In this document: piece after piece, positions 1 to 64,000 of the stretch
Layout of the letters: every line of letters starts with the position of its first letter
How positions within the stretch are numbered: position 1 is the stretch's first letter
Assembly (NCBI GenBank): GCA_964230215.1
Contig: CAXRGQ010000007.1
Span: forward strand, 234,863-298,862
DNA length: 64,000 bases
Source: Flavobacteriales bacterium
Lineage (GTDB): Bacteria; Bacteroidota; Bacteroidia; Flavobacteriales_D; JAUILH01
Direction of reading: 5' to 3'
Translations under genes and position numbers: made by a program
The notes under the pieces: generated by a model
Seen by the model: only the letters and a program-made list of their open reading frames with translations
Database searches by the model: none
What the model was told of the DNA's origin: nothing

Positions 1-2
1 AA

Positions 3-575
3 GGTGCCATTGAAAAATATATTAGCGCCCATCCCGAATTGAACATGCGACTCTTTAATCAAGAGGTAAATAAGGGCAAGGGAGCTGCTTTGCACAAAGG
101 AATTGAATTAGCTACAGGCGAATATCTTATCATCCAAGACGCCGATTTAGAATACGATCCAGAGGAGTACAATATCTTGTTAAAGCCGATTGTTACTGGT
201 TTTGCTGATGTGGTATATGGTTCTAGGTTTATGGGAGGTAATCCTCACCGCATTTTGTTTTACTGGCACTCGAGGGGGAACAAGTTCCTAACGAATCTAT
301 CTAACATGTTTACCAATCTTAATTTGACGGATATGGAAACGTGCTACAAGATGATTAACACAAAAATTGCACAAAGCCTAAACCTAAAAGAAAAGCGCTT
401 TGGTTTTGAACCAGAAATCACGGCGAAACTATCACGTGTCCCTAATATTCGCATATATGAAGTGGGTATATCATACTATGGCCGCACCTATGAAGAAGGT
501 AAAAAGATAGGGTGGCGAGACGGATTTAGAGCAATTTATTGTATTATTAAGTACAATATTTTCTCACGCAAATAA
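3..575 (+). CDS. Glycosyltransferase family 2 (DPM1-like), 5'-truncated by window edge
   Basis: Frame is open from the window start; [34 protein letters not shown] and RFGFEPE motifs. Confidence 0.9.
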
Positions 576-586
576 GCACCAAACAA

Positions 587-2317
587 TTGAAAAATATACG
601 AATATCGATATCGACTGCAACTATCGTAGTACTATCGCTATTTCTTACTTACAAATTGTATCAATTTGTCCCTTGGAAAAAAGACAGGGTGTTTATTCAC
701 GATATTCAGAATTACTATTCGTACTTACCTGCCTTGTTTATCTATGATGATTTAACATTTAAATACGGCAACGACTTAAATAAAAAGTATCCTACTGTCC
801 ATGTATGGGCAGAAACTGCACCGAATGGTGAACCTGTGCAAAAAATGACCTGCGGAACAGCAATCATGTACTTTCCTTTTTTTATTAGTGCACATGGTAT
901 TGCAAGTGTTTCGGACAAATATGATGCAGATGGTTATTCAAGAATTTACGCCAATTTCATCAGTCTTAGTGCCCTGATATATGCCATTTTAAGCATGGTA
1001 TTCCTTAAGAGAGTGCTTAAACGATATTTCTCTGACATGGTGGTGGCACTGGTAATTGCAAGTATCTATTTAGGAAGCAACTTGTACTATTATATCATTC
1101 ATGAAGGGCCAATGAGCCATATATATTCCTTCTTTTTAATGACCGTCTTCATTGACACCATTCTGCGTTGGTATGATGCCCCAAAGCTAAAAAAAGCAGC
1201 CCTAGCCGGATTTGTATTTGGTCTAATATGTTTGATACGTCCTACTAACATTTTAATCATTCTGTTTCCATTGTTATACGGTCTTACAACAATTGAAAAC
1301 ATAAAGAATCGTGTGAACCTTTTTGTGAAAAACTGGGCACATTTACTCGTGTTTGGATTGATGTGTTTCATCGTTGGCAGTATCCAAATGAAGTATTGGC
1401 ATATGCAAACAGGCGATTGGATATATTACAGTTATAATGACGAATCATTCTATTTCGGATCGCCCCATATTATAGACGGTCTTTTTAGTTATAGAAAAGG
1501 CTTCTTTGTGTACGCCCCGTTGATGCTTCTTGGGTTTGTTGGTCTTCTATTTATGCGTGATAAAAGCAAACACTTCTATCCTTTTATGGTGCCATTTGTA
1601 GCATTGTATATTTGGGTATGTTGCAGTTGGTGGTGTTGGTGGTACGGAGGTAGTTTTGGGAATCGTTCTTTACTAGAGATGATGGTAGTTTGGGCCATAC
1701 CAATTGGTGCTCTGTATGAAGGGCTTATTAGATGGAAAAAATGGACAGGGTTTATACTTGTACCTATCGTGATTTTCTTTGCCTATCTATCCATATTTCA
1801 AAGCTATCAATACAGAGAGGGCTTTATACACTATGATAGTATGACAAAGGCTGCCTACTGGAAACAGTTTATGGAAGATGAAATTAAGCCTGGTTATTAC
1901 GACATCCTACAAGAGCCAAATTACTACAACGCTAAGATGGGTAACGAAGAGTTTTTCAACTGGAGTAAACTTCAGGCTGATTCGCCTTATTCGGATGAAG
2001 CACGAATTTCAACAGATAGTCTCGCTAAGAACGACACTATAACTGTTACGCTCGATATCCATGGTCACTTAAAAGTACCTGATCAAACCTTATCGTTGGT
2101 TATTCATTGCCATGACGAAGAGAAAAACTACTTCTATCATGAGAAAATCATGGACTTTAATCTCTTGCCCACTATGCATGAAAACCACGTAGTTTATAGT
2201 GTCGCCATTCCTGAATTACCACAAGGTCAGATGTTAAAGTCATATTTGTGGTATAAGGGAAAAGGGACATGCTATTACAGAGCTATCAATATGAAGAAGC
2301 AAGCTATTAAGTTATAG
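587..2317 (+). CDS. Polytopic membrane protein, probable GT-C glycosyltransferase
   Basis: Many TM segments, D..YYSYLPA N-terminal loop, RPTN and WWYGGSFGNR motifs; follows a GT2 gene; TTG start. Confidence 0.65.
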   Translation: MKNIRISISTATIVVLSLFLTYKLYQFVPWKKDRVFIHDIQNYYSYLPALFIYDDLTFKYGNDLNKKYPTVHVWAETAPNGEPVQKMTCGTAIMYFPFFISAHGIASVSDKYDADGYSRIYANFISLSALIYAILSMVFLKRVLKRYFSDMVVALVIASIYLGSNLYYYIIHEGPMSHIYSFFLMTVFIDTILRWYDAPKLKKAALAGFVFGLICLIRPTNILIILFPLLYGLTTIENIKNRVNLFVKNWAHLLVFGLMCFIVGSIQMKYWHMQTGDWIYYSYNDESFYFGSPHIIDGLFSYRKGFFVYAPLMLLGFVGLLFMRDKSKHFYPFMVPFVALYIWVCCSWWCWWYGGSFGNRSLLEMMVVWAIPIGALYEGLIRWKKWTGFILVPIVIFFAYLSIFQSYQYREGFIHYDSMTKAAYWKQFMEDEIKPGYYDILQEPNYYNAKMGNEEFFNWSKLQADSPYSDEARISTDSLAKNDTITVTLDIHGHLKVPDQTLSLVIHCHDEEKNYFYHEKIMDFNLLPTMHENHVVYSVAIPELPQGQMLKSYLWYKGKGTCYYRAINMKKQAIKL

Positions 2318-2366
2318 AGCATAGAATGTTTTTAATCGCTCACTTCTATTCACACACTTAATTAAG

Positions 2367-4148
2367 CTATTGTAAAACTCCCATCCTTTGCTCAATATCC
2401 TTGAGTTGACCTTTAGGAATTGCGTCAATTAAGGATTTGGTGTACTCGGTTTTTGGGTCGCCATAAATGGCATCTGCAGAGCCCATTTCCTCTATTTTAC
2501 CCTTATTCATAACAATCATTCGATCACTCATAAATTTCACAACAGATAGATCGTGTGAAATAAAAATGTAGGTAAAATTGAATTCGTTTCTAAGTTCATT
2601 CAGCAAGTTTAGTACCTGTGCTTGGACAGACACATCCAATGCAGATACTGACTCATCACAAATAATAAACTGAGGCTTTAATGCTAAGGTCCTTGCAATA
2701 CAAATTCGCTGACGCTGACCTCCAGAAAATTCATGAGGATAACGACCATAATGCTCTGGCTTTAAACCAACCTTTTTAAGCAATTCATATACATGCTCTT
2801 TTCTTTCCTCCTTAGTATTAAAGACATTGTGCACTATCATTGGCTCAATAATCGCTGCGCCTATGGTTTTTCTCGGATTCAACGAAGAGTATGGATCTTG
2901 AAAAACAATCTGCATATCCTCTCTCAACTTTCTCATTTTTGAAGTTGAATAATGTGTAATGTCTTCTCCTTTATAGATAATCTGCCCGCCTGTGGGTTCA
3001 ACCAACTTTAATATGGTTCTTCCTAAGGTTGTTTTACCGCACCCACTTTCGCCTACCAATCCAAGCGTCTCTCCCGGATACACATCAAAACTAACATCAT
3101 CTACGGCCTTAACTACCTTATTAGGTTTCCCCAAAAGAGTTCTTGATGTCACAAAATGCGTTTCTAGATTTCGTACTTGAAGTAATGGCTCCTTTTTGTA
3201 GATCGCATCATGTCTTGTTTGCCTTTCTGCATCCGTTATTACCAGAGATTCCACCATCTCAGTAATTGACTTATGTGTTTCGATGATGTGACCACTTTCG
3301 TCACGTTTCATAAAGTCTGATACCGTAGGCAACCAATGTAATCGTTTATCCAATGGCGGCCTACATGCTAATAGCCCTTTTGTGTATGGATGCTGTGGGT
3401 TTTTAAAAATATCTAAAACCGCCCCTTCCTCTACAACGCGTCCTTTGTACATTACTACTACTCTATCAGCTAACTCAGCAATTACGCCTAAATCATGCGT
3501 GATAAATATGATCCCCATATTGTGCTTCTTTTGCAGGTTTTGCATTAAGTCTAATATGGTTTTTTGAACGGTAACATCAAGTGCGGTTGTTGGCTCATCC
3601 GCAATTAAAACAGATGGATTGCATGACATTGCCATTGCAATCATCACCCTCTGTTTCTGACCACCCGAAATCTCGTGTGGATAGGATTTAAATATTCTAG
3701 CTGGGTCCGGAAGTTGAACTTCTTCAAACAACTCTATAACCCTTTTTTTCGCGTCTTTGTTTGATATCTTTTGATGAAGGCGAATGGCCTCCATCACTTG
3801 ATTTCCGCATGTATACACCGGGTTTAATGATGTCATTGGTTCTTGGAAAATCATGGCGATATCATTGCCTCTATAAGAACGCATCTCTTTCTCGGAAACT
3901 TCCAGTAAGTCTACTGCTTCATCCCCCCCGTGATACATTATTTTACCACTCTTTATATTGCCTGGAGGCGATGGAATAAGTCGCATGCAGGACAGAGATG
4001 TAACGGACTTACCTGAACCCGATTCACCCACTATACCAATCGTCTCGCCTTTATGTAGCTTGATACTGACATTGTTAACGGCTTTAATAATGCCTTCGCC
4101 CGAACGGAATTCGGTCACTAAGTTTTGTATATCTAATAATGTCTCCAT
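2367..4148 (-). CDS. ABC transporter ATP-binding protein with two ATPase domains (dipeptide/oligopeptide type)
   Basis: Two Walker A motifs (GESGSGKS, GESGCGKT) and two SGGQ signatures; ATG at 4148 preferred over the upstream start. Confidence 0.92.
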   Translation of the reverse strand: METLLDIQNLVTEFRSGEGIIKAVNNVSIKLHKGETIGIVGESGSGKSVTSLSCMRLIPSPPGNIKSGKIMYHGGDEAVDLLEVSEKEMRSYRGNDIAMIFQEPMTSLNPVYTCGNQVMEAIRLHQKISNKDAKKRVIELFEEVQLPDPARIFKSYPHEISGGQKQRVMIAMAMSCNPSVLIADEPTTALDVTVQKTILDLMQNLQKKHNMGIIFITHDLGVIAELADRVVVMYKGRVVEEGAVLDIFKNPQHPYTKGLLACRPPLDKRLHWLPTVSDFMKRDESGHIIETHKSITEMVESLVITDAERQTRHDAIYKKEPLLQVRNLETHFVTSRTLLGKPNKVVKAVDDVSFDVYPGETLGLVGESGCGKTTLGRTILKLVEPTGGQIIYKGEDITHYSTSKMRKLREDMQIVFQDPYSSLNPRKTIGAAIIEPMIVHNVFNTKEERKEHVYELLKKVGLKPEHYGRYPHEFSGGQRQRICIARTLALKPQFIICDESVSALDVSVQAQVLNLLNELRNEFNFTYIFISHDLSVVKFMSDRMIVMNKGKIEEMGSADAIYGDPKTEYTKSLIDAIPKGQLKDIEQRMGVLQ

Positions 4149-4205
4149 TACTGCGGCTGCTAAAAGTAGCACGAAATATTGATAAACACAAGTGATATCT
4201 TATGC

Positions 4206-4688
4206 TTACACATGTTGTCTTAAAAGAAGTTCCAATCGTAAACCATGTGCTGACGGAAATACCAGAATCTCGAATAAGGGTCTATCCCGCCATGGTAAAA
4301 TGTAAGTATCAAAGGCATCATCATAAAATGCTTCACTTGCAAACCTAAGAAGATGCTCTCTAACTATAGTCCTATCACCACCTTTTAACTCGATATTTCC
4401 ACTTACTATTCCATACTCATCTGTCTTAAGATGGATGGTAACTGAATCATGCTCCATGCGTAACTCATTTTTACTAGTATCTATAAAATAAATACTTGAA
4501 TCTGGAATCAAATTAGACGGAACACCATAAAAGACGTAGTTGCTATCATTTGATATGAAGGCATTATAAACTTCTTCAGCATTTTCCTTGGTATCTGAAT
4601 TATCAGAAACAACCGAATTTTCAGCTCCACCACAAGACAGAGCAAATCCCGAGACAATTATCAGACTAATATAAATTAATTGCTTCAC
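4206..4688 (-). CDS. Hypothetical lipoprotein
   Basis: Signal peptide with ALSC lipobox; GTG start. Confidence 0.55.
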   Translation of the reverse strand: MKQLIYISLIIVSGFALSCGGAENSVVSDNSDTKENAEEVYNAFISNDSNYVFYGVPSNLIPDSSIYFIDTSKNELRMEHDSVTIHLKTDEYGIVSGNIELKGGDRTIVREHLLRFASEAFYDDAFDTYILPWRDRPLFEILVFPSAHGLRLELLLRQHV

Positions 4689-4744
4689 GAGATCAAATAT
4701 AACGAGTTGAAGAGTATTTGTACATTTGCAAACGATTTTATGCT

Positions 4745-5635
4745 ATGGCTGAACACGAAGAAGACGAAATAAGCAAATCCATCACCAAGGATTTTATAAG
4801 CGTAGAGCGCACTTTTGCCAATAAGAATCCCAAAATGGCAAAGCGGATTCCGCGCTTCATCTTTTCTTATCTCAAGAAGACTATTCATGAAGATGAATTG
4901 AATCGTCTGCTATACACTCACAGGCATAAACGCAACCTAGACTTCCTTCGTGCCATTGTAATGGACGAATGGAATATCAAAATCAAAACAAATAATTTTG
5001 ATTCAGTTGAGCTGGATGGTAGATACATTGTGAGTTCAAATCACCCACTTGGCGGACTTGATGGTATTGCGCTTATACTTGCTCTTAGTGAGAAGCGTAA
5101 GGATATTAAATTTCCAGTAAATGATATTCTTATGAATATTCCGACAATCACGGATCTATTCGTGCCTATCAACAAACACAAGAAAAAGGGGAGTAGAGAA
5201 AATATCGATACCATAAACAAAGCCTTTGAATCTGATGCTATGATGCCCTATTTCCCTGCTGGACTGGTATCTAGAAGGAGACGTTTTAAGCATATCAAGG
5301 ATTTAGAATGGAAAAAGTCCTTTATCATTGGTGCAAGAAACTACAATCGAAAAATTCTACCGGTTCACATAGAAGGTAGAAACTCAAGACGCTTTTATAA
5401 TCTGGCGAATTTCAGAAAATTTGTAGGTATGAAAGCAAACATAGAGATGCTCTACTTAGTGGATGAAATGATGCGTCAAAAAAATGAAACCATCACCATC
5501 AATTTTGGTAATCCCATTGATCCAAGCGTGTTTGATGATAGAAAAACAGACATTGAATGGGCCAACTTAATGAGAGAACATTGCTATATGCTAAAAGACA
5601 ATCCAGAGCTAGACATAGAGTCTATGTTGAAATGA
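4745..5635 (+). CDS. Glycerolipid/lysophospholipid acyltransferase (PlsC-like superfamily)
   Basis: NHPLGGLDG (HX4D) and FPAGLVSR motifs; ATG at 4745. Confidence 0.85.
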   Translation: MAEHEEDEISKSITKDFISVERTFANKNPKMAKRIPRFIFSYLKKTIHEDELNRLLYTHRHKRNLDFLRAIVMDEWNIKIKTNNFDSVELDGRYIVSSNHPLGGLDGIALILALSEKRKDIKFPVNDILMNIPTITDLFVPINKHKKKGSRENIDTINKAFESDAMMPYFPAGLVSRRRRFKHIKDLEWKKSFIIGARNYNRKILPVHIEGRNSRRFYNLANFRKFVGMKANIEMLYLVDEMMRQKNETITINFGNPIDPSVFDDRKTDIEWANLMREHCYMLKDNPELDIESMLK

Positions 5636-6338
5636 TTTGCTCATCGCTAAGCAAAGCCTCTCCCCTGAATTTTTTGAAAAGCTGAATTACAGTAACAACG
5701 TCCTTTTCACAATAGGTAGCGATTCTATCTAAATCATCTTCTTCGTAATACACACGCGCAACATCTGCTCCACTAATGTCATCTTTTGGTGTGGGAATTC
5801 CGAAAATATGTGCGAGCAGATTCAAAGATGTATAGTTCTTATAATCTCCAAACTTCCAAAGTTCCATTGTGTCTAGGTGACTTATCTCCCAAGGTTTCTT
5901 TCCAGCTATATCAAGCAGGGAAGGCAGCTTAAGGCCATTAATTAATAGCCGTCTCGCAATAAATGGAAAATCGAATTCTTTTGCGTTGTGCCCAGCCAAC
6001 ATAAATGATGGATGATTGTAATATGAATTTAGCAGGTCACAGAATTCCTTAAGTAATATTTTCTCGTCATGATTACAAAATGAGCGCATTCTAGCCACTT
6101 CTTCTCCATTTCGTTGTGACACAAAACCAACCGAAATACACACTATTTTTCCAAACTCTGCATATATCCCTGCTCTGTCATAGACATCCTTAGCACCTAA
6201 ATTATCCTTTTGCCAATAGGACGACTTGTGGTCCCAAAGTGCCTGCGTGGTCTCATCAAGCTTATCATAGTCATAGACTGCGGGTACTGTTTCAATATCA
6301 AGGAACAGAATCTTCTCTATGTTAACGTTTTCAAGCAT
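5622..6338 (-). CDS. DnaQ/PolB-like 3'-5' exonuclease
   Basis: Exo motifs FLDIETVP, GHNAKEFDFPF and YCEKDV. Confidence 0.85.
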   Translation of the reverse strand: MLENVNIEKILFLDIETVPAVYDYDKLDETTQALWDHKSSYWQKDNLGAKDVYDRAGIYAEFGKIVCISVGFVSQRNGEEVARMRSFCNHDEKILLKEFCDLLNSYYNHPSFMLAGHNAKEFDFPFIARRLLINGLKLPSLLDIAGKKPWEISHLDTMELWKFGDYKNYTSLNLLAHIFGIPTPKDDISGADVARVYYEEDDLDRIATYCEKDVVTVIQLFKKFRGEALLSDEQIIST

Positions 6339-6748
6339 TATTTAATCATTACTCCAGGTTTCTCAATTAATGGAACGCTCACAAAATTATCTTCCATTAC
6401 GCTCTCAGCCATGAAGATATACTTTTTATCGTGCATTAAATCATCCTTAAAAAAGGAAAGCCAAAATTCATTGTTCAGTCCAAAAACATCTGGCATAATT
6501 GGCTCAATTTTCACAAAAGACTTTGGCTCTATCTCTTTATAAAAATGACGCAAGCTAGATGTTTTAACTTTTTGCCCTGTTTCAGCCACATGACCATACC
6601 CTTTAGATGCCACCAGCGCATTAGTCATGGGTTTATTCATCATATTTACTAAATAAACAAACCATTCAGGATCTCCAATAACTTGCTCCTCTTTCACAAT
6701 AGCCATGGCTACATTCTCTACTTTAGGAATGATAATATCTTTTTTCAT
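6338..6748 (-). CDS. Conserved hypothetical protein
   Basis: Coupled to the exonuclease gene; MKKDI.IP.VE and NNEFWLSF resemble a Bacteroidota family. Confidence 0.65.
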   Translation of the reverse strand: MKKDIIIPKVENVAMAIVKEEQVIGDPEWFVYLVNMMNKPMTNALVASKGYGHVAETGQKVKTSSLRHFYKEIEPKSFVKIEPIMPDVFGLNNEFWLSFFKDDLMHDKKYIFMAESVMEDNFVSVPLIEKPGVMIK

Positions 6749-6759
6749 TACAATTTTTC

Positions 6760-7971
6760 TTATACCTCTGGGGCATCAATCATCTTCAACGCAGCTTCAA
6801 TATACCAATATACATCTTCTGGGTGGTCGGATGGTAACTTTTCACCTCTATTATACCCAGTTCTTACCACAACCAATTCATATTTTGGAATGCAGATAAT
6901 ATACTGTCCTAGGATGCCTCTAGCATAAAACACTGGCAACCCTTTAAATTCAGTAATCCACCATGACAAACCATATTTAGTGTTTTCTGAACCATCTTCA
7001 TTAATCAAATCCGCAGGCGTTATGCTTTGTTTCACCCATGCTTCAGGAATTAATTGCTTACCATGCCAATTACCGTTTTGCAGATATAATTGTCCAATTC
7101 TGGCAAAATCCCTACTCGTTGAATATAGACAACAAAACGCTTTCTCATGTCCGTCGTCATCATCAAGATTCCACAATGCATTAGATGTGCATCCAAGTGG
7201 CCCCCAGAGCTTCTCTTCAAGATACTTGGATACCGTCATCCCTGTTGCCTCTTTTAATGCAAATCCCAGCAATTGTGTGTTGCCGCTCATATACTCAAAC
7301 TTCTCACCAGGGTCATACTCTACAGATTGTTTGTTCATTAATTTCTCTAAATCCCATCCGTAATAGGCCTCAGTATTGTCTGAAAATGGCGACGGACTTT
7401 CATCCCAGTTCAGCCCAGACGACATTGTCAATAAATGACGTATCGTTATTTTCTCAAGTCCATCGCTGTTGTACGATTCAACGTACTTACCTATAGGGTC
7501 ATCAATGCTTCCAATTTTACCTTCATCAATAGCAATTCCAACCAGTGCGCTAATAACTGATTTTGCAACACTAAAGGAATTACTTAAACTATCCATGTTT
7601 TGTTCATTGTACTCTTCCCAATAACGTTCAAAAAACAAACTATCATTTTTAATAACAAGGAATGATTCTGTTTCGATGGAGTTAAAGCGTTCAACATCTA
7701 ATTTATCAAGTGTATTAAGTGCGAAATCTTGGTGTGTCTTCCATTCGGTAGGGTTGGTCGCAACTATTACACGATTTTCAAAAATTGCTTGCTCATGTAT
7801 GTCTGGCATTAGACGGCCTTGAAAGATGGTATTAGCAATGGCCCGATAAATGTGAAACTTACCTGAAATTATGATTATCAAGTTGATGGAAACGATGATG
7901 GTAAGCATGCTCCATCCGAAAATTTTAAAAACTCTCCTCCAGTTGATCTTTTTAAATTTTCCTGTAACCAT
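6760..7971 (-). CDS. Serine hydrolase, beta-lactamase-related family
   Basis: SxxK (SVAKS), LLTMSSGL and F.YMSG motifs; N-terminal membrane anchor. Confidence 0.85.
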   Translation of the reverse strand: MVTGKFKKINWRRVFKIFGWSMLTIIVSINLIIIISGKFHIYRAIANTIFQGRLMPDIHEQAIFENRVIVATNPTEWKTHQDFALNTLDKLDVERFNSIETESFLVIKNDSLFFERYWEEYNEQNMDSLSNSFSVAKSVISALVGIAIDEGKIGSIDDPIGKYVESYNSDGLEKITIRHLLTMSSGLNWDESPSPFSDNTEAYYGWDLEKLMNKQSVEYDPGEKFEYMSGNTQLLGFALKEATGMTVSKYLEEKLWGPLGCTSNALWNLDDDDGHEKAFCCLYSTSRDFARIGQLYLQNGNWHGKQLIPEAWVKQSITPADLINEDGSENTKYGLSWWITEFKGLPVFYARGILGQYIICIPKYELVVVRTGYNRGEKLPSDHPEDVYWYIEAALKMIDAPEV

Positions 7972-8019
7972 ATACTTGTCTAACGTAAGAAATATAAGAT
8001 TTGTTCTGAGTTTAAGCCA

Positions 8020-8718
8020 TTAATATTCAATAGAAAACTCGAATTGACTTTGTAGATGATGTAACAGCTTTTTCTTAACATCCTCCATTCGTACTTTTTC
8101 ACCAATTTCCTTTTCAATACTTGTAACCGCTTTGTCAGTAATTCCACAGGGTACAATGTGATTAAAATAGGACATATCTGTATTAACATTAAAACCAATG
8201 CCGTGCATGGTCACCCATCTACTGCACTTAACTCCCATAGCGCATATTTTTCTCGCGTTTGAAGAGTTTACATCCAACCATACGCCGGTTTCTCCAGAGG
8301 ATCTTTCTCCTTTTAAACCATACTCAGCAATGGTCAATATAACAGCCTCTTCTAGCAAACGAAGGTATTTATGAATATCTGTAAAAAAGAAGTCCAAATC
8401 CAATATAGGATAAGCCACCAACTGACCTGGGCCATGATAAGTAATGTCTCCACCCCTATTTATTTTGTAATAGGTAGCGTCAATAGATTTTAGAAATGTG
8501 TCGTTTACAAGCAAGTGGTTTTCTGAGCCACTCTTTCCAAGTGTATATACATGTGGATGTTCACAAAACAAAAGATGATGGGAGGTAGCAGCTGGTTCTT
8601 GATTTGCCTTTCTCGCCTCAATCTTCAACTCAACATTCTTCTGAAACAATTCAGTCTGATAATCCCAAGCCTTTTTGTAATCTATAAGACCAAGATCTTG
8701 AAAGTGAACTTTTTGCAT
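8020..8718 (-). CDS. lipB: Lipoyl(octanoyl) transferase
   Basis: EHPHVYTLG, RGGDITYHGPGQL, KICAMG, HGIGFNV and IVPCG motifs. Confidence 0.96.
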   Translation of the reverse strand: MQKVHFQDLGLIDYKKAWDYQTELFQKNVELKIEARKANQEPAATSHHLLFCEHPHVYTLGKSGSENHLLVNDTFLKSIDATYYKINRGGDITYHGPGQLVAYPILDLDFFFTDIHKYLRLLEEAVILTIAEYGLKGERSSGETGVWLDVNSSNARKICAMGVKCSRWVTMHGIGFNVNTDMSYFNHIVPCGITDKAVTSIEKEIGEKVRMEDVKKKLLHHLQSQFEFSIEY

Positions 8719-9704
8719 TATACTTTGGCCAGTTCTCCTTTTAAATAATTAATTACGTCTATCTCAATAGAATCTACGCCATTCATTTCTGACAAATACC
8801 AAGAGGTCCAATCACCTACTAAAATGAGGTAAATACTTCTTTGTAGCTTAGTTCGGCCTTTTGCCTCAACCGTGTAGGTCGCAGATTTTTTGTCAATAAT
8901 CTCTTTACACAATTTCATGCGAACAGCAGTGCGAGGGTGCTCGTCCTCAGCTCTTAACATAACTACTCTATGCTCAGATTTACCACCTCCCCAGCCAACT
9001 AACTCATTATGGTTCATCTCGGGTAATACGTGATGCCAGCATAAATATTTAGCATTTTCGTTTAGCTGTTGTCTCATTCTAATTGCAACTCCTTCGTAGC
9101 TTGATTCTGCATACAAAACACCCGTACCTTCAAATAAATGACCACTAATTTCTTTTGCCTGCTCTTTGATGGTATCAAGGTTAGCAAGAATTAGATCAAC
9201 CGACTCAGATAGCTCTGATAAATAGTCTGTGCTTGTTAGCTTATAATGTCTTAAATAATTGAATTGTTGCACTAACGAGTATGCGAGACATGCTCTTGGA
9301 GGATGTCCTCCTGGAACAACAGTTACATTGTAGCTATGCTTTTGCGCAAGCTCTAAAACCTGACCTCCAGATGTAATACAAGCAATTTCAGCTCCTAATT
9401 CGATTGCAGCCTTCATTGCAGTTAAGGTTTCTTCAGTATTGCCGCTATATGATGAAACAATAACAAGTGTGTTATTTCCGACACAATTCGGAAGTCTATA
9501 GTCGTTACAAATTGTGACAGGTACTTTAATCTCGTATCTGCATATATCGTAAACTATCTTACCACCTATACCGGATCCTCCCAATCCGCAAATCACTAGA
9601 TTATCGATCTTTCTATCACAAGCTTTCAGAGTGGTCGCATCCGCAATCTTTAGCCCCGCTTTAATTTGCTCTGGAAACTGAACAATGTAGTCCATCATAT
9701 TCAT
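8718..9704 (-). CDS. Bifunctional phosphoglucose/phosphomannose isomerase (SIS domains)
   Basis: GLGGSGIG, SYSGNTEET, QLNENAK and PEMNHNE motifs. Confidence 0.9.
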   Translation of the reverse strand: MNMMDYIVQFPEQIKAGLKIADATTLKACDRKIDNLVICGLGGSGIGGKIVYDICRYEIKVPVTICNDYRLPNCVGNNTLVIVSSYSGNTEETLTAMKAAIELGAEIACITSGGQVLELAQKHSYNVTVVPGGHPPRACLAYSLVQQFNYLRHYKLTSTDYLSELSESVDLILANLDTIKEQAKEISGHLFEGTGVLYAESSYEGVAIRMRQQLNENAKYLCWHHVLPEMNHNELVGWGGGKSEHRVVMLRAEDEHPRTAVRMKLCKEIIDKKSATYTVEAKGRTKLQRSIYLILVGDWTSWYLSEMNGVDSIEIDVINYLKGELAKV

Positions 9705-9841
9705 AGGGCTAAGTTAACGAAATTGCGCGTTTCAGGTTTCAATTTCGTACTGGAAAAGCTTATTTTCTGAGAAAAATTGAAAGTTTTTGTGGAATCAAGC
9801 ATTTCATTGCATCTTTACTATGCGATCAGAATAAACACGCA

Positions 9842-10426
9842 TTGGAGAATTATGAAAAAATAAACGATGAAGCTTTAATCTTGTTATACAAGAAGAACAA
9901 TGACAAAGCTATAATTGGAGTGCTTTATAAGCGTTACGGTCATATTGTATATGGAGTGTGCCTTAAGTACCTAAAGAATATCAGCGAGAGCCAAGATATG
10001 ACTATGCAGATATTTGAAAAGCTTATGGATAAACTACTCGACAAGAATGTCCTCAACTTTAGACCGTGGTTACATGTTGTTTGCCGTAATGAATGTTTAA
10101 TGTTTCTTAGAAAACATGGGCGTGTGTTTGAAAAATCTTTGGAAGACTCTGCAGAACTCATTCACGACGAAACAGCATTGCAAGAGAAACAAATAGAAGA
10201 AGCCCAATTAAAGCAGCTAGAAAGCGCAATTTCAGAACTAAAACCTGAGCAAAGTGCGTGCATTGAATTGTTCTATTTAAAAGAAAAATGTTACCAGGAT
10301 ATATCCAATGAGACTGGGTTTACATTAAAACAGGTTAAAAGCTACATCCAAAATGGCAAACGAAATCTCAAGAACATCCTACTTCAAAAGAACGAGTTTG
10401 CTATCGATAATACTACTAGATCATGA
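9842..10426 (+). CDS. ECF RNA polymerase sigma factor
   Basis: Region 2 (LYKRY...F.PWL..V.RN) and region 4 (YQDIS...VKSYIQNGKRNL); TTG start. Confidence 0.9.
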   Translation: MENYEKINDEALILLYKKNNDKAIIGVLYKRYGHIVYGVCLKYLKNISESQDMTMQIFEKLMDKLLDKNVLNFRPWLHVVCRNECLMFLRKHGRVFEKSLEDSAELIHDETALQEKQIEEAQLKQLESAISELKPEQSACIELFYLKEKCYQDISNETGFTLKQVKSYIQNGKRNLKNILLQKNEFAIDNTTRS

Positions 10427-11622
10427 CCAAGCGATTAAACCATATAATTATGCAAACTGATCCTCTTACTAAGGAAGAAATACAGGCTTATTTAGATGGC
10501 AATTTAAGCCCCGAAGAAATGCATAAAATTGAACTTAAAATGGCATCCGACCAAATGAACGATGATGCCATGGAAGGCTTTAGCCAAACATCTGGAGCTC
10601 TTGTGGGCTATGCTGCTATTGAAAATAATTTTCAGAACTTCCATGGGGCACATGCTACGGGTTCTAGTAGCGCGGGTAGTGCGTTTGGAACTAGTATGAT
10701 TGTTTCGTTCAGCATTGCAATTGTCACAGCATTAGGTTTAAGTATTGCAAATGAATCCTACAATTCAATTGAGCATGATGACCGTAGAAACAATTTGCAG
10801 GCACAAGTGGAAATCAATCAAGCTGAAGATAAAATAGATGAATCTGTATATGAATCAGTTAAAGAAGAGGACATTGTTGAAGCAGAGATTGAGGCTGAAC
10901 TCGCTGATGTAAAACCTACGATTGAAAACAATCAAATCACATCAGAAATTGCCATGGCCATTCAGCAAGAGGCCGAGCACCCCATAGATGATAAAAGCAA
11001 TGAAACCGAGGAAGAGGAATCTTTTAAAGTTGAACCAATTACAATTGAATCACCACGAACGATTACAACGCTTCCTACAAAAAGCATAGCAAAATCAAAT
11101 GTTTCAGCTATATTCCTCCACAATCTCAAAGTGGTTGATGTATCATCATTGTACGCCAATAAAATTAGAGTGCGTAATATGAATGATGTTTCTGGAACGC
11201 GTGTATACAACTCAGATAGAGCAGCCATTAGAGATAATTCAGCCATTGTAGCTGGCCCGTATATCTACGTTGATTATTTGGAATATATCGATGATGCAAT
11301 GCGTGACTTTGAGAACAACAAATTCAAACAGGCCTTAAAGTCATACAGAGTCATACTGGAGCATTATCCTGATGACATAAACGCCTTTTTTTACGGAGCC
11401 CTGTGTTACTACAACTTAGGAAAATCTGAAAAGGCCATTGTATATCTTGAAAGAGTAAAACTAAGTCAGATTAATACATTTGATTTGGAGGCGGACTTTT
11501 ACATAGCAAAAAGTTTAGCGCAAGCTGGTAAAACGGATGAGGCAAAGGCTGCTTTCTTAAAAATTGAAAAAGAAGGTGAATTTTACGCAAAACGTGCACG
11601 CGAAGAACGTTTAAAGCTGTAA
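10423..11622 (+). CDS. Putative anti-sigma factor with TM helix and C-terminal TPR repeats
   Basis: Overlaps the sigma gene; N-terminal AYLDGNLSPEE..KIE ASD-like segment, one TM helix, TPR-like C-terminus. Confidence 0.7.
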   Translation: MTKRLNHIIMQTDPLTKEEIQAYLDGNLSPEEMHKIELKMASDQMNDDAMEGFSQTSGALVGYAAIENNFQNFHGAHATGSSSAGSAFGTSMIVSFSIAIVTALGLSIANESYNSIEHDDRRNNLQAQVEINQAEDKIDESVYESVKEEDIVEAEIEAELADVKPTIENNQITSEIAMAIQQEAEHPIDDKSNETEEEESFKVEPITIESPRTITTLPTKSIAKSNVSAIFLHNLKVVDVSSLYANKIRVRNMNDVSGTRVYNSDRAAIRDNSAIVAGPYIYVDYLEYIDDAMRDFENNKFKQALKSYRVILEHYPDDINAFFYGALCYYNLGKSEKAIVYLERVKLSQINTFDLEADFYIAKSLAQAGKTDEAKAAFLKIEKEGEFYAKRAREERLKL

Positions 11623-11645
11623 GAGAACTTTGCTATCTTTACATT

Positions 11646-12683
11646 ATGAAGCCGATTTTAAGTGGTTTACTAATGTTAGCGTCTCTAATATGTACGGCGC
11701 AGTTCGGTGTTTTTGAGCAATACGGAACAATTGAAACTATCGCAGGAACTGGATTAGTCACAAAAAAAGGTGAGAATAACTGGAAGCGATCATACGAGAG
11801 AAAAAAGGCCACAACCGTCGAATTATCACGGCCACATATGGCTATGGCAGATGACGAAGGTAACGTGTTCATCGCCGATAAAGATGCTCATGCCATACGC
11901 ATAATTGATGCTAAAACAGGAAAAATTGAAACATGCGCTGGTACAAATGAAGCAGGTGATGGTAAGGACCATATTGCCGCTGATAAATGTGCTTTAAATG
12001 AACCCAATGGTTTATTTGTTCACCCAGACGGCACATATCACATCCTCGATTTGGGCAATTCCAAAATACGTTATGTAAATAAGAAGGGGATAATAAGTAC
12101 GGTTGTTCATGATCAAGGCGGAATAAATTTTGGCAGAGGTTTATGGGTTTCCTCTAAACACGATACTATTATCTATTCATCTGGAACCGAATTAAAGATT
12201 TGGGTTGAAGGGTCCGGAACAAGGGTATATGCCGACGGTTTTTTTCAATTGGGTAATATTGCTCGCGACCATAAGGGCAATCTAATTATTACAGATCGTG
12301 GAGCCGGAAAAGTGTTTAGACTGAATAATAAAACAGGAAAGGTGGATCACATTGCTGGCAATGGTCTGAGTGATGATAATCGCGGTGCAAAAAATAACCC
12401 AAAAAAAATAAGTCTGGAAGGAGTTAGGGCGGTCTGTCCCAGCAAAGATAATGGATTGTTTATTGCTTGTCACGAAAGTCATGATATTTGGTACATGTCT
12501 AGTTCTGGTAAAATCAAGAAATTCATCAATGGATCAAAAGATACCCATGAAGGAGACGGTGAATTATTTTCAGAGGGTAAAAAAGTCTCAGAGGTTAGGA
12601 GCTTATCTATAATGAAAAACGGGAACTTGCTTATCTGTGAGCATGACGGAGGCTACATAAGAGTAGTAAACTTTATACCTTAG
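11646..12683 (+). CDS. Secreted NHL-repeat beta-propeller protein
   Basis: Signal peptide; repeated IAGTG/IAGNG, FIAD...IR and LNEPNGL motifs. Confidence 0.75.
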   Translation: MKPILSGLLMLASLICTAQFGVFEQYGTIETIAGTGLVTKKGENNWKRSYERKKATTVELSRPHMAMADDEGNVFIADKDAHAIRIIDAKTGKIETCAGTNEAGDGKDHIAADKCALNEPNGLFVHPDGTYHILDLGNSKIRYVNKKGIISTVVHDQGGINFGRGLWVSSKHDTIIYSSGTELKIWVEGSGTRVYADGFFQLGNIARDHKGNLIITDRGAGKVFRLNNKTGKVDHIAGNGLSDDNRGAKNNPKKISLEGVRAVCPSKDNGLFIACHESHDIWYMSSSGKIKKFINGSKDTHEGDGELFSEGKKVSEVRSLSIMKNGNLLICEHDGGYIRVVNFIP

Positions 12684-12780
12684 GACTAGTATATATGGAG
12701 ACTCACTCTCCTTAAAACACGCTTAGTCTAAATTCCATTTAAATTTGAACAGAAGGGTTTTGCGTTTGTTTCCTATTATA

Positions 12781-12788
12781 TACTTTTG
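12781..12788 (+). promoter_or_regulatory. Bacteroidota sigma70 -7 element (TAnnTTTG)
   Basis: TACTTTTG about 40 bp before ATG 12826, with TTTG motifs upstream. Confidence 0.55.
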
Positions 12789-12825
12789 TATATTCTAAAC
12801 TTTGTTTAACAACAACTTAACGCTT

Positions 12826-15666
12826 ATGAAAAGAATTTTTACTACAATTTTGGCTTTTGGCCTAGCGATGAGCGCCAGTGCGCAAGTCCTAGTTCAAGAG
12901 AACTTTGACGCAGGAATTCCAGGAACATGGACCGTCGTCGACAACTTAACAGATGGGGCTACTTGGGGTAGCAACTCATCAAGACCTTTAGATGGCACGC
13001 CTACTGCAATTGTTGATTCAGATGCAGACGGAAACGGGATACACATGATTGAAGAGCTTATAACACCAGCTTTTGATGGTACAGGCTACTCGCAAGTTAT
13101 TCTTGAATTTGATCAATGGTATAATAACATAGGTTCTGACTACGCTAATGTAGATGTGTGGGATGGAGCTTCTTGGGTAAATGTATTAAATCAAACTGCT
13201 GATGTTGGTGGAAATATGGCGCCTGATCATCAAACAATTGATATTACGGCATACGCTAACCCAGCAATGCAAGTGCGATTCTTCTATGATGATAATAATT
13301 CATGGGCTTGGTATTGGTCAGTTGATAATGTTGAAATTAACGGTGTGAACTGTCCGTTAATCACCAATGTTACAGGCTCTAACATATCATTTGATCAAGC
13401 TGATATTAACTGGACAAGTTCTGCCACTAACGTTGATATTGAGTGGGGTGCGCCTGGATTCGCGCCTGGGACTGGAGCTGAAATCGGTTCTATAACAAAC
13501 ACGACTAATAATCCACATACAATCACAGGACTTACTCAGTCTACCACTTATGATGTATATGTGAGATCAAATTGCGGAGGACTATTCTCAGCTTGGGAAG
13601 GCTATACATTTACTACTCTAGCTCAATATGATGGATATATTACAGCGATTTCTGCACCTTCAGGGTCTTGCGGTTTAACTAATGCTGAAATGATTACCCT
13701 AGAATTAGCGAACGACGGTGGTGATACTATCTTCACGTTTGATGTTTGTTATACTTTTAATGCAGGAACTCCAGTGTGTGAAACTGTAAATGATACTATT
13801 TTACCAGGAGGAACCTACACGCATACATTTGCTTCCACAGAAGATCTATCTGCATTTGCGACATACACATTTGATGCGTCTATAACAGTTGCGGGTGATC
13901 TAAATACCGCAAATGATGTATTTACTGGGTACAGTGTTACGCATACTACTACAGTTTCATCATTCCCTTATTTAGAGGATTTTGAAGGTGGTCAAGGTGA
14001 TTGGACTATCAACAACTCAAACGGTGGAAACTGGGAATTTGGTACGCCATCTAATACGATTATTAACTCGGCTGAATCTGGAACAAATGCATTTGTTACT
14101 GGATTAAATGGAAATTATGTTGGGAACATGGACGATTTTGTTGAAAGTCCTTGTTTTGACTTCACATCTGCAACTGGGCAAGAAGTATTTGCCATGGATA
14201 TATGGTGGGAATCTGAAGACGGTTGGGATGGTGCTAATGTTACTTACTCTCTAGATGGTGGTCAATCATGGCAGCTATTAGGAAGTCTAGGTGGTGGTAT
14301 GCCAACAGACAACTGGTATAATGACAATGTTGTTGCCGGTCCTTCAGGTTTCGGAGACACTTGGGCTGGAAGAAACGGAAACGGATCTGATGGCTGGGTG
14401 CAATCTAAATGGGATCTGGACTCAGCTACATTTGTTGGTAATTTCGTTAAATTCCGTGTTAATTTTGGATCAGATGGAATTATCAATGATGAAGGATTTG
14501 CCTTTGATAACGTTGCTATTGCTTACCCGATAGTCGCAGATATTTATCCAGATTCTATGAACATTTGTGATACATCTTTCGCAACTAACTTATCTTCTCT
14601 AGGTATATATGATGACGCCATTTGGTCTGATGGACAAACAGGTTTAGATGTTGAAATTGACAACTCTGGAACATATGATGTAATTGCATATGATATATAT
14701 GGAATGTGTGTTATGGACACTTTCATATTAGAATTAAATGAAAATTTCATCGCACCTGATCTAGGTCCTGACAGAGTTCTTTGTTTTGGAAATACTGAGA
14801 CTCTAGATGCTGGATGGGATTCTGGAAATTTATATTCTTATGTATGGAATGATGCTTCTACCGACACTACATTAATGATTAATGCAGGTGGTATTTATGC
14901 GGTAACTAAATCGGATACGGCAGGGTGTGTGGCAACAGACAGTGTAACTATCACAATGCCAGCGCCAGCTCAATTAGGCCCAAATACACAAGGTTTCTGT
15001 GCTGGTGATTCAATCACACTTGATCCTGGGGTAACTAACGCTCAATCCTACCAGTGGAGTACAGGCGCTAATACACAAACTATTACTGTTTCATCAGTAG
15101 GTGGATACTCAGTTGTTGTTATTGATAGTTTAGGATGTTCTACTATTGATGCTGTTAGTGTATTACAATCAACTCCAATGCCTGATTTAGGTAATGACCC
15201 AACAGTATTGTGTGTTAACACAAATACCACTCTAGATCCAGGTACGTTTGATGCATACTCTTGGAGTACTGGAGATAATACACAAACAATTCTGGTACAA
15301 GGAAGTGTATTTGGATTAGGTAACCATACCTTTACTGTAACGGTAGTAGATTCATTAGGATGTACTGCTCAATCGTCAGTAACTGTTCAGTTTGAAGAAT
15401 GTGTTGGAATTGATGAAGTAAGTCAAGCACAGCTTAACATTTATCCTAACCCGTCTACTGATGGTGTGTTCAATTACACAATTGAAGGACTAAGTGGAGA
15501 GTTTAACTTGTACGTTACAGATATTACTGGAAAGACTATTAGTAACCTTGACAACACAAACAATGTTGTTGGCGTAATTGATTTAAGCACATTCGAAAGA
15601 GGTGTTTACTTCTTGAACATTGTTGCTAACGGTGATAGAAAGACTGTACGTCTTATCAAGCAATAA
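12826..15666 (+). CDS. Large T9SS-secreted multidomain surface protein (adhesin-like, FN3, Ig/PKD-like repeats, type A CTD)
   Basis: Signal peptide; E.F..G.PGTW beta-sandwich domains, FN3 (GLTQSTTYDVYVR), Y.WSTG repeats, IYPNP...GVYFL...LIKQ CTD. Confidence 0.88.
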   Translation: MKRIFTTILAFGLAMSASAQVLVQENFDAGIPGTWTVVDNLTDGATWGSNSSRPLDGTPTAIVDSDADGNGIHMIEELITPAFDGTGYSQVILEFDQWYNNIGSDYANVDVWDGASWVNVLNQTADVGGNMAPDHQTIDITAYANPAMQVRFFYDDNNSWAWYWSVDNVEINGVNCPLITNVTGSNISFDQADINWTSSATNVDIEWGAPGFAPGTGAEIGSITNTTNNPHTITGLTQSTTYDVYVRSNCGGLFSAWEGYTFTTLAQYDGYITAISAPSGSCGLTNAEMITLELANDGGDTIFTFDVCYTFNAGTPVCETVNDTILPGGTYTHTFASTEDLSAFATYTFDASITVAGDLNTANDVFTGYSVTHTTTVSSFPYLEDFEGGQGDWTINNSNGGNWEFGTPSNTIINSAESGTNAFVTGLNGNYVGNMDDFVESPCFDFTSATGQEVFAMDIWWESEDGWDGANVTYSLDGGQSWQLLGSLGGGMPTDNWYNDNVVAGPSGFGDTWAGRNGNGSDGWVQSKWDLDSATFVGNFVKFRVNFGSDGIINDEGFAFDNVAIAYPIVADIYPDSMNICDTSFATNLSSLGIYDDAIWSDGQTGLDVEIDNSGTYDVIAYDIYGMCVMDTFILELNENFIAPDLGPDRVLCFGNTETLDAGWDSGNLYSYVWNDASTDTTLMINAGGIYAVTKSDTAGCVATDSVTITMPAPAQLGPNTQGFCAGDSITLDPGVTNAQSYQWSTGANTQTITVSSVGGYSVVVIDSLGCSTIDAVSVLQSTPMPDLGNDPTVLCVNTNTTLDPGTFDAYSWSTGDNTQTILVQGSVFGLGNHTFTVTVVDSLGCTAQSSVTVQFEECVGIDEVSQAQLNIYPNPSTDGVFNYTIEGLSGEFNLYVTDITGKTISNLDNTNNVVGVIDLSTFERGVYFLNIVANGDRKTVRLIKQ

Positions 15667-15687
15667 TATTCTAATCATATTATAGTT

Positions 15688-15717
15688 AAGTGGCCGGTAT
15701 ATCCGGCCACTTTTTTT
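15688..15717 (+). terminator. Rho-independent terminator
   Basis: AAGTGGCCGG-TATAT-CCGGCCACTT followed by a T run. Confidence 0.9.
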
Positions 15718-15742
15718 ATATTCCAACTTTAATTACAGACAC

Positions 15743-16168
15743 ATGCCAGTATATCTACATCATCAAAACATAATTGTAAGAAAAGAAGCTTTAGAAAAGC
15801 ATTACGAGGGAGGTTTAAATAGCTTCCTAAAGAAGTATGAGGTAAAGCAGTCAAAAAACTTTAATGAACATGATCAAGAACTTGTCTCGATATCAAGTAT
15901 GTCTGAGGAATTCATCCCTATTTTAAATGACTTTGAGTTGATGGGCTTGCACTACGACGAAAAGAAAGATATATCGAAAGACTATGTAGTTCATTTGCGA
16001 GGAGAAGGGCTAAGCTGGGAAGCGCCTTGGTTAAAATATAACGCTGTATATGCATGGCATTCATCTCGTGATGAAAAAGAATTTGAACGCGTATTTTCTA
16101 TGTCGGCCAAAGAATTTGAAACTTTTGTTGATGAAGAATGTTCTAATGGTAGTTGGGCAATTTGGTAA
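15743..16168 (+). CDS. Hypothetical protein
   Basis: 141-aa ORF filling the gap between two terminators. Confidence 0.6.
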   Translation: MPVYLHHQNIIVRKEALEKHYEGGLNSFLKKYEVKQSKNFNEHDQELVSISSMSEEFIPILNDFELMGLHYDEKKDISKDYVVHLRGEGLSWEAPWLKYNAVYAWHSSRDEKEFERVFSMSAKEFETFVDEECSNGSWAIW

Positions 16169-16184
16169 GACATACATTTAGGAT

Positions 16185-16215
16185 ATAGAAGAGGGGCTTT
16201 TAGCCCCTCTTCTAT
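16185..16215. terminator. Bidirectional terminator hairpin
   Basis: ATAGAAGAGGGGCT-TTT-AGCCCCTCTTCTAT between convergent genes. Confidence 0.85.
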
Positions 16216-16235
16216 TATAATATGTTACCAGTCCA

Positions 16236-17498
16236 TTAAAGACCTAATAGAACTTCATAAGGGCTCTTAGAACCAAATATGAGTCTTTCAGGATTCTCTA
16301 ACATCTCTTTTACTGCCTTTAAGAAACTAACACTTTCTTTTCCATCAATAATTCTATGATCGTAAGAAAGCGCAACGTACATTATCGGTCTTATCTCCAC
16401 CTTTCCGTTGATCGCTACTGGACGCTCAACTATATTGTGCATTCCCAGTATAGCACTCTGCGGTGGATTAATAATTGGAGTACTAAGCATAGAACCAAAT
16501 ACCCCGCCATTGGTAATTGTAAATGTACCCCCTGCCATTTCATCTGGAGATATCTTGCCATCACGCGCCTTAATTGCAAGACGTTTAATTTCTGCCTCTA
16601 TCTCCGCTAATGACATCTGCTCTGCGTTTCTTACAACAGGCACCATCAAACCTTTTGGACTTGATACAGCAATACCAACATCTGCATAATTATGCATAAT
16701 CATTTCCTTGCCTTCAATTTGTGCATTTACGGCTGGATATAAATTAAGCGCCTCAGTGCAGGCTTTCGTAAAGAATGACATAAATCCAAGCCCCACTCCG
16801 TGGACCTCTTTAAATTTGTCTTTGTATTGTTTTCTCAAGTCCATAATTGGCTTCATGTCAACCTCATTAAATGTCGTTAACATGGCCATTTCGTTCTTAA
16901 CAGAAACCAATCTTTCAGCCACCTTACGTCTTAACATAGACATCTTTACGCGCTCAGTGTCTCTTGTACCGCCCCAACCACTTGCGTTAGAAGCGCTGAA
17001 CCCAGCTGCCATCGCTGCCACAACATCTTGTTTTGTGATTCTGCCATCTTTACCGGTCCCACTTACTTGATTTGCTGCAATTCCATTTTCATCCATGATT
17101 TTCTTTGCTGCAATAGATGGATGACCTGAAGCGTAAGAATCACTCTTTGTATCTTCCTTACTTGCAGGCATAGGATTAGGGGCTGGCGCAGCTTCTTCTT
17201 TCTTCGGGCTTTCTTCAGCAGCTGGTGCTGCACTAACCTTTGACTCAAAGCCTTCTGGTTTTGGCGCACTTGTGTCTATCAAACATACTACATCTCCTAC
17301 AGCAACCGTGTCACCATTTTCCGCTTTTAATGTAATTATACCCGATTCTTCCGCCGGTAATTCAAGCGTAGCTTTATCAGAATCAACCTCTGCGATTGTT
17401 TGGTCCTTCTCAACATAATCGCCGTCTTCAACTAACCATTCGGCTATTTCAACTTCTGATATCGATTCGCCCGGAGAAGGCACTTTCATTTCCAACAT
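16236..17498 (-). CDS. sucB: 2-oxoglutarate dehydrogenase E2 (dihydrolipoyllysine succinyltransferase)
   Basis: Lipoyl domain (DSDKAT), E3-binding [10 protein letters not shown], catalytic DHRIIDG. Confidence 0.97.
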
Positions 17499-17513
17499 AG
17501 TCTATGTATTTAT

Positions 17514-20240
17514 TTATTTTGTTGCCACTTTAGCGTAGCTCAATACTTGTTCAAATAATTTATTGTGTCTAATCTCGTACACCTTAGACGATCCTGCCGC
17601 TGGACTTCCACTAGCTGGTCTTGAAATCAAGTCTAATTGTACAGATTTAAACGATCTTAAGATGTAACCCCAAGCACCCATGTTTTCAGGCTCTTCTTGC
17701 AGCCAAACATGGTTTTTCGCATTTGGATAAGATGCAATAATGTTATCCAATTGAGTTTGTGGTAGGGGGTATAGTTGCTCTAATCGGACTAGGGCAATAT
17801 TATCTACCTCACCTGCAGCTTCCATTGCTTCTAAAGTATCATAGTATATTTTACCAGTACAGAACACGATCGAATCTACTGCCTTTCTATCCTTGATCTT
17901 TGGGTCGTCCATGACCTCTTGGAAACAACCTGATGCCATGTCCTCAAGAGTGGATACACATTTAGGGTATCTCAAAAGCTTTTTAGGACTGAATACAATT
18001 AATGGTTTTCTGAACTCCCACTTTAACTGTCTTCTAAGCGCATGGAAGAAATTGGCAGGCGTTGTAATATCACACACCACCATGTTATCTTCTGCACAAA
18101 GCTGTAAGTAGCGCTCCATACGACCACTTGAATGCTCAGACCCCATGCCTTCATATCCGTGCGGTAACAGCATTACCAAGCCATTCATTGAGCGCCATTT
18201 ATCTTCAGCACTACTCAAAAATTGGTCGATAATAATTTGAGCTCCATTGTTAAAGTCTCCGAACTGTGCTTCCCAAATAGTTAAACCATCAGGTCTTGCA
18301 AAGGCATACCCATAATCATAACCTAACACTCCGTATTCGGACAATAGTGAGTTGTATATCTGGAATTTTCCTTGTTTGTCACTTAATAAGTTCAGTGTTA
18401 CTACCTCCTCTTCAGTATCCTCTGTTTTAACAACCGCGTGTCTGTGTGAGAAAGTTCCTCGCTCAACATCCTGTCCTGATATTCTAATTGGATGACCTTC
18501 GTCAAGCAAAGTAGCATACGCCAAGGTCTCGGCCATCCCCCAATCTAGACTATTGTTTTCTATCATGGAAAGCCGGTCATTCATCAACTTCTCTATTTTT
18601 CTAAAGTACTTTTTACCCTCTGGTAAGGTGGCTACTTTTTTACCAAGCTCTTTAAGCTTTGCAACAGCAACACCCGTTTCTGGGCTTTTTTCGAAATCTT
18701 CATGAACAGATGTTCTCAAATGCTTCCACTCCTCTTCCAAGAAATTGGTGATTTTGGCTTTTTCAATCTGCTTAGCTTCTGATAGTCTGAGTTGTAATTC
18801 ATCATCAAACTCTTGCTTCATTTTAGCAGCTTGTGCTTCATCAATTTTGCCAGCGGCTATCAATTCATTGAAGTATAAGGTCCTAGGAGTAGGATGCTTT
18901 GAAATAATCTTATAGAGCTTTGGTTGTGTAAACTTTGGCTCATCACCTTCGTTATGTCCATACTTTCTGTAACACAGAAGGTCAATAAAGAAATCTTGAT
19001 TAAAACGTTGTCTATACTCCAATGCCATCTGCGAAACCTTAACTACAGCCTCAACATCATCACCGTTCACGTGGAATACTGGGCACAAAGTAGTTTTAGC
19101 AACATCCGTACAGTAGGTACTAGATCTTGCGTCTAAATAATTCGTTGTAAACCCAACCTGATTATTGATAACGATATGGATAGTACCTCCTGTTCTATAC
19201 CCATCTAATTGGGCCATCTGAACAACTTCATATACAATACCTTGACCAGCTACTGCTGCGTCACCATGCACTAGAATCGGTACGATTTGATCTTCTTTAT
19301 ATCCAAACTCATCAATCTTTGCTCGAGTAATTCCTTCAACTACTGGATTTACCGCCTCTAGATGTGAAGGGTTCGGCGCTAAAGTCATTTTTATTTGATG
19401 GCCACTATCTGATTTAACGTCACATGTAAATCCAAGGTGGTACTTAACATCACCATCAAACAAACTATCCTCATATTCTTTCCCTTCAAACTCAGAAAAT
19501 ATATTCGAATAAGTCTTATTAAAGATGTTAGCCAATACATTCAATCGACCTCTGTGTGCCATACCCATAACAAACTCTTGAACGCCATTAGTTGCAGCGT
19601 ACTCAATTAATCTGTCTAGGGCAGGAATCAAGGCTTCTGCTCCCTCAATTGAGAATCGCTTCTGCCCTACAAATTTCTTTTGCAAAAACTGTTCAAACAC
19701 CTCTGCCTGATTCAGCTTATGCATAATATGTTCTCTATCTGTGTCCGAAATCTTAGGTTGATTATCTAATTCAATCATGTTTCGGATATAGCTCAATTTT
19801 TCAGGATCACGCATGTAGTTGTACTCGATTCCGATACTACCGCAATACGTCTCTTTCAAATGGTCTACTATCTTGGATAATTTGGCCTTGCCTATTCCAA
19901 CTTCCTCTCCGGCAAAAAACTCCTCCTCTAGATCGGCCTCTGCCAAGCCAAAATTTTCCAAATCAAGTGTTGGCGAGTATTTTCTACGCTCTCGTACAGG
20001 GTTGGTTTTAGTAAATAAATGCCCTCTTGAACGATACGCATTTATAAGATTAATTACTTTAAACTCCTTGCCTGTGTTGCCGCTCATTGAGTCGGCCGAG
20101 TAGTCTGCATGTTGGAATTCGAATCCCTCAAAGAATTTCTGCCAACCGGCATCAACTGAGTTTGGATCCTTTTTGAATTGTTGATACAGCTCATCAAAAG
20201 CTGCTACGTCCCCATTACTGAGGTATGAAAACTTGTCCAT
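17514..20240 (-). CDS. sucA: 2-oxoglutarate dehydrogenase E1
   Basis: GMAHRGRLNVL, HGDAAVAGQG, WEAQFGDF and EHSSGR motifs. Confidence 0.97.
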   Translation of the reverse strand: MDKFSYLSNGDVAAFDELYQQFKKDPNSVDAGWQKFFEGFEFQHADYSADSMSGNTGKEFKVINLINAYRSRGHLFTKTNPVRERRKYSPTLDLENFGLAEADLEEEFFAGEEVGIGKAKLSKIVDHLKETYCGSIGIEYNYMRDPEKLSYIRNMIELDNQPKISDTDREHIMHKLNQAEVFEQFLQKKFVGQKRFSIEGAEALIPALDRLIEYAATNGVQEFVMGMAHRGRLNVLANIFNKTYSNIFSEFEGKEYEDSLFDGDVKYHLGFTCDVKSDSGHQIKMTLAPNPSHLEAVNPVVEGITRAKIDEFGYKEDQIVPILVHGDAAVAGQGIVYEVVQMAQLDGYRTGGTIHIVINNQVGFTTNYLDARSSTYCTDVAKTTLCPVFHVNGDDVEAVVKVSQMALEYRQRFNQDFFIDLLCYRKYGHNEGDEPKFTQPKLYKIISKHPTPRTLYFNELIAAGKIDEAQAAKMKQEFDDELQLRLSEAKQIEKAKITNFLEEEWKHLRTSVHEDFEKSPETGVAVAKLKELGKKVATLPEGKKYFRKIEKLMNDRLSMIENNSLDWGMAETLAYATLLDEGHPIRISGQDVERGTFSHRHAVVKTEDTEEEVVTLNLLSDKQGKFQIYNSLLSEYGVLGYDYGYAFARPDGLTIWEAQFGDFNNGAQIIIDQFLSSAEDKWRSMNGLVMLLPHGYEGMGSEHSSGRMERYLQLCAEDNMVVCDITTPANFFHALRRQLKWEFRKPLIVFSPKKLLRYPKCVSTLEDMASGCFQEVMDDPKIKDRKAVDSIVFCTGKIYYDTLEAMEAAGEVDNIALVRLEQLYPLPQTQLDNIIASYPNAKNHVWLQEEPENMGAWGYILRSFKSVQLDLISRPASGSPAAGSSKVYEIRHNKLFEQVLSYAKVATK

Positions 20241-20268
20241 AAATATTTAACACAATGTTATCTATACA

Positions 20269-20276
20269 CAAATCTA
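20269..20276 (-). promoter_or_regulatory. Bacteroidota -7 element upstream of sucA
   Basis: TAGATTTG on the minus strand about 30 bp upstream of the start. Confidence 0.5.
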
Positions 20277-20350
20277 ACAAATATTATCAGCCATACATAA
20301 TGAATTACCATAAGATATTCGATTGCGTTTATTTTATCTTATTCTTCCGA

Positions 20351-20701
20351 TTATGCGCTAAACTTTCTTCTTATCACAACCTTTTGAAGCTCACGTTTTA
20401 GAATCATTTCAGCGATAGCCATCGCTGGTTCATCACTTCCTAACAAATTAGAAATACGGCTTTCAGGCAAATCAATTCTGTACATTAAACTAAATAATCT
20501 ATCGGGTGCTTTGTCCAATAAAGCATCTACGGTATAGCTCAAATCTGCACATAACCGTTCAAAATAATCATCTCCCTGTTTAACTTCTCTGAGTTGTAAT
20601 TCAATCTGTCCAAAATCTTTTTCGATTTGATTCAAGGTATCTTCCAGCAACTCCTTGTCAGTGAAATGCCTTTTTTCTAGTCCAAATTCCTGTTCATTCA
20701 T
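20351..20701 (-). CDS. Conserved hypothetical protein
   Basis: LMYRIDLPE and RELQKVVIR resemble a small Bacteroidota family. Confidence 0.7.
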   Translation of the reverse strand: MNEQEFGLEKRHFTDKELLEDTLNQIEKDFGQIELQLREVKQGDDYFERLCADLSYTVDALLDKAPDRLFSLMYRIDLPESRISNLLGSDEPAMAIAEMILKRELQKVVIRRKFSA

Positions 20702-20713
20702 TATTTTAACGGC

Positions 20714-21550
20714 GTGAAATTAGCTTTTGCAATAATAACTCTAATTGGTCTGAATGCTTTGAGTGCGTGCAGCGAGAATTCAACAAAACGCGAGAAAGAG
20801 TTAACAGCTCAGCCAGTAATAACGGTGATTGGACATACCAGAAATTCGGACCCAAACGAGAACTACATCCCATCAAAAGTCCTACAAACACTCGAACAAA
20901 CAGAAGGAACCGTTATGATGCTAGGTGATCTTGCGTTTTATACCACAAAAGACTCTAAAGTCCTAGAGAAACTAAGTACATCCATAGACTTAAAACGAGA
21001 TGATGTGCTTTTTGCCCCCGGAAATCATGACATTACTGACAGGCAGGTACTAGCCAAGTACTTTACATCATCCTATCCACAATCGTATAGGAAAGATGAC
21101 GTGCTAATAATTGCTATGGATACAGAAATGAATGGTGGAAACATCATTAACGAACAGTTTGATAATCTGCAGAAAATCTTAACAGATAATTCAGATGCAA
21201 AAAATATAGTTATCGGCACTCACCAACTAATTTGGCTTCAAGATGATGGTTATTATGAGTCGATTGCTGATAGCTTAATAAATGGCTATGTTGGAGACTG
21301 CAGTTATTGCCTCCGAGAGAATAATTTTTATGAAGAAGTATTACCCATGATTGAGGCCTCTTGCCCTGAAGCAGATTTAATATTTGTTGCGGGAGATGTT
21401 GGACATAAGGTAACTCACTACATTACCAAATTTAATGATCGTATATCATTTATGGCAATTGGTAATAATGGAGAAAAAACAAATGTGATGCTTAAGTTTT
21501 ATAGAGATGATAATAGGCAGCTCACGTCTGAAGTTTCCGTTGACATTTAA
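20714..21550 (+). CDS. Metallophosphoesterase-fold lipoprotein
   Basis: LSAC lipobox; GD, PGNHD and H motifs of calcineurin-like phosphoesterases. Confidence 0.7.
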   Translation: MKLAFAIITLIGLNALSACSENSTKREKELTAQPVITVIGHTRNSDPNENYIPSKVLQTLEQTEGTVMMLGDLAFYTTKDSKVLEKLSTSIDLKRDDVLFAPGNHDITDRQVLAKYFTSSYPQSYRKDDVLIIAMDTEMNGGNIINEQFDNLQKILTDNSDAKNIVIGTHQLIWLQDDGYYESIADSLINGYVGDCSYCLRENNFYEEVLPMIEASCPEADLIFVAGDVGHKVTHYITKFNDRISFMAIGNNGEKTNVMLKFYRDDNRQLTSEVSVDI

Positions 21551-21657
21551 AGCCGAACGAAAATTTAACCGTTTGTACACATAAAATCAATGTTCTTCAC
21601 ATAAAAGCCAACTTATATCGATGAATTGCGTACATTGATAGACGAAAATCTATTATT

Positions 21658-23331
21658 ATGAGTTGGAAACAAATTGTTATCGCATCTTCTTTCTTACCTG
21701 GAATGTTATTTGCACACGGAGGCGGTGATGGCGATCACGAAAAAGACGCTAAGAAATTTAATAAATACCACAATTGGCATCATGGTACGTACAAGACTAC
21801 TAAAATGATGGGAGTTGGGGCAACAAAAGCATACGCAGAACTTCTAAAAGATATAAAGCCAAAAAAACAAATCATCGTTGCGGTGATTGACGGTGGCATT
21901 GATTACAAACATGAGGATTTAAAGAATGTCATGTGGGTCAATGAAGGTGAAATTCCGGGCAACGGTATCGACGATGATAAAAACGGCTATATCGATGATA
22001 TCCATGGTTGGAATTTCCTTGGACATCCGAATGGCGATAACGTTGGACCTGAGAACTTAGAATTAACACGTATTTACAGAAAGTTAAAGCCTAAGTATGA
22101 TGGTAAATCTGCTGATGATGTGAGCAACAAAGAAGAGTTTGCTCTATTCGAAGAAGTGCGTGACAAGTACAACAAAAACAAAGAGAGGTATTCTAAGATA
22201 CTCGCTCAGATGGATCAAATAAAAATGATACTTCCTGTTATTGACGCCGCTATTGAAAAAGAGCTTGGTAAATCAGATTATACCGTTGAAGAAGTAGAAG
22301 CTATTGAGACAGAAGACGCATCATTACTACAGTTTAAATCAGCTAAAGTTGAAATGATGAAACAAGGTCTAACTATGGCGAAAGTCAATGATCAGGTTGA
22401 GCATTTGGAAAGCTACGTAAACAACTATTACAATATAGATTTCATGGCTCGTAAAGAAATTATTGGCGATGATCCAACCGACATTAATGATCGTGATTAC
22501 GGTAATCCGGATATTAAAGGTCCAGACCCCTATCATGGTACATTTGTAGCTGGTCTTATTGGAGCAGAAAGAGGCAATGGTATTGGTATAGACGGAATTG
22601 CCAACAACGTCAGAATAATGGGCATTAGGGCTATTCCTGGAGGAGACGAGTACGATAAAGACGTGGCACTAGGAATTCGATATGCTGTGGATAACGGAGC
22701 ACAAGTGATTAACATGAGCTTTGGTAAAATGTATTCCCCAAATAAGGAGATGGTAGATGAGGCTATAAAGTATGCCGAAAGTAAAGGTGTGTTGTTAGTA
22801 AACGCTGCCGGAAATGATAATACAGACGTGGATGTGCATCCACATTATCCAATTGACCGTTATAATGGCGGTGCGGTGGCAAATATGCTAACCGTGGGTG
22901 CATCATCTATGCATAAGAAGAGATTTAAGGCTGATGATCTTACAGGGAGTGAAAGTGCGGCAGGCCTGCCTGGAACATTCTCTAACTACGGTCAATTCCA
23001 TGTAGATTTATTTGCACCTGGTGTGGACATTGTTTCCTGTGCGCCAGAAAGCAGATACGACAAAGGGAATGGAACCAGTTACTCTAGTCCAATTACAGCA
23101 GGAGTAGCAGCTTTGGTTTGGTCTTATTATCCTGAGCTAACAGCAGTTGAGTTAAAAGAGGTACTTATGAATTCTGTGCAGAAAGAAAAATGTTTAAAAG
23201 TGTACGTTCCAGATCGTGGTAACGATGAACCTGAAACTACTAAGTTTAAGACATTAAGTGTATCAGGAGGAATCGTAAACGCTTATAACGCATTAAAACT
23301 TGCTGAAAAAACGGTAGGTAAGAAGAAATAG
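21658..23331 (+). CDS. S8 subtilisin-like serine peptidase
   Basis: Catalytic VAVIDGG, HGT and GTSYSSP motifs; oxyanion AAGN; signal peptide. Confidence 0.93.
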   Translation: MSWKQIVIASSFLPGMLFAHGGGDGDHEKDAKKFNKYHNWHHGTYKTTKMMGVGATKAYAELLKDIKPKKQIIVAVIDGGIDYKHEDLKNVMWVNEGEIPGNGIDDDKNGYIDDIHGWNFLGHPNGDNVGPENLELTRIYRKLKPKYDGKSADDVSNKEEFALFEEVRDKYNKNKERYSKILAQMDQIKMILPVIDAAIEKELGKSDYTVEEVEAIETEDASLLQFKSAKVEMMKQGLTMAKVNDQVEHLESYVNNYYNIDFMARKEIIGDDPTDINDRDYGNPDIKGPDPYHGTFVAGLIGAERGNGIGIDGIANNVRIMGIRAIPGGDEYDKDVALGIRYAVDNGAQVINMSFGKMYSPNKEMVDEAIKYAESKGVLLVNAAGNDNTDVDVHPHYPIDRYNGGAVANMLTVGASSMHKKRFKADDLTGSESAAGLPGTFSNYGQFHVDLFAPGVDIVSCAPESRYDKGNGTSYSSPITAGVAALVWSYYPELTAVELKEVLMNSVQKEKCLKVYVPDRGNDEPETTKFKTLSVSGGIVNAYNALKLAEKTVGKKK

Positions 23332-23332
23332 A

Positions 23333-24274
23333 TTAATTCTGTCGAATCATTAATTTCGACGATAGCCCAAGGAGTTCATCTTTGGGCTTTTTTGTGTCCA
23401 AACTATCGAGTATCTGAATGGCTTCTTGATGGTAATTGTTGACCAAGTCGGCTAACTCGGCATCAATTCCATTGGCTACAATAGCAGATTTAACAGCATC
23501 AACAAGAGCGATATCACTTAAGGTATACAGGTCATTATATGCCTGCTCTCCTATTTCTTGTCGCAGGCGTATGCTTAAATACGTTTTCTTGTTATTTAAA
23601 ATGTCGCCTCCCACCTGCTTTCCAAAACTTTCGGGATCACCAAATGCATCTAAGAAATCATCTTGTAGCTGAAATCCTAAGCCCAATTTAATGCCAAGCT
23701 CATACATTTTGTTGCATTCAGACGTGCCAGCGCCTGCATTCATTGCTCCCACCTTTAATGAACACGCCAAGAGCACCGCTGTCTTGAGGCGAATCATCTC
23801 AATGTACTCTGGCAATTCTACAATTTCGCGCTCTTCAAAATCCATGTCCAATTGTTGGCCCTCACAAATCAATCTTGCCGTATCGTTAAATAATCGCATG
23901 GAATCCACTGGGTTTTTATTCCCTTCAAGTAAATAATCGTAGGCTTTAATTAGCAGAACATCTCCCGATAAAATTGCCACATCTCGATTCCATTTTTCAT
24001 GCACTGTAGCCATCGATCTTCTAACTGGCGCGTTATCCATTATATCATCATGAATAAGTGTAAAATTATGGAACAACTCTATAGCCAACGCTTGATTGAT
24101 ACTATCCTGCCAATTATCATCAAATAATTTATGGGCAATCAGCAATAAGCTTGGTCGCGTGCGTTTGCCCCCTATTGAAAGAAAATAGCGCACCGGTTCA
24201 TAAAGATTAGATGGTTTCTCTGGAATATCTAGCTTTTCTAAAGCTTCTTCAATTGCTAAAATGTAGTGCTTCAT
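23333..24274 (-). CDS. Polyprenyl diphosphate synthase
   Basis: GGKRTRP, HDDIMD (FARM), GQQLDM, KT and QDDFLD (SARM). Confidence 0.93.
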   Translation of the reverse strand: MKHYILAIEEALEKLDIPEKPSNLYEPVRYFLSIGGKRTRPSLLLIAHKLFDDNWQDSINQALAIELFHNFTLIHDDIMDNAPVRRSMATVHEKWNRDVAILSGDVLLIKAYDYLLEGNKNPVDSMRLFNDTARLICEGQQLDMDFEEREIVELPEYIEMIRLKTAVLLACSLKVGAMNAGAGTSECNKMYELGIKLGLGFQLQDDFLDAFGDPESFGKQVGGDILNNKKTYLSIRLRQEIGEQAYNDLYTLSDIALVDAVKSAIVANGIDAELADLVNNYHQEAIQILDSLDTKKPKDELLGLSSKLMIRQN

Positions 24275-24275
24275 A

Positions 24276-25136
24276 CTAAGCTATAAGAGATAGTAAGTAT
24301 TCGCCGTAACCACTTTTCACCAATGGTTCAGCTATCTTTCTTAACTGCTCCTTATCGATAAAACCTTGACGGTAAGCAACCTCCTCAATACATCCAACTT
24401 TAAGTCCCTGACGTTCCTCAATGGCCTGAACAAAGTTACTAGCTTGCATTAAGGATTTAAACGTCCCTGTATCCAGCCATGCTGTCCCCCTATCTAAAAT
24501 AGAAACCTTCAACTTGCCTTTTTCCAAATACGCTTTGTTGACGTCCGTAATTTCATATTCTCCACGTGCACTTGGCTCAAGATTCTTGGCAATTTCTACA
24601 ACCTCATTATCATAGAAATATAAACCAGGCACCGCGTAGTTTGATTTGGGTTTGCTAGGCTTTTCCTCTATTGATATAACATTTTGGCTATCATCAAATT
24701 CTACTACACCATAACGCTCTGGATCACTCACATGGTAAGCATAAACAACGCCTCCATCAGGATTGTAATTATTTTGAAGTAATCGACCCATACCGGCACC
24801 GTAGAAAATATTATCGCCTAAAACCAAAGCAACACTATCATCCCCGATAAACTCTTCACCGATAACAAAGGCTTGTGCTAATCCATTGGGCACTTCTTGT
24901 ACTTTATAGGACAACTTGCAGCCAATTGCATTTCCATCACCTAACAACTGCTCAAATCGCGGTAAATCTTCTGGAGTCGAAATAATAAGAATATCCTTAA
25001 TCCCAGCCATCATAAGCGTAGAAAGTGGGTAATATATCATTGGCTTGTTGTAGATAGGCATTAATTGCTTACTAACAGCAATAGTCAGAGGATATAATCT
25101 GGTTCCAGATCCTCCTGCTAGAATGATTCCTTTCAT
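24276..25136 (-). CDS. rfbA: Glucose-1-phosphate thymidylyltransferase
   Basis: [28 protein letters not shown] and WLDTGT motifs. Confidence 0.97.
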
Positions 25137-28100
25137 TCGTCTTCTTTTTTAATTTCTAAGTCGCTTAATTCAATGTCCTCTTCTTCGTCTATAAGCTCCA
25201 GAAGTGGTTCCTTAAAGGCCTTATTTGTGATTGATTTGTCCAGCCACAATAAAAGAGATGGCAATAAAACTAAGTTGGACAGCATAGCAACTAATAGTGT
25301 TATCGATACAAGTACACCAAGCGCCACAGTTCCTCCAAAACTAGAGGTAGCGAATACACAGAAGCCAAAGAACAGTACAATGGAGGTGTAGATCATACTC
25401 ACACCCGTTTCTTTCAGTGCATTTAATACCGACCCTCTGATATTCCAGCTTTGATTTTTTAATTCTTGACGATACTTTGCCAAATAGTGAATGGTATCAT
25501 CGATGGAAATACCAAATGCCACACTAAACACCAATACGGTAGAAGGTTTGATTGGTATACCTGCCCAACCCATAATACCTGCGGTTGTAATAAGCGGAAT
25601 AAAGTTAGGAAGAAGAGACACCAACACCATTCGGATACTCGAGAATAATAATGCCATCAAGACCGCAATCATTCCCACAGCAATCATCAAGCTGGTAATA
25701 AGGTTATCCACCAAATAAGTGGTGCCTTTCGCAAATACTACGCTAGTTCCTGTGATAAAGAAATCGTAAATATTTTCATTGATATAGGACGTAAAAGCAA
25801 ACTCAAACTCAGGTGAGGCCAACTGTTCATCACTGTATTCATCGCCCTGTTCCGACAATTGCTTATCAATGTCAACTTTGATGGCAGTCTCCAATTGCAA
25901 TTTTTGTCTTTCGCTGGCCAAATCATAGGTTTTATCGTTGTATGAGACAGCCAATCCTTTCTTTGCTAGCTCATTCATCCTAGACTCGACTAACTTTTCT
26001 TTGTAGGTTCGTGAGATCTGCCATTCCGCTCTGTCACAATGTTTAGCGATATATTCACTATTGTAGAAGTTATTTAGAATTGACTTCCTGCTTGCCCCAT
26101 CTGCAGCAATAAACGACTGTTTGTAGTAGTTAAGTGAGTCCTTAACTGGGTTCAAAATACTATCAATACTTATTTTGACATCCTTAGCAACGCCATCCAT
26201 ATCCTTCGAGCCAATGTCGGCTACTTGGAAAGAAACGCGCGTGAATCTTCCAGTGGAATCTACAAACCCTTTAGCTAGATGTTTACTGCTTCCTAACATG
26301 GCATTAATTGTAGAATCTACAGTTTTATAGGCGGGTTTGGCCAACTTTGCGAGCTCCTCTGACTCGTACACAATTGAGCTATCCGTTTCTTTGTACAATT
26401 TATCAATATTAATCTTACTTGACTTAGAAGGAAATGAATCGATAAACTGACTAAGTCCAATTAGTTTCATGGAATCAGTGCTCTCGACATACAATTTGGT
26501 TCTCAATCGCTTCCACTTCTGCACGTCAGGCCCCTCCAAGTACTTCTGGATTTTACCTTGTTGACTTCTCGATAAGTCGTAAATACCGATATTATAGTTA
26601 CTGCTGTCGCCACCTTGGAATGCCTGATTGACATACTTTATGGCATCTACGAGACCAAGTGATCTTGCAAATATTCGTTTACCCTCAAACTTGTATTTTT
26701 CAACCTGTCTTTGAACACGTTCCACGCGTCTTACAAGTTGCTCCTTCTGCACTTCCCCTTCTCCATTAGCATCAATAACCACCTCAAAAGGCATAACACC
26801 CCCAAACTCAGACTCAAAGTAGCGAAGGTCATCTAATACCGGGTTGCCTTTCGGCAAGTCACTGGAAATATTTCCCGTGGTTTCAATTTTTGATAAGCCC
26901 CAAAGCGACACGGCAATTAAGACTATGGTTGTGATGTAAACCCAACGTCTATGGTTTGTAACCCATTTTACTAACTTGTTAACCGAATATTCTACCCATT
27001 TTTTCTCAAGATGCTTAGTGTGTTTATCCTCTGGTGGATTCAGAAAGCTAAATACGATGGGTATCAGACAAATGGAAATAAAGAATACAGCAATAATGTT
27101 TATGAATGCAACAATGCCAAACTGCTGCATCTTTTCACTATTCGTAAATATGAAGGTTCCAAAGCCCAATGCAGTTGTCACATTGGTCATAAATGTGGCA
27201 TTTCCAATTTTCTGAATGATGCGTGACAAAGCCTTAATTTTATTACCGTGCGCAATATATTCTGCATGATATTTATTGAGCAGATAGGTACAGTTCGGAA
27301 TCCCAATTACAATTATTAACGGTGGGATTAAGCCCATAATCATAGTTAGCCTGAAGTCGAGAAGTCCAATTGTTCCGAAAGACCAGATAACACCGATAAA
27401 CACTACAAATAGACAAGCGATGACAACGACAATTGATCGATAAAACAGATATAAGATGACCGCCAAAACCAAACCTGCCAGGGCAATCATAACTTTCAGT
27501 TCACTCTTTACGCTGTTGGCAACTACATCTCTAATATAAGGGAGACCACTGTATCTTAGATGTGGAAATTGACTTTCATACTCTTGCGTCTTCTCGTAGA
27601 TGTCATCTATCATGCTTCCACGATCTAAACTGTTGAAGCGTTTAGCGTTAACCGTTACCATCATCAAGCTGAGACGGTTATTATCTTTATAAATCAAGTC
27701 TTTATAGAACACCTGATTCAGAACAATGTCCTTAATCGAATCAACCTCTGCCTGCGTTTCTGGCATTCGTTTAGTGATGAGCTCTAATTTGAACTTTTCA
27801 TTCACATTATCCGCACGTAAACGAAACATGTGTGCAACTGAAAAGACAGAATCAATCCCTTCAATCTTTTTTAACTCTTGACCTAGTTTATACCAAGCTC
27901 TGAAATTTTCGAGCTTAAATAAGTCGACATCTTCCACACCAATGACCATAACATTGCCATCTTGGCCAAACATTTCCTTCAGTTTTTCATGCTCAATGCG
28001 CATAGGATCTTCAGGCGGAAGCATGTTGGCAAACTTGGTGTTAATCTTCACATTTGTAGCGGCAAAGTAGCCGAACATACCAGTTATGGCAGCCAAAACT

Positions 28101-28153
28101 ATTAGGATAACTATCCTGTAGCGCAATATGATTTGAGATACTTTAAGCCACAT
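25133..28153 (-). CDS. MMPL/RND family transporter
   Basis: Two 1+5 TM halves with periplasmic domains; GISIDDTIH motif; ATG at 28153 preferred. Confidence 0.88.
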
Positions 28154-28173
28154 ATATTCTAATGAGGAGATTG

Positions 28174-28181
28174 CAAATATA
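28174..28181 (-). promoter_or_regulatory. Bacteroidota -7 element upstream of the MMPL gene
   Basis: TATATTTG on the minus strand 20 bp before ATG 28153. Confidence 0.5.
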
Positions 28182-28207
28182 ACAGCATTTAGGCAGTTGG
28201 ACAACTA

Positions 28208-30562
28208 TCAAAAACTTAGGTTGAAACTAAGCTTGAATGAAAAATTATCTAGGGTCTTATCTAATTGATAGTTACCATGGCGGTAAAGCGTTGCCAATCC
28301 GATCCCCACAAACTGACTTGTGAGTAGATTATCCAGGTAAACCCCCGATTCTAAATACCAATTATTTGGCACCGTAAAATCAGCATTTTCATGGACATTA
28401 GAGTCATACATTTCCCCGATAGCACCTTTTGTACTCAACACTAATTCGGGAGCACTCATGCGAGATTTATATAATCTCAACAGATTCAATGTAATGCCTC
28501 CTGCTACAAACTTATCCGCAAAGAACTCATTAATGCGCATAGTCTCAAACGAGCTCTTGCTAGCAAAAGAAAAGTTTTCATAGGAACCACGTAAGCCCTG
28601 AGCGAATGGCAAAGGAAGCGTCATGTCTGTGTAGACAGCTCTCGCAAAGAATGCGGATTTGCCTTGGCCAGGAAGATTAAAGTCATGACGTATTTTAACC
28701 ATCACTCTAGTGTAATCAAACTGCCCTCCTTGCTCATTTAGTCCTTTTTCATAACGCAACTGAACATGGGGAAAATCAGAGCCGTCAGACAATTGCATCC
28801 CAAATAACTCAGTAAAGGTTTCGCGAAATAAAAAACTTAATTCTACGAAGGCGCTAACGTTACTGTATGACCCTGAACTAGCCGTAATAATGTTTTCATG
28901 AACATTTGAGTATAAATAATCACTCAATCCCGTAATCTCATCTTTTAAAAGTGCTGCATGTAACGAAAAATGACGAAACAAACGAGTTGAAAATTGCGCC
29001 TTAATTCGTCTTGACTGCTCTGCATTGACATTTAAAAAGCGTATATTATCTATATCTAACTGCTCCATAAAGCCATCACTATAAAATGTCTGTTGCCCCC
29101 AAAACTGTAGATCATTTCTATATGACAATCTCAACTTAGTCTGGTATTTTGGATTAATGTTGATTTGCAGATGCGCTCCCAATTTAGAAGCCTTATCTTT
29201 AAAACCATAGGCATAATACCCACCTAGTTCCATGTGCTTAGTAAGTCTATCGCTTGTAGATATACCACCACCCAGTCTAAACCCTTCATAATTGTTAAAA
29301 TCAATAAGCTTATCTATCTGCAAGGCAAAGTACTTAAACAATGGAACTTGACCCTTGCCCAAATATTTGGACCATCTGATTAGCTTGTCGAAATCTTCTG
29401 CCTGTCCTAGGCTATCCATAAATACGATGGTTGCACTATCTTTTGAGTTAACATACTTATCAAACTCACTCCGTTTAAATGACGAGTCGATCTCCACATA
29501 CGAACTCAAGTGATTAAACCTCACACCATCGCCATCTATATCAAATTTTGTGTCCTCAATATAAGTTCGGCCAGCACCCACCATATCTATGCCGCTCTCA
29601 TTATCGAAATAAATAAGTGTATTTAACTCGCTAGGAAACCAAAAACTATCTGTTTGCTTCTTGTAAATCTGCTTGATATGAATATCCATATTAGCGATTT
29701 GATTGATAGGATTAGCATCCAGATATACCAAGGCATAGGTAGACTTATCTACTTTCAATTGCCCCTTGATACCTTTAAACCTATTGTGTTTTGGTTCAAA
29801 CTGAATACTTAACAAGGTGTCTCCGTTTTCAAAATCACTTTGCAAGAGTTTATAGTTGTACACTCGAAGACCCGCTTTAGAAATCGGATTTAAAAACTGA
29901 ACACCTCCAATTCCAATTTCGTTTGAATACGCCGAGAATGTCTGAAACTCTGATGCTGTAATTGACAAGCCAGCATCCTTAAAGCCAGCTGTTTTTTGAT
30001 AGCGCGTGATAAGCTTATCTTTATTTGCGGATAAATGAATGCGCTCAGTGATAGACTCTGTAAAAAACAAATGCTGCTTTTCAAGCATCTCCTGCAGATT
30101 AAACGATGAGGTATCTGATGAACTCTCTAAGGTAATAGTGTCTAATGATTTTATAGTGAAATAGAACTTATTGTAGGCTGTATATGAAAAACACCTTTTC
30201 TCAGGATCGTTTAAATCTTTGTTCTCAATAACCCGACGAATGATTTCTTTGGAAGGGTCATCTGATTTGATTAAAAGCTCTTCAATACTCTGTTTAGGTA
30301 TCATGCCAATTTCTAGCAATTCGGAACTACACGATATGCTCATATCATCATAACCAACATAAGAAAATAGAATTGAGTCTTTACACTGCTTTAAAGTGAA
30401 TTTTCCGTCAATATTGGAATACACTTTTTCGCCACCAGACGATACTTTTACATAGGCCATTGGATCGCCAGTTTCATCGTCATAGACTAAGCCACTCACT
30501 TGGGCAAAAGAATTGATTCCAACAATTAGAAAACATATACTTAGGCAAGTTAGTCGCATCAA
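28208..30562 (-). CDS. Outer-membrane protein with N-terminal carboxypeptidase-regulatory-like domain (DUF5686-like)
   Basis: Signal peptide, G.V.D.ETG.P...SYVGY domain, NNYEGFRLG motif, C-terminal Phe. Confidence 0.75.
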   Translation of the reverse strand: MMRLTCLSICFLIVGINSFAQVSGLVYDDETGDPMAYVKVSSGGEKVYSNIDGKFTLKQCKDSILFSYVGYDDMSISCSSELLEIGMIPKQSIEELLIKSDDPSKEIIRRVIENKDLNDPEKRCFSYTAYNKFYFTIKSLDTITLESSSDTSSFNLQEMLEKQHLFFTESITERIHLSANKDKLITRYQKTAGFKDAGLSITASEFQTFSAYSNEIGIGGVQFLNPISKAGLRVYNYKLLQSDFENGDTLLSIQFEPKHNRFKGIKGQLKVDKSTYALVYLDANPINQIANMDIHIKQIYKKQTDSFWFPSELNTLIYFDNESGIDMVGAGRTYIEDTKFDIDGDGVRFNHLSSYVEIDSSFKRSEFDKYVNSKDSATIVFMDSLGQAEDFDKLIRWSKYLGKGQVPLFKYFALQIDKLIDFNNYEGFRLGGGISTSDRLTKHMELGGYYAYGFKDKASKLGAHLQININPKYQTKLRLSYRNDLQFWGQQTFYSDGFMEQLDIDNIRFLNVNAEQSRRIKAQFSTRLFRHFSLHAALLKDEITGLSDYLYSNVHENIITASSGSYSNVSAFVELSFLFRETFTELFGMQLSDGSDFPHVQLRYEKGLNEQGGQFDYTRVMVKIRHDFNLPGQGKSAFFARAVYTDMTLPLPFAQGLRGSYENFSFASKSSFETMRINEFFADKFVAGGITLNLLRLYKSRMSAPELVLSTKGAIGEMYDSNVHENADFTVPNNWYLESGVYLDNLLTSQFVGIGLATLYRHGNYQLDKTLDNFSFKLSFNLSF

Positions 30563-30587
30563 GCCAAAGATATAGTAATTTTATACC

Positions 30588-31610
30588 ATGAGCATTCATT
30601 TTAAAGACAAGCTCAACATAATTAAATCATATGGGTTTAGACGCACATGGAATGCTATGCGCGTGAAATCTTCCTATCTGGTGACCAAAATCACTCGAAA
30701 ACCCATTGTATGGGGACTTCCTATATCTGCATCAATTGAGCCAACTACTGCTTGCAATTTAAAGTGTCCAGAATGTCCTAGTGGTTTGAGGCAGTTTTCA
30801 AGAGACACTGGAAACATTGCATTAGACAATGGTAAAACATACATAGATCAACTGGCTCCTAGTGTCGGTTATATCAACTTTTATTTTCAGGGCGAACCAT
30901 TGATTAGTCCACATTTCTTTGACATGGTTAAGTATGCTACTGATAAAGGCATTTACACCGCTACTAGCACTAATGCTCACTTTTTAGACAAAGACAACTG
31001 TCAAAAAATCATTGATTCAGGTTTAAAGCGACTCATCATTTCAATTGATGGAACGCAGCAGGAAACCTACCAGTCATATCGCAAAGAAGGTAAGCTGGCG
31101 AAAGTCATTGAAGGCACAAAAAACATGATTGCTATCAAAAATAAGAACAATGGCAATGGCCCACATATCATATTTCAGTTTTTAGTAGTGAGCACTAACG
31201 AACACCAAATTAATGATTTGTTTAAACTGGCCGAAGAGCTTAAGATTGATGAAGTTCGCTTAAAAACAGCCCAATTCTACGACTTTGAGAATGGAAATGC
31301 CCTAATGCCAGAGAACGAACGCTATAGTCGATATAAAAAGATGGCTAACGGTAAATACAAGCTTAAGGGTAAACAAGCAAATCATTGTTGGCGCATGTGG
31401 AGTTCTGGTGTAATCACATGGGATGGAAACATGGTGCCATGTTGTTTTGATAAAGATGCTAAATACACCATGGGCAATCTCTTGCAAAGACCGTTAAAGA
31501 GCATTTGGCATGACGCGGCGTATAAAAATTTCAGATCGCAAGTACTCAAGAACAGACAAGCAATAGACATCTGCGCAAATTGTTCAGAAGGCACTAAAGT
31601 GTGGTCATAG
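30588..31610 (+). CDS. Radical SAM protein with SPASM/twitch domain
   Basis: CNLKCPEC (CX3CX2C), GEPL, C-terminal C...PCCFD...C..C. Confidence 0.9.
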   Translation: MSIHFKDKLNIIKSYGFRRTWNAMRVKSSYLVTKITRKPIVWGLPISASIEPTTACNLKCPECPSGLRQFSRDTGNIALDNGKTYIDQLAPSVGYINFYFQGEPLISPHFFDMVKYATDKGIYTATSTNAHFLDKDNCQKIIDSGLKRLIISIDGTQQETYQSYRKEGKLAKVIEGTKNMIAIKNKNNGNGPHIIFQFLVVSTNEHQINDLFKLAEELKIDEVRLKTAQFYDFENGNALMPENERYSRYKKMANGKYKLKGKQANHCWRMWSSGVITWDGNMVPCCFDKDAKYTMGNLLQRPLKSIWHDAAYKNFRSQVLKNRQAIDICANCSEGTKVWS

Positions 31611-31646
31611 AACCATTTTCGGGAAATTAGCGTATATAAAACTACT

Positions 31647-31985
31647 ATGCTAAAAGACCGGTTCTCTACATACAATTCCGATAAATTGATTGAGATTATT
31701 GAGTTGCCAGATGCATACACAAATGAAGCACGAGAAATCGCAGAGGAAATATTATTAGAGCGCAATTTGCATCCAAACTCATTAGATAAACTCGTAAAGG
31801 ATTTCTGGTACAATTACATAAAAGAAAACTTCAGACATCTTTTAAAGACGGGCGAACGCATTCAGAGCAAATATTTATCGCAAGAAGAACTAAAACCTCT
31901 ATTCCAAAGAGCATATAATCGCTATAAACACAGACAAGAGCTGTTTGAAATTGACCTACAATTATATTGGGGAGCCGCCTTATAA
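31647..31985 (+). CDS. Hypothetical protein
   Basis: 112-aa ORF co-oriented in the gap. Confidence 0.55.
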   Translation: MLKDRFSTYNSDKLIEIIELPDAYTNEAREIAEEILLERNLHPNSLDKLVKDFWYNYIKENFRHLLKTGERIQSKYLSQEELKPLFQRAYNRYKHRQELFEIDLQLYWGAAL

Positions 31986-32039
31986 AATGATGTGCGGTAA
32001 CCGATTATTGCTAGATATGGCTAAATTTGACGGGAAGAT

Positions 32040-33632
32040 ATGAATGAGAAGAGACCATTAAACACGTTTTTACCACTTTTTCTAGGTCTGGCAATGGCCA
32101 TAGGTTTCGGTCTAGGACACTATTTCAACAGTTCTAGTTTACCTGCTGAAGACAAAGAACAAGTACTAAAAATCAACAGCATTATCAATTATATAGAAGA
32201 ACACTATGTAGATAATGTTGAGCGCGAAAAACTTGTTGAGCGGTCTATTTCTTCAATGTTAAATGACTTAGACCCCCACTCTGCTTATATTCCGGCAAGC
32301 TTAACAGAAGCACATAACGAATCATTGAATGGTCACTTTGCCGGCGTTGGCATTCAGTTTAGAATATATGATGATAGTTTGATGGTGGTTGATGTAGTTA
32401 GCGGGGGTCCATCTGAAGACGCGGGTATTTTACCTGGCGATAGAATTCTAGAGGTAGATGGGGAGTTGTTAGCAGAGGGTGGCATATCAAATCAAGAAGT
32501 TCTAGACAAGCTCAAAGGTCAGGTGGGAACGCCAGTAGAAGTAACTGTTTGGCGAGATAATGAGAAGAAAACATTCCATATAATCCGTGGAGTTATTCCG
32601 CTAAAAAGTATTGATGCCTATTTTATGCTTGACAATAACATTGGTTATATCCAATTGGGTAAGTTTTCCAGAACAACATCAGGGGAATTTCTGTCAGCTG
32701 TACAAAGGCTAAAGCTTGATGGGATGGAAAAGTTGATAATTGACTTACGTAATAATCGTGGGGGCTATTTAGATCAAGCTATTAATCTGGCGGATGAAAT
32801 ATTAAAGTCAGGCGAATTGATAGTTTACACAGATGGTGCGCATGCTGGAAGAAAAGAATATAAAGCAACCGCCACAGGCAGACTAGAAGAAGCTGATATT
32901 TGTGTTCTTATTAATGAAGAGTCAGCTAGTGCGAGCGAAATTTTAGCCGGTGCATTACAAGATAATGATAGAGCATTTATTGTTGGAAGGCGTTCGTTTG
33001 GTAAGGGTCTTGTGCAAGAACCACACAAATTTAATGATGGCTCTGAGTTAAGATTAACTATTGCACGTTACTATACGCCGAGTGGAAGATGCATTCAGAA
33101 ACCATATAAAGGGGTTGACTACGACGAAGATTTCTACAATAGAATTGAGAATGGCGAACTTTACCATTTGGACAGCACTATTTTAGTCGATTCATTAAAA
33201 TATGAAACCAAGTATAAAAAGCGTGCTGTTTATGGTGGAGGTGGCATTATCCCAGACTATTTTGTGCCGTTTGACAGTTCTTACATGAATACCAATGCGT
33301 ACGGAACATTGCGTTACACGAGCGATAAATTTGTGTTTTACTATCTAGATGTTCATCGAAATAAGCTGTTGTTAAACTATCCCGATTATAGAAGTTTCGT
33401 AAACGAGTTTGAAGTTACTGATGACATGTTAGATGATTTGGTTGAATTTACGGAAACTAGAGAGGAGTACACTATTAATCTAGATCAGTTTGAATATTCA
33501 AAACCGCGTATAAAATTGATGTTAAAAGAAAGCATTGCCTATGCCCTTTATGATATGCAAGGCAGATTGTATTGGATGTCAACGTATGACACGACTATTT
33601 TAAAAGCAAAAGAAATTCTAGAACAGCAATAG
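32040..33632 (+). CDS. S41 C-terminal processing peptidase with PDZ domain
   Basis: LDPHS, PDZ, DLRNNRGG, SASASEI and GKGLVQ motifs. Confidence 0.93.
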   Translation: MNEKRPLNTFLPLFLGLAMAIGFGLGHYFNSSSLPAEDKEQVLKINSIINYIEEHYVDNVEREKLVERSISSMLNDLDPHSAYIPASLTEAHNESLNGHFAGVGIQFRIYDDSLMVVDVVSGGPSEDAGILPGDRILEVDGELLAEGGISNQEVLDKLKGQVGTPVEVTVWRDNEKKTFHIIRGVIPLKSIDAYFMLDNNIGYIQLGKFSRTTSGEFLSAVQRLKLDGMEKLIIDLRNNRGGYLDQAINLADEILKSGELIVYTDGAHAGRKEYKATATGRLEEADICVLINEESASASEILAGALQDNDRAFIVGRRSFGKGLVQEPHKFNDGSELRLTIARYYTPSGRCIQKPYKGVDYDEDFYNRIENGELYHLDSTILVDSLKYETKYKKRAVYGGGGIIPDYFVPFDSSYMNTNAYGTLRYTSDKFVFYYLDVHRNKLLLNYPDYRSFVNEFEVTDDMLDDLVEFTETREEYTINLDQFEYSKPRIKLMLKESIAYALYDMQGRLYWMSTYDTTILKAKEILEQQ

Positions 33633-33646
33633 CCGAACTAAAAGAC

Positions 33647-33680
33647 AAAAAAAGGGGACATGATCATGTCCCCTTTTTTT
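33647..33680. terminator. Bidirectional Rho-independent terminator
   Basis: A run-GGGGACATG-AT-CATGTCCCC-T run between convergent genes. Confidence 0.9.
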
Positions 33681-33697
33681 AATGCTCTTAGCAGAAA

Positions 33698-34012
33698 TTA
33701 GATGTTCTCTTGAACTTTCTCTGATACTACTTCTTCAGCTTCTTTAGCTTTCTTAGTAGCCTCATCTTTTAACTCTTCAGCTTTGTCCGTTGCTTCATCT
33801 TTCAATTCTTCAGCCTTGTCCAATGCTTCTTCAGTTGCTTTATCGATAGCTTCCTCTTTGTTTTCATCGATAACTTCTTCAACCTTCTCTTCTACTTTTT
33901 CTTCAGCGTTTTTTAATTCGTCTTTCGCTTTGTCTGTAGTCTCTTCAGCGTCACCGCAAGCAGTAACTCCTACTGTAAGTGCTACAGCCACTAATAAAAA
34001 TACTTTTTTCAT
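33698..34012 (-). CDS. Small charged lipoprotein with 11-aa repeats
   Basis: VTAC lipobox; DKAEELKDEAT x2; TAATTTTG -7 element at 34047-34054. Confidence 0.75.
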   Translation of the reverse strand: MKKVFLLVAVALTVGVTACGDAEETTDKAKDELKNAEEKVEEKVEEVIDENKEEAIDKATEEALDKAEELKDEATDKAEELKDEATKKAKEAEEVVSEKVQENI

Positions 34013-34159
34013 GAGATTAACTTTTTTATTACTTACATATTTTGCGCAAAATTAGAGAAATTAAATTCTAATCTCCAAGCAATACTTGGTAAAACTGATG
34101 TATCAGCGGGTAAACATTAGTTTAAGCCAAAATTAATAGCTCTGTACCCATCATATTGT

Positions 34160-34167
34160 TATCTTTG
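34160..34167 (+). promoter_or_regulatory. Bacteroidota -7 element upstream of sodA
   Basis: TATCTTTG about 40 bp before the ATG. Confidence 0.55.
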
Positions 34168-34204
34168 AGATAGTTACTAATCAAAATAAAAAAACTATAA
34201 TAAA

Positions 34205-34813
34205 ATGGCATTTGAATTACCTGAATTAGGATATGCACACAATGCATTGGAACCACATATTGACACACGAACTATGGAGATTCACCATGGTAAACATCAT
34301 GCTGGTTATACTAGCAAACTAAACGCGGCTATAGAAGGAACTGCAATGGCAAGCCAGTCAATTGACGATATACTTAAGAATCTAGATATGTCTAACGGTG
34401 CAGTTAGAAACAACGGTGGTGGATATTATAATCACTGCTTATTTTGGAATGTTATGTCTCCAAATGGTGGCGGAACTCCAAGTGGAGAATTAGCAGACTC
34501 AATTAATGCAGCTTACGGAAGCTTTGAAGGCTTTAAAGATGCTTTCTCTAATGCAGCAGCTACACAGTTTGGATCTGGTTGGGCATGGTTGTGTGTTCAC
34601 TCTGGGGGGAAAGTTGAAGTTTGTTCAACACCAAATCAAGACAACCCACTTATGCCAGGAATTGGATGCGGAGGTCACCCAATTTTAGGCTTAGATGTTT
34701 GGGAGCACGCTTACTATCTGAACTATCAGAATAGACGTCCTGATTATATTGAAGCATTTTTTAATGTAATAAACTGGGATTACGTTTCAGCTGAGTACGC
34801 TAAGAATAAGTAA
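34205..34813 (+). CDS. sodA: Superoxide dismutase, Mn-type signature
   Basis: HHGKHH, NGGG..NH, NQDNP and DVWEHAYY motifs. Confidence 0.93.
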
Positions 34814-34824
34814 TTCTTATCACA

Positions 34825-35238
34825 ATGAAATTAGTCCGCATGCATACAATTTTATTAATTGTATTTGCATGCGGATTTTTTATGCCATCAATTTCAGTTG
34901 CGCACTCTCAAACAATGCAAAGTGAGCACATTTCAGTCATTTCAATCGATGGGCCCATAAAAGGTATAAAACCCATCAAACAAAAACTTAGGCAGTTCAA
35001 AGCTAAACTCCAACGCCGCATACAAAACGACAAAGCCAACCTAGCTGTTCTCACAATAACACTGGGAATATTCGGCGGTCATAGGCTTTATTTAGGAACA
35101 GAAGCACATGTTCCCGTTCTATACACAGTAACCTTAGGGGGCGGACTAGGCATTGTGCCGATAGTTGACCTCATTTGTATTCTAGGCACAAAAGATCTCG
35201 ATAAATACGTAGATGATCCTCGGTTTATAATGTGGTAA
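34825..35238 (+). CDS. TM2 domain-containing protein (start uncertain)
   Basis: LGIFGGHRLYLG and TLGGGLGI...DLI motifs. Confidence 0.75.
   Translation: MKLVRMHTILLIVFACGFFMPSISVAHSQTMQSEHISVISIDGPIKGIKPIKQKLRQFKAKLQRRIQNDKANLAVLTITLGIFGGHRLYLGTEAHVPVLYTVTLGGGLGIVPIVDLICILGTKDLDKYVDDPRFIMW
34835..34881 (+). terminator. Terminator-like hairpin after sodA
   Basis: TCCGCATGCA...TGCATGCGGA with an extended AT stem, followed by TTTTTT. Confidence 0.7.
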
Positions 35239-35496
35239 AACCGATACTGTAAAATCCATCTTTCTTTAGTCAATTTTCACCTAAATAATATTAACATTTT
35301 AATGGTGAAAAAAAGTCATACCAGAAACACGGTATTTTGGTTTTTTTCTTCGGCCCTGAAAATCTCACCCACACTGACAAAGAGAAGTTACTGTGAAAAA
35401 CATGTTAGCATGTTTTTAAGAGAGCGTTAAATCCATGCTTCATTTTCAACCATTTTCGTTAAGAGAATTCGTCTAATTCAATTTAAGATTTTTGGT

Positions 35497-36771
35497 ATGG
35501 AAATTACGCAGATAATTAAGAGAGATTTTACAACGATATCTTTTGACTTAAGCAAGATATCGAAGGCTATTTTTAAAGCAATGGACGCTGTAGGAAAAGG
35601 CAGCATGGATGAGGCCAATGTAGTAGCCGAAAAAGTTAATTACGTACTCCTAAAACGCAAGGAAGCAGACGCTGCTTTTATTCCAACCGTTGAACAAATT
35701 CAAGATATTGTAGAACAATGTCTAATGGAAGGAAATTATCCTGAAGTGGCTAAGGCATTTATTCTTTATAGAAACAAAAGAGCTGAGGAGCGTAAGACAG
35801 ACATATTCGAAAGACGCATTACTTTAAAGCCATATGAGTACCCTCAATTGTACGAATATGTGCCAGCAATTAGACACTCGTATTGGATTCATACAGAGTT
35901 TAATTTCACGAGTGATATCCAAGATTTCAAATCTCGCTTAACGGAGACTGAGAGAAGTGCTATCAAAAACACCATGTTGGCTATTTCTCAAATTGAAGTT
36001 GCCGTGAAAACGTTCTGGGGTGATTTGTACCACCGTATGCCTAAACCAGAGATTGGATCTGTTGGTGCAACATTTGCGGAAAGTGAAGTGCGACACGCAG
36101 ATGCGTATTCCCACCTTCTTGAAATACTAGGTTTAAATGAGGAGTTTAAATCTCTTAAGAGAAAGCCAGAAATCATGAAGCGAGTGAATTATCTTGAGAA
36201 CTCGCTAAGAAACTCTAAGAGCAGTGATAATCAGGAATACGCCGAATGTGTACTTCTATTCTCTCTGTTTATAGAACACGTTTCTTTATTCTCTCAGTTC
36301 CTTATCATAATGGGCTTTAACAAGCATAAGAATATGCTTAAGGGTATCTCTAATGTGGTAGAAGCTACTTCTAAAGAAGAACAGATACACGGTGATTTCG
36401 GAATCGATTTGATTAAGATTCTTAAAGAAGAAAAACCGCATTGGTTTACAGCTGAGTATTATGATCACATCAAAGATTTATGTCAAAAAGCATATGAAGC
36501 TGAGTGCGGACTATTAGACTGGATTTTCGAAAATGGAGAGCTGGATTTCCTTCCTAAATCAGTGATTATTGAATTTATCAAGAACCGATTCAACAACTCA
36601 TTAGAGAGTATCGGAATCGAAAAAATATTTGAGGTGGATAACAACGCCTTACTACAAACAGAGTGGTTTGATGATGAAATTACAGGTACCAAACACGGTG
36701 ATTTCTTCGTGAAACGATCAATCAACTACAGTAAAAGAACCCAAAGTATAACTAGCGAAGACTTATTCTAA
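35497..36771 (+). CDS. nrdB: Ribonucleotide reductase beta subunit with N-terminal ATP-cone
   Basis: N-terminal IIKRD...F...KI..AI.KA...VEQIQD.VE..L ATP-cone; ferritin-like ligands QIEVAVK, EVRH and EEQIH. Confidence 0.93.
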   Translation: MEITQIIKRDFTTISFDLSKISKAIFKAMDAVGKGSMDEANVVAEKVNYVLLKRKEADAAFIPTVEQIQDIVEQCLMEGNYPEVAKAFILYRNKRAEERKTDIFERRITLKPYEYPQLYEYVPAIRHSYWIHTEFNFTSDIQDFKSRLTETERSAIKNTMLAISQIEVAVKTFWGDLYHRMPKPEIGSVGATFAESEVRHADAYSHLLEILGLNEEFKSLKRKPEIMKRVNYLENSLRNSKSSDNQEYAECVLLFSLFIEHVSLFSQFLIIMGFNKHKNMLKGISNVVEATSKEEQIHGDFGIDLIKILKEEKPHWFTAEYYDHIKDLCQKAYEAECGLLDWIFENGELDFLPKSVIIEFIKNRFNNSLESIGIEKIFEVDNNALLQTEWFDDEITGTKHGDFFVKRSINYSKRTQSITSEDLF

Positions 36772-36772
36772 C

Positions 36773-38560
36773 ATGGACATGCAAGAGAAAAACGTACTAA
36801 ACACTACAGAAACACAAGATTTACACAAGAAACTAATTGATGCCAGAAAGCAGGCACGTGAGGAGCTAAACCAAGCTCAACAAGGCGGATTTGCATGGCT
36901 AAATGAAGAAAGCAGGCAGTTTCTTCAGGCAGGCTATTTGTCTGAGGGGGTAACGGCAGAGGAACGTATTCGTGAGATTGCTGATAGAGCTGAAGATATT
37001 CTGGGAATGCCTGGATATGCTGATAAATTCTATCATTACATGTCAGAAGGATTCTATTCGCTAGCCTCTCCAGTATGGTCAAACTTTGGAAAAGAACGTG
37101 GTCTTCCAATTAGCTGTTTTGGATCTCATATTGATGATGATATAGGTAACATTCTGTACACGCAGTCTGAGGTAGGAATGATGTCAAAATTAGGCGGTGG
37201 TACTTCTGGTTACTTTGGTAAGATTAGACACCGTGGTGCACCAATTAAGAATAACGGTGAGGCCTCTGGTGCAGTGCATATTATGCGCCTGTTCGAATCT
37301 ATGGTGGATGTAGTAAGCCAGGGTTCTGTAAGACGTGGACGTTTTTCTCCATACCTGCCAATTGATCATCCAGACATCTTAGAATACCTTGAAATTGGTA
37401 CTGAAGGAAACCCAATTCAGGAGCTTACGCATGGCGTTACAGTTAGCAACGAGTGGATGCAGGAAATGATTGAAGGCGACACAGACAAGCGTTCAGTTTG
37501 GGCACGTGTACTTCAAAGAAGAGGTGAAATGGGCTATCCATACATCTTCTTTAGCGATAATGCGAACAATAACGCTGCTGATGTATACCAAGATAATCAA
37601 CACAGAATCTACGCGAGTAACTTGTGTACTGAGATAATGCTTCCATCTAACCACAATTGGTCATTTGTATGTGTACTTTCAAGTATTAACGTGCTGAATT
37701 ATGATAGATGGAAAGACACGGATGCTGTGGAAACCATGGTGTTCTTTTTAGATGCAGTAATTACCGAATTCTTGAACAAGCTTGAAGTTTATCGTGACTC
37801 AGAAAACATGGACGATAGACACACCTTCCAGTTCATGGAGAGAGCTTACAACTTTGCAAAGGAAAATCGTGCTCTTGGTTTAGGTGTGCTTGGATGGCAC
37901 TCATTATTACAGTCTAAGCGACTTGCATTCGATAGCCAAGAAGCATATAATTTGAATAGTGAGATTTTTGGTGAAATTCAGAAACGTTCGTATTCTGCTT
38001 CAGAAGAGCTAGCAGATAGATTTGGTGCTCCAGAGTTATTGGAAAAATATGGACGCCGTAACGCGACATTAAATGCTGTAGCACCTACAACATCTTCAGC
38101 ATTTATCCTTGGTCAGGTATCTCAAGGAATTGAGCCTATTTGGTCGAATATATATGTGAAGGATATTGCAAAGATTAAAACAACTATCAAGAATCCTTAC
38201 TTGGTTGAGCTATTACAGGAAAAAGGTATGGATTTACCTGAGGTATGGCGTGACATCTTAAAACACGATGGTTCTGTCCAGCATCTAAGTTTCTTGACTG
38301 ATGAAGAGAAAGAAGTTTTTAAAACTTACTCGGAAATTGATCAGATGCACATAATATATCAAGCAGCCAATAGACAAACATATATTGATCAGGGTCAATC
38401 TGTGAACATTATTGTTCATCCTGATATGCCAATCAAAGACATCAATAAAATTCATGTTAAGGCGTGGGAATTAGGTTTAAAATCTCTTTACTACCAGCAC
38501 AGCATGAATGCTGCTCAGAAATTTAAGCAGAAGAAGGAATGTAGTAGCTGTGAAGGCTAG
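36773..38560 (+). CDS. nrdA: Ribonucleotide reductase alpha subunit (no ATP-cone)
   Basis: ISCF, SNLCTE, APTTSS, GLKSLYY and C-terminal CSSCEG motifs. Confidence 0.95.
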   Translation: MDMQEKNVLNTTETQDLHKKLIDARKQAREELNQAQQGGFAWLNEESRQFLQAGYLSEGVTAEERIREIADRAEDILGMPGYADKFYHYMSEGFYSLASPVWSNFGKERGLPISCFGSHIDDDIGNILYTQSEVGMMSKLGGGTSGYFGKIRHRGAPIKNNGEASGAVHIMRLFESMVDVVSQGSVRRGRFSPYLPIDHPDILEYLEIGTEGNPIQELTHGVTVSNEWMQEMIEGDTDKRSVWARVLQRRGEMGYPYIFFSDNANNNAADVYQDNQHRIYASNLCTEIMLPSNHNWSFVCVLSSINVLNYDRWKDTDAVETMVFFLDAVITEFLNKLEVYRDSENMDDRHTFQFMERAYNFAKENRALGLGVLGWHSLLQSKRLAFDSQEAYNLNSEIFGEIQKRSYSASEELADRFGAPELLEKYGRRNATLNAVAPTTSSAFILGQVSQGIEPIWSNIYVKDIAKIKTTIKNPYLVELLQEKGMDLPEVWRDILKHDGSVQHLSFLTDEEKEVFKTYSEIDQMHIIYQAANRQTYIDQGQSVNIIVHPDMPIKDINKIHVKAWELGLKSLYYQHSMNAAQKFKQKKECSSCEG

Positions 38561-38589
38561 GTACTGGTTACTTTAAAGACACATGAGAT

Positions 38590-38627
38590 TAATCCGCATG
38601 ATTGTACTTAGTGCAGCATGCGGATTA
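38590..38627. terminator. Hairpin downstream of nrdA (probable terminator)
   Basis: TAATCCGCATG...CATGCGGATTA followed by an AT-rich tail. Confidence 0.65.
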
Positions 38628-38641
38628 TTTATTTTCAAATG

Positions 38642-38803
38642 AATTATATTATTTGCCATCAACGTCCACGAGCGGCGGCTAATGTTATGTTCAATAATCA
38701 ACCAACGTTTCCTTCGCTCGCGGTAACGGTTGGGATGTAGTTTTGTGCACCCAATATCATCGCAGGCACACAATCATAAATTATAAATAATCAATTATAA
38801 ATC
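38642..38803. repeat. Dispersed palindromic element, family A (+C tail), copy 1
   Basis: Homologous to 61021-61181; identical blocks CAACGTCCACGAGCGGCGGCT and TTCGCTCGCGGTAACGGTTGGGAT. Confidence 0.88.
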
Positions 38804-38814
38804 GGACAATTTCC

Positions 38815-40659
38815 CTATTCCACCGTCACACTCTTCGCTAAATTCCTTGGCTGATCAACATTACAACCCCTCATAACCGCAATGTGGTAAGAAAGCAATT
38901 GGAATGGTATAGTCGCCAATAATGGAACCAATGAATCGTGTGTATCCGGAATCTCCATTACATGATCTGCAATGCCTTTTACGGTGTTATCACCTTCTGT
39001 TACAATAGCAATCACCTTTCCTTTACGTGCCTTTACTTCCTGGATGTTACTCACAATTTTCTCATATGAAGCATCTTTAGTAGCGATCACAAAAACAGGC
39101 ATCTCATCATCGATTAAGGCAATAGGCCCGTGCTTCATTTCTGCCGCAGGATAACCCTCAGCATGGATATACGATATTTCTTTCAGCTTTAAAGCCCCTT
39201 CTAAGGCCACTGGGAAGTTATACCCTCTACCAAGATATAAGGCGTTGCTTGCGTCTTTGTAGATGTCTGAAATGAACTCGATTTGACTATTTAGTTCAAG
39301 TACCTTCTCCACTTTCTCAGGAATGCGCTCTAGTTCCATTAAAATACGTCTGTAATCAGACTCAGCCAGCGTACCCTTTTTCTTCGCGATAGATAGAGCC
39401 ATCAATGTGAGCACGGTTACTTGCGCTGTAAATGCTTTTGTAGACGCCACCCCAATCTCGGGGCCAGCATGCGTATAAGAACCGCAATGTGTAGTTCTCG
39501 AAATAGTCGAACCTACGACATTACAAATACCTACGATAGTCGCTCCTTTTGATTTAGCTAACTCGATAGCCGCTAGAGTATCTGCTGTCTCTCCACTTTG
39601 AGAAATAGCAATTACAACGTCTTTCTCTGTAATAATCGGATTTCTGTATCTAAACTCAGAAGCATACTCGACCTCAACAGGCATGCGCGCCAAATCCTCA
39701 AATAAATACTCACCAACTAAACCTGCATGCCATGACGTTCCACACGCAACCATAATAATGCGGTTGGCATTCGATATCTTATCCAAATACTCATTAATAC
39801 CACCTAAACCTACATATCCTTGACCAGCATTCACTCTACCGCGCATACAGTCTCTGATCGATCTAGGTTGCTCGTGAATTTCTTTCAGCATAAAGTGATC
39901 ATAACCACCTTTTTCCAATGCCTCCAATTTCAACTCTAGCTCCTGTATGTAAGGCGTTTTTTCTTGATTCGCAATGTTCTTTAGCTTCAAACCTTTTTCA
40001 AGATCAAGCACTGCAATCTCCTCATCGTTCAGGTATACCACGTTTTTAGTGTACTCAACAATCGGTGTCGCATCAGATGCTAAGTAAAAGTCATTTTCAC
40101 CGATTCCGATTACCAATGGACTACTTTTCTTAGCCGCTATTAATCGTGTTGGATCGTTCTTAGAGATTACTACGATGGCATATGCTCCTATCACACCTCT
40201 TAGTGCAATACGCACGGCCTCAGCCAAATCTAAGTTCTCTCTTTTCTGAATATCTTCAATCAGGTGAATTAACACCTCTGTATCCGTGTCACTTCTGAAG
40301 GTATGACCACGCGCAATCAACTCCTCCTTTAAAGAGGCATAATTCTCAATAATCCCATTATGTATAATAGCCAAATCCCCAGATTCACTTGTATGTGGAT
40401 GAGCATTGGTATCATTCGGCTCACCATGTGTTGCCCAACGAGTATGACCAATTCCGACAGTACCAGTAGTGGTTGAAGAGCCAATATGATCTTCTAAGTC
40501 GCTTACTTTACCTTTACATTTATAGATGTTTAGCACATCTGACTTTTCCAACAACGCAATTCCAGCACTATCATACCCTCTATACTCTAGACGTTTTAAG
40601 CCTTTTACAAGTACGGGATAAGCCTCTTTTTTTCCGAGATAAGCGACAATTCCACACAT
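38815..40659 (-). CDS. glmS: Glutamine-fructose-6-phosphate aminotransferase
   Basis: MCGIV start, GHTRWATHG, SQSGETADT and C-terminal RNLAKSVTVE. Confidence 0.98.
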   Translation of the reverse strand: MCGIVAYLGKKEAYPVLVKGLKRLEYRGYDSAGIALLEKSDVLNIYKCKGKVSDLEDHIGSSTTTGTVGIGHTRWATHGEPNDTNAHPHTSESGDLAIIHNGIIENYASLKEELIARGHTFRSDTDTEVLIHLIEDIQKRENLDLAEAVRIALRGVIGAYAIVVISKNDPTRLIAAKKSSPLVIGIGENDFYLASDATPIVEYTKNVVYLNDEEIAVLDLEKGLKLKNIANQEKTPYIQELELKLEALEKGGYDHFMLKEIHEQPRSIRDCMRGRVNAGQGYVGLGGINEYLDKISNANRIIMVACGTSWHAGLVGEYLFEDLARMPVEVEYASEFRYRNPIITEKDVVIAISQSGETADTLAAIELAKSKGATIVGICNVVGSTISRTTHCGSYTHAGPEIGVASTKAFTAQVTVLTLMALSIAKKKGTLAESDYRRILMELERIPEKVEKVLELNSQIEFISDIYKDASNALYLGRGYNFPVALEGALKLKEISYIHAEGYPAAEMKHGPIALIDDEMPVFVIATKDASYEKIVSNIQEVKARKGKVIAIVTEGDNTVKGIADHVMEIPDTHDSLVPLLATIPFQLLSYHIAVMRGCNVDQPRNLAKSVTVE

Positions 40660-40662
40660 AAT

Positions 40663-42027
40663 CTAATAGTTAGTAAAGGTTAATATAAGTTTTGGTTTTC
40701 TTCTATTGATTGTTTCGGGCCCAGAAAGGATGCATCTATTTCCGGTAACCGACGATAAATTTGTTTCAATGAGCAATTTATTCTGAGCAATTTCACCCTT
40801 TAATAAGTTCTGAATGTAGCCTGTAATAACGAAAGTGTAGGTTTTCTCATCCACATTATAAGCACCCGATCCGCCATAGGTTATTGTGAAAAAATCAGGT
40901 ATAAATGCTTGGTCTCCCTCATCGTTTAACATTAAAGACGTTAATTCGTCATTAGGGTAATAGCTAGATCCCCCATAATAATCCACGGGCAAAACCAATT
41001 CGGCCTTATTTATCGCTACCATACCCGAATCAACATATCGCATGATGTGGGGAAAGTTAATGGCCGTTCTTAAACCTCCCAAGGTTTGTACATAAGTTTG
41101 ATAAATCCCTCTGGTCGAATCAGCTAATGATAAGTCTACATCTGTTCCAGTATAATCATGAGTAGCGCGTGTAAAGCGCGCAGAGTTATCGTCAATGTCT
41201 AAATCGAACGCCTGTTGAATCGTATCACCATCAATAATCTCTCGGTAATAAATAGTCACCTTAGAAGCTGCATCCTCTAAATTGAAGTACAACAACGCTC
41301 CTTCCTCCGTCATTTGAGATCCATTTTCAGGTCGCACATGAAAGCCTTTAAAGTATTCTACAAAACCTTCATTAGTTAATAAATCATTCTCATCCGAGTT
41401 GATTATAAACTCACCAAATGCGTTTTTTAATCGCAAGCGTAATTGAGGGTCTAAGGTATCGCCATCAAAGTAAGTTGGGTCATTCGGTGTTGGAGTGAAG
41501 GTTTCAAAGCCCGGTTCAATCAAATTCCCAATACCATTCTGTGCACCTGTAGAATCAAAATTCAACCACGAGTTTGAATAGTATGAAGAATCTACACTCA
41601 TAGTATCCAGTATTTCATACACACCAAATGTTTGTGCTTGAAGGTTTCCGTAATAACTAGCATATTCCATGCTAAGAAAAACCGAATCAACGATAATACT
41701 ATCTTCTTCAAAAGTCACCCCTTCTCCATCCATTCTAAGTTGGAAGTATGTAGAAGCCTCTGTATACCCTAACTCAGCATCCTGGTAACTACCAATAATG
41801 TTGTTACTCAAACCATTCGTTCTAACCGAGTCATCGCGCTCCGTATACATAATCATAGAAATAGTATCGGTAGCATTACCCTGTAAGAGCTCATCTTCAG
41901 GCTGAAGACCCAGGCCGAGTCCATCTTCAGGTTTCTTACAAGAAGACGCCAAAATGGCTATAAAAAAGATTGCGGCCCCTATAATTGGAGACCGCATTCC
42001 TTTAAAAAATATATTATATCGTTTCAT
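40663..42027 (-). CDS. DUF4270-family lipoprotein
   Basis: ASSC lipobox; conserved position between the glycogen synthase-like gene and glmS; start at 42027 or slightly downstream. Confidence 0.75.
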   Translation of the reverse strand: MKRYNIFFKGMRSPIIGAAIFFIAILASSCKKPEDGLGLGLQPEDELLQGNATDTISMIMYTERDDSVRTNGLSNNIIGSYQDAELGYTEASTYFQLRMDGEGVTFEEDSIIVDSVFLSMEYASYYGNLQAQTFGVYEILDTMSVDSSYYSNSWLNFDSTGAQNGIGNLIEPGFETFTPTPNDPTYFDGDTLDPQLRLRLKNAFGEFIINSDENDLLTNEGFVEYFKGFHVRPENGSQMTEEGALLYFNLEDAASKVTIYYREIIDGDTIQQAFDLDIDDNSARFTRATHDYTGTDVDLSLADSTRGIYQTYVQTLGGLRTAINFPHIMRYVDSGMVAINKAELVLPVDYYGGSSYYPNDELTSLMLNDEGDQAFIPDFFTITYGGSGAYNVDEKTYTFVITGYIQNLLKGEIAQNKLLIETNLSSVTGNRCILSGPETINRRKPKLILTFTNY

Positions 42028-42028
42028 A

Positions 42029-42856
42029 TCAATCTGCCAAAACAGAATTTGTATCAATGACTGTATCGTAAAACTCAGAGTATGCTTCAACATTGCCAGA
42101 ATCTCCCTGGTACTCCATAAAGGTAGCACCACTATCCTTAGCATAATCTAAAATTGATTGATCTAAATTTTCGCTTCCAGCTACTACACCATCAGATAAG
42201 TTGATAGCTAATTTGTTAAGTGCGTCCATATCTGGATTCTTCATCAATTCGATATCTGAATCTTCAAAGCCATCAAACTTTAATTTCTTAACCAAATCCT
42301 TATCTAAAGTACCATCAAACCCTTGCTCGTATATTGAATATACAACCTTAGTATCTGTAAAATGCGGATCATCTCCATACATTTTCTTTAAATAAAGAGG
42401 CATCATTGCTGTCATAAAACCATTACAGTGAATCACATCTGGTTTCCAGCCTAGCTTCTTTACTGTTTCTAGCACTCCTCTGCAGAAGAATATAGATCTC
42501 TCATCATTATCATCAAAGAACTTATCGTCTTGGTTCTTAAGAACGGCCTTTCTTTTAAAATATTCTTCATTATCGATAAAATATACCTGCATTTTAGCTG
42601 CGGGTACAGACGCCACCTTTATGATAAGTGGGTGATCGGTATCGTTAATGATTAAGTTCATACCACTTAATCTAATTACTTCATGTAATTGATGTCTGCG
42701 CTCGTTTATAACGCCATATCTGGGCATAAATACCCTGATTTCTTTGCCGTTTTCCTGAATGCCTTGTGGTAGATTTCTAACTGTTTTTGATATTTCCGTT
42801 TCCGGTAAAAATGGTTGTATCTCCTGAGAGACGTAAAGAACTCTTCGTTTTTCCAT
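42029..42856 (-). CDS. Glycogen/starch synthase N-terminal (GT5) domain protein
   Basis: RVFMPRYGVINERRHQLHEVIRLSGMN and PDVIHC motifs; ATG at 42856; TATTTTTG at 42884-42891 on the minus strand. Confidence 0.85.
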   Translation of the reverse strand: MEKRRVLYVSQEIQPFLPETEISKTVRNLPQGIQENGKEIRVFMPRYGVINERRHQLHEVIRLSGMNLIINDTDHPLIIKVASVPAAKMQVYFIDNEEYFKRKAVLKNQDDKFFDDNDERSIFFCRGVLETVKKLGWKPDVIHCNGFMTAMMPLYLKKMYGDDPHFTDTKVVYSIYEQGFDGTLDKDLVKKLKFDGFEDSDIELMKNPDMDALNKLAINLSDGVVAGSENLDQSILDYAKDSGATFMEYQGDSGNVEAYSEFYDTVIDTNSVLAD

Positions 42857-42997
42857 AATCTTCCCTGCAGTTTTTTGCAGGTACAAAAATATATAAAATT
42901 CAGGGGATTTTCAAACATTTTAGGGCAATAAATGTTAGAATCACTGCGAATTACGGTAATTTTTCCTCTACTTTGCACGGATTTTTATTCAAGTAAG

Positions 42998-43846
42998 ATG
43001 ATAGTTTGCGATACAGCAGATAGCCTACAGTTAGCCATAAGCGACTTTAAAAATCAAGGGCTAAGCATTGGTTTTGTCCCTACCATGGGCGCACTTCATA
43101 ATGGACACGTATCTCTAATTAAACAGGCTAAGACGAATAATGATGTATGTATAGTAAGCATATTTGTCAATCCTACCCAGTTTAACAACAAAGAGGATTT
43201 GGATAAATATCCCATTACACATGAGGCAGATAAGGCTCTAATTAAAGATTACTGTGATCTCGTGTTTATTCCTAAATCAAAAGAGGAAGTGTATACCAAT
43301 GATTATACGCCTGCTAAAATTGACCTGAATGGAGTTGATAAGGTAATGGAAGGCGAAAAACGGCCTGGTCATTTTGAAGGTGTTGTGAATGTTGTCAACC
43401 AATTATTTAAACTGATTCCTGCAGACAAAGCCTATTTCGGAATTAAAGACTTTCAGCAACTAGCGATAATTAGATTATTACAGCAGCAATTGCATCCTAG
43501 TTTGGAAATAATTCCCTGCGACATTGTGCGCGAAGAGAACGGCTTAGCAATGAGTAGTCGGAATACCCGTTTATCTCCCTCTACCCGAGATAGCGCCAGC
43601 ATAATTTACACAGCATTACAATCAATTAAAGACGATTACCCGAAATATTCCCTGTCTACTTGCGTTAATCAGGCCATTGATATTATAAATGCACAGGAGG
43701 GTTTTACGGTGGAGTATTTAAGCATCTGTGACCACTACTCACTAAAGCTCACGGATGAGTGGCACGAATCGGATAAGCCTCATGCTTGTGTAGCCGTTTT
43801 TGCAGATAAGATAAGATTGATAGACAATATGTCGATAATTGATTAA
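42998..43846 (+). CDS. panC: Pantoate-beta-alanine ligase
   Basis: PTMGALHNGH, SIFVNPTQF, RPGHFEGV and GLAMSSRN motifs. Confidence 0.96.
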   Translation: MIVCDTADSLQLAISDFKNQGLSIGFVPTMGALHNGHVSLIKQAKTNNDVCIVSIFVNPTQFNNKEDLDKYPITHEADKALIKDYCDLVFIPKSKEEVYTNDYTPAKIDLNGVDKVMEGEKRPGHFEGVVNVVNQLFKLIPADKAYFGIKDFQQLAIIRLLQQQLHPSLEIIPCDIVREENGLAMSSRNTRLSPSTRDSASIIYTALQSIKDDYPKYSLSTCVNQAIDIINAQEGFTVEYLSICDHYSLKLTDEWHESDKPHACVAVFADKIRLIDNMSIID

Positions 43847-43858
43847 TTTTGTGCCGCA

Positions 43859-44209
43859 ATGTTAGTTACAGTTTTAAAATCAAAGCTTCATAGAGTAAGC
43901 ATAACACAAGCCGAGTTGAACTATATTGGCTCTGTTACCATCGATGAAGAATTAATGGAAGCCGCCAATTTAATTGAGGGCGAAAAAGTGCAAATCGTTA
44001 ATAACAATAACGGTGAGCGCATTGAGACCTACGTTATTAAAGGCGAACGTAATTCGGGTGTGATTTGCCTGAACGGTGCGGCGGCTCGTCGTGCTGCAGT
44101 TGGAGATGTAGTCATCATTATTTCCTATGCTATGATGGATTTTGAAGAAGCTAAGAAATTCAAACCAACTTTAGTGTTCCCAGACACCGCTACTAACAAA
44201 CTCGTTTAA
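43859..44209 (+). CDS. panD: Aspartate 1-decarboxylase
   Basis: KSKLHR, YIGSVT cleavage site and LNGAAAR motif. Confidence 0.97.
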
Positions 44210-44211
44210 TA

Positions 44212-45231
44212 TTGAAAGATAAGATCATCGCAGTACTTAAAATTCTTCTACCCCTGGGCGTAGGCGTTTTTTTGGTATGGGCATTTTATGATGCTTTATG
44301 CGAAGATCAAAAGGAAGAGCTCTTTGACGCTTTTAGTAATGCCAACTATATGTGGGTGCTGTTATCCCTAATTTTTGGCTTTATGAGTCATTTAAGCCGG
44401 GCTATTCGCTGGAAGTACTCGTTGGAACCGATGGGCTATACACCCAAGCTGAGTCTTCTTTATCATAGTTTGATGGTGGGTTATTTAGTGAATTACCTTT
44501 TCCCCAGAGCAGGAGAAGCCAGTAGAGCTGGTGTTCTCAAAAAGTATGGCAACGTACCGTTTGAGAAAGGTTTTGGCACCATAATAGCCGAACGTGCAAT
44601 TGATTTGGTGATGCTAGGAATCATCGTACTGATTACACTAGGACTGCAAATGGATAAGATGGATTTATTTAGTAATGCCATTGATGGTTTTGGATCAACC
44701 GAATCTTGCAGTAGTATAGATATATTCGGTTTGATGGGTAAAATAATAACCTATGGAATTCTGCTAGGGTTTGCAGCAGCAGTCATTGGTTTTGTGGCCA
44801 GTAAAAAAATTCGCGCGAAATTGTTAGAATTAGCGAAAGGTGTTTGGCAAGGCATTACAGCCATTCTTAAATCTAAAAACAAACTCCCATTTATCGGGCA
44901 TTCTATCTTTATATGGATGATGTATATTTTATTCTTCTCGGTATGTTTCCCAGCCTTTGATCAAACAGGTGACTTGGGCATTGACGCTATGATGGGCGGC
45001 TTTATTGCGGGAACCATAGGCATTGTACTCGTACAAGGAGGTATTGGCGTGTATCCAGCTTTTGTTGCGCTTATTCTGAGTATATACATGGGCGCAGAGG
45101 GCACTATTCACCCTACGGCATTAGCATTGGGGTGGATAATTTGGTCATCTCAAACCTTAATGATGATTCTATTGGGATTGATTTCCTTGTTCGCAGTTAG
45201 CCGCATGACTGAGATTAAGGCAGACGAATAA
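44212..45231 (+). CDS. Lysylphosphatidylglycerol synthase TM domain (flippase-like) protein
   Basis: RA.RW, PRAGE..R, ER..D and GGIG.Y motifs; polytopic. Confidence 0.85.
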   Translation: MKDKIIAVLKILLPLGVGVFLVWAFYDALCEDQKEELFDAFSNANYMWVLLSLIFGFMSHLSRAIRWKYSLEPMGYTPKLSLLYHSLMVGYLVNYLFPRAGEASRAGVLKKYGNVPFEKGFGTIIAERAIDLVMLGIIVLITLGLQMDKMDLFSNAIDGFGSTESCSSIDIFGLMGKIITYGILLGFAAAVIGFVASKKIRAKLLELAKGVWQGITAILKSKNKLPFIGHSIFIWMMYILFFSVCFPAFDQTGDLGIDAMMGGFIAGTIGIVLVQGGIGVYPAFVALILSIYMGAEGTIHPTALALGWIIWSSQTLMMILLGLISLFAVSRMTEIKADE

Positions 45232-45248
45232 ATTACTACATTTACCTC

Positions 45249-45740
45249 ATGAGCACTCTAGAGGGCATTAGATCTAAGATATTTACAACAGACACTTTAG
45301 CCAATTTAAAGGCACAAATGGCGGGTAAAAACTCTGCCTTTACTAATGGCTGTTTTGATATACTCCATTTAGGACATGTAACTTACTTAGCCTCTGCATC
45401 TGATTTAGGCGACTTCTTTGTGATTGGCGTAAATGCAGACGCCTCCGTTAAGCGTCTTAAGGGCCCCAGCAGACCGGTTAAGGACGAATATTCACGTGCA
45501 TTAATACTTGCAAGTTTATCCTTTGTTGACGCCGTAGTGATATTTGAGGAAGACACACCCCTCGAGCTTATAACAGAATTACGCCCTCATACTTTGATTA
45601 AGGGAGGAGATTATGATCCGAATATTACAGACAAAAACGACCCTAAATACATTGTAGGAAGAGATTTGGTTGAGAGTGTGCGGGTAATTCCGTTTGTGGA
45701 TGGGCATTCTAGTTCTGGTTTAATTGAGAAGATGAGATGA
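45249..45740 (+). CDS. rfaE2: HldE/RfaE domain II-type nucleotidyltransferase
   Basis: FTNGCFDILHLGH, SVKRLKG..RP and KGGDY motifs. Confidence 0.88.
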   Translation: MSTLEGIRSKIFTTDTLANLKAQMAGKNSAFTNGCFDILHLGHVTYLASASDLGDFFVIGVNADASVKRLKGPSRPVKDEYSRALILASLSFVDAVVIFEEDTPLELITELRPHTLIKGGDYDPNITDKNDPKYIVGRDLVESVRVIPFVDGHSSSGLIEKMR

Positions 45741-46411
45741 TTACTAAAACAATTTACGTAGACGAACTGAAGGAAAATCATGTATCCTTTCGTTTCGAGC
45801 GAGGGTATAAGAAATTTCAAACCTTTTATAATGGGAAGTTTTTAGGTGAAATGAATGGGCTTTCAGAACTTCAGTCTGGAGCTGATTACGTAAGTGAAGA
45901 TGGTAATAAAATTCATGTTAGATTAGATAAAGATCGTTCTGGAAAATCCTATTTTGAAGTAGAATATAATTCAGTTCCTGCACCAATATCACCCAGATAT
46001 CCAGTAAAAACACTTAAGCGTGCATCCAATTGGGTTTTGGCGTTTGCCATAATATCTACCCTAATTGCTAGCTTATTAATCTATTTGTTATACCCAAGGA
46101 TCCTCGAAACATTCTACGGGTATGTTTATCCAGTAATAGCCATAACGCTTTTTTACTGTTTCTTTGGTATTAGGAAGTATGACCGAACATCTCTATTTAT
46201 CGCTATTATAATTCTGAGTCTTGACCTCTTACATAAGGTTGTTTTACAAATATATCTTGACACATTTGATTCAGGATTGTTTGAACTTTTAGAAATTATT
46301 GCCTTGGTTACTCTATTTAAAGCCATTAAACCAATGAACCAAATGCAGGAAATAAAAAGGCGTTTACAGGGTAAAATGTCTGAAGATATAATTGATGATG
46401 CTACTTTTTAA
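45737..46411 (+). CDS. Hypothetical membrane protein
   Basis: Soluble N-terminus plus about 4 TM helices; overlaps the previous stop (ATGA). Confidence 0.65.
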   Translation: MITKTIYVDELKENHVSFRFERGYKKFQTFYNGKFLGEMNGLSELQSGADYVSEDGNKIHVRLDKDRSGKSYFEVEYNSVPAPISPRYPVKTLKRASNWVLAFAIISTLIASLLIYLLYPRILETFYGYVYPVIAITLFYCFFGIRKYDRTSLFIAIIILSLDLLHKVVLQIYLDTFDSGLFELLEIIALVTLFKAIKPMNQMQEIKRRLQGKMSEDIIDDATF

Positions 46412-46430
46412 GGGGGTAGTTTCTTTAGCG

Positions 46431-46492
46431 CTAATGGCGATTGGCACTATAACATGTATAAGGAATAAAGTTGCTAACTTTAGTGAGACGTT
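46431..46492 (+). repeat. Leader repeat R1 copy a
   Basis: Near-identical to 47413-47476; contains CTATAAC and the palindrome TAAAGTT-GCT-AACTTTA, and ends GACGTT. Confidence 0.92.
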
Positions 46493-46582
46493 AGCCAGCA
46501 TTGAGGAACAGTCGCCTGAAAATTTTCCACAAACAAAGCAACTTTTTACTTACCTTTAGCGTTAGTATTGTAAGACGTGACT

Positions 46583-46864
46583 ATGATTAAATCTTTTGGG
46601 TCAAAGGAAACAGAAAAAGTGTGGAATGGAATTAGATCCAAAAAACTTCCTCTTGAATGCCAGAAGATTGGCCGTAGAAAGCTAAGAATGATTAACAATT
46701 CGATTGACATAAATGACCTAAGAGTGCCGCCAGCTAATAGACTTGAAAAGTTAAGCGGTAATCTAAGTGAGTTTCATTCAATCAGGATTAACAAGCAATG
46801 GCGTATTATTTTTAAGTGGAATAATGGAAACGCACATGAAGTAGAAATTATTGATTATCACTGA
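46583..46864 (+). CDS. higB: HigB-type (RelE/ParE superfamily) toxin
   Basis: MIKSF start, DLRVPPANRLEKLSG, HSIRINKQWRIIF and EIIDYH motifs; toxin-first gene order. Confidence 0.93.
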   Translation: MIKSFGSKETEKVWNGIRSKKLPLECQKIGRRKLRMINNSIDINDLRVPPANRLEKLSGNLSEFHSIRINKQWRIIFKWNNGNAHEVEIIDYH

Positions 46865-46865
46865 T

Positions 46866-47165
46866 ATGGAAAAGTTAGATAACATACACCCGGGTGAAGT
46901 TCTTCTTGAAGAGTTTATGCTTCCAATGGAAATTACAGCTTATAGATTATCTAAATCTATTAATATTCCACAAACAAGAATTAGTGAAATTCTTAAAGGC
47001 AAAAGAAGAATCACAGCAGATACGGCACTTAGGCTCGGTAAGTTTTTTGGAAATTCTGCTAAGTTTTGGCTTGGTCTTCAAGATGATTATGATCTTGAAA
47101 ATGAGAAAAACAAAAAGCAAAAAGAGTTTGACCAAATTCAGACATGGGAAAATAACGCAGCCTGA
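46866..47165 (+). CDS. higA: HigA antitoxin (HTH-XRE)
   Basis: IHPGEVLLEEF, RRITADTALRL and FWLGLQ..YDL motifs. Confidence 0.93.
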   Translation: MEKLDNIHPGEVLLEEFMLPMEITAYRLSKSINIPQTRISEILKGKRRITADTALRLGKFFGNSAKFWLGLQDDYDLENEKNKKQKEFDQIQTWENNAA

Positions 47166-47256
47166 CAACGGGTAAATCGAAAATGCCCAAGCGTCTGAAC
47201 ACACGCACTTTGTAGCCGTCATTTAATTTGTATTTTTAAACATACAACGTTAGAGA

Positions 47257-47412
47257 CACGCGTTTTATCCTGCCCCGTTAAAACCAAAATCCCCACCCCA
47301 TAAATACATTACGTTCTCAAACATTACCTTTACCTCATAGCAAAAGTGAAAAGAGCATATTTCTGTCGGAATTGTGGAGCGCAATCACCGAAATGGATGG
47401 GTAAATGCAGCA
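47257..47412 (+). repeat. Direct repeat R2 copy a: radA upstream region plus first 25 codons
   Basis: 156 bp, identical to 48213-48368 except G>A at 47339 and 47397. Confidence 0.95.
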
Positions 47413-47435
47413 CTAATGGCGATTGGCAACTATAA
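47337..47435 (+). pseudogene. radA: radA 5' fragment with dead start codon
   Basis: ATA replaces ATG; frame reads (I)AKVKRAYFCRNCGAQSPKWMGKCSTNGDWQL-stop versus intact MAKVKRAYFCRNCGAQSPKWVGKCSSCGEWD. Confidence 0.9.
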
Positions 47436-47476
47436 CATATTATAAGGAATAAAGTTGCTAACTTTAGCCAGACGTT
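47413..47476 (+). repeat. Leader repeat R1 copy b
   Basis: Near-identical to 46431-46492 (about 5 differences including two 1-nt insertions). Confidence 0.92.
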
Positions 47477-47519
47477 GTGCGCAATTGACGTAAGGAATTA
47501 AAGCAAAGCAATTATTACT

Positions 47520-47527
47520 TATTTTTG
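47520..47527 (+). promoter_or_regulatory. Bacteroidota -7 element for mntA-hepT
   Basis: TATTTTTG immediately before ATG 47532. Confidence 0.5.
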
Positions 47528-47531
47528 TATT

Positions 47532-47843
47532 ATGATTGATTTAGTGAAGAATAACGTTAAAGGATTGCAGGATATTTGCGTAAGATATAATGTAAAATCC
47601 CTTCACCTATTTGGATCGGCTGCTAAAGGTGACTTCAATTCTAACACGAGTGACCTAGACTTTGTAGTCGAATTCAATGAATCAATCGATCCAGTTGATT
47701 ACGCAGATAACTTTTTTGGTCTTCTAAATGAGCTAAAGCAGTTGTTTAAAATAGATGTGGATTTACTCTCTCAACGTGCTCTCAGAAATCCGGTTATGAT
47801 ATCAGAAATCAATAGTTCCAAGGTACAGCTCTATGCAGCATAG
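47532..47843 (+). CDS. mntA: Minimal nucleotidyltransferase antitoxin (MNT)
   Basis: LFGS-X11-DLD Pol-beta-type motif and VDLL; about 100 aa. Confidence 0.88.
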   Translation: MIDLVKNNVKGLQDICVRYNVKSLHLFGSAAKGDFNSNTSDLDFVVEFNESIDPVDYADNFFGLLNELKQLFKIDVDLLSQRALRNPVMISEINSSKVQLYAA

Positions 47844-48168
47844 CAAGATCTTCAAATATGTTCTTGATATTGAAGCGATTTTGGAGGAAATTGATTTTGT
47901 GAAAAGCAAACACCAATCTTTTGCTGAATTTGACTATGACTTTCTTGCTAAGAGAGCGATTGAACGCCATCTAGAAATTATAGGTGAAGCTGTTAAAAAC
48001 ATTAGGAAGATTGACCCAACTATTAAAATTTCATCGGTGGAACAAATCGTTAATCTGAGAAACTTAATCATCCATGCTTATGACACGGTTGACTCAGGGA
48101 TTTTATGGGGCATAATACAAAAAGACATTCCTGTTCTGAAAACGGAAATAAGTGCTTTAAGAGAATAA
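47833..48168 (+). CDS. hepT: HEPN ribonuclease toxin (DUF86/HepT-like)
   Basis: AIERHLEIIGEA and RNLIIHAY (RX4HXY) motifs; overlaps mntA. Confidence 0.9.
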   Translation: MQHSKIFKYVLDIEAILEEIDFVKSKHQSFAEFDYDFLAKRAIERHLEIIGEAVKNIRKIDPTIKISSVEQIVNLRNLIIHAYDTVDSGILWGIIQKDIPVLKTEISALRE

Positions 48169-48212
48169 CTACACACAACTAATCCGTATATTAGATAAAC
48201 TAAACGTTGGGG

Positions 48213-48368
48213 CACGCGTTTTATCCTGCCCCGTTAAAACCAAAATCCCCACCCCATAAATACATTACGTTCTCAAACATTACCTTTACCTCATGGCAAA
48301 AGTGAAAAGAGCATATTTCTGTCGGAATTGTGGAGCGCAATCACCGAAATGGGTGGGTAAATGCAGCA
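48213..48368 (+). repeat. Direct repeat R2 copy b (functional radA upstream region and 5' end)
   Basis: Matches 47257-47412 at an offset of 956 bp. Confidence 0.95.
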
Positions 48369-49657
48369 GCTGTGGCGAATGGGACACCTATCAAGAAGAA
48401 ATTCTGGAGAGCAATACAGCTAAGTCCAGCGGTGGTTATCAAAGCAGTAAAACACATCAAAGACCGCAAGCACTTGAAGAAGTGGAATCGTCAAATTTGA
48501 AACGTGTTGGGATTAAGGATACCGAACTTTCGCGTGTGTTAGGTGGTGGCATTGTGCCTGGATCCATTGTACTCTTTGGTGGGGAACCCGGAATAGGAAA
48601 GTCCACTTTGATGCTACAAATTGCCCTGCAAGAAAATAATTTAAAAGTGTTGTATGTGAGCGGTGAGGAAAGCTCTGAACAAATCAAAATGCGCGCAGAC
48701 AGAATTGATGCGGCCAACCCCAATTGTTTTGTCTTGAATGAAACCAGCACTACACTACTTTTTCAACATTGTAACGAGTTGGAGCCTGATTTACTCATCA
48801 TTGACTCTATTCAAACCATACATACACCTAAATTAGAAAGTGCGCCTGGCAGTATTTCGCAAATACGAGAATGTACGGCTGAGATTATGCGCATGGCCAA
48901 GGATAAAGGCATTCCAGTCTTTTTAATTGGACATATCACAAAAGAAGGCTCATTGGCAGGACCAAAAGTATTAGAACACATGGTAGACACGGTGCTCCAA
49001 TTTGAAGGTGACCGCAACCATGTCTACAGACTACTCAGATCGGTTAAAAACAGATTTGGGAATACGAATGAATTGGGTATTTACGAGATGTCAGGCGAGG
49101 GCTTGCGCGCAGTGGATAATCCAAGTGAACTGCTTATTTCAAATAATGACCAGGGACTAAGCGGAACAGCCATTGGTGCCACCATGGAAGGTTTACGCCC
49201 CTTATTAATTGAAGTACAAGCATTGGTGAGTTCTGCTGCATACGGCACACCACAACGTTCTAGTACAGGCTTTGACTTAAGACGTTTAAATATGCTACTT
49301 GCTGTGCTCGAGAAAAGATGTGGTTTTAAATTAGGCAGTAAAGATGTCTTCTTGAACATTGCGGGCGGAATTCGCGTGGACGATCCCGCCATTGATTTGG
49401 CCGTTGTAAGCGCTATTATGTCTTCAAATGCAGATATTCCTGTGGACACAAGCGTTTGCTTAGCCGGTGAAGTTGGCTTAAGTGGTGAAATTCGTCCAGT
49501 AACAAGAGTTGCACAGCGTATCTCTGAAGCAGAGAAGCTAGGCTACAAACAAATCATCATCTCTAAACACAATAAGGCCGTTAAAGCGCAGGATTTTAAG
49601 ATAACCGTGCACATGGTGGGTAAGATTGAGGAGTGCATTAAGTTGATGTTTGGGTAA
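48293..49657 (+). CDS. radA: DNA repair protein RadA/Sms
   Basis: C4 zinc finger, GEPGIGKST, KNRFG and Lon-like C-terminal domain. Confidence 0.97.
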   Translation: MAKVKRAYFCRNCGAQSPKWVGKCSSCGEWDTYQEEILESNTAKSSGGYQSSKTHQRPQALEEVESSNLKRVGIKDTELSRVLGGGIVPGSIVLFGGEPGIGKSTLMLQIALQENNLKVLYVSGEESSEQIKMRADRIDAANPNCFVLNETSTTLLFQHCNELEPDLLIIDSIQTIHTPKLESAPGSISQIRECTAEIMRMAKDKGIPVFLIGHITKEGSLAGPKVLEHMVDTVLQFEGDRNHVYRLLRSVKNRFGNTNELGIYEMSGEGLRAVDNPSELLISNNDQGLSGTAIGATMEGLRPLLIEVQALVSSAAYGTPQRSSTGFDLRRLNMLLAVLEKRCGFKLGSKDVFLNIAGGIRVDDPAIDLAVVSAIMSSNADIPVDTSVCLAGEVGLSGEIRPVTRVAQRISEAEKLGYKQIIISKHNKAVKAQDFKITVHMVGKIEECIKLMFG

Positions 49658-49684
49658 ACTTGCTTAAACGAAACTCTACGACAT

Positions 49685-49710
49685 AAAAAATGCGGACAAT
49701 GCCCGCATTT
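49685..49710. terminator. Terminator hairpin between convergent genes
   Basis: AAAAAATGCGG-ACAATGC-CCGCATTT. Confidence 0.7.
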
Positions 49711-49731
49711 CCTTTAATATCTAATTTCAAA

Positions 49732-50370
49732 TTAAGCTTCTGGCTCACCGCCACCTTGTAGTGACTTAATTGAAGAAACCATTTTCTTTGCTCTCTCTAG
49801 GTTGAAGCTAGTGATCCCTTCATCACTGTAAACCTTAAATACTTGATCGTCGCCCTGCTTAACAATTCCGAACACATGATAGTGTGGGTCAACTGTGCCG
49901 TTATCATAGGTCTTTTCGAATAGAATTACATCATCTTCATCAACAACATAATCAACCTTAATGAAATCAAATCCAGCTAATTCATTCTTTTTATTCGCGA
50001 TAAAATCAATCTCTTTTCCAGCATCCTTGGCCTCCATATACTCACCAAAAGCGTCTTCAATGAAGACACAAAACTTTTCTTTCTCTTCTTGACCAATCGT
50101 AATCTTCCATCTTGAACCTTCATCAATCTCTTCCATAACATGAGGAAGTACCGAGTTCATTGGCCCATCATATTGCGGCAACATAATATTCATTGCTAAT
50201 CCGAAAGTATCTAGTGATACCTCAGACATTCCAGAGTAATCTGTCAGATCTTCTCCATCATTCTGAGTTTTCTCTTCTCCGTCAGAGCTTTTTGCATCAC
50301 CTTCTCCATCACCACCGCAAGAAGCAAGGAAAAGTGCACTACATAATAAAAATCCAAATACCTTTTTCAT
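49732..50370 (-). CDS. Hypothetical lipoprotein
   Basis: MKKVF...LASC lipobox at ATG 50370; TATATTTG at 50393-50400. Confidence 0.75.
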   Translation of the reverse strand: MKKVFGFLLCSALFLASCGGDGEGDAKSSDGEEKTQNDGEDLTDYSGMSEVSLDTFGLAMNIMLPQYDGPMNSVLPHVMEEIDEGSRWKITIGQEEKEKFCVFIEDAFGEYMEAKDAGKEIDFIANKKNELAGFDFIKVDYVVDEDDVILFEKTYDNGTVDPHYHVFGIVKQGDDQVFKVYSDEGITSFNLERAKKMVSSIKSLQGGGEPEA

Positions 50371-50428
50371 CCTTATCTGTTTGAATAAGACACAAATATA
50401 CGTTTTTGAGTGATTGGAACAAACAGAC

Positions 50429-51487
50429 TTACATCTTTTGATATTTAGCCGCATATCTATTGATGTCTACCTCATCCGGAATTCTCTCATCCTTTAGGAT
50501 GAATTTTAAAAGCAAGTTGCTGATATATGGAGCCAATGAAACACCTTTAGAACCCAAGCCATTCAAGACATACAACGATTCATACTCCGGGTGACGCCCA
50601 ATCATTGGTTTACGGTCAGGTGAAGTTGGCCTCAAGCCCGCATCATGACTTAAAATTTCGTATTTATCATCAAGCGTTTTAGATAACATCTTGTGTAGCC
50701 ACTCTAAACCAAACTCACTGGGTGCATCACTCTCAAATTTATTCTGAAAACTAGCCCCAATGCGGTAGGTCTTATCTCCTAAGGGTAGAATAAAGAATCC
50801 CTTATTAATTACACCGTCCACATTTAACAATTTATTAAACTTGACGGTGAATACTTCACCTTTATTCGGAATCACGGGTAAGTAAGAAAACCAGGGGTTA
50901 TTTCCAATTTGAGAGCCTTCACAAAAAATTACAGCACCATACTGTTCACCATTATAATGCCAGTTTCCATCGCTATGTTTCAGCGCACTGTAATCAAATA
51001 CATCTTCTATCAAACAATTATCAGCCCTAAAAAGAGTATTAAGATCTCTCAGTAGCTCGTTTACCACTATTCTGCCCGCTTGTTTAACTGAACCATTGCC
51101 AAAATCAGCCTTTACATGCTCTGGTAAGGCCGTTTCTTGCTCACTCATATAAGTAGAAAATGCTGGATAGTCACACTTATCCATCCAATCGTTTTCTTCC
51201 TGCCTACTACCGAATATTCGGATTAATTTGTGGTTATTAATGTATTTTTTAGTGCTTTTTTCTTCTATGTTCCCTAATAAAGAATATAGTTCCGACAATA
51301 CTTTGTCGATTTCCCAGCTTTTTGTGAGATTTTTAAAGCCAATTGGGTTCCACATTCCCGCCGCAATCAACGATGAGGACTTATGATGATTGTTATCGAT
51401 AATATCGAAAGATTTAGCCTCATTCACAAGCCTCCAAGCAACACATGAGCCTGCTATTCCCTGACCAATTATTAAAAAATCTTTCAT
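50429..51487 (-). CDS. FAD-dependent oxidoreductase (DAO/glycine oxidase family)
   Basis: GQGIAG, AGLRPT..DRKP and GLGSKG motifs. Confidence 0.88.
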   Translation of the reverse strand: MKDFLIIGQGIAGSCVAWRLVNEAKSFDIIDNNHHKSSSLIAAGMWNPIGFKNLTKSWEIDKVLSELYSLLGNIEEKSTKKYINNHKLIRIFGSRQEENDWMDKCDYPAFSTYMSEQETALPEHVKADFGNGSVKQAGRIVVNELLRDLNTLFRADNCLIEDVFDYSALKHSDGNWHYNGEQYGAVIFCEGSQIGNNPWFSYLPVIPNKGEVFTVKFNKLLNVDGVINKGFFILPLGDKTYRIGASFQNKFESDAPSEFGLEWLHKMLSKTLDDKYEILSHDAGLRPTSPDRKPMIGRHPEYESLYVLNGLGSKGVSLAPYISNLLLKFILKDERIPDEVDINRYAAKYQKM

Positions 51488-51588
51488 GCTTTTATGGAAA
51501 CGCTTTTAGGTCGGCATCTCATTAGCAAGACTCCGAACTGGCAATTATTAAGTTAAATCCTGATCGCAAAGGCCGCCAGTGAGGAGTC

Positions 51589-52017
51589 TTAATCTATTGT
51601 AGCAATACATTTTAATTCGATTGCGATTGGTGTAGGCAATGAATTAATCTCAACAGTCGTTCTACATGGCTGATTATCCTTAAAATACTCAGCATAAATA
51701 GCGTTATATTCCTTAAAGTCACGCTTCATATTTACTAAGAAAACAGTCACATCTACCAAGTTATCCCAGCTAGAGCCCGCATCTTCAAGGATCTGTCTAA
51801 CATTATCAAAAACAGACCTGCACTGAGCTGCAAAGTCAAATTCAATAAAGTTTCCATTTTTATCTAACTTCAATCCCGGTACATGACTATCTGTTTCGTC
51901 CGACCCAGCGACTCTTGGTCCAACCCCAGATAAGAACAATAAGTTACCAACTCTTCTTGCATGTGGATACAATCCCACAGGTTTAGGTGCTTTGCTACTG
52001 CTAATCTTTTCGCTCAT
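51589..52017 (-). CDS. RidA/YjgF family protein (2-aminomuconate deaminase-like)
   Basis: PVGLYPHA, LFLSG, PCRTTV and IELKC motifs. Confidence 0.88.
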   Translation of the reverse strand: MSEKISSSKAPKPVGLYPHARRVGNLLFLSGVGPRVAGSDETDSHVPGLKLDKNGNFIEFDFAAQCRSVFDNVRQILEDAGSSWDNLVDVTVFLVNMKRDFKEYNAIYAEYFKDNQPCRTTVEINSLPTPIAIELKCIATID

Positions 52018-52130
52018 TTCGACTTTTTTTCGAAGGTAATCAATTTGATTTTTATAGGGTAGATTTTAATAATCATCCATCCAAATTCGATATTCCTTCT
52101 ATCTTGTTTAATTTAGCACAAAATTGAACT

Positions 52131-52919
52131 ATGAATCTGAATTTAGAAAATAAGACGGCGATTGTTTGTGGGAGCACACAAGGTATTGGGAAGGCGGCTG
52201 CTATGGAAATGGCTGGTTTAGGCGCAAATATTTGTCTTGTGGCCAGAAACGAAGACAAACTAAAAGCTGTGATGAATGAATTACCAAACAATGGTAAGCA
52301 AAAACACGGCTATATCGCGGTAGATTTTACCCAGCAAGACGATTTAAAGGCTAAAATTGAAGCGTTTGTGGCGTCTCAAGACAAAATTGATATTCTTCTA
52401 AATAATACTGGGGGTCCGGCAGGAGGTCCTGCACACGGAGCAGATATCACGGAATATTTGAATGCTTTCAATCAACATCTAATCTGCAATCAAATCATAG
52501 TTCAGGCAGTTTTGGATAAAATGAAGGCGGCAGAGTATGGTCGCATAATTAATGTTATTTCTACCTCTGTTAAGCAGCCATTAAATGGATTAGGTGTTTC
52601 TAACACTGTGCGTGGTGCGGTAGCGAATTGGGCAAAGACTTTGGCAAATGAATTAGGCCAATTCAATATAACGGTGAACAATGTATTACCTGGAGCTACA
52701 AATACAGTTAGATTACAAGCCATTGCAGAAAATAAGGCCGCTAAGACTGGAAAATCAGTGGATGAAGTGTTTGCAGATTTCGCAGCAGCCGTGCCTATGA
52801 AACGTATTGCGGAGGCCGAAGAGGTAGCGAATGCGATTGCCTTTCTGGCATCTCCTGCAGCTAGCTATATCAACGGAATTAATGTTCCAGTTGATGGAGG
52901 AAGAACAGCATGCCTATAA
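52131..52919 (+). CDS. SDR family oxidoreductase
   Basis: GSTQGIG, NTGGP, NNVLPG and VDGG motifs. Confidence 0.9.
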   Translation: MNLNLENKTAIVCGSTQGIGKAAAMEMAGLGANICLVARNEDKLKAVMNELPNNGKQKHGYIAVDFTQQDDLKAKIEAFVASQDKIDILLNNTGGPAGGPAHGADITEYLNAFNQHLICNQIIVQAVLDKMKAAEYGRIINVISTSVKQPLNGLGVSNTVRGAVANWAKTLANELGQFNITVNNVLPGATNTVRLQAIAENKAAKTGKSVDEVFADFAAAVPMKRIAEAEEVANAIAFLASPAASYINGINVPVDGGRTACL

Positions 52920-52928
52920 ATTGAAATT

Positions 52929-53354
52929 ATGAGTGATTTAAAAGAACGTTCGGAACAGATAGCAGAGGAATTCTCCATGTTTTCTGACTGGATGGAAAAA
53001 TACGAATACATCATTGAGCTGGGAAAGGACTTACCCCTTATCGATCCAGCCCTAAAAACGGATGAGCGCATTATCAAAGGATGTCAATCTCAAGTTTGGT
53101 TAGATGCTAAATTTGATGGTGGAAAAGTCCATTTTACGGCAGATAGTGATGCCATTATTACTAAAGGTATCATCTCTCTTCTGGTGCGCGTCCTATCAGA
53201 TGCCACGCCACAGGAAATCTTGGAAGCCGATTTAAAATTCATTGATGACATTGGTTTAAAGGAGCATTTATCCCCAACTAGATCCAATGGATTACTAAGT
53301 ATGATTAAACAAATGAAAACGTATGCCTTAGCCTATTCGGCTAAAAGCGCATAA
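52929..53354 (+). CDS. sufE: Cysteine desulfuration protein SufE
   Basis: GCQSQVW, DSDA and LSPTRSNGL motifs. Confidence 0.93.
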   Translation: MSDLKERSEQIAEEFSMFSDWMEKYEYIIELGKDLPLIDPALKTDERIIKGCQSQVWLDAKFDGGKVHFTADSDAIITKGIISLLVRVLSDATPQEILEADLKFIDDIGLKEHLSPTRSNGLLSMIKQMKTYALAYSAKSA

Positions 53355-53403
53355 AGTTCGCGGATAATCGGAAGATTTTTAGCACTTTTGTCCCCGCTCG
53401 CTT

Positions 53404-54426
53404 ATGAAAAAAGTAATTGTAACAGGAGGTGCCGGATTCATTGGTTCTCACACAGTTGTGGAATTAATCAATGCAGGCTACGAACCTATCATCGTAGATA
53501 ATTTCTCTAATTCGGACGAACGCATTGTCAAACAACTAGAACAACTTACAGAAACATCCATTGATGTCTACAATGTTGATTGTAAAAATATACAACAACT
53601 TAGTAAGGCACTTATATTAGAAGGCCCAATCCACGGTATTATTCACTTTGCTGCCTATAAAGCGGTGGGCGAATCTGTCGAATTTCCTACAAAATACTAC
53701 GACAACAATGTTGGTTCACTCATCAATATACTGAAATTGATGCCAGAGAATGATGTGCATAATATCGTGTTCTCATCTTCCTGCACGGTTTATGGCGAAC
53801 CAGAAACCACAATTGTCGACGAAAATACTCCTAGGGTTGAAGCCATTTCTCCTTACGGAAATACCAAACGCATTTGTGAGGACATGATTATGGATGCTGC
53901 AAAAGCACGCAAAAAAATGAAGGCAGCCATTCTACGCTACTTCAATCCAATTGGTGCACATCCCTCATCAATGATTGGTGAGTTACCACATGGTGTTCCC
54001 AACAACCTAGTTCCTTACATCACTCAAACTGCCGCTGGTAAGAGAGAACAATTGAGCATTTTTGGTAATGACTATCCAACGGAAGACGGCACATGTATAC
54101 GGGACTATATCCATGTGGTTGACCTTGCCAAAGCGCATGTGGACGCTCTTAAATGGATGTCAAGTACTGATGAGAATCAATGTGAAGTGTTTAATATAGG
54201 TACTGGGAAAGGCTCATCGGTGCAAAATCTGGTAGACACGTTTGAGCGTGTTAATGGAATTAAAATCAATAAAAAAGTAGTGGCCAGAAGACCTGGAGAT
54301 ATCACTGCTATCTACGCTAATGCTGACAAAGCGAAGGAAGTGCTTGGCTGGAGCGCAAAGCTTACAATGGAAGATGCTTTAAGAGATGCATGGAACTGGC
54401 AGCAATACCTAGCAAATAATTGGTAA
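53404..54426 (+). CDS. galE: UDP-glucose 4-epimerase
   Basis: GGAGFIGSH, KAVGES, YGNTK, LRYFNP and RDYIHV motifs. Confidence 0.95.
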   Translation: MKKVIVTGGAGFIGSHTVVELINAGYEPIIVDNFSNSDERIVKQLEQLTETSIDVYNVDCKNIQQLSKALILEGPIHGIIHFAAYKAVGESVEFPTKYYDNNVGSLINILKLMPENDVHNIVFSSSCTVYGEPETTIVDENTPRVEAISPYGNTKRICEDMIMDAAKARKKMKAAILRYFNPIGAHPSSMIGELPHGVPNNLVPYITQTAAGKREQLSIFGNDYPTEDGTCIRDYIHVVDLAKAHVDALKWMSSTDENQCEVFNIGTGKGSSVQNLVDTFERVNGIKINKKVVARRPGDITAIYANADKAKEVLGWSAKLTMEDALRDAWNWQQYLANNW

Positions 54427-54435
54427 TTTAGAGGT

Positions 54436-55161
54436 GTGAAAGCACTGCTAAGCATATTATTTGTCGCTACACTCTATGTCAATAGTTATGGACAAGGTAT
54501 TTTCCATTATTACACAGGACTTATTTTGCCGGACAAAGATGCTCCGTTGCGCACAGATAGATTGGGACTAGATTTATATTACGGCAGTTGGTTAGATATG
54601 CCTGAAGGTATTAAATACAGTCCGTTTTCAGTTGGTGTAAACGTGTTTCGTATTTACGATATTCCCTTTAGCCACAGTCCTATTGGTATTGGAATTGGGT
54701 ATGGTTTAAGCTCACATAACATTCATCATAATGGAAGTTTTGTGCATTTCACAGACAGCATGAGTGGCAAGGAAATGGTGGACATGGTTCCCAATCCAGA
54801 GAACTATAAACCACGGAAGAATAAGCTCTCAATAAACTATTTTGAGGTTCCGTTTGAACTGAGATTCAGATCTAAACGCAAGCCAAACAAAAACGACGAA
54901 ATGAAAGGACCGTTTAGATTCTATCCTGGATTTAAGATTGGATATCTTGTGAACATACATACCTCCAGAAAAGATGCTACTGGAAAATATAAAGAATACA
55001 ATTTCGCCAATCTGGAAAAATTTAGATACGGAGCAACACTGCGCATAGGATTCGGTAAAATGAGCATCTTTGGTTTTTATGCCCTTAACTCCTTATTTAA
55101 AGAAGATAATCCGGTCGGTTTACAATCGTTTTCAGTGGGTGTCAGCTTCCTTACATTCTAA
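54436..55161 (+). CDS. Outer-membrane beta-barrel (porin-family) protein
   Basis: Signal peptide, YFEVPFELRFR, alternating beta strands, C-terminal Phe. Confidence 0.75.
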   Translation: MKALLSILFVATLYVNSYGQGIFHYYTGLILPDKDAPLRTDRLGLDLYYGSWLDMPEGIKYSPFSVGVNVFRIYDIPFSHSPIGIGIGYGLSSHNIHHNGSFVHFTDSMSGKEMVDMVPNPENYKPRKNKLSINYFEVPFELRFRSKRKPNKNDEMKGPFRFYPGFKIGYLVNIHTSRKDATGKYKEYNFANLEKFRYGATLRIGFGKMSIFGFYALNSLFKEDNPVGLQSFSVGVSFLTF

Positions 55162-55772
55162 AGGCTAATAGAAAGATAGGTAGACAAAAAACCTACCGCA
55201 AAGCCCAGAACTATTTGTTTCATATCATGTGCCTCACGAATCATACGTGCCGTTCCAATTATACCCGCAATAACCATTAGAGCAACCAATAATAACGGAT
55301 TACTATAAAACGACTGATTCCCCACGGCATAACACATTCCCAAAACGCCAGCAATACCCACCATGTGTGCACTTATGCGATAGAAAAAAGTAACTATTAA
55401 ACAAATGGCCATCGCAATTACAGCCCCAAAGTAAGCTTTAAACAGGGCGGGATGGAATATCTCGCGAATTACCTCATTACGCATCAACATCACGTAAACC
55501 ACCCCGAAACAAAAGAGTCCAACACCATACAGATACACGCGCTCTCGGGGATCCAAAGTATCCAAACTGCTCACATAATTCAGATTCTTAAGTATGAGAG
55601 ACATCATTATTGCTAAACCAGAGATACTGGCCACCAGCCACAATAGGTTCATTGGGTCATTCTGGGAATACTGTGACACTTCATCATACCCCATTATTAG
55701 AATTCCCATACCATAAACAGGCATTAAAACAGGGTGCAATAAATAAGATATGATTTGTGCAAAAACCTGCAT
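55158..55772 (-). CDS. Membrane protein, PAP2-like
   Basis: ISAH, AR....H and LLHP motifs; coupled to rpoN. Confidence 0.65.
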   Translation of the reverse strand: MQVFAQIISYLLHPVLMPVYGMGILIMGYDEVSQYSQNDPMNLLWLVASISGLAIMMSLILKNLNYVSSLDTLDPRERVYLYGVGLFCFGVVYVMLMRNEVIREIFHPALFKAYFGAVIAMAICLIVTFFYRISAHMVGIAGVLGMCYAVGNQSFYSNPLLLVALMVIAGIIGTARMIREAHDMKQIVLGFAVGFLSTYLSISL

Positions 55773-57217
55773 TACAGCTCTTTTCTCAATCGGGCTACTG
55801 GAATGTTTAATTGTTCACGATACTTTGCAATGGTACGTCTTGCGATATTATAGCCTTTTTCCTTTAGCAATGCGGCTAGTTTCTCGTCTGTAAGTGGTTT
55901 GCGCTTATCTTCAGCATCCACAGCGTCTTCAAGTATCTTTTTTACTTCACGGGTTGATACTTCTTCCCCACTATCCGTGCTCAACGACTCAGAGAAAAAG
56001 GTCTTCAACAAAAATGTACCATATTGCGTTTGCACATGCTTGCTATTGGCTACCCGCGAAATCGTAGAAATATCTAAACCTACAATTTCAGCGATATCCT
56101 TAAGAATCATTGGACGCAATTTGGTTTCGTCTCCCGTTAAGAAATACTCTTCCTGGTATTCCATAATTGCGTTCATTGTTACCAATAGTGTGTTTTGACG
56201 CTGTCTAATTGCATCAATAAACCATTTAGCCGAATCAATCTTTTGTTTAACAAAAAGCAAAGCCTCTTTCTGTTTTTTATCTTTTGACCCCGACTCACTA
56301 TAAGCTTTCATCATGTCAACATAGGCACGACTTACCTTAAGCTCGGGAGCATTTCTTGAATTCAGAGTTAAACTCAACTCACCATCTTCTTCTCTAATTA
56401 AGAAATCAGGAATAACGTGCTGTATGCTTTTACTCGACTCTTTCATCGAGTTACCCGGTTTTGGGTTGAGCTTTAGTATTTCGTCAATAGCGTCTTTGAG
56501 TGCCTCTTCATCGATCTCGTAACGCTTTAGAATTTTCTTGTAATGTTTTTTAGTGAACTCTTCGAATGACTCATCTAGGATTTTTTCAGCAATAACCGTA
56601 TCTACCGTGCGTTCTTTGCGTCTAATTTGAATAAGTAGGCACTCGCGTAGATCACGACCTCCTACACCAGGCGGCTCAAATCCCTGAATTATTTCAAGAA
56701 TTTCTTCCAGCTCTTCCATCTCACACATCACATTCTGTGAGAATGCCAAATCATCGATTATATTTTCAAGATCACGTCTTAAATAGCCAGCGTCATCAAG
56801 ATTTCCAATTAAGGTTAAACCAATCTGGAACTCCTTTTCATCCAGACCCTGCACCCCTAATTGCTCAATCATTAACTCCTGAAAGGTACGTCCTCCTGAC
56901 AAGGGAATTGCCTTTTCGTCGTCATCAGGGCTGCTGTTGTTAGCGTATGTTTTATACGACGGCATATCGTCATCAGAAAGGTAATCACTGATATCAAAAT
57001 CATCTCTGCTTTCCCCATCATTATCCCTATCCTGGTCATCATCATACTCTGATGATTCATCTGCTTCCTTACCTTCTTCTAGAGCAGGATTAGCCTCCAT
57101 CTCCTCTTTAATCCGCATCTCCAACTCCATAGTTGGTACCTGCAACAACTTCATTAGCTGAATTTGTTGTGGCGACAACTTCTGTAGGAGTTTCTGGTCT
57201 AATCGTTGCTTTAACAT
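55772..57217 (-). CDS. rpoN: RNA polymerase sigma-54 factor
   Basis: Gln/Leu-rich N-terminus, STISR and RpoN box ARRTIAKYRE. Confidence 0.97.
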   Translation of the reverse strand: MLKQRLDQKLLQKLSPQQIQLMKLLQVPTMELEMRIKEEMEANPALEEGKEADESSEYDDDQDRDNDGESRDDFDISDYLSDDDMPSYKTYANNSSPDDDEKAIPLSGGRTFQELMIEQLGVQGLDEKEFQIGLTLIGNLDDAGYLRRDLENIIDDLAFSQNVMCEMEELEEILEIIQGFEPPGVGGRDLRECLLIQIRRKERTVDTVIAEKILDESFEEFTKKHYKKILKRYEIDEEALKDAIDEILKLNPKPGNSMKESSKSIQHVIPDFLIREEDGELSLTLNSRNAPELKVSRAYVDMMKAYSESGSKDKKQKEALLFVKQKIDSAKWFIDAIRQRQNTLLVTMNAIMEYQEEYFLTGDETKLRPMILKDIAEIVGLDISTISRVANSKHVQTQYGTFLLKTFFSESLSTDSGEEVSTREVKKILEDAVDAEDKRKPLTDEKLAALLKEKGYNIARRTIAKYREQLNIPVARLRKEL

Positions 57218-57254
57218 AGCTTATTATTTCTCTCTTAAATGTACCAAATTTTAT

Positions 57255-58706
57255 TTAGAATTCGGCATTTCTTGGTGTTCTCGGAAATGGAATTACATCT
57301 CTAATATTCGTCATCCCAGTTACAAACATTACCAACCTTTCAAATCCAAGGCCAAAACCTGCGTGTATAGCAGTCCCGAACTTCCTAGTATCCAAATACC
57401 ACCAAATTTCTTCTTCCGGAATGCCAGCCTCTTTGCACTTAGCTTTTAACATATCTAATCGTTCTTCCCTTTGAGAACCGCCCATGATTTCACCCACTCC
57501 AGGGAATAAGATATCCATCGCGGCAACCGTCTCTCTGCCTTCTGCATCCTTATCATTAAGACGCATATAGAAGGCTTTTATTTTAGCAGGATAATCAGTT
57601 AGAATTACAGGTTTTTTGAAATGTTTTTCTACCAACCATCTTTCGTGCTCGCTCTGCAAGTCCGTTCCCCATTCAACTGGAAATTTAAACTTATTCTTCT
57701 TGAAGGGCTTTGAGTTCATAATTACCTCAATTGCCTCTGTATAGGTAAGTCGCTCAAAATCATTTTCCGCCACAAACTTCAATCTATCGATTAAGGATAA
57801 TTCGTTGCGCTCATTTTGTGGCTTTTGTTTGTCAGCCTGCTCCTCTCTCTGGTGCAAGAACTCTAAATCATCCTTGCAGTTATCAAGGGCGTATTGAACG
57901 CAGTATTTCAAGAAATCCTCACCTAAATCCATGTTATCAGTGAGGTCGTTGAAAGCCACCTCTGGTTCAATCATCCAAAACTCAGCCAAATGACGGCTAG
58001 TATTTGAATTCTCAGCTCTAAATGTTGGCCCAAAAGTATACACTTGACCAAGCGCCATTGCACCAAGTTCCGCCTCTAGTTGCCCAGATACTGTAAGGTT
58101 TGTTTCTTTTCCGAAAAAATCTTGTTTGAAGTCCACCTTGCCGTCTTCTGTCAAGGGAGGATTAATTGGATCTAGAGTGCTAACTCTAAACATTTCACCT
58201 GCCCCTTCAGCATCTGAGCCTGTAATGATTGGCGTGTGCAAATACACATAACCCCTATCGTTAAAATATTTGTGTATTGCGAAGGCAAGGGCATGTCGAA
58301 TTCTAAATACAGCTCCAAAAGTGTTTGTTCTGAATCTTAAATGCGCTTGTTCTCTCAGACGCTCTAGATTATGGCGTTTAGGCTGCAAGATAGTCTCCTG
58401 AACCTCATCCGGATTAGCTGTGCCAAGCACCTCCAATTCATCTACCAAAATCTCAACCGATTGCCCTTTACCTTGCGACTCTACTAACTTTCCAACTACT
58501 TTAACAGCCGAGCCAATAGTACATTTTTTAATCGTGGTTTGATCAAAGTTCTCAAAATCAACTACACCCTGAATATTATGTATGGTAGAACCATCATTGA
58601 TGTTTAAAAACCTGTTCTGTCTAAAAGCCCTTACCCAGCCCATAACCGTTACAGTTTGGTTAAGTTGAGCTCCCTTTATTATATCTACAATTTTTGTTCG
58701 CTTCAT
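57255..58706 (-). CDS. asnS: Asparagine-tRNA ligase
   Basis: [23 protein letters not shown] and GFGLGFERL motifs. Confidence 0.96.
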
Positions 58707-58762
58707 TTCTCGGTTTTATACAAGTACAAAAAAACGAATCTTTTGGGAGATATAGATGAATA

Positions 58763-58853
58763 TAGTTGACTAGTTTATTAGATGATTAGTTGATTAGATA
58801 CCAAGGGTTAGGTCGCACCCCAATCATAAATATTAAATTATCAATCATAAATC
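58763..58853. repeat. Short-period repeats: TAG(T/A)TGAT-like octamers and ATCATAA-like heptamers (family C)
   Basis: Octamers at 58763-58800; CAATCATAAA...TCAATCATAAATC at 58821-58853 also seen at 38771-38803 and 61149-61181. Confidence 0.7.
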
Positions 58854-58862
58854 CTATGCTCC

Positions 58863-58928
58863 TTATGCTCCCGTGAGCCAATCAACCCAAATCAAACGAG
58901 CTGCACAAAACATCAAGTGCGGCTCGTG
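58863..58928. repeat. Hairpin repeat family B copy 1
   Basis: GAGCCAATCAACCCAA...ACGAGCTGCAC-AAAACATCAA-GTGCGGCTCGTG; matches 60930-60999. Confidence 0.88.
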
Positions 58929-59024
58929 GTACACATGACTTGATTGATTGTTTTAACAGTCAATTTAATCTCCATTTTGTACATTGTTATTCATTTAGCT
59001 TCTAATAATTGAAGTTGAGCAGGC

Positions 59025-60935
59025 ATGAAGTTAATTTTAGCACTCATAACAATTGTGATCTCCTTTGGATCAATAGCACAAGACACGGTTTCTTATGATC
59101 AATTTTTGCTAAACCCATACATGATTGAATGGTCGCCCAGAGAAACGCCCGACACAAACAATCTAGATTTTAAATCTCCTTCTGAATATCTCTGTAGCAA
59201 ACGTACATTGTTGTGCCCAAAAATTGAAGAACGTTCTAACTTTTTCAAAGATTACTTACCTGAAAAAGATACTTGTACACTAAGGGATGAGATACAAGTG
59301 TGGGATAATAACTATATATACCTGAAAAATGAAAAATTCTTACGCGATTTTGAGGCTATAACAATCCATCCAGCGAGCGTTAGTGACGGTGGCTTATTCC
59401 TGCCCTCATCTTTGAGATTCTATCTGGAAAACGGAAAGGTTAATGAGGACTGGGACATGCATTATCAATCATTTTACGCCAAGAAATTTGAGGTTACAAA
59501 TAAGGAATATAGAGAATTTATTATATATGTACGTGATTCATTAGCACGAACACTTTTAGCGAAAAAATACCCTCTTAGGTATTACATGGATTCTTCTAAG
59601 ACACATTTAAATTGGGATGAACCACTGTATTATTTCCAAGTTCCAGAAAAGGAAGGTTTATCGCAAACTGATTATCACAATACAATTAAACAGTTGTTCT
59701 TACCATTTGCCAAACGATATTACAATACAATTGAATTCGATCCGCGGAAATTAATTTACAAAGCGATGGATGGTGATGTAATTAATGTATATCCTGATAC
59801 ACTCAGTTGGGTACATGATTACGTTGCCCCGATAATGGAGCCATTAACCAATATGTACAATTGGCACCCCGCCTATGCAGACGCACCTGTTGTTGGTGTA
59901 TCAAAACAACAAGCAGAGGCCTATTTAGAGTGGAAAACTAAAGACATAAAGAAGATGTTCGCTAAGCTCGGTTATGAGATTAGTTTGAGTCTGCCGAGTC
60001 CTGCCGAATGGGAAATAATGAATGTGTATCAATATAATGACCATTACACACCCGGAGGTGAGGGAATAATGCACTATCTATACAATCAAAATAACACCCA
60101 AAATCTTATTTTAAATTTTGACAGCACATCACTTTACACCTCAATTTTTAATACTGATATTCTGGGACGTGTTATAAGCACTTATCCTAAATTGCCAACA
60201 CCAGAAATCATTGGATATAAAACTGGTAGAAGGAATAAGGAAAAATTCATTAGCATGATGAATCCCTACGGCCAAATTCATACAATCCCAGAAATAGATG
60301 GAAGGACAGTATACATGCTAGGAAAAAATGTGTCTGAATGGATAGATTTTGAACGCAATGGGAAAGCTATGGTCGCAGGGGGAAGTTGGTTACATAATTA
60401 TCCATTAATCGATAATTTCATTAATCAGGGTGCATACCTTCAAACCTTTGTATCACCAATAGAACAGCATGCTTCACTTGGTTTTAGATATGTAATTCGA
60501 GTAAAAAACCCGAATCAAAACAGCAATAATCGCATAATTTCAGAAAAAGCGATAAAATCATTCTATGTGAAACTAATTGCAACGCCATGGCAGCTGTCGG
60601 CTGACCAATTAGAGAACTTTTATCTTCGAGACACACTTATGTTTCATGGGCAAGTCTTAGGTGGTAAAAACTTTAATTTCAAACTGAATGGCACATTAAA
60701 TATTCTGCAGAATATTCAACTAGAACCTCAGAAAAAAATCACACACAAATCACCTGGTGAACAGGTTGGTGTAATTGATGGTGTTGTGATAAATTTCAGT
60801 GTTGATAATGCATTCTCGACAAATTATGAATTGAACCTTGAGAATGGTGTGCTCCAATTCTATATAAACAAGCAACTTTTTAGATATCGTATCATCAAAT
60901 TGAATTTTGAGCAATTAGTTCTAGTGCGTTTATGA
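59025..60935 (+). CDS. FGE-sulfatase (SUMF1) domain protein, GldK-like
   Basis: EVTNKEYREF..YVRDS, VYPDTLSW, Y.WHPAY..APVVGVS..QA.AY..W, NVSEW, GGSW and GFRY motifs. Confidence 0.8.
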   Translation: MKLILALITIVISFGSIAQDTVSYDQFLLNPYMIEWSPRETPDTNNLDFKSPSEYLCSKRTLLCPKIEERSNFFKDYLPEKDTCTLRDEIQVWDNNYIYLKNEKFLRDFEAITIHPASVSDGGLFLPSSLRFYLENGKVNEDWDMHYQSFYAKKFEVTNKEYREFIIYVRDSLARTLLAKKYPLRYYMDSSKTHLNWDEPLYYFQVPEKEGLSQTDYHNTIKQLFLPFAKRYYNTIEFDPRKLIYKAMDGDVINVYPDTLSWVHDYVAPIMEPLTNMYNWHPAYADAPVVGVSKQQAEAYLEWKTKDIKKMFAKLGYEISLSLPSPAEWEIMNVYQYNDHYTPGGEGIMHYLYNQNNTQNLILNFDSTSLYTSIFNTDILGRVISTYPKLPTPEIIGYKTGRRNKEKFISMMNPYGQIHTIPEIDGRTVYMLGKNVSEWIDFERNGKAMVAGGSWLHNYPLIDNFINQGAYLQTFVSPIEQHASLGFRYVIRVKNPNQNSNNRIISEKAIKSFYVKLIATPWQLSADQLENFYLRDTLMFHGQVLGGKNFNFKLNGTLNILQNIQLEPQKKITHKSPGEQVGVIDGVVINFSVDNAFSTNYELNLENGVLQFYINKQLFRYRIIKLNFEQLVLVRL

Positions 60936-60999
60936 CTCGCTCTAGCGAGCCAATCAACCCAACTATACGAGCTGCACAAAACATTAAGTGCGGCTCGTG
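60930..60999. repeat. Hairpin repeat family B copy 2
   Basis: Direct repeat of 58863-58928; overlaps the stop codon of the GldK-like gene. Confidence 0.88.
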
Positions 61000-61020
61000 T
61001 GTGAATAAAACACCACCAAT

Positions 61021-61181
61021 AATTACAATTATGTGCACCCAACGTCCACGAGCGGCGGCTCATGCGCGTGCAATATTCAGCCAACCTTGCTTTCGCTCGC
61101 GGTAACGGTTGGGATCGTGTATTTGCACCCAATAAAATCGTGGATAATCAATCATAAATAATAAATCATCAATTATAAATC
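61021..61181. repeat. Dispersed palindromic element, family A (+C tail), copy 2
   Basis: Homologous to 38642-38803, same orientation. Confidence 0.88.
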
Positions 61182-61205
61182 CTCCCATTTAACTAATTTT
61201 GCCCC

Positions 61206-61415
61206 ATGGAATTCGAATTAGATGGGAGCGAGTATATCGAGTTAAACAAACTGCTAAAAATTATGCAGGTGTGCTCTAGCGGAGGGGAAGCCAAACTATT
61301 TATCAAAGATGGCTTGGTTATGGTTAATGGTGAAGTTGAGCTTCAATTAAGGAAAAAATTGCGGGCTGGCGATCTTGTCAACGTGGATAATGAAGTAGAT
61401 ATTTTGGTAAAGTAA
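61206..61415 (+). CDS. S4 domain RNA-binding protein (YaaA/YbcJ-like)
   Basis: YIELNKLLK, SGGEAK and V.VNG...R.KKL..GD motifs; TAATTTTG at 61194-61201. Confidence 0.9.
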   Translation: MEFELDGSEYIELNKLLKIMQVCSSGGEAKLFIKDGLVMVNGEVELQLRKKLRAGDLVNVDNEVDILVK

Positions 61416-62398
61416 TGGGTACAGGTGTTCAAAAAGAAAAAGCTGGTCTCAAAGGCTTTATCGGTATCGCTTTAATCGTATTTGGTGGGTTTATTGCCTT
61501 TATGGTATTTGCTCCTTTTCCACTTGTAGTCAAGATTATATTCGGAATCTTTGTAGGGATAATAGGACTAGGCTTCATTTTTGTCCTAAAAAACAAACAG
61601 AAAGAGCTTGAAATTGCGGAGGAGTTTGCCAATAAAAAAGATCCCGAATTTGACGCACTATTTGAAGAATTAGAGAATGCACACGGTGAGCTATACTCAA
61701 TGAGTCGCTTGCAGCTCATTAATGCCATGTTCTCAAAAGAACACCCCTTCGAAATAGATGAAAATACAGAGATAATCAAAGATGATAGCTATAAAAAATA
61801 CGGGATGTTTTGGCATGCTATTAAGGAGTTTCATATCAAGTACAGACTAAAATCTAAACACGACGGGATTCCCTTCACCATCTTAAGATATACCTACTTT
61901 TTCGAGCGGGATGAAAAGCTTGAAAGTAAAAGCGGCTTTGTTTTTCAATCCGAATTCAATAAGCACTTCCAGCACCAAACATTGGTTATGCACGACTATT
62001 TTGAAAACTCAAAAGTGGGCGGAATTGCTATTGGACGACGACTATTTAAAAAACACATCAGTAAAAGCTACCAGTTGGAAGAAGTGTTACTTGAAGACCC
62101 TGTGTTCGAGAAACAATTTATTGTAATGGGACAAGATCAAATCGAAAGCCGTTTTCTTCTCTCGCTTAGTATGATGGAGCGTTTTAAAGAAATGGTGGAT
62201 AAAGTAGGCAATGTTCCATCAGTAGCATTCAAAGACAATACTGTTTCACTTAACCTTGAAGATAAAGACTGGCAGTCCAAACACATCAGTGGTAATTTTA
62301 AACTTTCGCTCAAATCGCTGTACAGATCAACCGACATGTTATTTAAGTTAACGGACACTCTTAAGCTCAATCAAGAGATTTGGAAGAAAATGAAATAG
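61415..62398 (+). CDS. Membrane-anchored protein, DUF3137-like
   Basis: Two N-terminal TM helices; LEDPVFEKQF.V...DQIESR.LLS..MMER motif. Confidence 0.7.
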   Translation: MGTGVQKEKAGLKGFIGIALIVFGGFIAFMVFAPFPLVVKIIFGIFVGIIGLGFIFVLKNKQKELEIAEEFANKKDPEFDALFEELENAHGELYSMSRLQLINAMFSKEHPFEIDENTEIIKDDSYKKYGMFWHAIKEFHIKYRLKSKHDGIPFTILRYTYFFERDEKLESKSGFVFQSEFNKHFQHQTLVMHDYFENSKVGGIAIGRRLFKKHISKSYQLEEVLLEDPVFEKQFIVMGQDQIESRFLLSLSMMERFKEMVDKVGNVPSVAFKDNTVSLNLEDKDWQSKHISGNFKLSLKSLYRSTDMLFKLTDTLKLNQEIWKKMK

Positions 62399-62613
62399 AG
62401 TCTAGTTGAAATTTTCCACACCCAAACATTTTGTGGTTAAAAATTGCTGATTCAAAAAATTAAGTTTTGTTTCGAATACCACAGATAGTGCCCTAGATTA
62501 AAGCATTCCGAATCATACACTGCCAAGTTTTAAAAATCAGCTTCTTAACTGTATTTTGTCTTTAAAGGATTTTAGACCCAGTTTTTTCATACATTGTTAA
62601 AAAACTACTTTAT

Positions 62614-63903
62614 ATGAAGAAATATTTACTCTTACTTAGCGCTTTTGTTACAAGTTTAACAATAGCTCAAAACGTGGATACGCTGGCCATTCAGGATTTT
62701 GAAACTGCGCCCGCGACACCAACATGGAACTATACTGGAACTCCAAATGCATTAATCTCTGGATTCACTACAGCTTCAGCTTCACCTGCCAATAGTCCAA
62801 TGGGTATTGGAGGCTCTACCGCATGGCATGTTGAATCTGTAAGTGGTGGAAATCCCTTAACATTTGATAATATTAGCATCCCTGCTGGATATGATAGTCT
62901 TAGACTAACATTTAAAATAGCTGCTATGAATCACACTGGAACTACCGGAGGTCCAGATCACCTAGATTATGTTTTGGTTGAATTGAGCACCGACGGCGGT
63001 AACACATACTATGCTAGGTTGCGAGTGAGAGGTGCAGCCAACAATAATTGTACGTGGGCATATGACGCTACCGCGATAGCTCAAGCAGACCATCTACCTG
63101 CAACTGAGGTGATGTTCCAGCCAACTAATTCGGGCCTACAAACCACCGATGGCTACAGCACGGTTATTATAGATTTTCCGGGCACTGTTGCTGACGTATC
63201 AGCTATTATAACGCCAAGAAGTTCTTCAACAAGTGATGATTGGATGGTTGATAACATAATGCTGCTTGGCTACACATCTTGTGCAGCAACAGGGTCGTCT
63301 CAAAATGTTGATATATGTAACGGACAATCCTACTTTGTGCAAAACGCAGCTCAAACTACCAGCGGCACTTATTATGATACATTAACCAACGCGGCTGGTT
63401 GTGATAGTATAATTACTACAACATTAAATGTAACAACACTAGATTCTACTGTAACAGCTGCAGGCCCAGATTTAACAGCAAACGCCGTTGGATTAAGCTA
63501 TCAGTGGTTAGACTGCGACAATGGTCTAATGCCAATTAGTGGTGAAACTGGTGCCAACTTTATGGCCAGTGCCAATGGAAATTACGCTGTTGAAGTGAGC
63601 GATGGCACTTGCTTAGATACCTCAGCTTGTGTTGCAGTAGTGGATGTGAGCACCCATCAAATCGATTTAGGTTCGCTTGAGATTTATCCTAACCCAGCAC
63701 AAGATCAAATTACGGTTTCATTGGCTAAGATAAAGTCTGGAATAAGCGCAAAAATTGTGGATGTAGCAGGAAAATTACAAAGCACACATACAATTCTAAA
63801 TCAAAACCAAATAATAGATATCAGCCAACTAGCTTCAGGTATCTATTTTATAGAAATTGTGTCAAACGAAACACGCATAACTAAACGGTTTTACAAAAAA
63901 TAA
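62614..63903 (+). CDS. T9SS-secreted protein (type A CTD)
   Basis: Signal peptide; GCDS repeat, YQWLDC, IYPNPA...GIYFIEI...RFYKK CTD. Confidence 0.88.
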   Translation: MKKYLLLLSAFVTSLTIAQNVDTLAIQDFETAPATPTWNYTGTPNALISGFTTASASPANSPMGIGGSTAWHVESVSGGNPLTFDNISIPAGYDSLRLTFKIAAMNHTGTTGGPDHLDYVLVELSTDGGNTYYARLRVRGAANNNCTWAYDATAIAQADHLPATEVMFQPTNSGLQTTDGYSTVIIDFPGTVADVSAIITPRSSSTSDDWMVDNIMLLGYTSCAATGSSQNVDICNGQSYFVQNAAQTTSGTYYDTLTNAAGCDSIITTTLNVTTLDSTVTAAGPDLTANAVGLSYQWLDCDNGLMPISGETGANFMASANGNYAVEVSDGTCLDTSACVAVVDVSTHQIDLGSLEIYPNPAQDQITVSLAKIKSGISAKIVDVAGKLQSTHTILNQNQIIDISQLASGIYFIEIVSNETRITKRFYKK

Positions 63904-63923
63904 GTCGTAGCATAAACCTATTG

Positions 63924-63950
63924 AAAGGCTGGTTTCACCAGCCTTTTTTT
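63924..63950 (+). terminator. Rho-independent terminator
   Basis: AAAGGCTGGT-TTC-ACCAGCCTTT followed by a T run. Confidence 0.9.
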
Positions 63951-64000
63951 ATTTAATTTCGTCCCACTTAAAATATTTTAATTCCCAGTACGTCATCCAA

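Follow-up and report, generated by a model that had tools for sequence, protein, structure and literature searches.

The two toxin-antitoxin (TA) modules that stand in front of radA in this Flavobacteriales genome (G000) are very probably cassettes of the integron type, which would be moved by a XerA/IntI-like tyrosine recombinase, linked to an attI-like site and devoid of the extra domain specific to IntI. Integrons are defined by an integrase with that extra domain, which is held to be essential for folded attC DNA, and Bacteroidota are treated as nearly integron-free. A passage of the IntegronFinder 2.0 paper (PMC9024848) gives for this phylum only In0 elements and one Salinibacter integron, and part of a 2024 preprint (10.1101/2024.07.02.601686) names Bacteroidota in illustrating defence systems in clades previously found without integrons. 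A preliminary description had already proposed attC-like cassettes of the integron type for this Bacteroidota genome, pointing to pairing specific to each module, an inverse core that includes a stop codon and a preference for folding of the bottom strand, and in all of these respects it is borne out below.

The radA locus

The window (the whole stretch of DNA analysed, 64,000 nucleotides) contains the following features, all on the forward strand:

46427..46492 (+), attI-like site, copy 1: 7-bp hairpin 46466-46482, 7-nt spacer, crossover GTT 46490-46492
46491..47277 (+), cassette 1 (TT...G): higB 46577-46864, higA 46851-47165, attC
47154..47279 (+), attC of cassette 1, 126 nt: R'' 47154-47166, L'', variable middle, L', R' GTT 47277-47279
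47280..47413 (+), duplicated radA upstream region and first 26 codons: a dead copy, with start codon ATA at 47337-47339
47409..47476 (+), attI-like site, copy 2: crossover GTT 47474-47476
47475..48233 (+), cassette 2 (TT...G): MntA-like nucleotidyltransferase antitoxin 47532-47843, HepT-like toxin 47833-48168, short attC
48167..48235 (+), attC of cassette 2, 69 nt: R'' 48167-48179 (family form AAC-N7-AAC), R' GTT 48233-48235
48236..49657 (+), native radA promoter region (48236-48292) and intact radA (48293-49657; NCBIfam RadA, 594.6 bits)

In each cassette, adjoining small genes match a toxin and an antitoxin family, giving a type II HigB/HigA pair (HigB-like Pfam PF05015, 75.3 bits; HigA NCBIfam TIGR02607, 105.1 bits) and a type VII MntA/HepT pair (Pfam NTP_transf_2, PF01909, 43.8 bits; HepT-like, PF01934, 69.6 bits). 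The NCBIfam equivalog models for MntA and HepT score 40 and 41 bits, under their cut-offs of 60.

The sequence from 47280 to 47413 is nearly identical to 48236-48369 (two differences), and the radA promoter region is kept in three relatives (G001, G002 and G003). The first attI-like copy is a direct repeat of 47409-47476 and recurs elsewhere in the genome, after the stop codon of a recombinase gene (contig C6, 330883-332022). The radA locus is a small cluster of two single-cassette units without a recombinase of its own: the profile search of the genome gave no tyrosine recombinase match within the window, at this part of contig C7. It appears to have arisen by tandem duplication of attI, cassette and the 5' end of radA, in an order of events that we infer. 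The ~65-nt attI-like repeat before the cassettes, the duplicated 5' end of radA and the associated recombinase were all absent from the preliminary description.

Two other origins were considered for these repeats. An integrative element targeting radA, with the radA 5' duplication as its att sites, was dropped in view of the repeat family and the GTT boundaries. The idea that the attI-like repeat is native intergenic or radA-derived DNA was set aside as well, the same sequence being found on contig C14, at 242.7 kb on C6, and after the recombinase at 332 kb on C6.

Ends of the two modules

The 13-nt boxes described for the modules were read directly at their places. In the first, the start (46490-46502) and the end (47154-47166, overlapping the higA stop codon) are complementary at 9 of 13 positions; in the second, the start (47474-47486) and the end (48167-48179, overlapping the hepT stop codon at 48166-48168) match at 10 of 13. 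Each start pairs better with its own end than with the other's, the crossed combinations giving 5/13 (module 1 start with module 2 end) and 6/13 (module 2 start with module 1 end) when counted by eye. The further claim, that mismatches become G.T pairs on the bottom strand, applies to module 2, in which all three are A/C on the top strand, and to one conserved position of the wider family (see below), but not to module 1, where the four mismatches are of various kinds.

An ACGTT does follow each module end (47248-47252 and 48204-48208). However, the sites had been described as short, 27-83 nt, because this inner conserved ACGTT was taken for the next crossover point, and that reading is ruled out by the array alignments, the covariance model and the cassette shared with the sister species G002. 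The crossover GTT lies 27 nt beyond the inner ACGTT, at 47277-47279 and 48233-48235, so that the attC sites are in fact 126 nt (47154-47279) and 69 nt (48167-48235) long. Within the window, the covariance model gives two attC matches, at 47154-47283 and 48119-48239, and the two sites are 956 nt apart (that is, at least two within 4 kb). The first scores 99.3 bits (model R1, E 3.6e-22). The second scores 54.2 bits, with only its 3' ~70 nt well aligned; it lacks the L'' half, and its 3' part is the common type-I attC end. In its own junction, cassette 2 folds better as bottom strand than as top (-14.2 vs -11.2 kcal/mol).

The boxes of cassette 2 fit the RYYYAAC/GTTRRRY pattern loosely, as had been noted. 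Both boxes of the higBA cassette fit it in the G002 copy, and in the G000 copy each is one point change away. The R box of cassette 1 matches at 5 of 7 variable positions (7/10 counting the AAC triplet). Because this box has decayed and cassette 2 is without L'', the cassettes at radA may no longer be mobile.

The attC family of the genome

Taken alone, the two short start/end pairs at radA are no more than chance would give; the family-wide pattern is far above chance. The ~130-nt attC-like repeat occurs at 23 sites below E 1e-8 (nhmmer, this genome), mostly in arrays, and the covariance model gives 24 matches in the same genome; the sites sit in three arrays, at the radA locus and at a locus on C14. 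Cargo in the arrays consists of TA pairs and small lipoproteins. Throughout the family, an inverse core N6-7 AAC pairs with a core GTT N6-7.

The comparison of own with permuted ends that the preliminary description had called for shows how specific this pairing is. Across 15 cassettes, the start agrees with its own R'' at 5.6 of 7 variable positions, whereas 210 non-own pairings give 2.32 (maximum 5), and the sum for own pairs was reached in none of 100,000 permutations, with two of the 15 rows, mis-anchored by the regular expression and low-scoring, kept in. In 9/15 cassettes, 11 or 12 of the 13 start/R'' positions match. Of the 13 rows with correct anchoring, 12 have a C in R'' facing an A in the start, a position that is mismatched on the top strand but G.T on the bottom. 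A scan of the genome for strict 13-nt pairs, likewise proposed earlier, found 17, against two in a reversed, non-complemented control. Chaining of further cassettes with one mismatch permitted was too noisy for array counts.

Folding gives a similar picture. The consensus fold of 19 sites (RNAalifold) has 21 pairs, six of them with compensatory changes on both sides. In 16/16 cassettes the bottom strand is the more stable (mean -26.4 vs -21.2 kcal/mol for the top), and a cassette's own junction, as it would be in a circle, folds better than the junction as arrayed (-26.4 vs -21.7 kcal/mol).

These observations bear on the least probable of the alternatives, which we regard as scarcely credible, namely that these are REP/MITE-like or terminator-like intergenic repeats with ends complementary by chance and without site-specific recombination: the repeats are indeed intergenic, palindromic and multi-copy, and the pairs at radA match at only 9/13 and 10/13, but every cassette has a complementarity of its own, different from one to the next, the oriented pairs outnumber the control by 17 to 2, Rfam has no family matching the attC-like repeat at E<=1, and a cassette common to two taxa has homology that ends exactly at the GTTs.

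The same cassettes in other contexts

The cassettes have moved between contexts. G002 has the higBA cassette at a different locus, with 91% column identity, and the homology begins and ends at the two GTTs (a boundary resolved to the triplet, not to the exact bond). Cassette 2 has an 87% identical copy in G131, a member of another family of the order. In assembled metagenome contigs the context changes at 46489 (X5 and X10) and at 47473 (X10); one X10 contig covers exactly 47473-48179, and X10 also shows, after attI copy 2 and before the radA promoter, a different cassette, an insert of 876 nt. A further contig (X1, record 4) runs across the junction of the duplicated radA piece and attI copy 2. 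The comparison is of assembled contigs only, and parts left uncovered carry no meaning; they include no circular cassette and no empty attI-radA site, circles and rare excision products being beyond their reach.

Among 60 relatives, the covariance model R1 detected the attC family in one (G002), a result that says little about distribution, because the model recognizes a single attC type; in a later DNA search, G103 proved to have this attC type, and G131 the cassette. A DNA search with the attI-like repeat in G001-G003 returned nothing useful.

A recombinase with an adjoining attI-like site

The preliminary description had suggested a search for co-occurring tyrosine recombinases, and one was found elsewhere in the genome, with an attI and a matching cassette. 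The gene, on C6 (330883-332022), encodes 379 amino acids; the attI-like sequence lies directly 3' of its stop codon, and the cassette that follows has a matching R''. The same layout is seen in G002. The attI-like sites contain a perfect hairpin stem of 6-13 bp that ends 4-7 nt before the GTT in 14 of 19 sites, with stem sequences that vary between taxa.

The recombinase is colinear with its best solved relative, XerA (4A8E, 158.5 bits), and aligns with the Vibrio integrase VchIntIA (2A3V) over residues 13-178 and 246-318. The stretch equivalent to residues 179-245, the 67 residues that carry the integron integrase's additional domain, is shrunk to 25 residues. Family models give 204-229 bits for NF040815 and 195-212 bits for TIGR02249, which is among the best and has a cut-off of 265. 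The closest named relative is from Crocinitomix catalasitica. Most members have an additional ~105 residues at the N-terminus, which correspond to no known family (there is no Pfam match, and Atlas matches are all below 0.9).

The association of recombinase, attI and first cassette extends across the phylum. Among 37 recombinase loci in other Bacteroidota with at least 700 nt downstream, 13 have a strict 13-nt start/R'' pair that starts within 260 nt of the recombinase stop codon, compared with one of 531 upstream windows and one of 1468 windows on the opposite strand (2/1999 together). The strict version was used in place of a 10-mer version, for which the control rate was about 10%. Arrays are indicated by the 40 of 690 downstream windows with a strict pair. 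No strict pair was present in the other 24 of the 37 loci, where some contigs are short and some matches may be Xer paralogues. In all, an attI beside the recombinase gene with a cassette at its GTT is found on C6 of G000, in G002 and at 13/37 loci elsewhere, with the site 3' of the gene and the gene co-oriented with the cassettes.

Which recombinase?

The strongest competitor to our reading, and an unlikely one in our judgement, is that a canonical IntI, now unassembled, lost, or resident in another replicon or organism, inserted the cassettes, and that the neighbouring XerA-like recombinase is uninvolved. The attC anatomy is fully integron-like, and parts of the literature speak for such an origin: attC clusters without a nearby IntI are common (a passage of PMC4889954), and reviews report integrons for Bacteroidota (in part of PMC8618304). 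It counts against our own reading that the extra domain absent here is held necessary for integron activity (passages of PMC8138268 and PMC9668308). As contig breaks cut off the large arrays of G000, a canonical intI could sit in unassembled sequence. Against this, no canonical IntI was found in this 98.9%-complete genome, in which the best TIGR02249 scores are 111 bits per stretch and 195-197 bits per protein, under the cut-off of 265; a TIGR02249 match at E<=1e-60 was absent from all 301 genomes of the order, in a survey whose positive control gave no signal. Moreover, recombinase, attI and matching cassette are linked at 13/37 loci, against 2/1999 controls, and the homogeneity of the attC sites in this genome suggests that the cassettes are formed or kept in this lineage.

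We think it very improbable that the modules are instead of the Xer/dif type, like the pdif modules of Acinetobacter plasmids, in which a host Xer would exchange double-stranded core sites flanking TA modules. The recombinase is Xer-like in sequence (XerA being its best solved relative), and TA pairs are typical cargo of dif modules; but a dif-like core, with two ~11-nt arms about a 6-8-nt spacer, is absent, and paired boxes that are 40-110 nt apart and specific to each cassette are unexplained by a double-stranded core site. Both the stem covariation and the unequal folding of the two strands are indicative of a single strand in folded form.

A possible mechanism

On the reading preferred here, a cassette begins with the TT of one GTT, finishes with the G of the following one, and has at its end an attC that forms an imperfect hairpin. 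The outer R'' box of this hairpin ([A/T]AC-N7-AAC) pairs with the cassette's own start (GTT-N7-AT[T/A]) in the circular form. Both modules stand behind a copy of the attI-like site (short hairpin, 4-7 nt, GTT). The XerA/IntI-like recombinase may excise cassettes as circles, by attC x attC recombination, and insert the circles at the G|TT of attI through the folded bottom strand of attC, as in canonical integrons, and would need no IntI-specific extra domain for this. The cassette boundaries, the R''/R' pairing across the family, the stem covariation, the movement of cassettes between contexts and the linkage of recombinase, attI and first cassette are observed; catalysis and the strand used are what we infer. 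At radA, the block of attI, cassette and radA 5' end was probably duplicated in tandem by way of a short stretch in which the left edge of attI resembles radA codons 26-32, and the duplicated units may later have come to hold different cassettes. Two TA pairs and a dead copy of the radA 5' end before an essential repair gene would thereby be explained.

If the XerA-like recombinase does move cassettes, then the integron principle would be older or more widespread than has been thought, the structural basis of hairpin recognition would need to be rethought, orphan attC clusters of Bacteroidota would have an explanation, and there would be a new compact recombination system to study. A broader idea, which we put forward tentatively and at somewhat less than even chances, is that Bacteroidota have a widespread integron class of their own, with a co-oriented Xer-like integrase that is without the extra domain and often has a novel N-terminal domain, a hairpin-plus-GTT attI after the stop codon, and a 13-nt R box. 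Orphan-looking attC clusters in the phylum would then be serviced by a Xer-like enzyme, and recognition of folded attC would be possible without a domain thought indispensable.

Comparison with known systems

The Vibrio repeats, an example of sedentary chromosomal integrons, provide the basis for the closest comparison. The cassettes described here resemble those of such integrons in their G|TT bounds, imperfect-hairpin attC with R''/R' and L''/L' boxes and a variable middle, inverse core overlapping the stop codon, and start complementary to their own inverse core; also in ~130-nt repeats that are homogeneous per genome, a content of TA pairs and small proteins of unknown function, and favoured folding of the bottom strand. 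They differ in the longer R box (13 nt, [A/T]AC-N7-AAC, with its conserved C-opposite-A position), the Flavobacteriales host and the lack of an accompanying canonical integrase.

Likewise, the recombinase shares with IntI (VchIntIA, TIGR02249) the character of a simple Xer/IntI-type tyrosine recombinase beside an attI with GTT insertion, but lacks the IntI-specific insertion (25 residues vs 67) and scores under the cut-off of 265; its gene is co-oriented with the cassettes, its attI follows the stop codon instead of lying upstream of a divergent gene and contains a hairpin, and most members have the additional ~105 N-terminal residues. By the IntI-based definition of a complete integron, which demands an integrase with the additional domain, the present system falls outside the class.

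With two attC sites and no recombinase match nearby, the radA locus is like the CALIN or SALIN elements (attC without integrase, in the IntegronFinder definition), but each of its cassettes keeps its own copy of attI, and the unit appears to owe its second copy to a tandem duplication of host DNA and not to insertion at a secondary site. Finally, the recombinase core is nearest to archaeal XerA, by the 4A8E and NF040815 scores given above, whereas, unlike XerA or XerC-XerD with dif, it is associated with sites that are not dif-like and with oriented cassettes that carry cassette-specific hairpin sites.

Two cassettes in front of radA

The segment 46490–48208 contains two toxin–antitoxin (TA) pairs immediately 5′ of radA (higB–higA, cassette 1; MntA-like/HepT-like, cassette 2), and is accompanied by two repeat systems absent from the preliminary description, one before and one after each module.

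Features at the radA locus (window coordinates)
46577–46864: higB (Pfam HigB-like, 75.3 bits)
46851–47165: higA (NCBIfam HigA, 105.1 bits)
47532–47843: MntA-like nucleotidyltransferase (PF01909, 43.8 bits)
47833–48168: HepT-like RNase (PF01934, 69.6 bits)
48293–49657: radA (NCBIfam RadA, 594.6 bits)
46427–46492 and 47409–47476: direct repeat, the final c. 65 nt 5′ of each module start
47257–47413 and 48213–48369: near-identical blocks of c. 157 nt, 3′ of each module (two differences)

Each c. 157-nt block runs from a conserved repeat tail through the radA upstream region into the first 26 radA codons. The promoter region of radA, being conserved in three relatives (G001–G003), is native DNA. 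The upstream radA copy is a dead fragment, since ATA replaces its start codon and it continues in frame into the attI copy. In the two blocks, the radA promoter and first 26 codons have been duplicated in tandem.

A family of attC sites and their pairing

The conserved repeat tail recurs across the whole genome (G000), with 23 attC-like sites at E < 1e-8 in a profile search and 24 matches to a covariance model. They form arrays at the start of contig C6 (seven sites), at C6:201–211 kb and at the end of C7 (nine sites), with a single site on C14 and two at the radA locus; contig ends interrupt two of the arrays. The array cassettes encode TA pairs of the ParE/RelE and HigB types, together with small lipoprotein-like proteins, and TA pairs and such proteins are typical content of sedentary chromosomal integrons. 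The array at the start of C6 is followed, just past its last attC, by a gene for an IS110-like transposase, which lies on the other strand (C6:5899–6885).

When aligned, the full repeat unit is c. 130 nt long. A variable box that closes with AAC stands at its 5′ end; next come a conserved left arm, a middle part that varies and has small hairpins, and a conserved right arm. GTT completes the unit, and beyond it the sequence is variable again. The arms form 21 pairs, six of them changed on both sides (RNAalifold). The arrangement (R″, L″, variable structure, L′ and R′) is that of an attC site. A genome from another family of the order also has a full-length attC of this sequence type (G103 C2:397845–397901, locus L163), its final GTT being short of one T.

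The preliminary description had proposed that each module has its own complementary termini, and its four 13-mers are where it placed them. Start and end are complementary at 9/13 positions in module 1 and 10/13 in module 2, with cross-pairings reaching just 5/13 and 6/13, and all three module-2 mismatches are A/C opposite C/A on the top strand, giving G·T on the bottom strand. The module-2 end fits the family box [A/T]AC-N7-AAC exactly. The claim holds well beyond these two modules: over 15 cassettes, the complementarity of each cassette's own R″ to the seven variable bases that follow the preceding GTT was 5.6/7, compared with 2.32/7 (maximum 5) for 210 non-own pairings, and a sum as high as the observed one was not obtained in any of 100 000 permutations. 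The regular expression mis-anchored two of these 15 rows, which scored low; the true boxes of both match well. The full R box is 13 nt long ([A/T]AC-N7-AAC against GTT-N7-AT[T/A]), and 11 or 12 positions match in nine rows out of 15. Among the 13 rows anchored correctly, 12 have C as the third base of R″ opposite an A in the start, as is also seen in other genera; the two bases are mismatched on the top strand and form a G·T pair on the bottom strand. With each attC joined by coordinates to the start of its own cassette, the bottom strand folded more stably in all 16 cassettes (mean −26.4 vs −21.2 kcal/mol for the top strand), and stability was higher for the own junction than for the array junction (−26.4 vs −21.7 kcal/mol). 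These predicted folds support, short of proof, the earlier suspicion that the sites fold via the bottom strand.

The attI-like site and its recombinase

The sequence repeated before each cassette is also found 3′ of a tyrosine recombinase gene (379 aa, C6:330883–332022), where stop codon, attI-like sequence, GTT and a cassette whose R″ matches its own start follow in order. In the sister species G002 the order is likewise recombinase, GTT and a three-gene cassette, which has an exact R″ match of 10 nt and is followed by the higBA cassette. The repeat is an attI-like site. A perfect stem of 6–13 bp ends 4–7 nt 5′ of GTT in 14 of 19 attI sites; stem sequences vary among taxa, and shuffled sequences yield stems of 4–5 bp. 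Solo copies precede an ORF at C6:242.7 kb and a Fic-protein cassette on C14, the latter copy lying after a terminator and before one cassette (a 360-aa Fic-family protein) with a somewhat degenerate attC (site and cassette together at C14:232125–233509, locus L024).

Against the integron-integrase model TIGR02249 the recombinase scores 195–212 bits (cut-off 265), and against the XerA/integron integrase model 204–229 bits. In alignments to solved structures it is colinear with XerA (4A8E), and its alignment with the integron integrase of Vibrio (2A3V) falls into two blocks, between which the recombinase has 25 residues and the integrase 67; the IntI-specific domain lies in that segment. Most members have an N-terminal extension of c. 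105 residues with no Pfam family and Atlas scores below 0.9; the extension (residues 1–105, L012:1168–1482) is common to many Bacteroidota homologues and missing from the 292-aa G002 enzyme. A 406-aa paralogue lies at the end of contig C11 (225622–227149), followed c. 230 nt past its stop by GTT, the beginning of a typical cassette, and a gene for a lipoprotein; the contig breaks off within this gene, so that the element may stand at the head of one of the broken arrays. With TIGR02249, a canonical integron integrase was found neither in the G000 genome nor, at E ≤ 1e-60, in any of 301 genomes of the order; the control genomes were silent in the latter search, whose sensitivity is therefore unproven.

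Recombinase homologues are present in 156 of the 301 genomes (E ≤ 1e-45), and also in records of Flavobacteriales, Cytophagales, Bacteroidales and Saprospiraceae. Of the 37 loci that had 700 nt or more of downstream sequence, a strict 13-nt start/R″ pair was present in 13, with its GTT within 260 nt (usually 37–50 nt) of the recombinase stop, compared with 1/531 upstream and 1/1468 opposite-strand control windows; downstream windows gave 40/690, as expected of arrays. The binomial p for this linkage is about 3.5e-30, for loci that are related and so not independent.

The C6 recombinase locus as a whole, C6:330883–333431 (L012, L062), looks like a complete element (XerA/IntI-like recombinase, attI and at least two cassettes), with short attC sites (c. 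65 nt) of another sequence type, and two more strict or near-strict pairs lie c. 10 kb beyond (C6:342952–344455). At locus L144 (7791–10239), in a record labelled as a Campylobacteraceae MAG, the cassette that lies after a recombinase homologue has start and R″ boxes identical to those of a G000/G002 cassette, which points to a misbinned contig or cross-phylum transfer.

Cassette boundaries and mobility

The higBA cassette also occurs in G002, at an unrelated locus, where homology to the window starts right after one GTT and ends at the next, the flanks being unrelated (mean column identity 91% over the whole alignment, flanks counted). Because this homology is bounded by GTTs, the 3′ crossover of cassette 1 is at 47277–47279, and by the same family alignment that of cassette 2 is at 48233–48235, rather than at the inner ACGTT motifs of the preliminary description, which were wrongly chosen; attC lengths are therefore 126 and 69 nt. 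The R box is clean in the G002 copy and has one point change per box in G000, hence the modest 9/13 of module 1. The attC of cassette 2 has a well-formed R″ and retains the common 3′ part, the L″ half being absent; a copy of this cassette, 87% identical, is present in a different family of the order (G131).

Assembled metagenome contigs at ≥ 90% likeness, which may stem from relatives and show presence only, add further arrangements. Contigs of run X1, identical to the window, cross the duplication junction. Contigs of X5 and X10 have other upstream contexts for the higBA cassette, breaking at 46489; one X10 contig covers exactly 47473–48179, and in another, attI copy 2 and the radA promoter are separated by a different insert of 876 nt. 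The latter (over window 47128–48307) also has a 172-nt deletion, 47216–47387, which takes out the 3′ half of the attC and the first part of the radA duplicate; X5 has a 174-nt version.

Origin of the radA locus

We infer that the locus arose by duplication. Initially, attI and one cassette would have lain about 55 nt 5′ of the radA start codon, and the block attI–cassette–radA 5′ end would then have been duplicated in tandem. At the junction, radA codons 26–32 resemble the left edge of attI (one stretch matching at 10/11 positions). The different cassettes in the two copies would reflect later exchange, or recombination of two variants; the X10 insert fits ongoing exchange at attI copy 2. Because the R box of cassette 1 is decayed and cassette 2 lacks L″, both present cassettes may be poorly mobile.

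Comparison with known integrons

For Bacteroidetes, the parts of PMC9024848 available to us record only In0 elements and one Salinibacter integron. No such system is described in the available parts of that paper or of PMC8618304, PMC9668308, PMC8138268, PMC4889954, PMC13616975 and 10.1101/2024.07.02.601686, whose supplementary tables may list attC clusters in the phylum. The present system falls outside the canonical integron on the integrase, and differs from it in how the gene is oriented, in where attI lies and how it is built, and in R-box length. The cassettes have the structure that defines integron cassettes, and the radA locus itself is, by definition, an attC cluster without an integrase.

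Follow-up and report, generated by a model that had tools for sequence, protein, structure and literature searches.

How does a housekeeping gene come to stand behind two neighbouring units that have the same flanks and carry unrelated toxin-antitoxin (TA) systems? We address this question for the region upstream of radA in a Flavobacteriales genome, starting from a stretch of 64,000 nucleotides (the window) and extending to the rest of the genome, to relatives of the same order and to metagenome contigs. Our reading, with a probability of about 0.78, is that the two TA pairs are integron-type mobile cassettes, each sitting at its own copy of an attI-like site. The locus is a real integron-like cassette site that is by now largely fixed in place. 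The features are listed in the table.

Features of the radA locus and related sites, with the basis of each assignment (window positions unless a contig is given)
Feature	Position	Strand	Basis or remark
R1a, attI-like docking site without adjoining integrase	46431..46492	+	crossover G 46490; TT 46491-46492 opens cassette 1
Cassette 1, 787 nt: higB + higA + attC_a	46491..47277	+	Pfam; G002 homologue with identical ends
higB	46583-46864 (46577 with GTG start)	+	HigB Pfam PF05015, 75.3 bits, match 46577-46864
higA	46866-47165 (46851 with TTG start)	+	HTH antitoxin PF01381, 29.7 bits, match 46851-47165
attC_a, decayed attC-like palindrome of full length in cassette 1	47160..47277	+	aligned with 18 other copies
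Duplicated target copy a: radA upstream 59 nt + radA nt 1-76	47278..47412	+	leads directly into R1b
R1b, second attI-like docking site	47413..47476	+	crossover G 47474
Cassette 2, 759 nt: mntA + hepT + attC_b	47475..48233	+	Pfam
mntA (MntA-type nucleotidyltransferase)	47532-47843	+	PF01909, 43.8 bits
hepT (HEPN)	47833-48168	+	PF01934, 69.6 bits
attC_b, truncated attC-like site: left box + right arm kept, left arm absent	48172..48233	+	compared with family
Duplicated target copy b: working radA promoter region + radA nt 1-76	48234..48368	+	133/135 to copy a
radA, 454 aa, intact	48293..49657	+	Pfam zinc ribbon, AAA_25/KaiC-type ATPase, Lon_C/ChlI
Candidate integrase, XerA-like tyrosine recombinase	G000:C6:330883-332022		R1-like site directly behind stop codon
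Integrase-adjacent attI-like site	G000:C6:332023-332068		46 nt ending G/TT, then two cassettes
Cassette arrays	C6:67-5355; C7:1075087-1081631; C6:201933-210753		spacing and content of attC copies

Alignments and Pfam agree on the order that had been read from the letters, R1a-higBA-R2a-R1b-mntA/hepT-R2b-radA, and the repeats are genuine. The two R1 copies are identical at 59 of 64 columns (92 %; three mismatches and two one-base gaps), and R1a holds an inverted repeat, AAAGTT-GCT-AACTTT, followed by 10 nt to G/TT (the slash marks the crossover). Similarity between the units ends exactly at this G/TT, at the GTT of 46490 and of 47474, as originally claimed. R2a (47257-47412) matches R2b (48213-48368) except at 2 of 156 positions, with ATA for the radA ATG and GGA for GGG; the lost start codon belongs to the duplicated copy (47337-47339). 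R2 has two parts. The opening ~21 nt (47257-47277 and 48213-48233) form the conserved right arm of a palindrome of ~130 nt that resembles attC and arrives with each cassette; the remaining 135 nt, to which the true local duplication is limited, derive from radA and its upstream region. The original prediction had set the right boundary at an ACGTT (GTT at 47249 and 48206), a position inside the repeat family; the true boundary of the cargo is the next GTT, with its G at 47277 and 48233 (CCCCG/TT). Its picture of the shared flanks as one scaffold holds for R1 and the 135-nt radA piece, which are duplicated, but not for the attC arm, which moves with each cassette. Homology of the radA upstream region with three relatives (G001, G002, G003) extends ~47 nt 5′ of the ATG and ends before G/TT.

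All Pfam matches at the locus exceed the curated cut-offs, and the two cargos fall in different families, in keeping with the claim that the TA systems are unrelated. Cassette 1 encodes a type II HigB/HigA pair, in which the gene for a RelE-fold toxin is followed by an abutting HTH antitoxin gene. Cassette 2 encodes a MntA/HepT (type VII) pair, in which a nucleotidyltransferase antitoxin gene overlaps the following HEPN toxin gene by 11 nt; the translations show GS..DxD and Rx4H motifs. Both TA pairs are presumably active.

The palindrome that closes the cassettes belongs to a family with 22 firm copies in the genome by nhmmer (20 by a 23-nt core with at most 5 mismatches), mostly in cassette arrays. 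Neighbouring copies are separated by 0.4-1.4 kb, in which a single ORF or a single TA pair lies, and all sites have a single orientation relative to the ORFs. Examined on 19 copies, the sites are imperfect palindromes with ...AAC on the ORF-proximal and GTT... on the distal side, as in the attC of gene cassettes, and the AAC/GTT pairs are maintained in 17-18 of the 19. Across these copies 84.4 % of 418 cells are paired, compared with 25-48 % when the partners are slid, and the covariation score of 0.215 (0.074 or less in the comparison) was reached by 0 of 500 shuffles. The compensated pairs, among them GC:11/AU:8, CG:7/GC:7 and CG:11/GC:5, span arms that lie ~90 nt apart. When the left box of a site is compared with the reverse-complemented first 9 nt of cassettes, it agrees with its own cassette at 8.46/9 on average (n=13; 8 perfect), as against 5.56/9 for the start of the next cassette (n=16) and a background of 5.11/9. 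Such complementarity to the own start is the mark of integron cassettes recombining at G/TT: the cassettes are circularly permuted, cut at G/TT so that their own first bases complete the attC.

At radA these sites have decayed. The left box of attC_a, GCCTGAC, overlaps the higA stop and its right-arm stem reads AGAGAC, compared with GGGGCA in the family; its fold energy is -12.3 kcal/mol, that of 17 other full copies -13.9 to -26.2 and that of the copy on contig C14 -10.4, and a short fold of attC_a gives no stem. Read by eye, the own-start match of the higBA cassette is only 6/9 here (background 5.1) and 8/9 in the copy of the sister species G002, and the left box of cassette 2, ACACACAAC (48171-48179), agrees with its own start at 7/9. 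In family members on contigs of metagenome runs X5, X6 and X10, the left arm (to 47196) is joined through 28 extra nt to the part beginning at 48180. The locus has the makeup of a CALIN, defined by at least two attC sites with no integrase near: its two sites (47160-47277 and 48172-48233) lie on a 1.08-Mb contig without a PF00589 match. A standard attC finder might miss both of them, damaged as they are. Because the units have decayed in place, with both attCs damaged and the duplicate radA start turned to ATA, the TA pairs at radA are probably locked in. The locus had been proposed to be a cassette-accumulating hotspot; it looks fixed rather than actively turning over, since both attCs are damaged and the order is kept in three other sample sets.

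The window holds no integrase, as the original prediction had noted in concluding that a recombinase must act in trans, and the search for tyrosine recombinases that it suggested yields a candidate. All 11 PF00589 matches in the genome sit on three other contigs and none on the contig of the window. One of these genes, on contig C6, reads towards two cassettes and has directly behind its stop codon a site to which R1a is identical at 38 of 46 positions and R1b at 39 of 47 columns. This site adjoins the integrase gene and the first cassette starts there, as is characteristic of an attI; the left boxes of the two cassettes match their own starts at 9/9 and 10/10. The C11 integrase, near a contig end, has no R1-like site behind its gene.

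The C6 enzyme falls outside the IntI type. Its TIGR02249 score is 196.5 bits against a cut-off of 265, which no protein in the genome exceeds, and the match falls into two stretches, with model positions 181-239 left out between them. The ~42 residues corresponding to the IntI-specific extra domain are absent, and in the alignment to VchIntIA (2a3v) chain residues 178-246 face only residues 278-304 of the query. The closest structures are archaeal XerA (4a8e, E 2e-45; 5hxy, E 6e-38), followed by VchIntIA 2a3v in two pieces, and the best NCBIfam model is XerA_Arch (229 bits, cut-off 220). The protein carries an additional N-terminal part of 108 aa, for which the only hits of an Atlas search were Bacteroidota clusters without a name, with values of 0.85-0.86 that fall short of the meaningful level.

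Relatives of this integrase have the same arrangement. Of 401 genomes of the order, 176 have a match; among the best 30 loci the stop codon was located in 26, and in 25 of them the sequence continues for at least 60 nt downstream. In 22 of these 25 the stretch behind the stop has an inverted repeat with a GTT 2-9 nt after it, compared with 232 of 1250 shuffles. Where at least 1100 nt were available, the reverse complement of the start of the first cassette recurs 393-936 nt downstream in 7 of 9 loci (background 0.12 per kb). On the Chryseobacterium plasmid NZ_CP041688.1, the start G/TTGGGAAAAATCG occurs behind the integrase and again at an attC-like palindrome. We infer that the C6 integrase catalyses cassette insertion, and by analogy an enzyme of this type may recombine a folded single strand.

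Insertion of the cargo at a defined site, as predicted, is borne out by the G/TT of R1 and by the higBA cassette elsewhere. In G002 this cassette is 92 % identical with the same ends (G/TTAG..CAGC and CCCCG/TT) and comes second in an array headed by a 292-aa integrase and an attI-like site; in X10 its left end is again exactly 46489/46490, behind a different ...AAAC/GTT site. The sites, their boundaries, the family-wide rules and the presence of the higBA cassette in another array are established by sequence. The suggested comparison of the region upstream of radA disclosed neither an empty R1-radA allele nor other cargo at radA in the relatives and metagenome contigs compared; G001, G002 and G003 have other genes there and lack R1. 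Pattern scans for R1 gave 0 and 2 loci in genome contigs and 5 in metagenome contigs, all 7 being AT-rich chance matches with no attC near. BLAST of R1b in 400 genomes of the order returned only 24-33-nt matches, the best of which, in genus g84, fall on the right ends of cassette repeats proper to that genus. A single-cassette allele was considered for X6, which has contigs on higBA and on radA and none on 47465-48068; at a depth of only 3-6 this is no evidence.

We propose that each TA cassette was once circular, beginning with TT and ending with a folded attC-like palindrome plus G. A tyrosine recombinase acting in trans, likely the XerA-like C6 integrase or its C11 paralogue, would have inserted the cassettes at the G/TT of a double-stranded attI-like R1, 59 nt 5′ of the radA start. 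The segment from R1 through the cassette and the radA promoter to radA nt 1-76 would have been duplicated by illegitimate recombination where radA nt 77-93 and the left edge of R1 share a short homeology. These 17 nt of radA agree gapless with the first 17 nt of R1a at 11 positions, a value reached by 320 of 300000 random 17-mer pairs. Either two chromosomes with different cassettes at the same R1 would have recombined, or a cassette would have been exchanged later at the new R1. Decay in place would have followed, with point changes in attC_a, loss of the left arm of attC_b and the change of the duplicate radA start to ATA. The enzyme's strand use and the order of events are what we infer, rather than observe; the two-unit scaffold is best explained by duplication at the short homeology, which accounts for it better than the cassette mechanism does. 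Between R1a and R1b 5 of 64 columns differ, and in the 135-nt piece only 2 of 135, which a single duplication fits only if the working radA copy is constrained. To our knowledge, attI copies without an integrase are not a described feature of integrons.

Other origins for these parts were tried and rejected. R1 as a degenerate fragment of radA or of the 3′ end of the integrase gene gave local alignments with p = 0.30-0.99 by shuffling; the left parts of R1b, R1a and the C14 and C6:242 copies were aligned with radA nt 1-130, R2a and the integrase end, and only the expected likeness of R1a and R1b was significant. As a folded attC, R1a reaches z 0.0 and -0.3 against shuffles, and R1b z ~-2.3 through its flanks only. 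Nor does 47278-47474 appear to be a separate cassette, the reverse complement of its first 9 nt not being seen inside it (by eye).

Among the alternatives, tandem duplication alone, with later divergence and without site-specific insertion, deserves next to no credence: it would account for the tandem copies of R1 and the 135-nt piece, but the cargos come from unrelated Pfam families, similarity stops exactly at the G/TT of R1, and the higBA unit is present elsewhere with the same ends. Very improbable, too, is the assembly artefact feared at the outset, in which two strain haplotypes with one cassette each were stitched in tandem through their shared flanks. The genome is in 16 contigs and matches marine metagenome runs, and the whole stretch is not spanned by any single run contig; the run data consist of contigs rather than reads, and the genome may have come from X1 itself. 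Against this, X1 contigs match 45726-47396 and 47367-48209 without mismatch, and the second takes 46 nt of R2a, including an A private to R2a, into R1b. (X1 contig depths are alike over both cassettes and flanks, at 7.4-9.4, but are not copy numbers and carry no weight here.) Contigs of X5 and X10, from two other studies, join the end of higA via R1b to the second cargo and the radA promoter, and a haplotype chimera would not produce the joint between radA nt 76 and R1. The same two cassettes occur in the same order in three other sample sets, some with a 172-bp deletion; the X5 and X10 contigs have a joint from 47215 to 47388/47390 (X10 record, 1103 nt).

Two further explanations concern the mechanism, and both are unlikely. 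Two successive insertions of an integrative element targeting the radA 5′ end could have built the tandem by accretion, R1 being the left end of the element and attC plus the radA 5′ piece its right end, which brings a replacement promoter and the first 76 nt. The radA promoter and 5′ end do recur at the close of every unit, which keeps radA intact; the radA/R1 homeology is located at the joint; and R1a, R1b and the C14 copy have a similar left limit with three different left flanks. However, the region left of the leftmost unit, where a 224-aa ORF stops 19 nt before R1a, lacks the displaced radA 5′ end that the host would have had; identity at the joint amounts to AGC and a patch 4 nt off, with no shared core of 6-8 bp across it; the C14 unit (R1 - Fic - attC) has no radA piece (p = 0.30 and 0.45); and the cassette ends alone act as integron cassettes elsewhere. 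Slightly less improbable is a Xer/dif-like chemistry, in which a XerA-type enzyme swaps modules between double-stranded sites without using the palindromes in folded, single-stranded form. The likeness of the integrase to archaeal XerA in structure and NCBIfam model and the missing IntI domain speak for it. The model for it would be the pdif modules of Acinetobacter plasmids, discrete modules moved by a Xer-type recombinase, often with TA pairs and with the same flanks around different cargo. There, short double-stranded XerC/XerD sites alternate in orientation; unlike them, the sites described here are long directional palindromes accompanied by an attI-like site. Their widely spaced arms with compensatory changes, their single orientation to the ORFs and their obedience to the own-start rule are attC traits, which 28-nt alternating dif-like sites do not share.

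The reading as integron-type cassettes invites comparison with known integrons. Sedentary chromosomal integrons of the Vibrio type (PMC13108822; 10.1101/2024.07.02.601686) likewise have arrays of promoterless or TA-bearing cassettes, with TA pairs as frequent cargo, an attC palindrome of ~130 nt with AAC...GTT boxes, crossover at G/TT and a left box complementary to the start of its own cassette. They differ in that the integrase here lacks the IntI extra domain, has the 108-aa N-terminal part and points towards the cassettes, its stop codon being followed directly by attI, and in that the radA locus is integrase-free. Integrons with co-oriented integrase and cassettes share this orientation, but their IntI proteins have the extra domain. 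CALIN and SALIN elements and attG insertions (10.1101/2022.09.11.507474) resemble the radA locus in having two attC cassettes far from an integrase and by a resident promoter; the cassettes here differ in sitting at attI-like copies (38-39 of 46-47 to the true attI), not at a loose GNT site, and in that the docking site is itself duplicated.

IntegronFinder surveys report almost no integrons in Bacteroidetes, apart from lone integrases and one complete integron in Salinibacter (10.1101/2022.02.28.482270), and one preprint (10.1101/2024.07.02.601686) counts Bacteroidota among the clades earlier found without integrons. Our literature search, which left subscription journals, figures and supplements outside, found no paper on such cassette arrays in Flavobacteriia or Bacteroidota. 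Surveys of this type take the IntI extra domain as the defining mark of an integron, whereas the cassettes here sit behind a Xer-like enzyme without that domain. We tentatively suggest, at somewhat less than even odds, that Bacteroidota have their own widespread integron analogue. It would combine a XerA-like recombinase without the IntI domain and with a frequent private N-terminal domain, a gene that points towards its cassettes, an attI behind the stop codon, and attC and G/TT rules as in classical integrons. Scattered integrase-less attI copies would be secondary docking sites beside housekeeping genes, a spare radA promoter serving the second cassette.

The radA locus, which has two docking sites, a damaged attC, a truncated one and naturally occurring deletion alleles, makes a compact natural substrate. 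Should the enzyme indeed move the cassettes, their capture would need no IntI insertion. This would bear on the evolution of integrases from Xer recombinases, the subject of PMC4792948, and marine Bacteroidota would offer a large stock of cassettes yet to be searched, among them TA genes and possibly defence genes.

The original prediction placed two repeat-flanked toxin-antitoxin modules in front of radA, and that layout is present: each repeat R1 is followed by a cargo and a repeat R2, with a HigB/HTH-antitoxin pair (higBA) in the first unit and an MntA/HepT pair in the second. All four toxin-antitoxin genes are full length, and they and radA score above the Pfam cut-offs. From 47278 and 48234 onward R2 consists of 135 nt, namely 59 nt of radA upstream region and radA nt 1-76; in R2a the start codon reads ATA. 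The right breakpoint had been placed at an ACGTT that turns out to lie 28 nt upstream of the true cargo boundary. Because the cassettes were circles cut at G|TT, this boundary is the G at 47277 and 48233, and the first ~21 nt of R2a and R2b are alike only because both cassettes bring the right arm of the same palindrome family.

Repeats at radA, cassette arrays and related loci. Positions without a contig prefix refer to the window; C6, C7, C11 and C14 are contigs of the same genome.
Feature	Position	Remark
224-aa ORF	45737-46411	between rfaE2-like gene and R1a; overlaps upstream stop codon (ATGA)
R1a	46431-46492	aligned to R1b, 59/64 columns identical
R2a	47257-47412	2 differences from R2b in 156 positions
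R1b	47413-47476	second R1 copy, left of mntA/hepT cargo
R2b	48213-48368	continues into intact radA
attC array	C6:67-5355	
attC array	C7:1075087-1081631	reaches contig end
attC array	C6:201933-210753	
C6 integrase	C6:330883-332022	379-aa tyrosine recombinase
Second integrase of this kind (L012)	C11:225500-226800	longer C-terminal tail, 410-aa open frame, 400 nt from contig end
Unit with R1-like site (L020)	C14:232118-233517	no integrase; Fic/DOC gene and family attC
R1-like site (L021)	C6:242750-242790, minus strand	no integrase; followed by 123-aa ORF

The 224-aa ORF matches no Pfam family. Its place is taken in the related genomes G001 and G002 by different genes, including one of ~745 aa on the opposite strand adjoining radA, and therefore the whole interval between the rfaE2-like gene and radA has been remodelled in the lineage studied here. 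The 15 nt around the starts of these two genes (45237-45251 and 48281-48295) are 14/15 identical (TAC.TTTACCTCATG), perhaps reflecting a leader or promoter-proximal motif common to both. The sole significant match in a control alignment is a 16-nt near-repeat inside radA (48323-48338 and 48399-48414, AATTGTGGAGCGCAAT and AATTCTGGAGAGCAAT, 14/16).

Searched against its own genome, the stretch 47224-47500 matched 38 places, the genome-wide recurring part being ~56 nt ending CCCCGTT (47224-47279). An nhmmer profile finds 22 firm copies and one doubtful copy of this attC-like family; outside three arrays there are a single copy on C14 and two at radA, attC_a ending the higBA cassette and attC_b ending the mntA/hepT cassette. 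Array copies are spaced 0.4-1.4 kb apart with one ORF or one toxin-antitoxin pair between neighbours, and the cargo includes two ParDE pairs, a second MntA/HepT pair, an HTH antitoxin-like gene and a Fic gene. At their extended length of ~130 nt the copies are imperfect palindromes, each running from a left box ending AAC just past the ORF through a left arm, an AT-rich middle and a right arm to GTT. A structure written out by hand from folds is paired in 84.4% of the 418 cells of a 19-copy alignment, compared with only 25-48% when partners are slid by 1-3 columns. Its covariation score is 0.215, against at most 0.074 for slid partners, and none of 500 shuffles reaches 0.215. Compensated pairs lie ~90 nt apart (GC:11/AU:8, CG:7/GC:7, CG:15/UA:3 and CG:11/GC:5), and unaided RNAalifold recovers 11 of the hand-written pairs, 3 with compensations. 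The arrays C6:1-5355 (L017) and C7:1075087-1081699 (L018) reach contig ends and share several near-identical cassettes or attCs, probably the cause of the breaks in the assembly.

The attC that closes an integron cassette is completed by that cassette's own opening bases, those following G|TT. Comparing the 9-nt left box with the reverse-complemented first 9 nt of the same cassette gives a mean match of 8.46/9 for 13 cassettes of the three arrays (8 perfect), versus 5.56/9 for the start of the next, physically abutting cassette (n=16) and 5.11/9 for unrelated starts. Thus, the units were circles cut at G|TT. Both radA cassettes match their own starts weakly (6/9 and 7/9, by eye) because their attCs have decayed.

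The genome-wide search for R1 suggested in the original prediction returned five R1-like sequences, one of which begins at the base right after the stop codon of the C6 integrase. This site agrees with R1a at 38/46 and with R1b at 39/47 positions, G|TT included, and the left boxes of the two cassettes behind it match their own starts 9/9 and 10/10. The order has relatives of this enzyme in 176 of its 401 genomes compared (E 1e-60 or better). Among the best 30 of these loci the stop codon could be placed in 26, 25 of them with at least 60 nt of flank; in 22 of the 25 a 7-12-bp inverted repeat, mostly 3-21 nt past the stop, is followed by GTT within 2-9 nt, a pattern that also comes up in 232 of 1250 shuffled flanks, with shorter stems. 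Fourteen loci were selected because a site could be seen by eye; nine of them extend 1100 nt or more downstream, and in seven of the nine the reverse complement of the bases after GTT (at most 1 mismatch in 9) recurs 393-936 nt downstream, right behind an ORF (background 0.12 per kb). The likeness to the integrase-linked site and this family-wide layout argue that R1 is an attI-type docking site, standing at radA without its integrase.

Other such sites were seen. The C14 unit, with its Fic/DOC gene (360 aa; Fic_N, Fic, SoFic-like_C), is flanked by two paralogous genes for small secreted proteins of 116 aa and 140 aa. A stretch to the left of the site at C6:242750-242790 looks like a reverse-complemented attC right arm. 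No R1-like site follows the C11 integrase. In four genomes of another family of the order (G206, G346, G382 and G063; L048-L051, L057-L059, L061), cassette repeats of at least 150 nt each end 27/30 identical (by eye) to the attI core of the genome studied here (TAAATTGCTAACTTTAGCCAAACG|TT), so that attC right end and attI look alike. On plasmid NZ_CP041688.1 of Chryseobacterium sp. SNU WT5 (L090), a gene annotated 'site-specific tyrosine recombinase/integron integrase' is followed by two occurrences of the same start G|TTGGGAAAAATCG (6113 and 8219-8372); the second opens a ~150-nt ORF-less unit ending in an attC-like palindrome and G|TT.

The prediction of no integrase in the window was borne out, with no tyrosine recombinase on its whole contig. 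The best NCBIfam model for the C6 integrase is XerA_Arch, 'site-specific tyrosine recombinase/integron integrase' (229 bits, cut-off 220); the IntI model gives 196.5 bits, below its cut-off of 265, skipping model positions 181-239. Solved structures rank XerA 4a8e, XerA 5hxy and VchIntIA 2a3v, the last aligned in two pieces with ~42 IntI residues (178-246) lacking a counterpart. Residues 1-108 match no Pfam family and, in the Atlas, only unnamed Bacteroidota clusters below a meaningful level. Six plasmid relatives among the matches listed cover at least 95% of the enzyme, all from Bacteroidota genera and annotated with that same ambiguous 'site-specific tyrosine recombinase/integron integrase' label or as xerA. 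We link the radA cassettes to a particular integrase by site likeness, and infer catalysis, strand choice and toxin-antitoxin activity.

The attC-type sites and the cassette rule of the arrays are those of integrons. However, the enzyme fails the defining IntI test, integrase, attI and cassettes are co-directional, and attI copies occur without an integrase. Toxin-antitoxin cassettes are described as typical cargo of chromosomal integrons (10.1101/2024.07.02.601686; PMC13108822). The names CALIN and SALIN are used for elements whose cassettes lie apart from an integrase, and attG for insertion at loose sites in the genome (10.1101/2022.09.11.507474). For Bacteroidetes, the IntegronFinder 2 preprint (10.1101/2022.02.28.482270) states that earlier work had given only lone integrases, and reports a single complete integron, in Salinibacter; 10.1101/2024.07.02.601686 counts Bacteroidota among clades where no integrons had been found before, and a review lists them among phyla with integrons detected. 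The main text of the openly accessible papers searched contained no description of such cassette arrays in Flavobacteriia or Bacteroidota.

The higBA cassette recurs in G002, of the same genus, 92% identical across 46485 to 47289, where it takes second place in an array headed by a 292-aa integrase and attI-like site; the first cassette is 3.6 kb with four ORFs (left box versus own start 9/9). There higBA begins ...GAGACC G|TTAGGCAGC, immediately past the other cassette's attC, and ends CCCCG|TT before an unrelated ORF. In a contig of metagenome run X10 the cassette starts exactly at 46489, and the sequence before it is unlike, ending ...TTTAGCCAAAC ahead of GTT. Cassettes thus appear to move as units. 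Of the expected breakpoints in relatives, both G|TT ends of higBA are kept in G002 and the left one in X10; the radA loci of G001, G002 and G003 have other genes, with neither attC nor R1 found there, and radA upstream homology among the four genomes ends ~47 nt ahead of the ATG and does not quite reach G|TT.

Minus both cassettes, the scaffold is R1, 135 nt, R1, 135 nt, radA, which is a tandem duplication with a novel joint between radA nt 76 and R1b. Nucleotides 77-93 of radA match the first 17 nt of R1a at 11/17 without gaps (patch TGGCGA.TGG), a level reached by 320 of 300000 random 17-mer pairs from the window; our reading is illegitimate recombination at short homeology. Either two chromosomes with different cassettes at the same R1 recombined, or a plain duplication came first and the cassette at one R1 was exchanged later. 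R1a and R1b differ more (5/64) than the 135-nt pieces (2/135). Constraint on the working radA copy would make this gap compatible with a single event, and a two-allele origin fits it equally well.

Population data are Logan contigs only. Run X1, possibly the source sample, has one contig over 45726-47396 and another over 47367-48209, both with zero mismatches; the second includes 46 nt of R2a with its private base and runs on into R1b. No single contig in the runs examined spans the whole two-cassette stretch. Contigs of X5 and X10, which come from two other studies, carry a 172-bp deletion at CCG microhomology (47215 joined to 47388/47390). Lost with it are half of attC_a (the right one), the spare promoter and radA nt 1-51. 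Past the deletion, an X10 contig (1103 nt) has R1b and 876 other letters, 780 nt in our genome, up to the radA promoter. These strains differ by 2.4-3.3% in higBA and 6.8-8.6% in the second cassette yet keep the cassette order, which is therefore common to diverged strains. Rather than the predicted cassette-accumulating hotspot, the radA array appears to be inherited, not turning over, and the undeleted form would be the older one.

Contigs of X5, X6 and X10 link the family left arm via 28 nt to the part from 48180; attC_b in our genome has therefore lost its left arm. attC_a is altered in its left box (GCCTGAC), which overlaps the stop codon of higA, and its right-arm stem is broken; its fold energy of -12.3 kcal/mol is weaker than those of 17 other full copies (-13.9 to -26.2). 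Since excision needs attC, both toxin-antitoxin pairs are probably locked in at radA. R1a and R1b, with the core of the integrase-linked attI kept, could still accept cassettes. The spare radA promoter, its ATG lost, stands directly upstream of R1b and the mntA/hepT cassette, for which it may serve as a cassette promoter.
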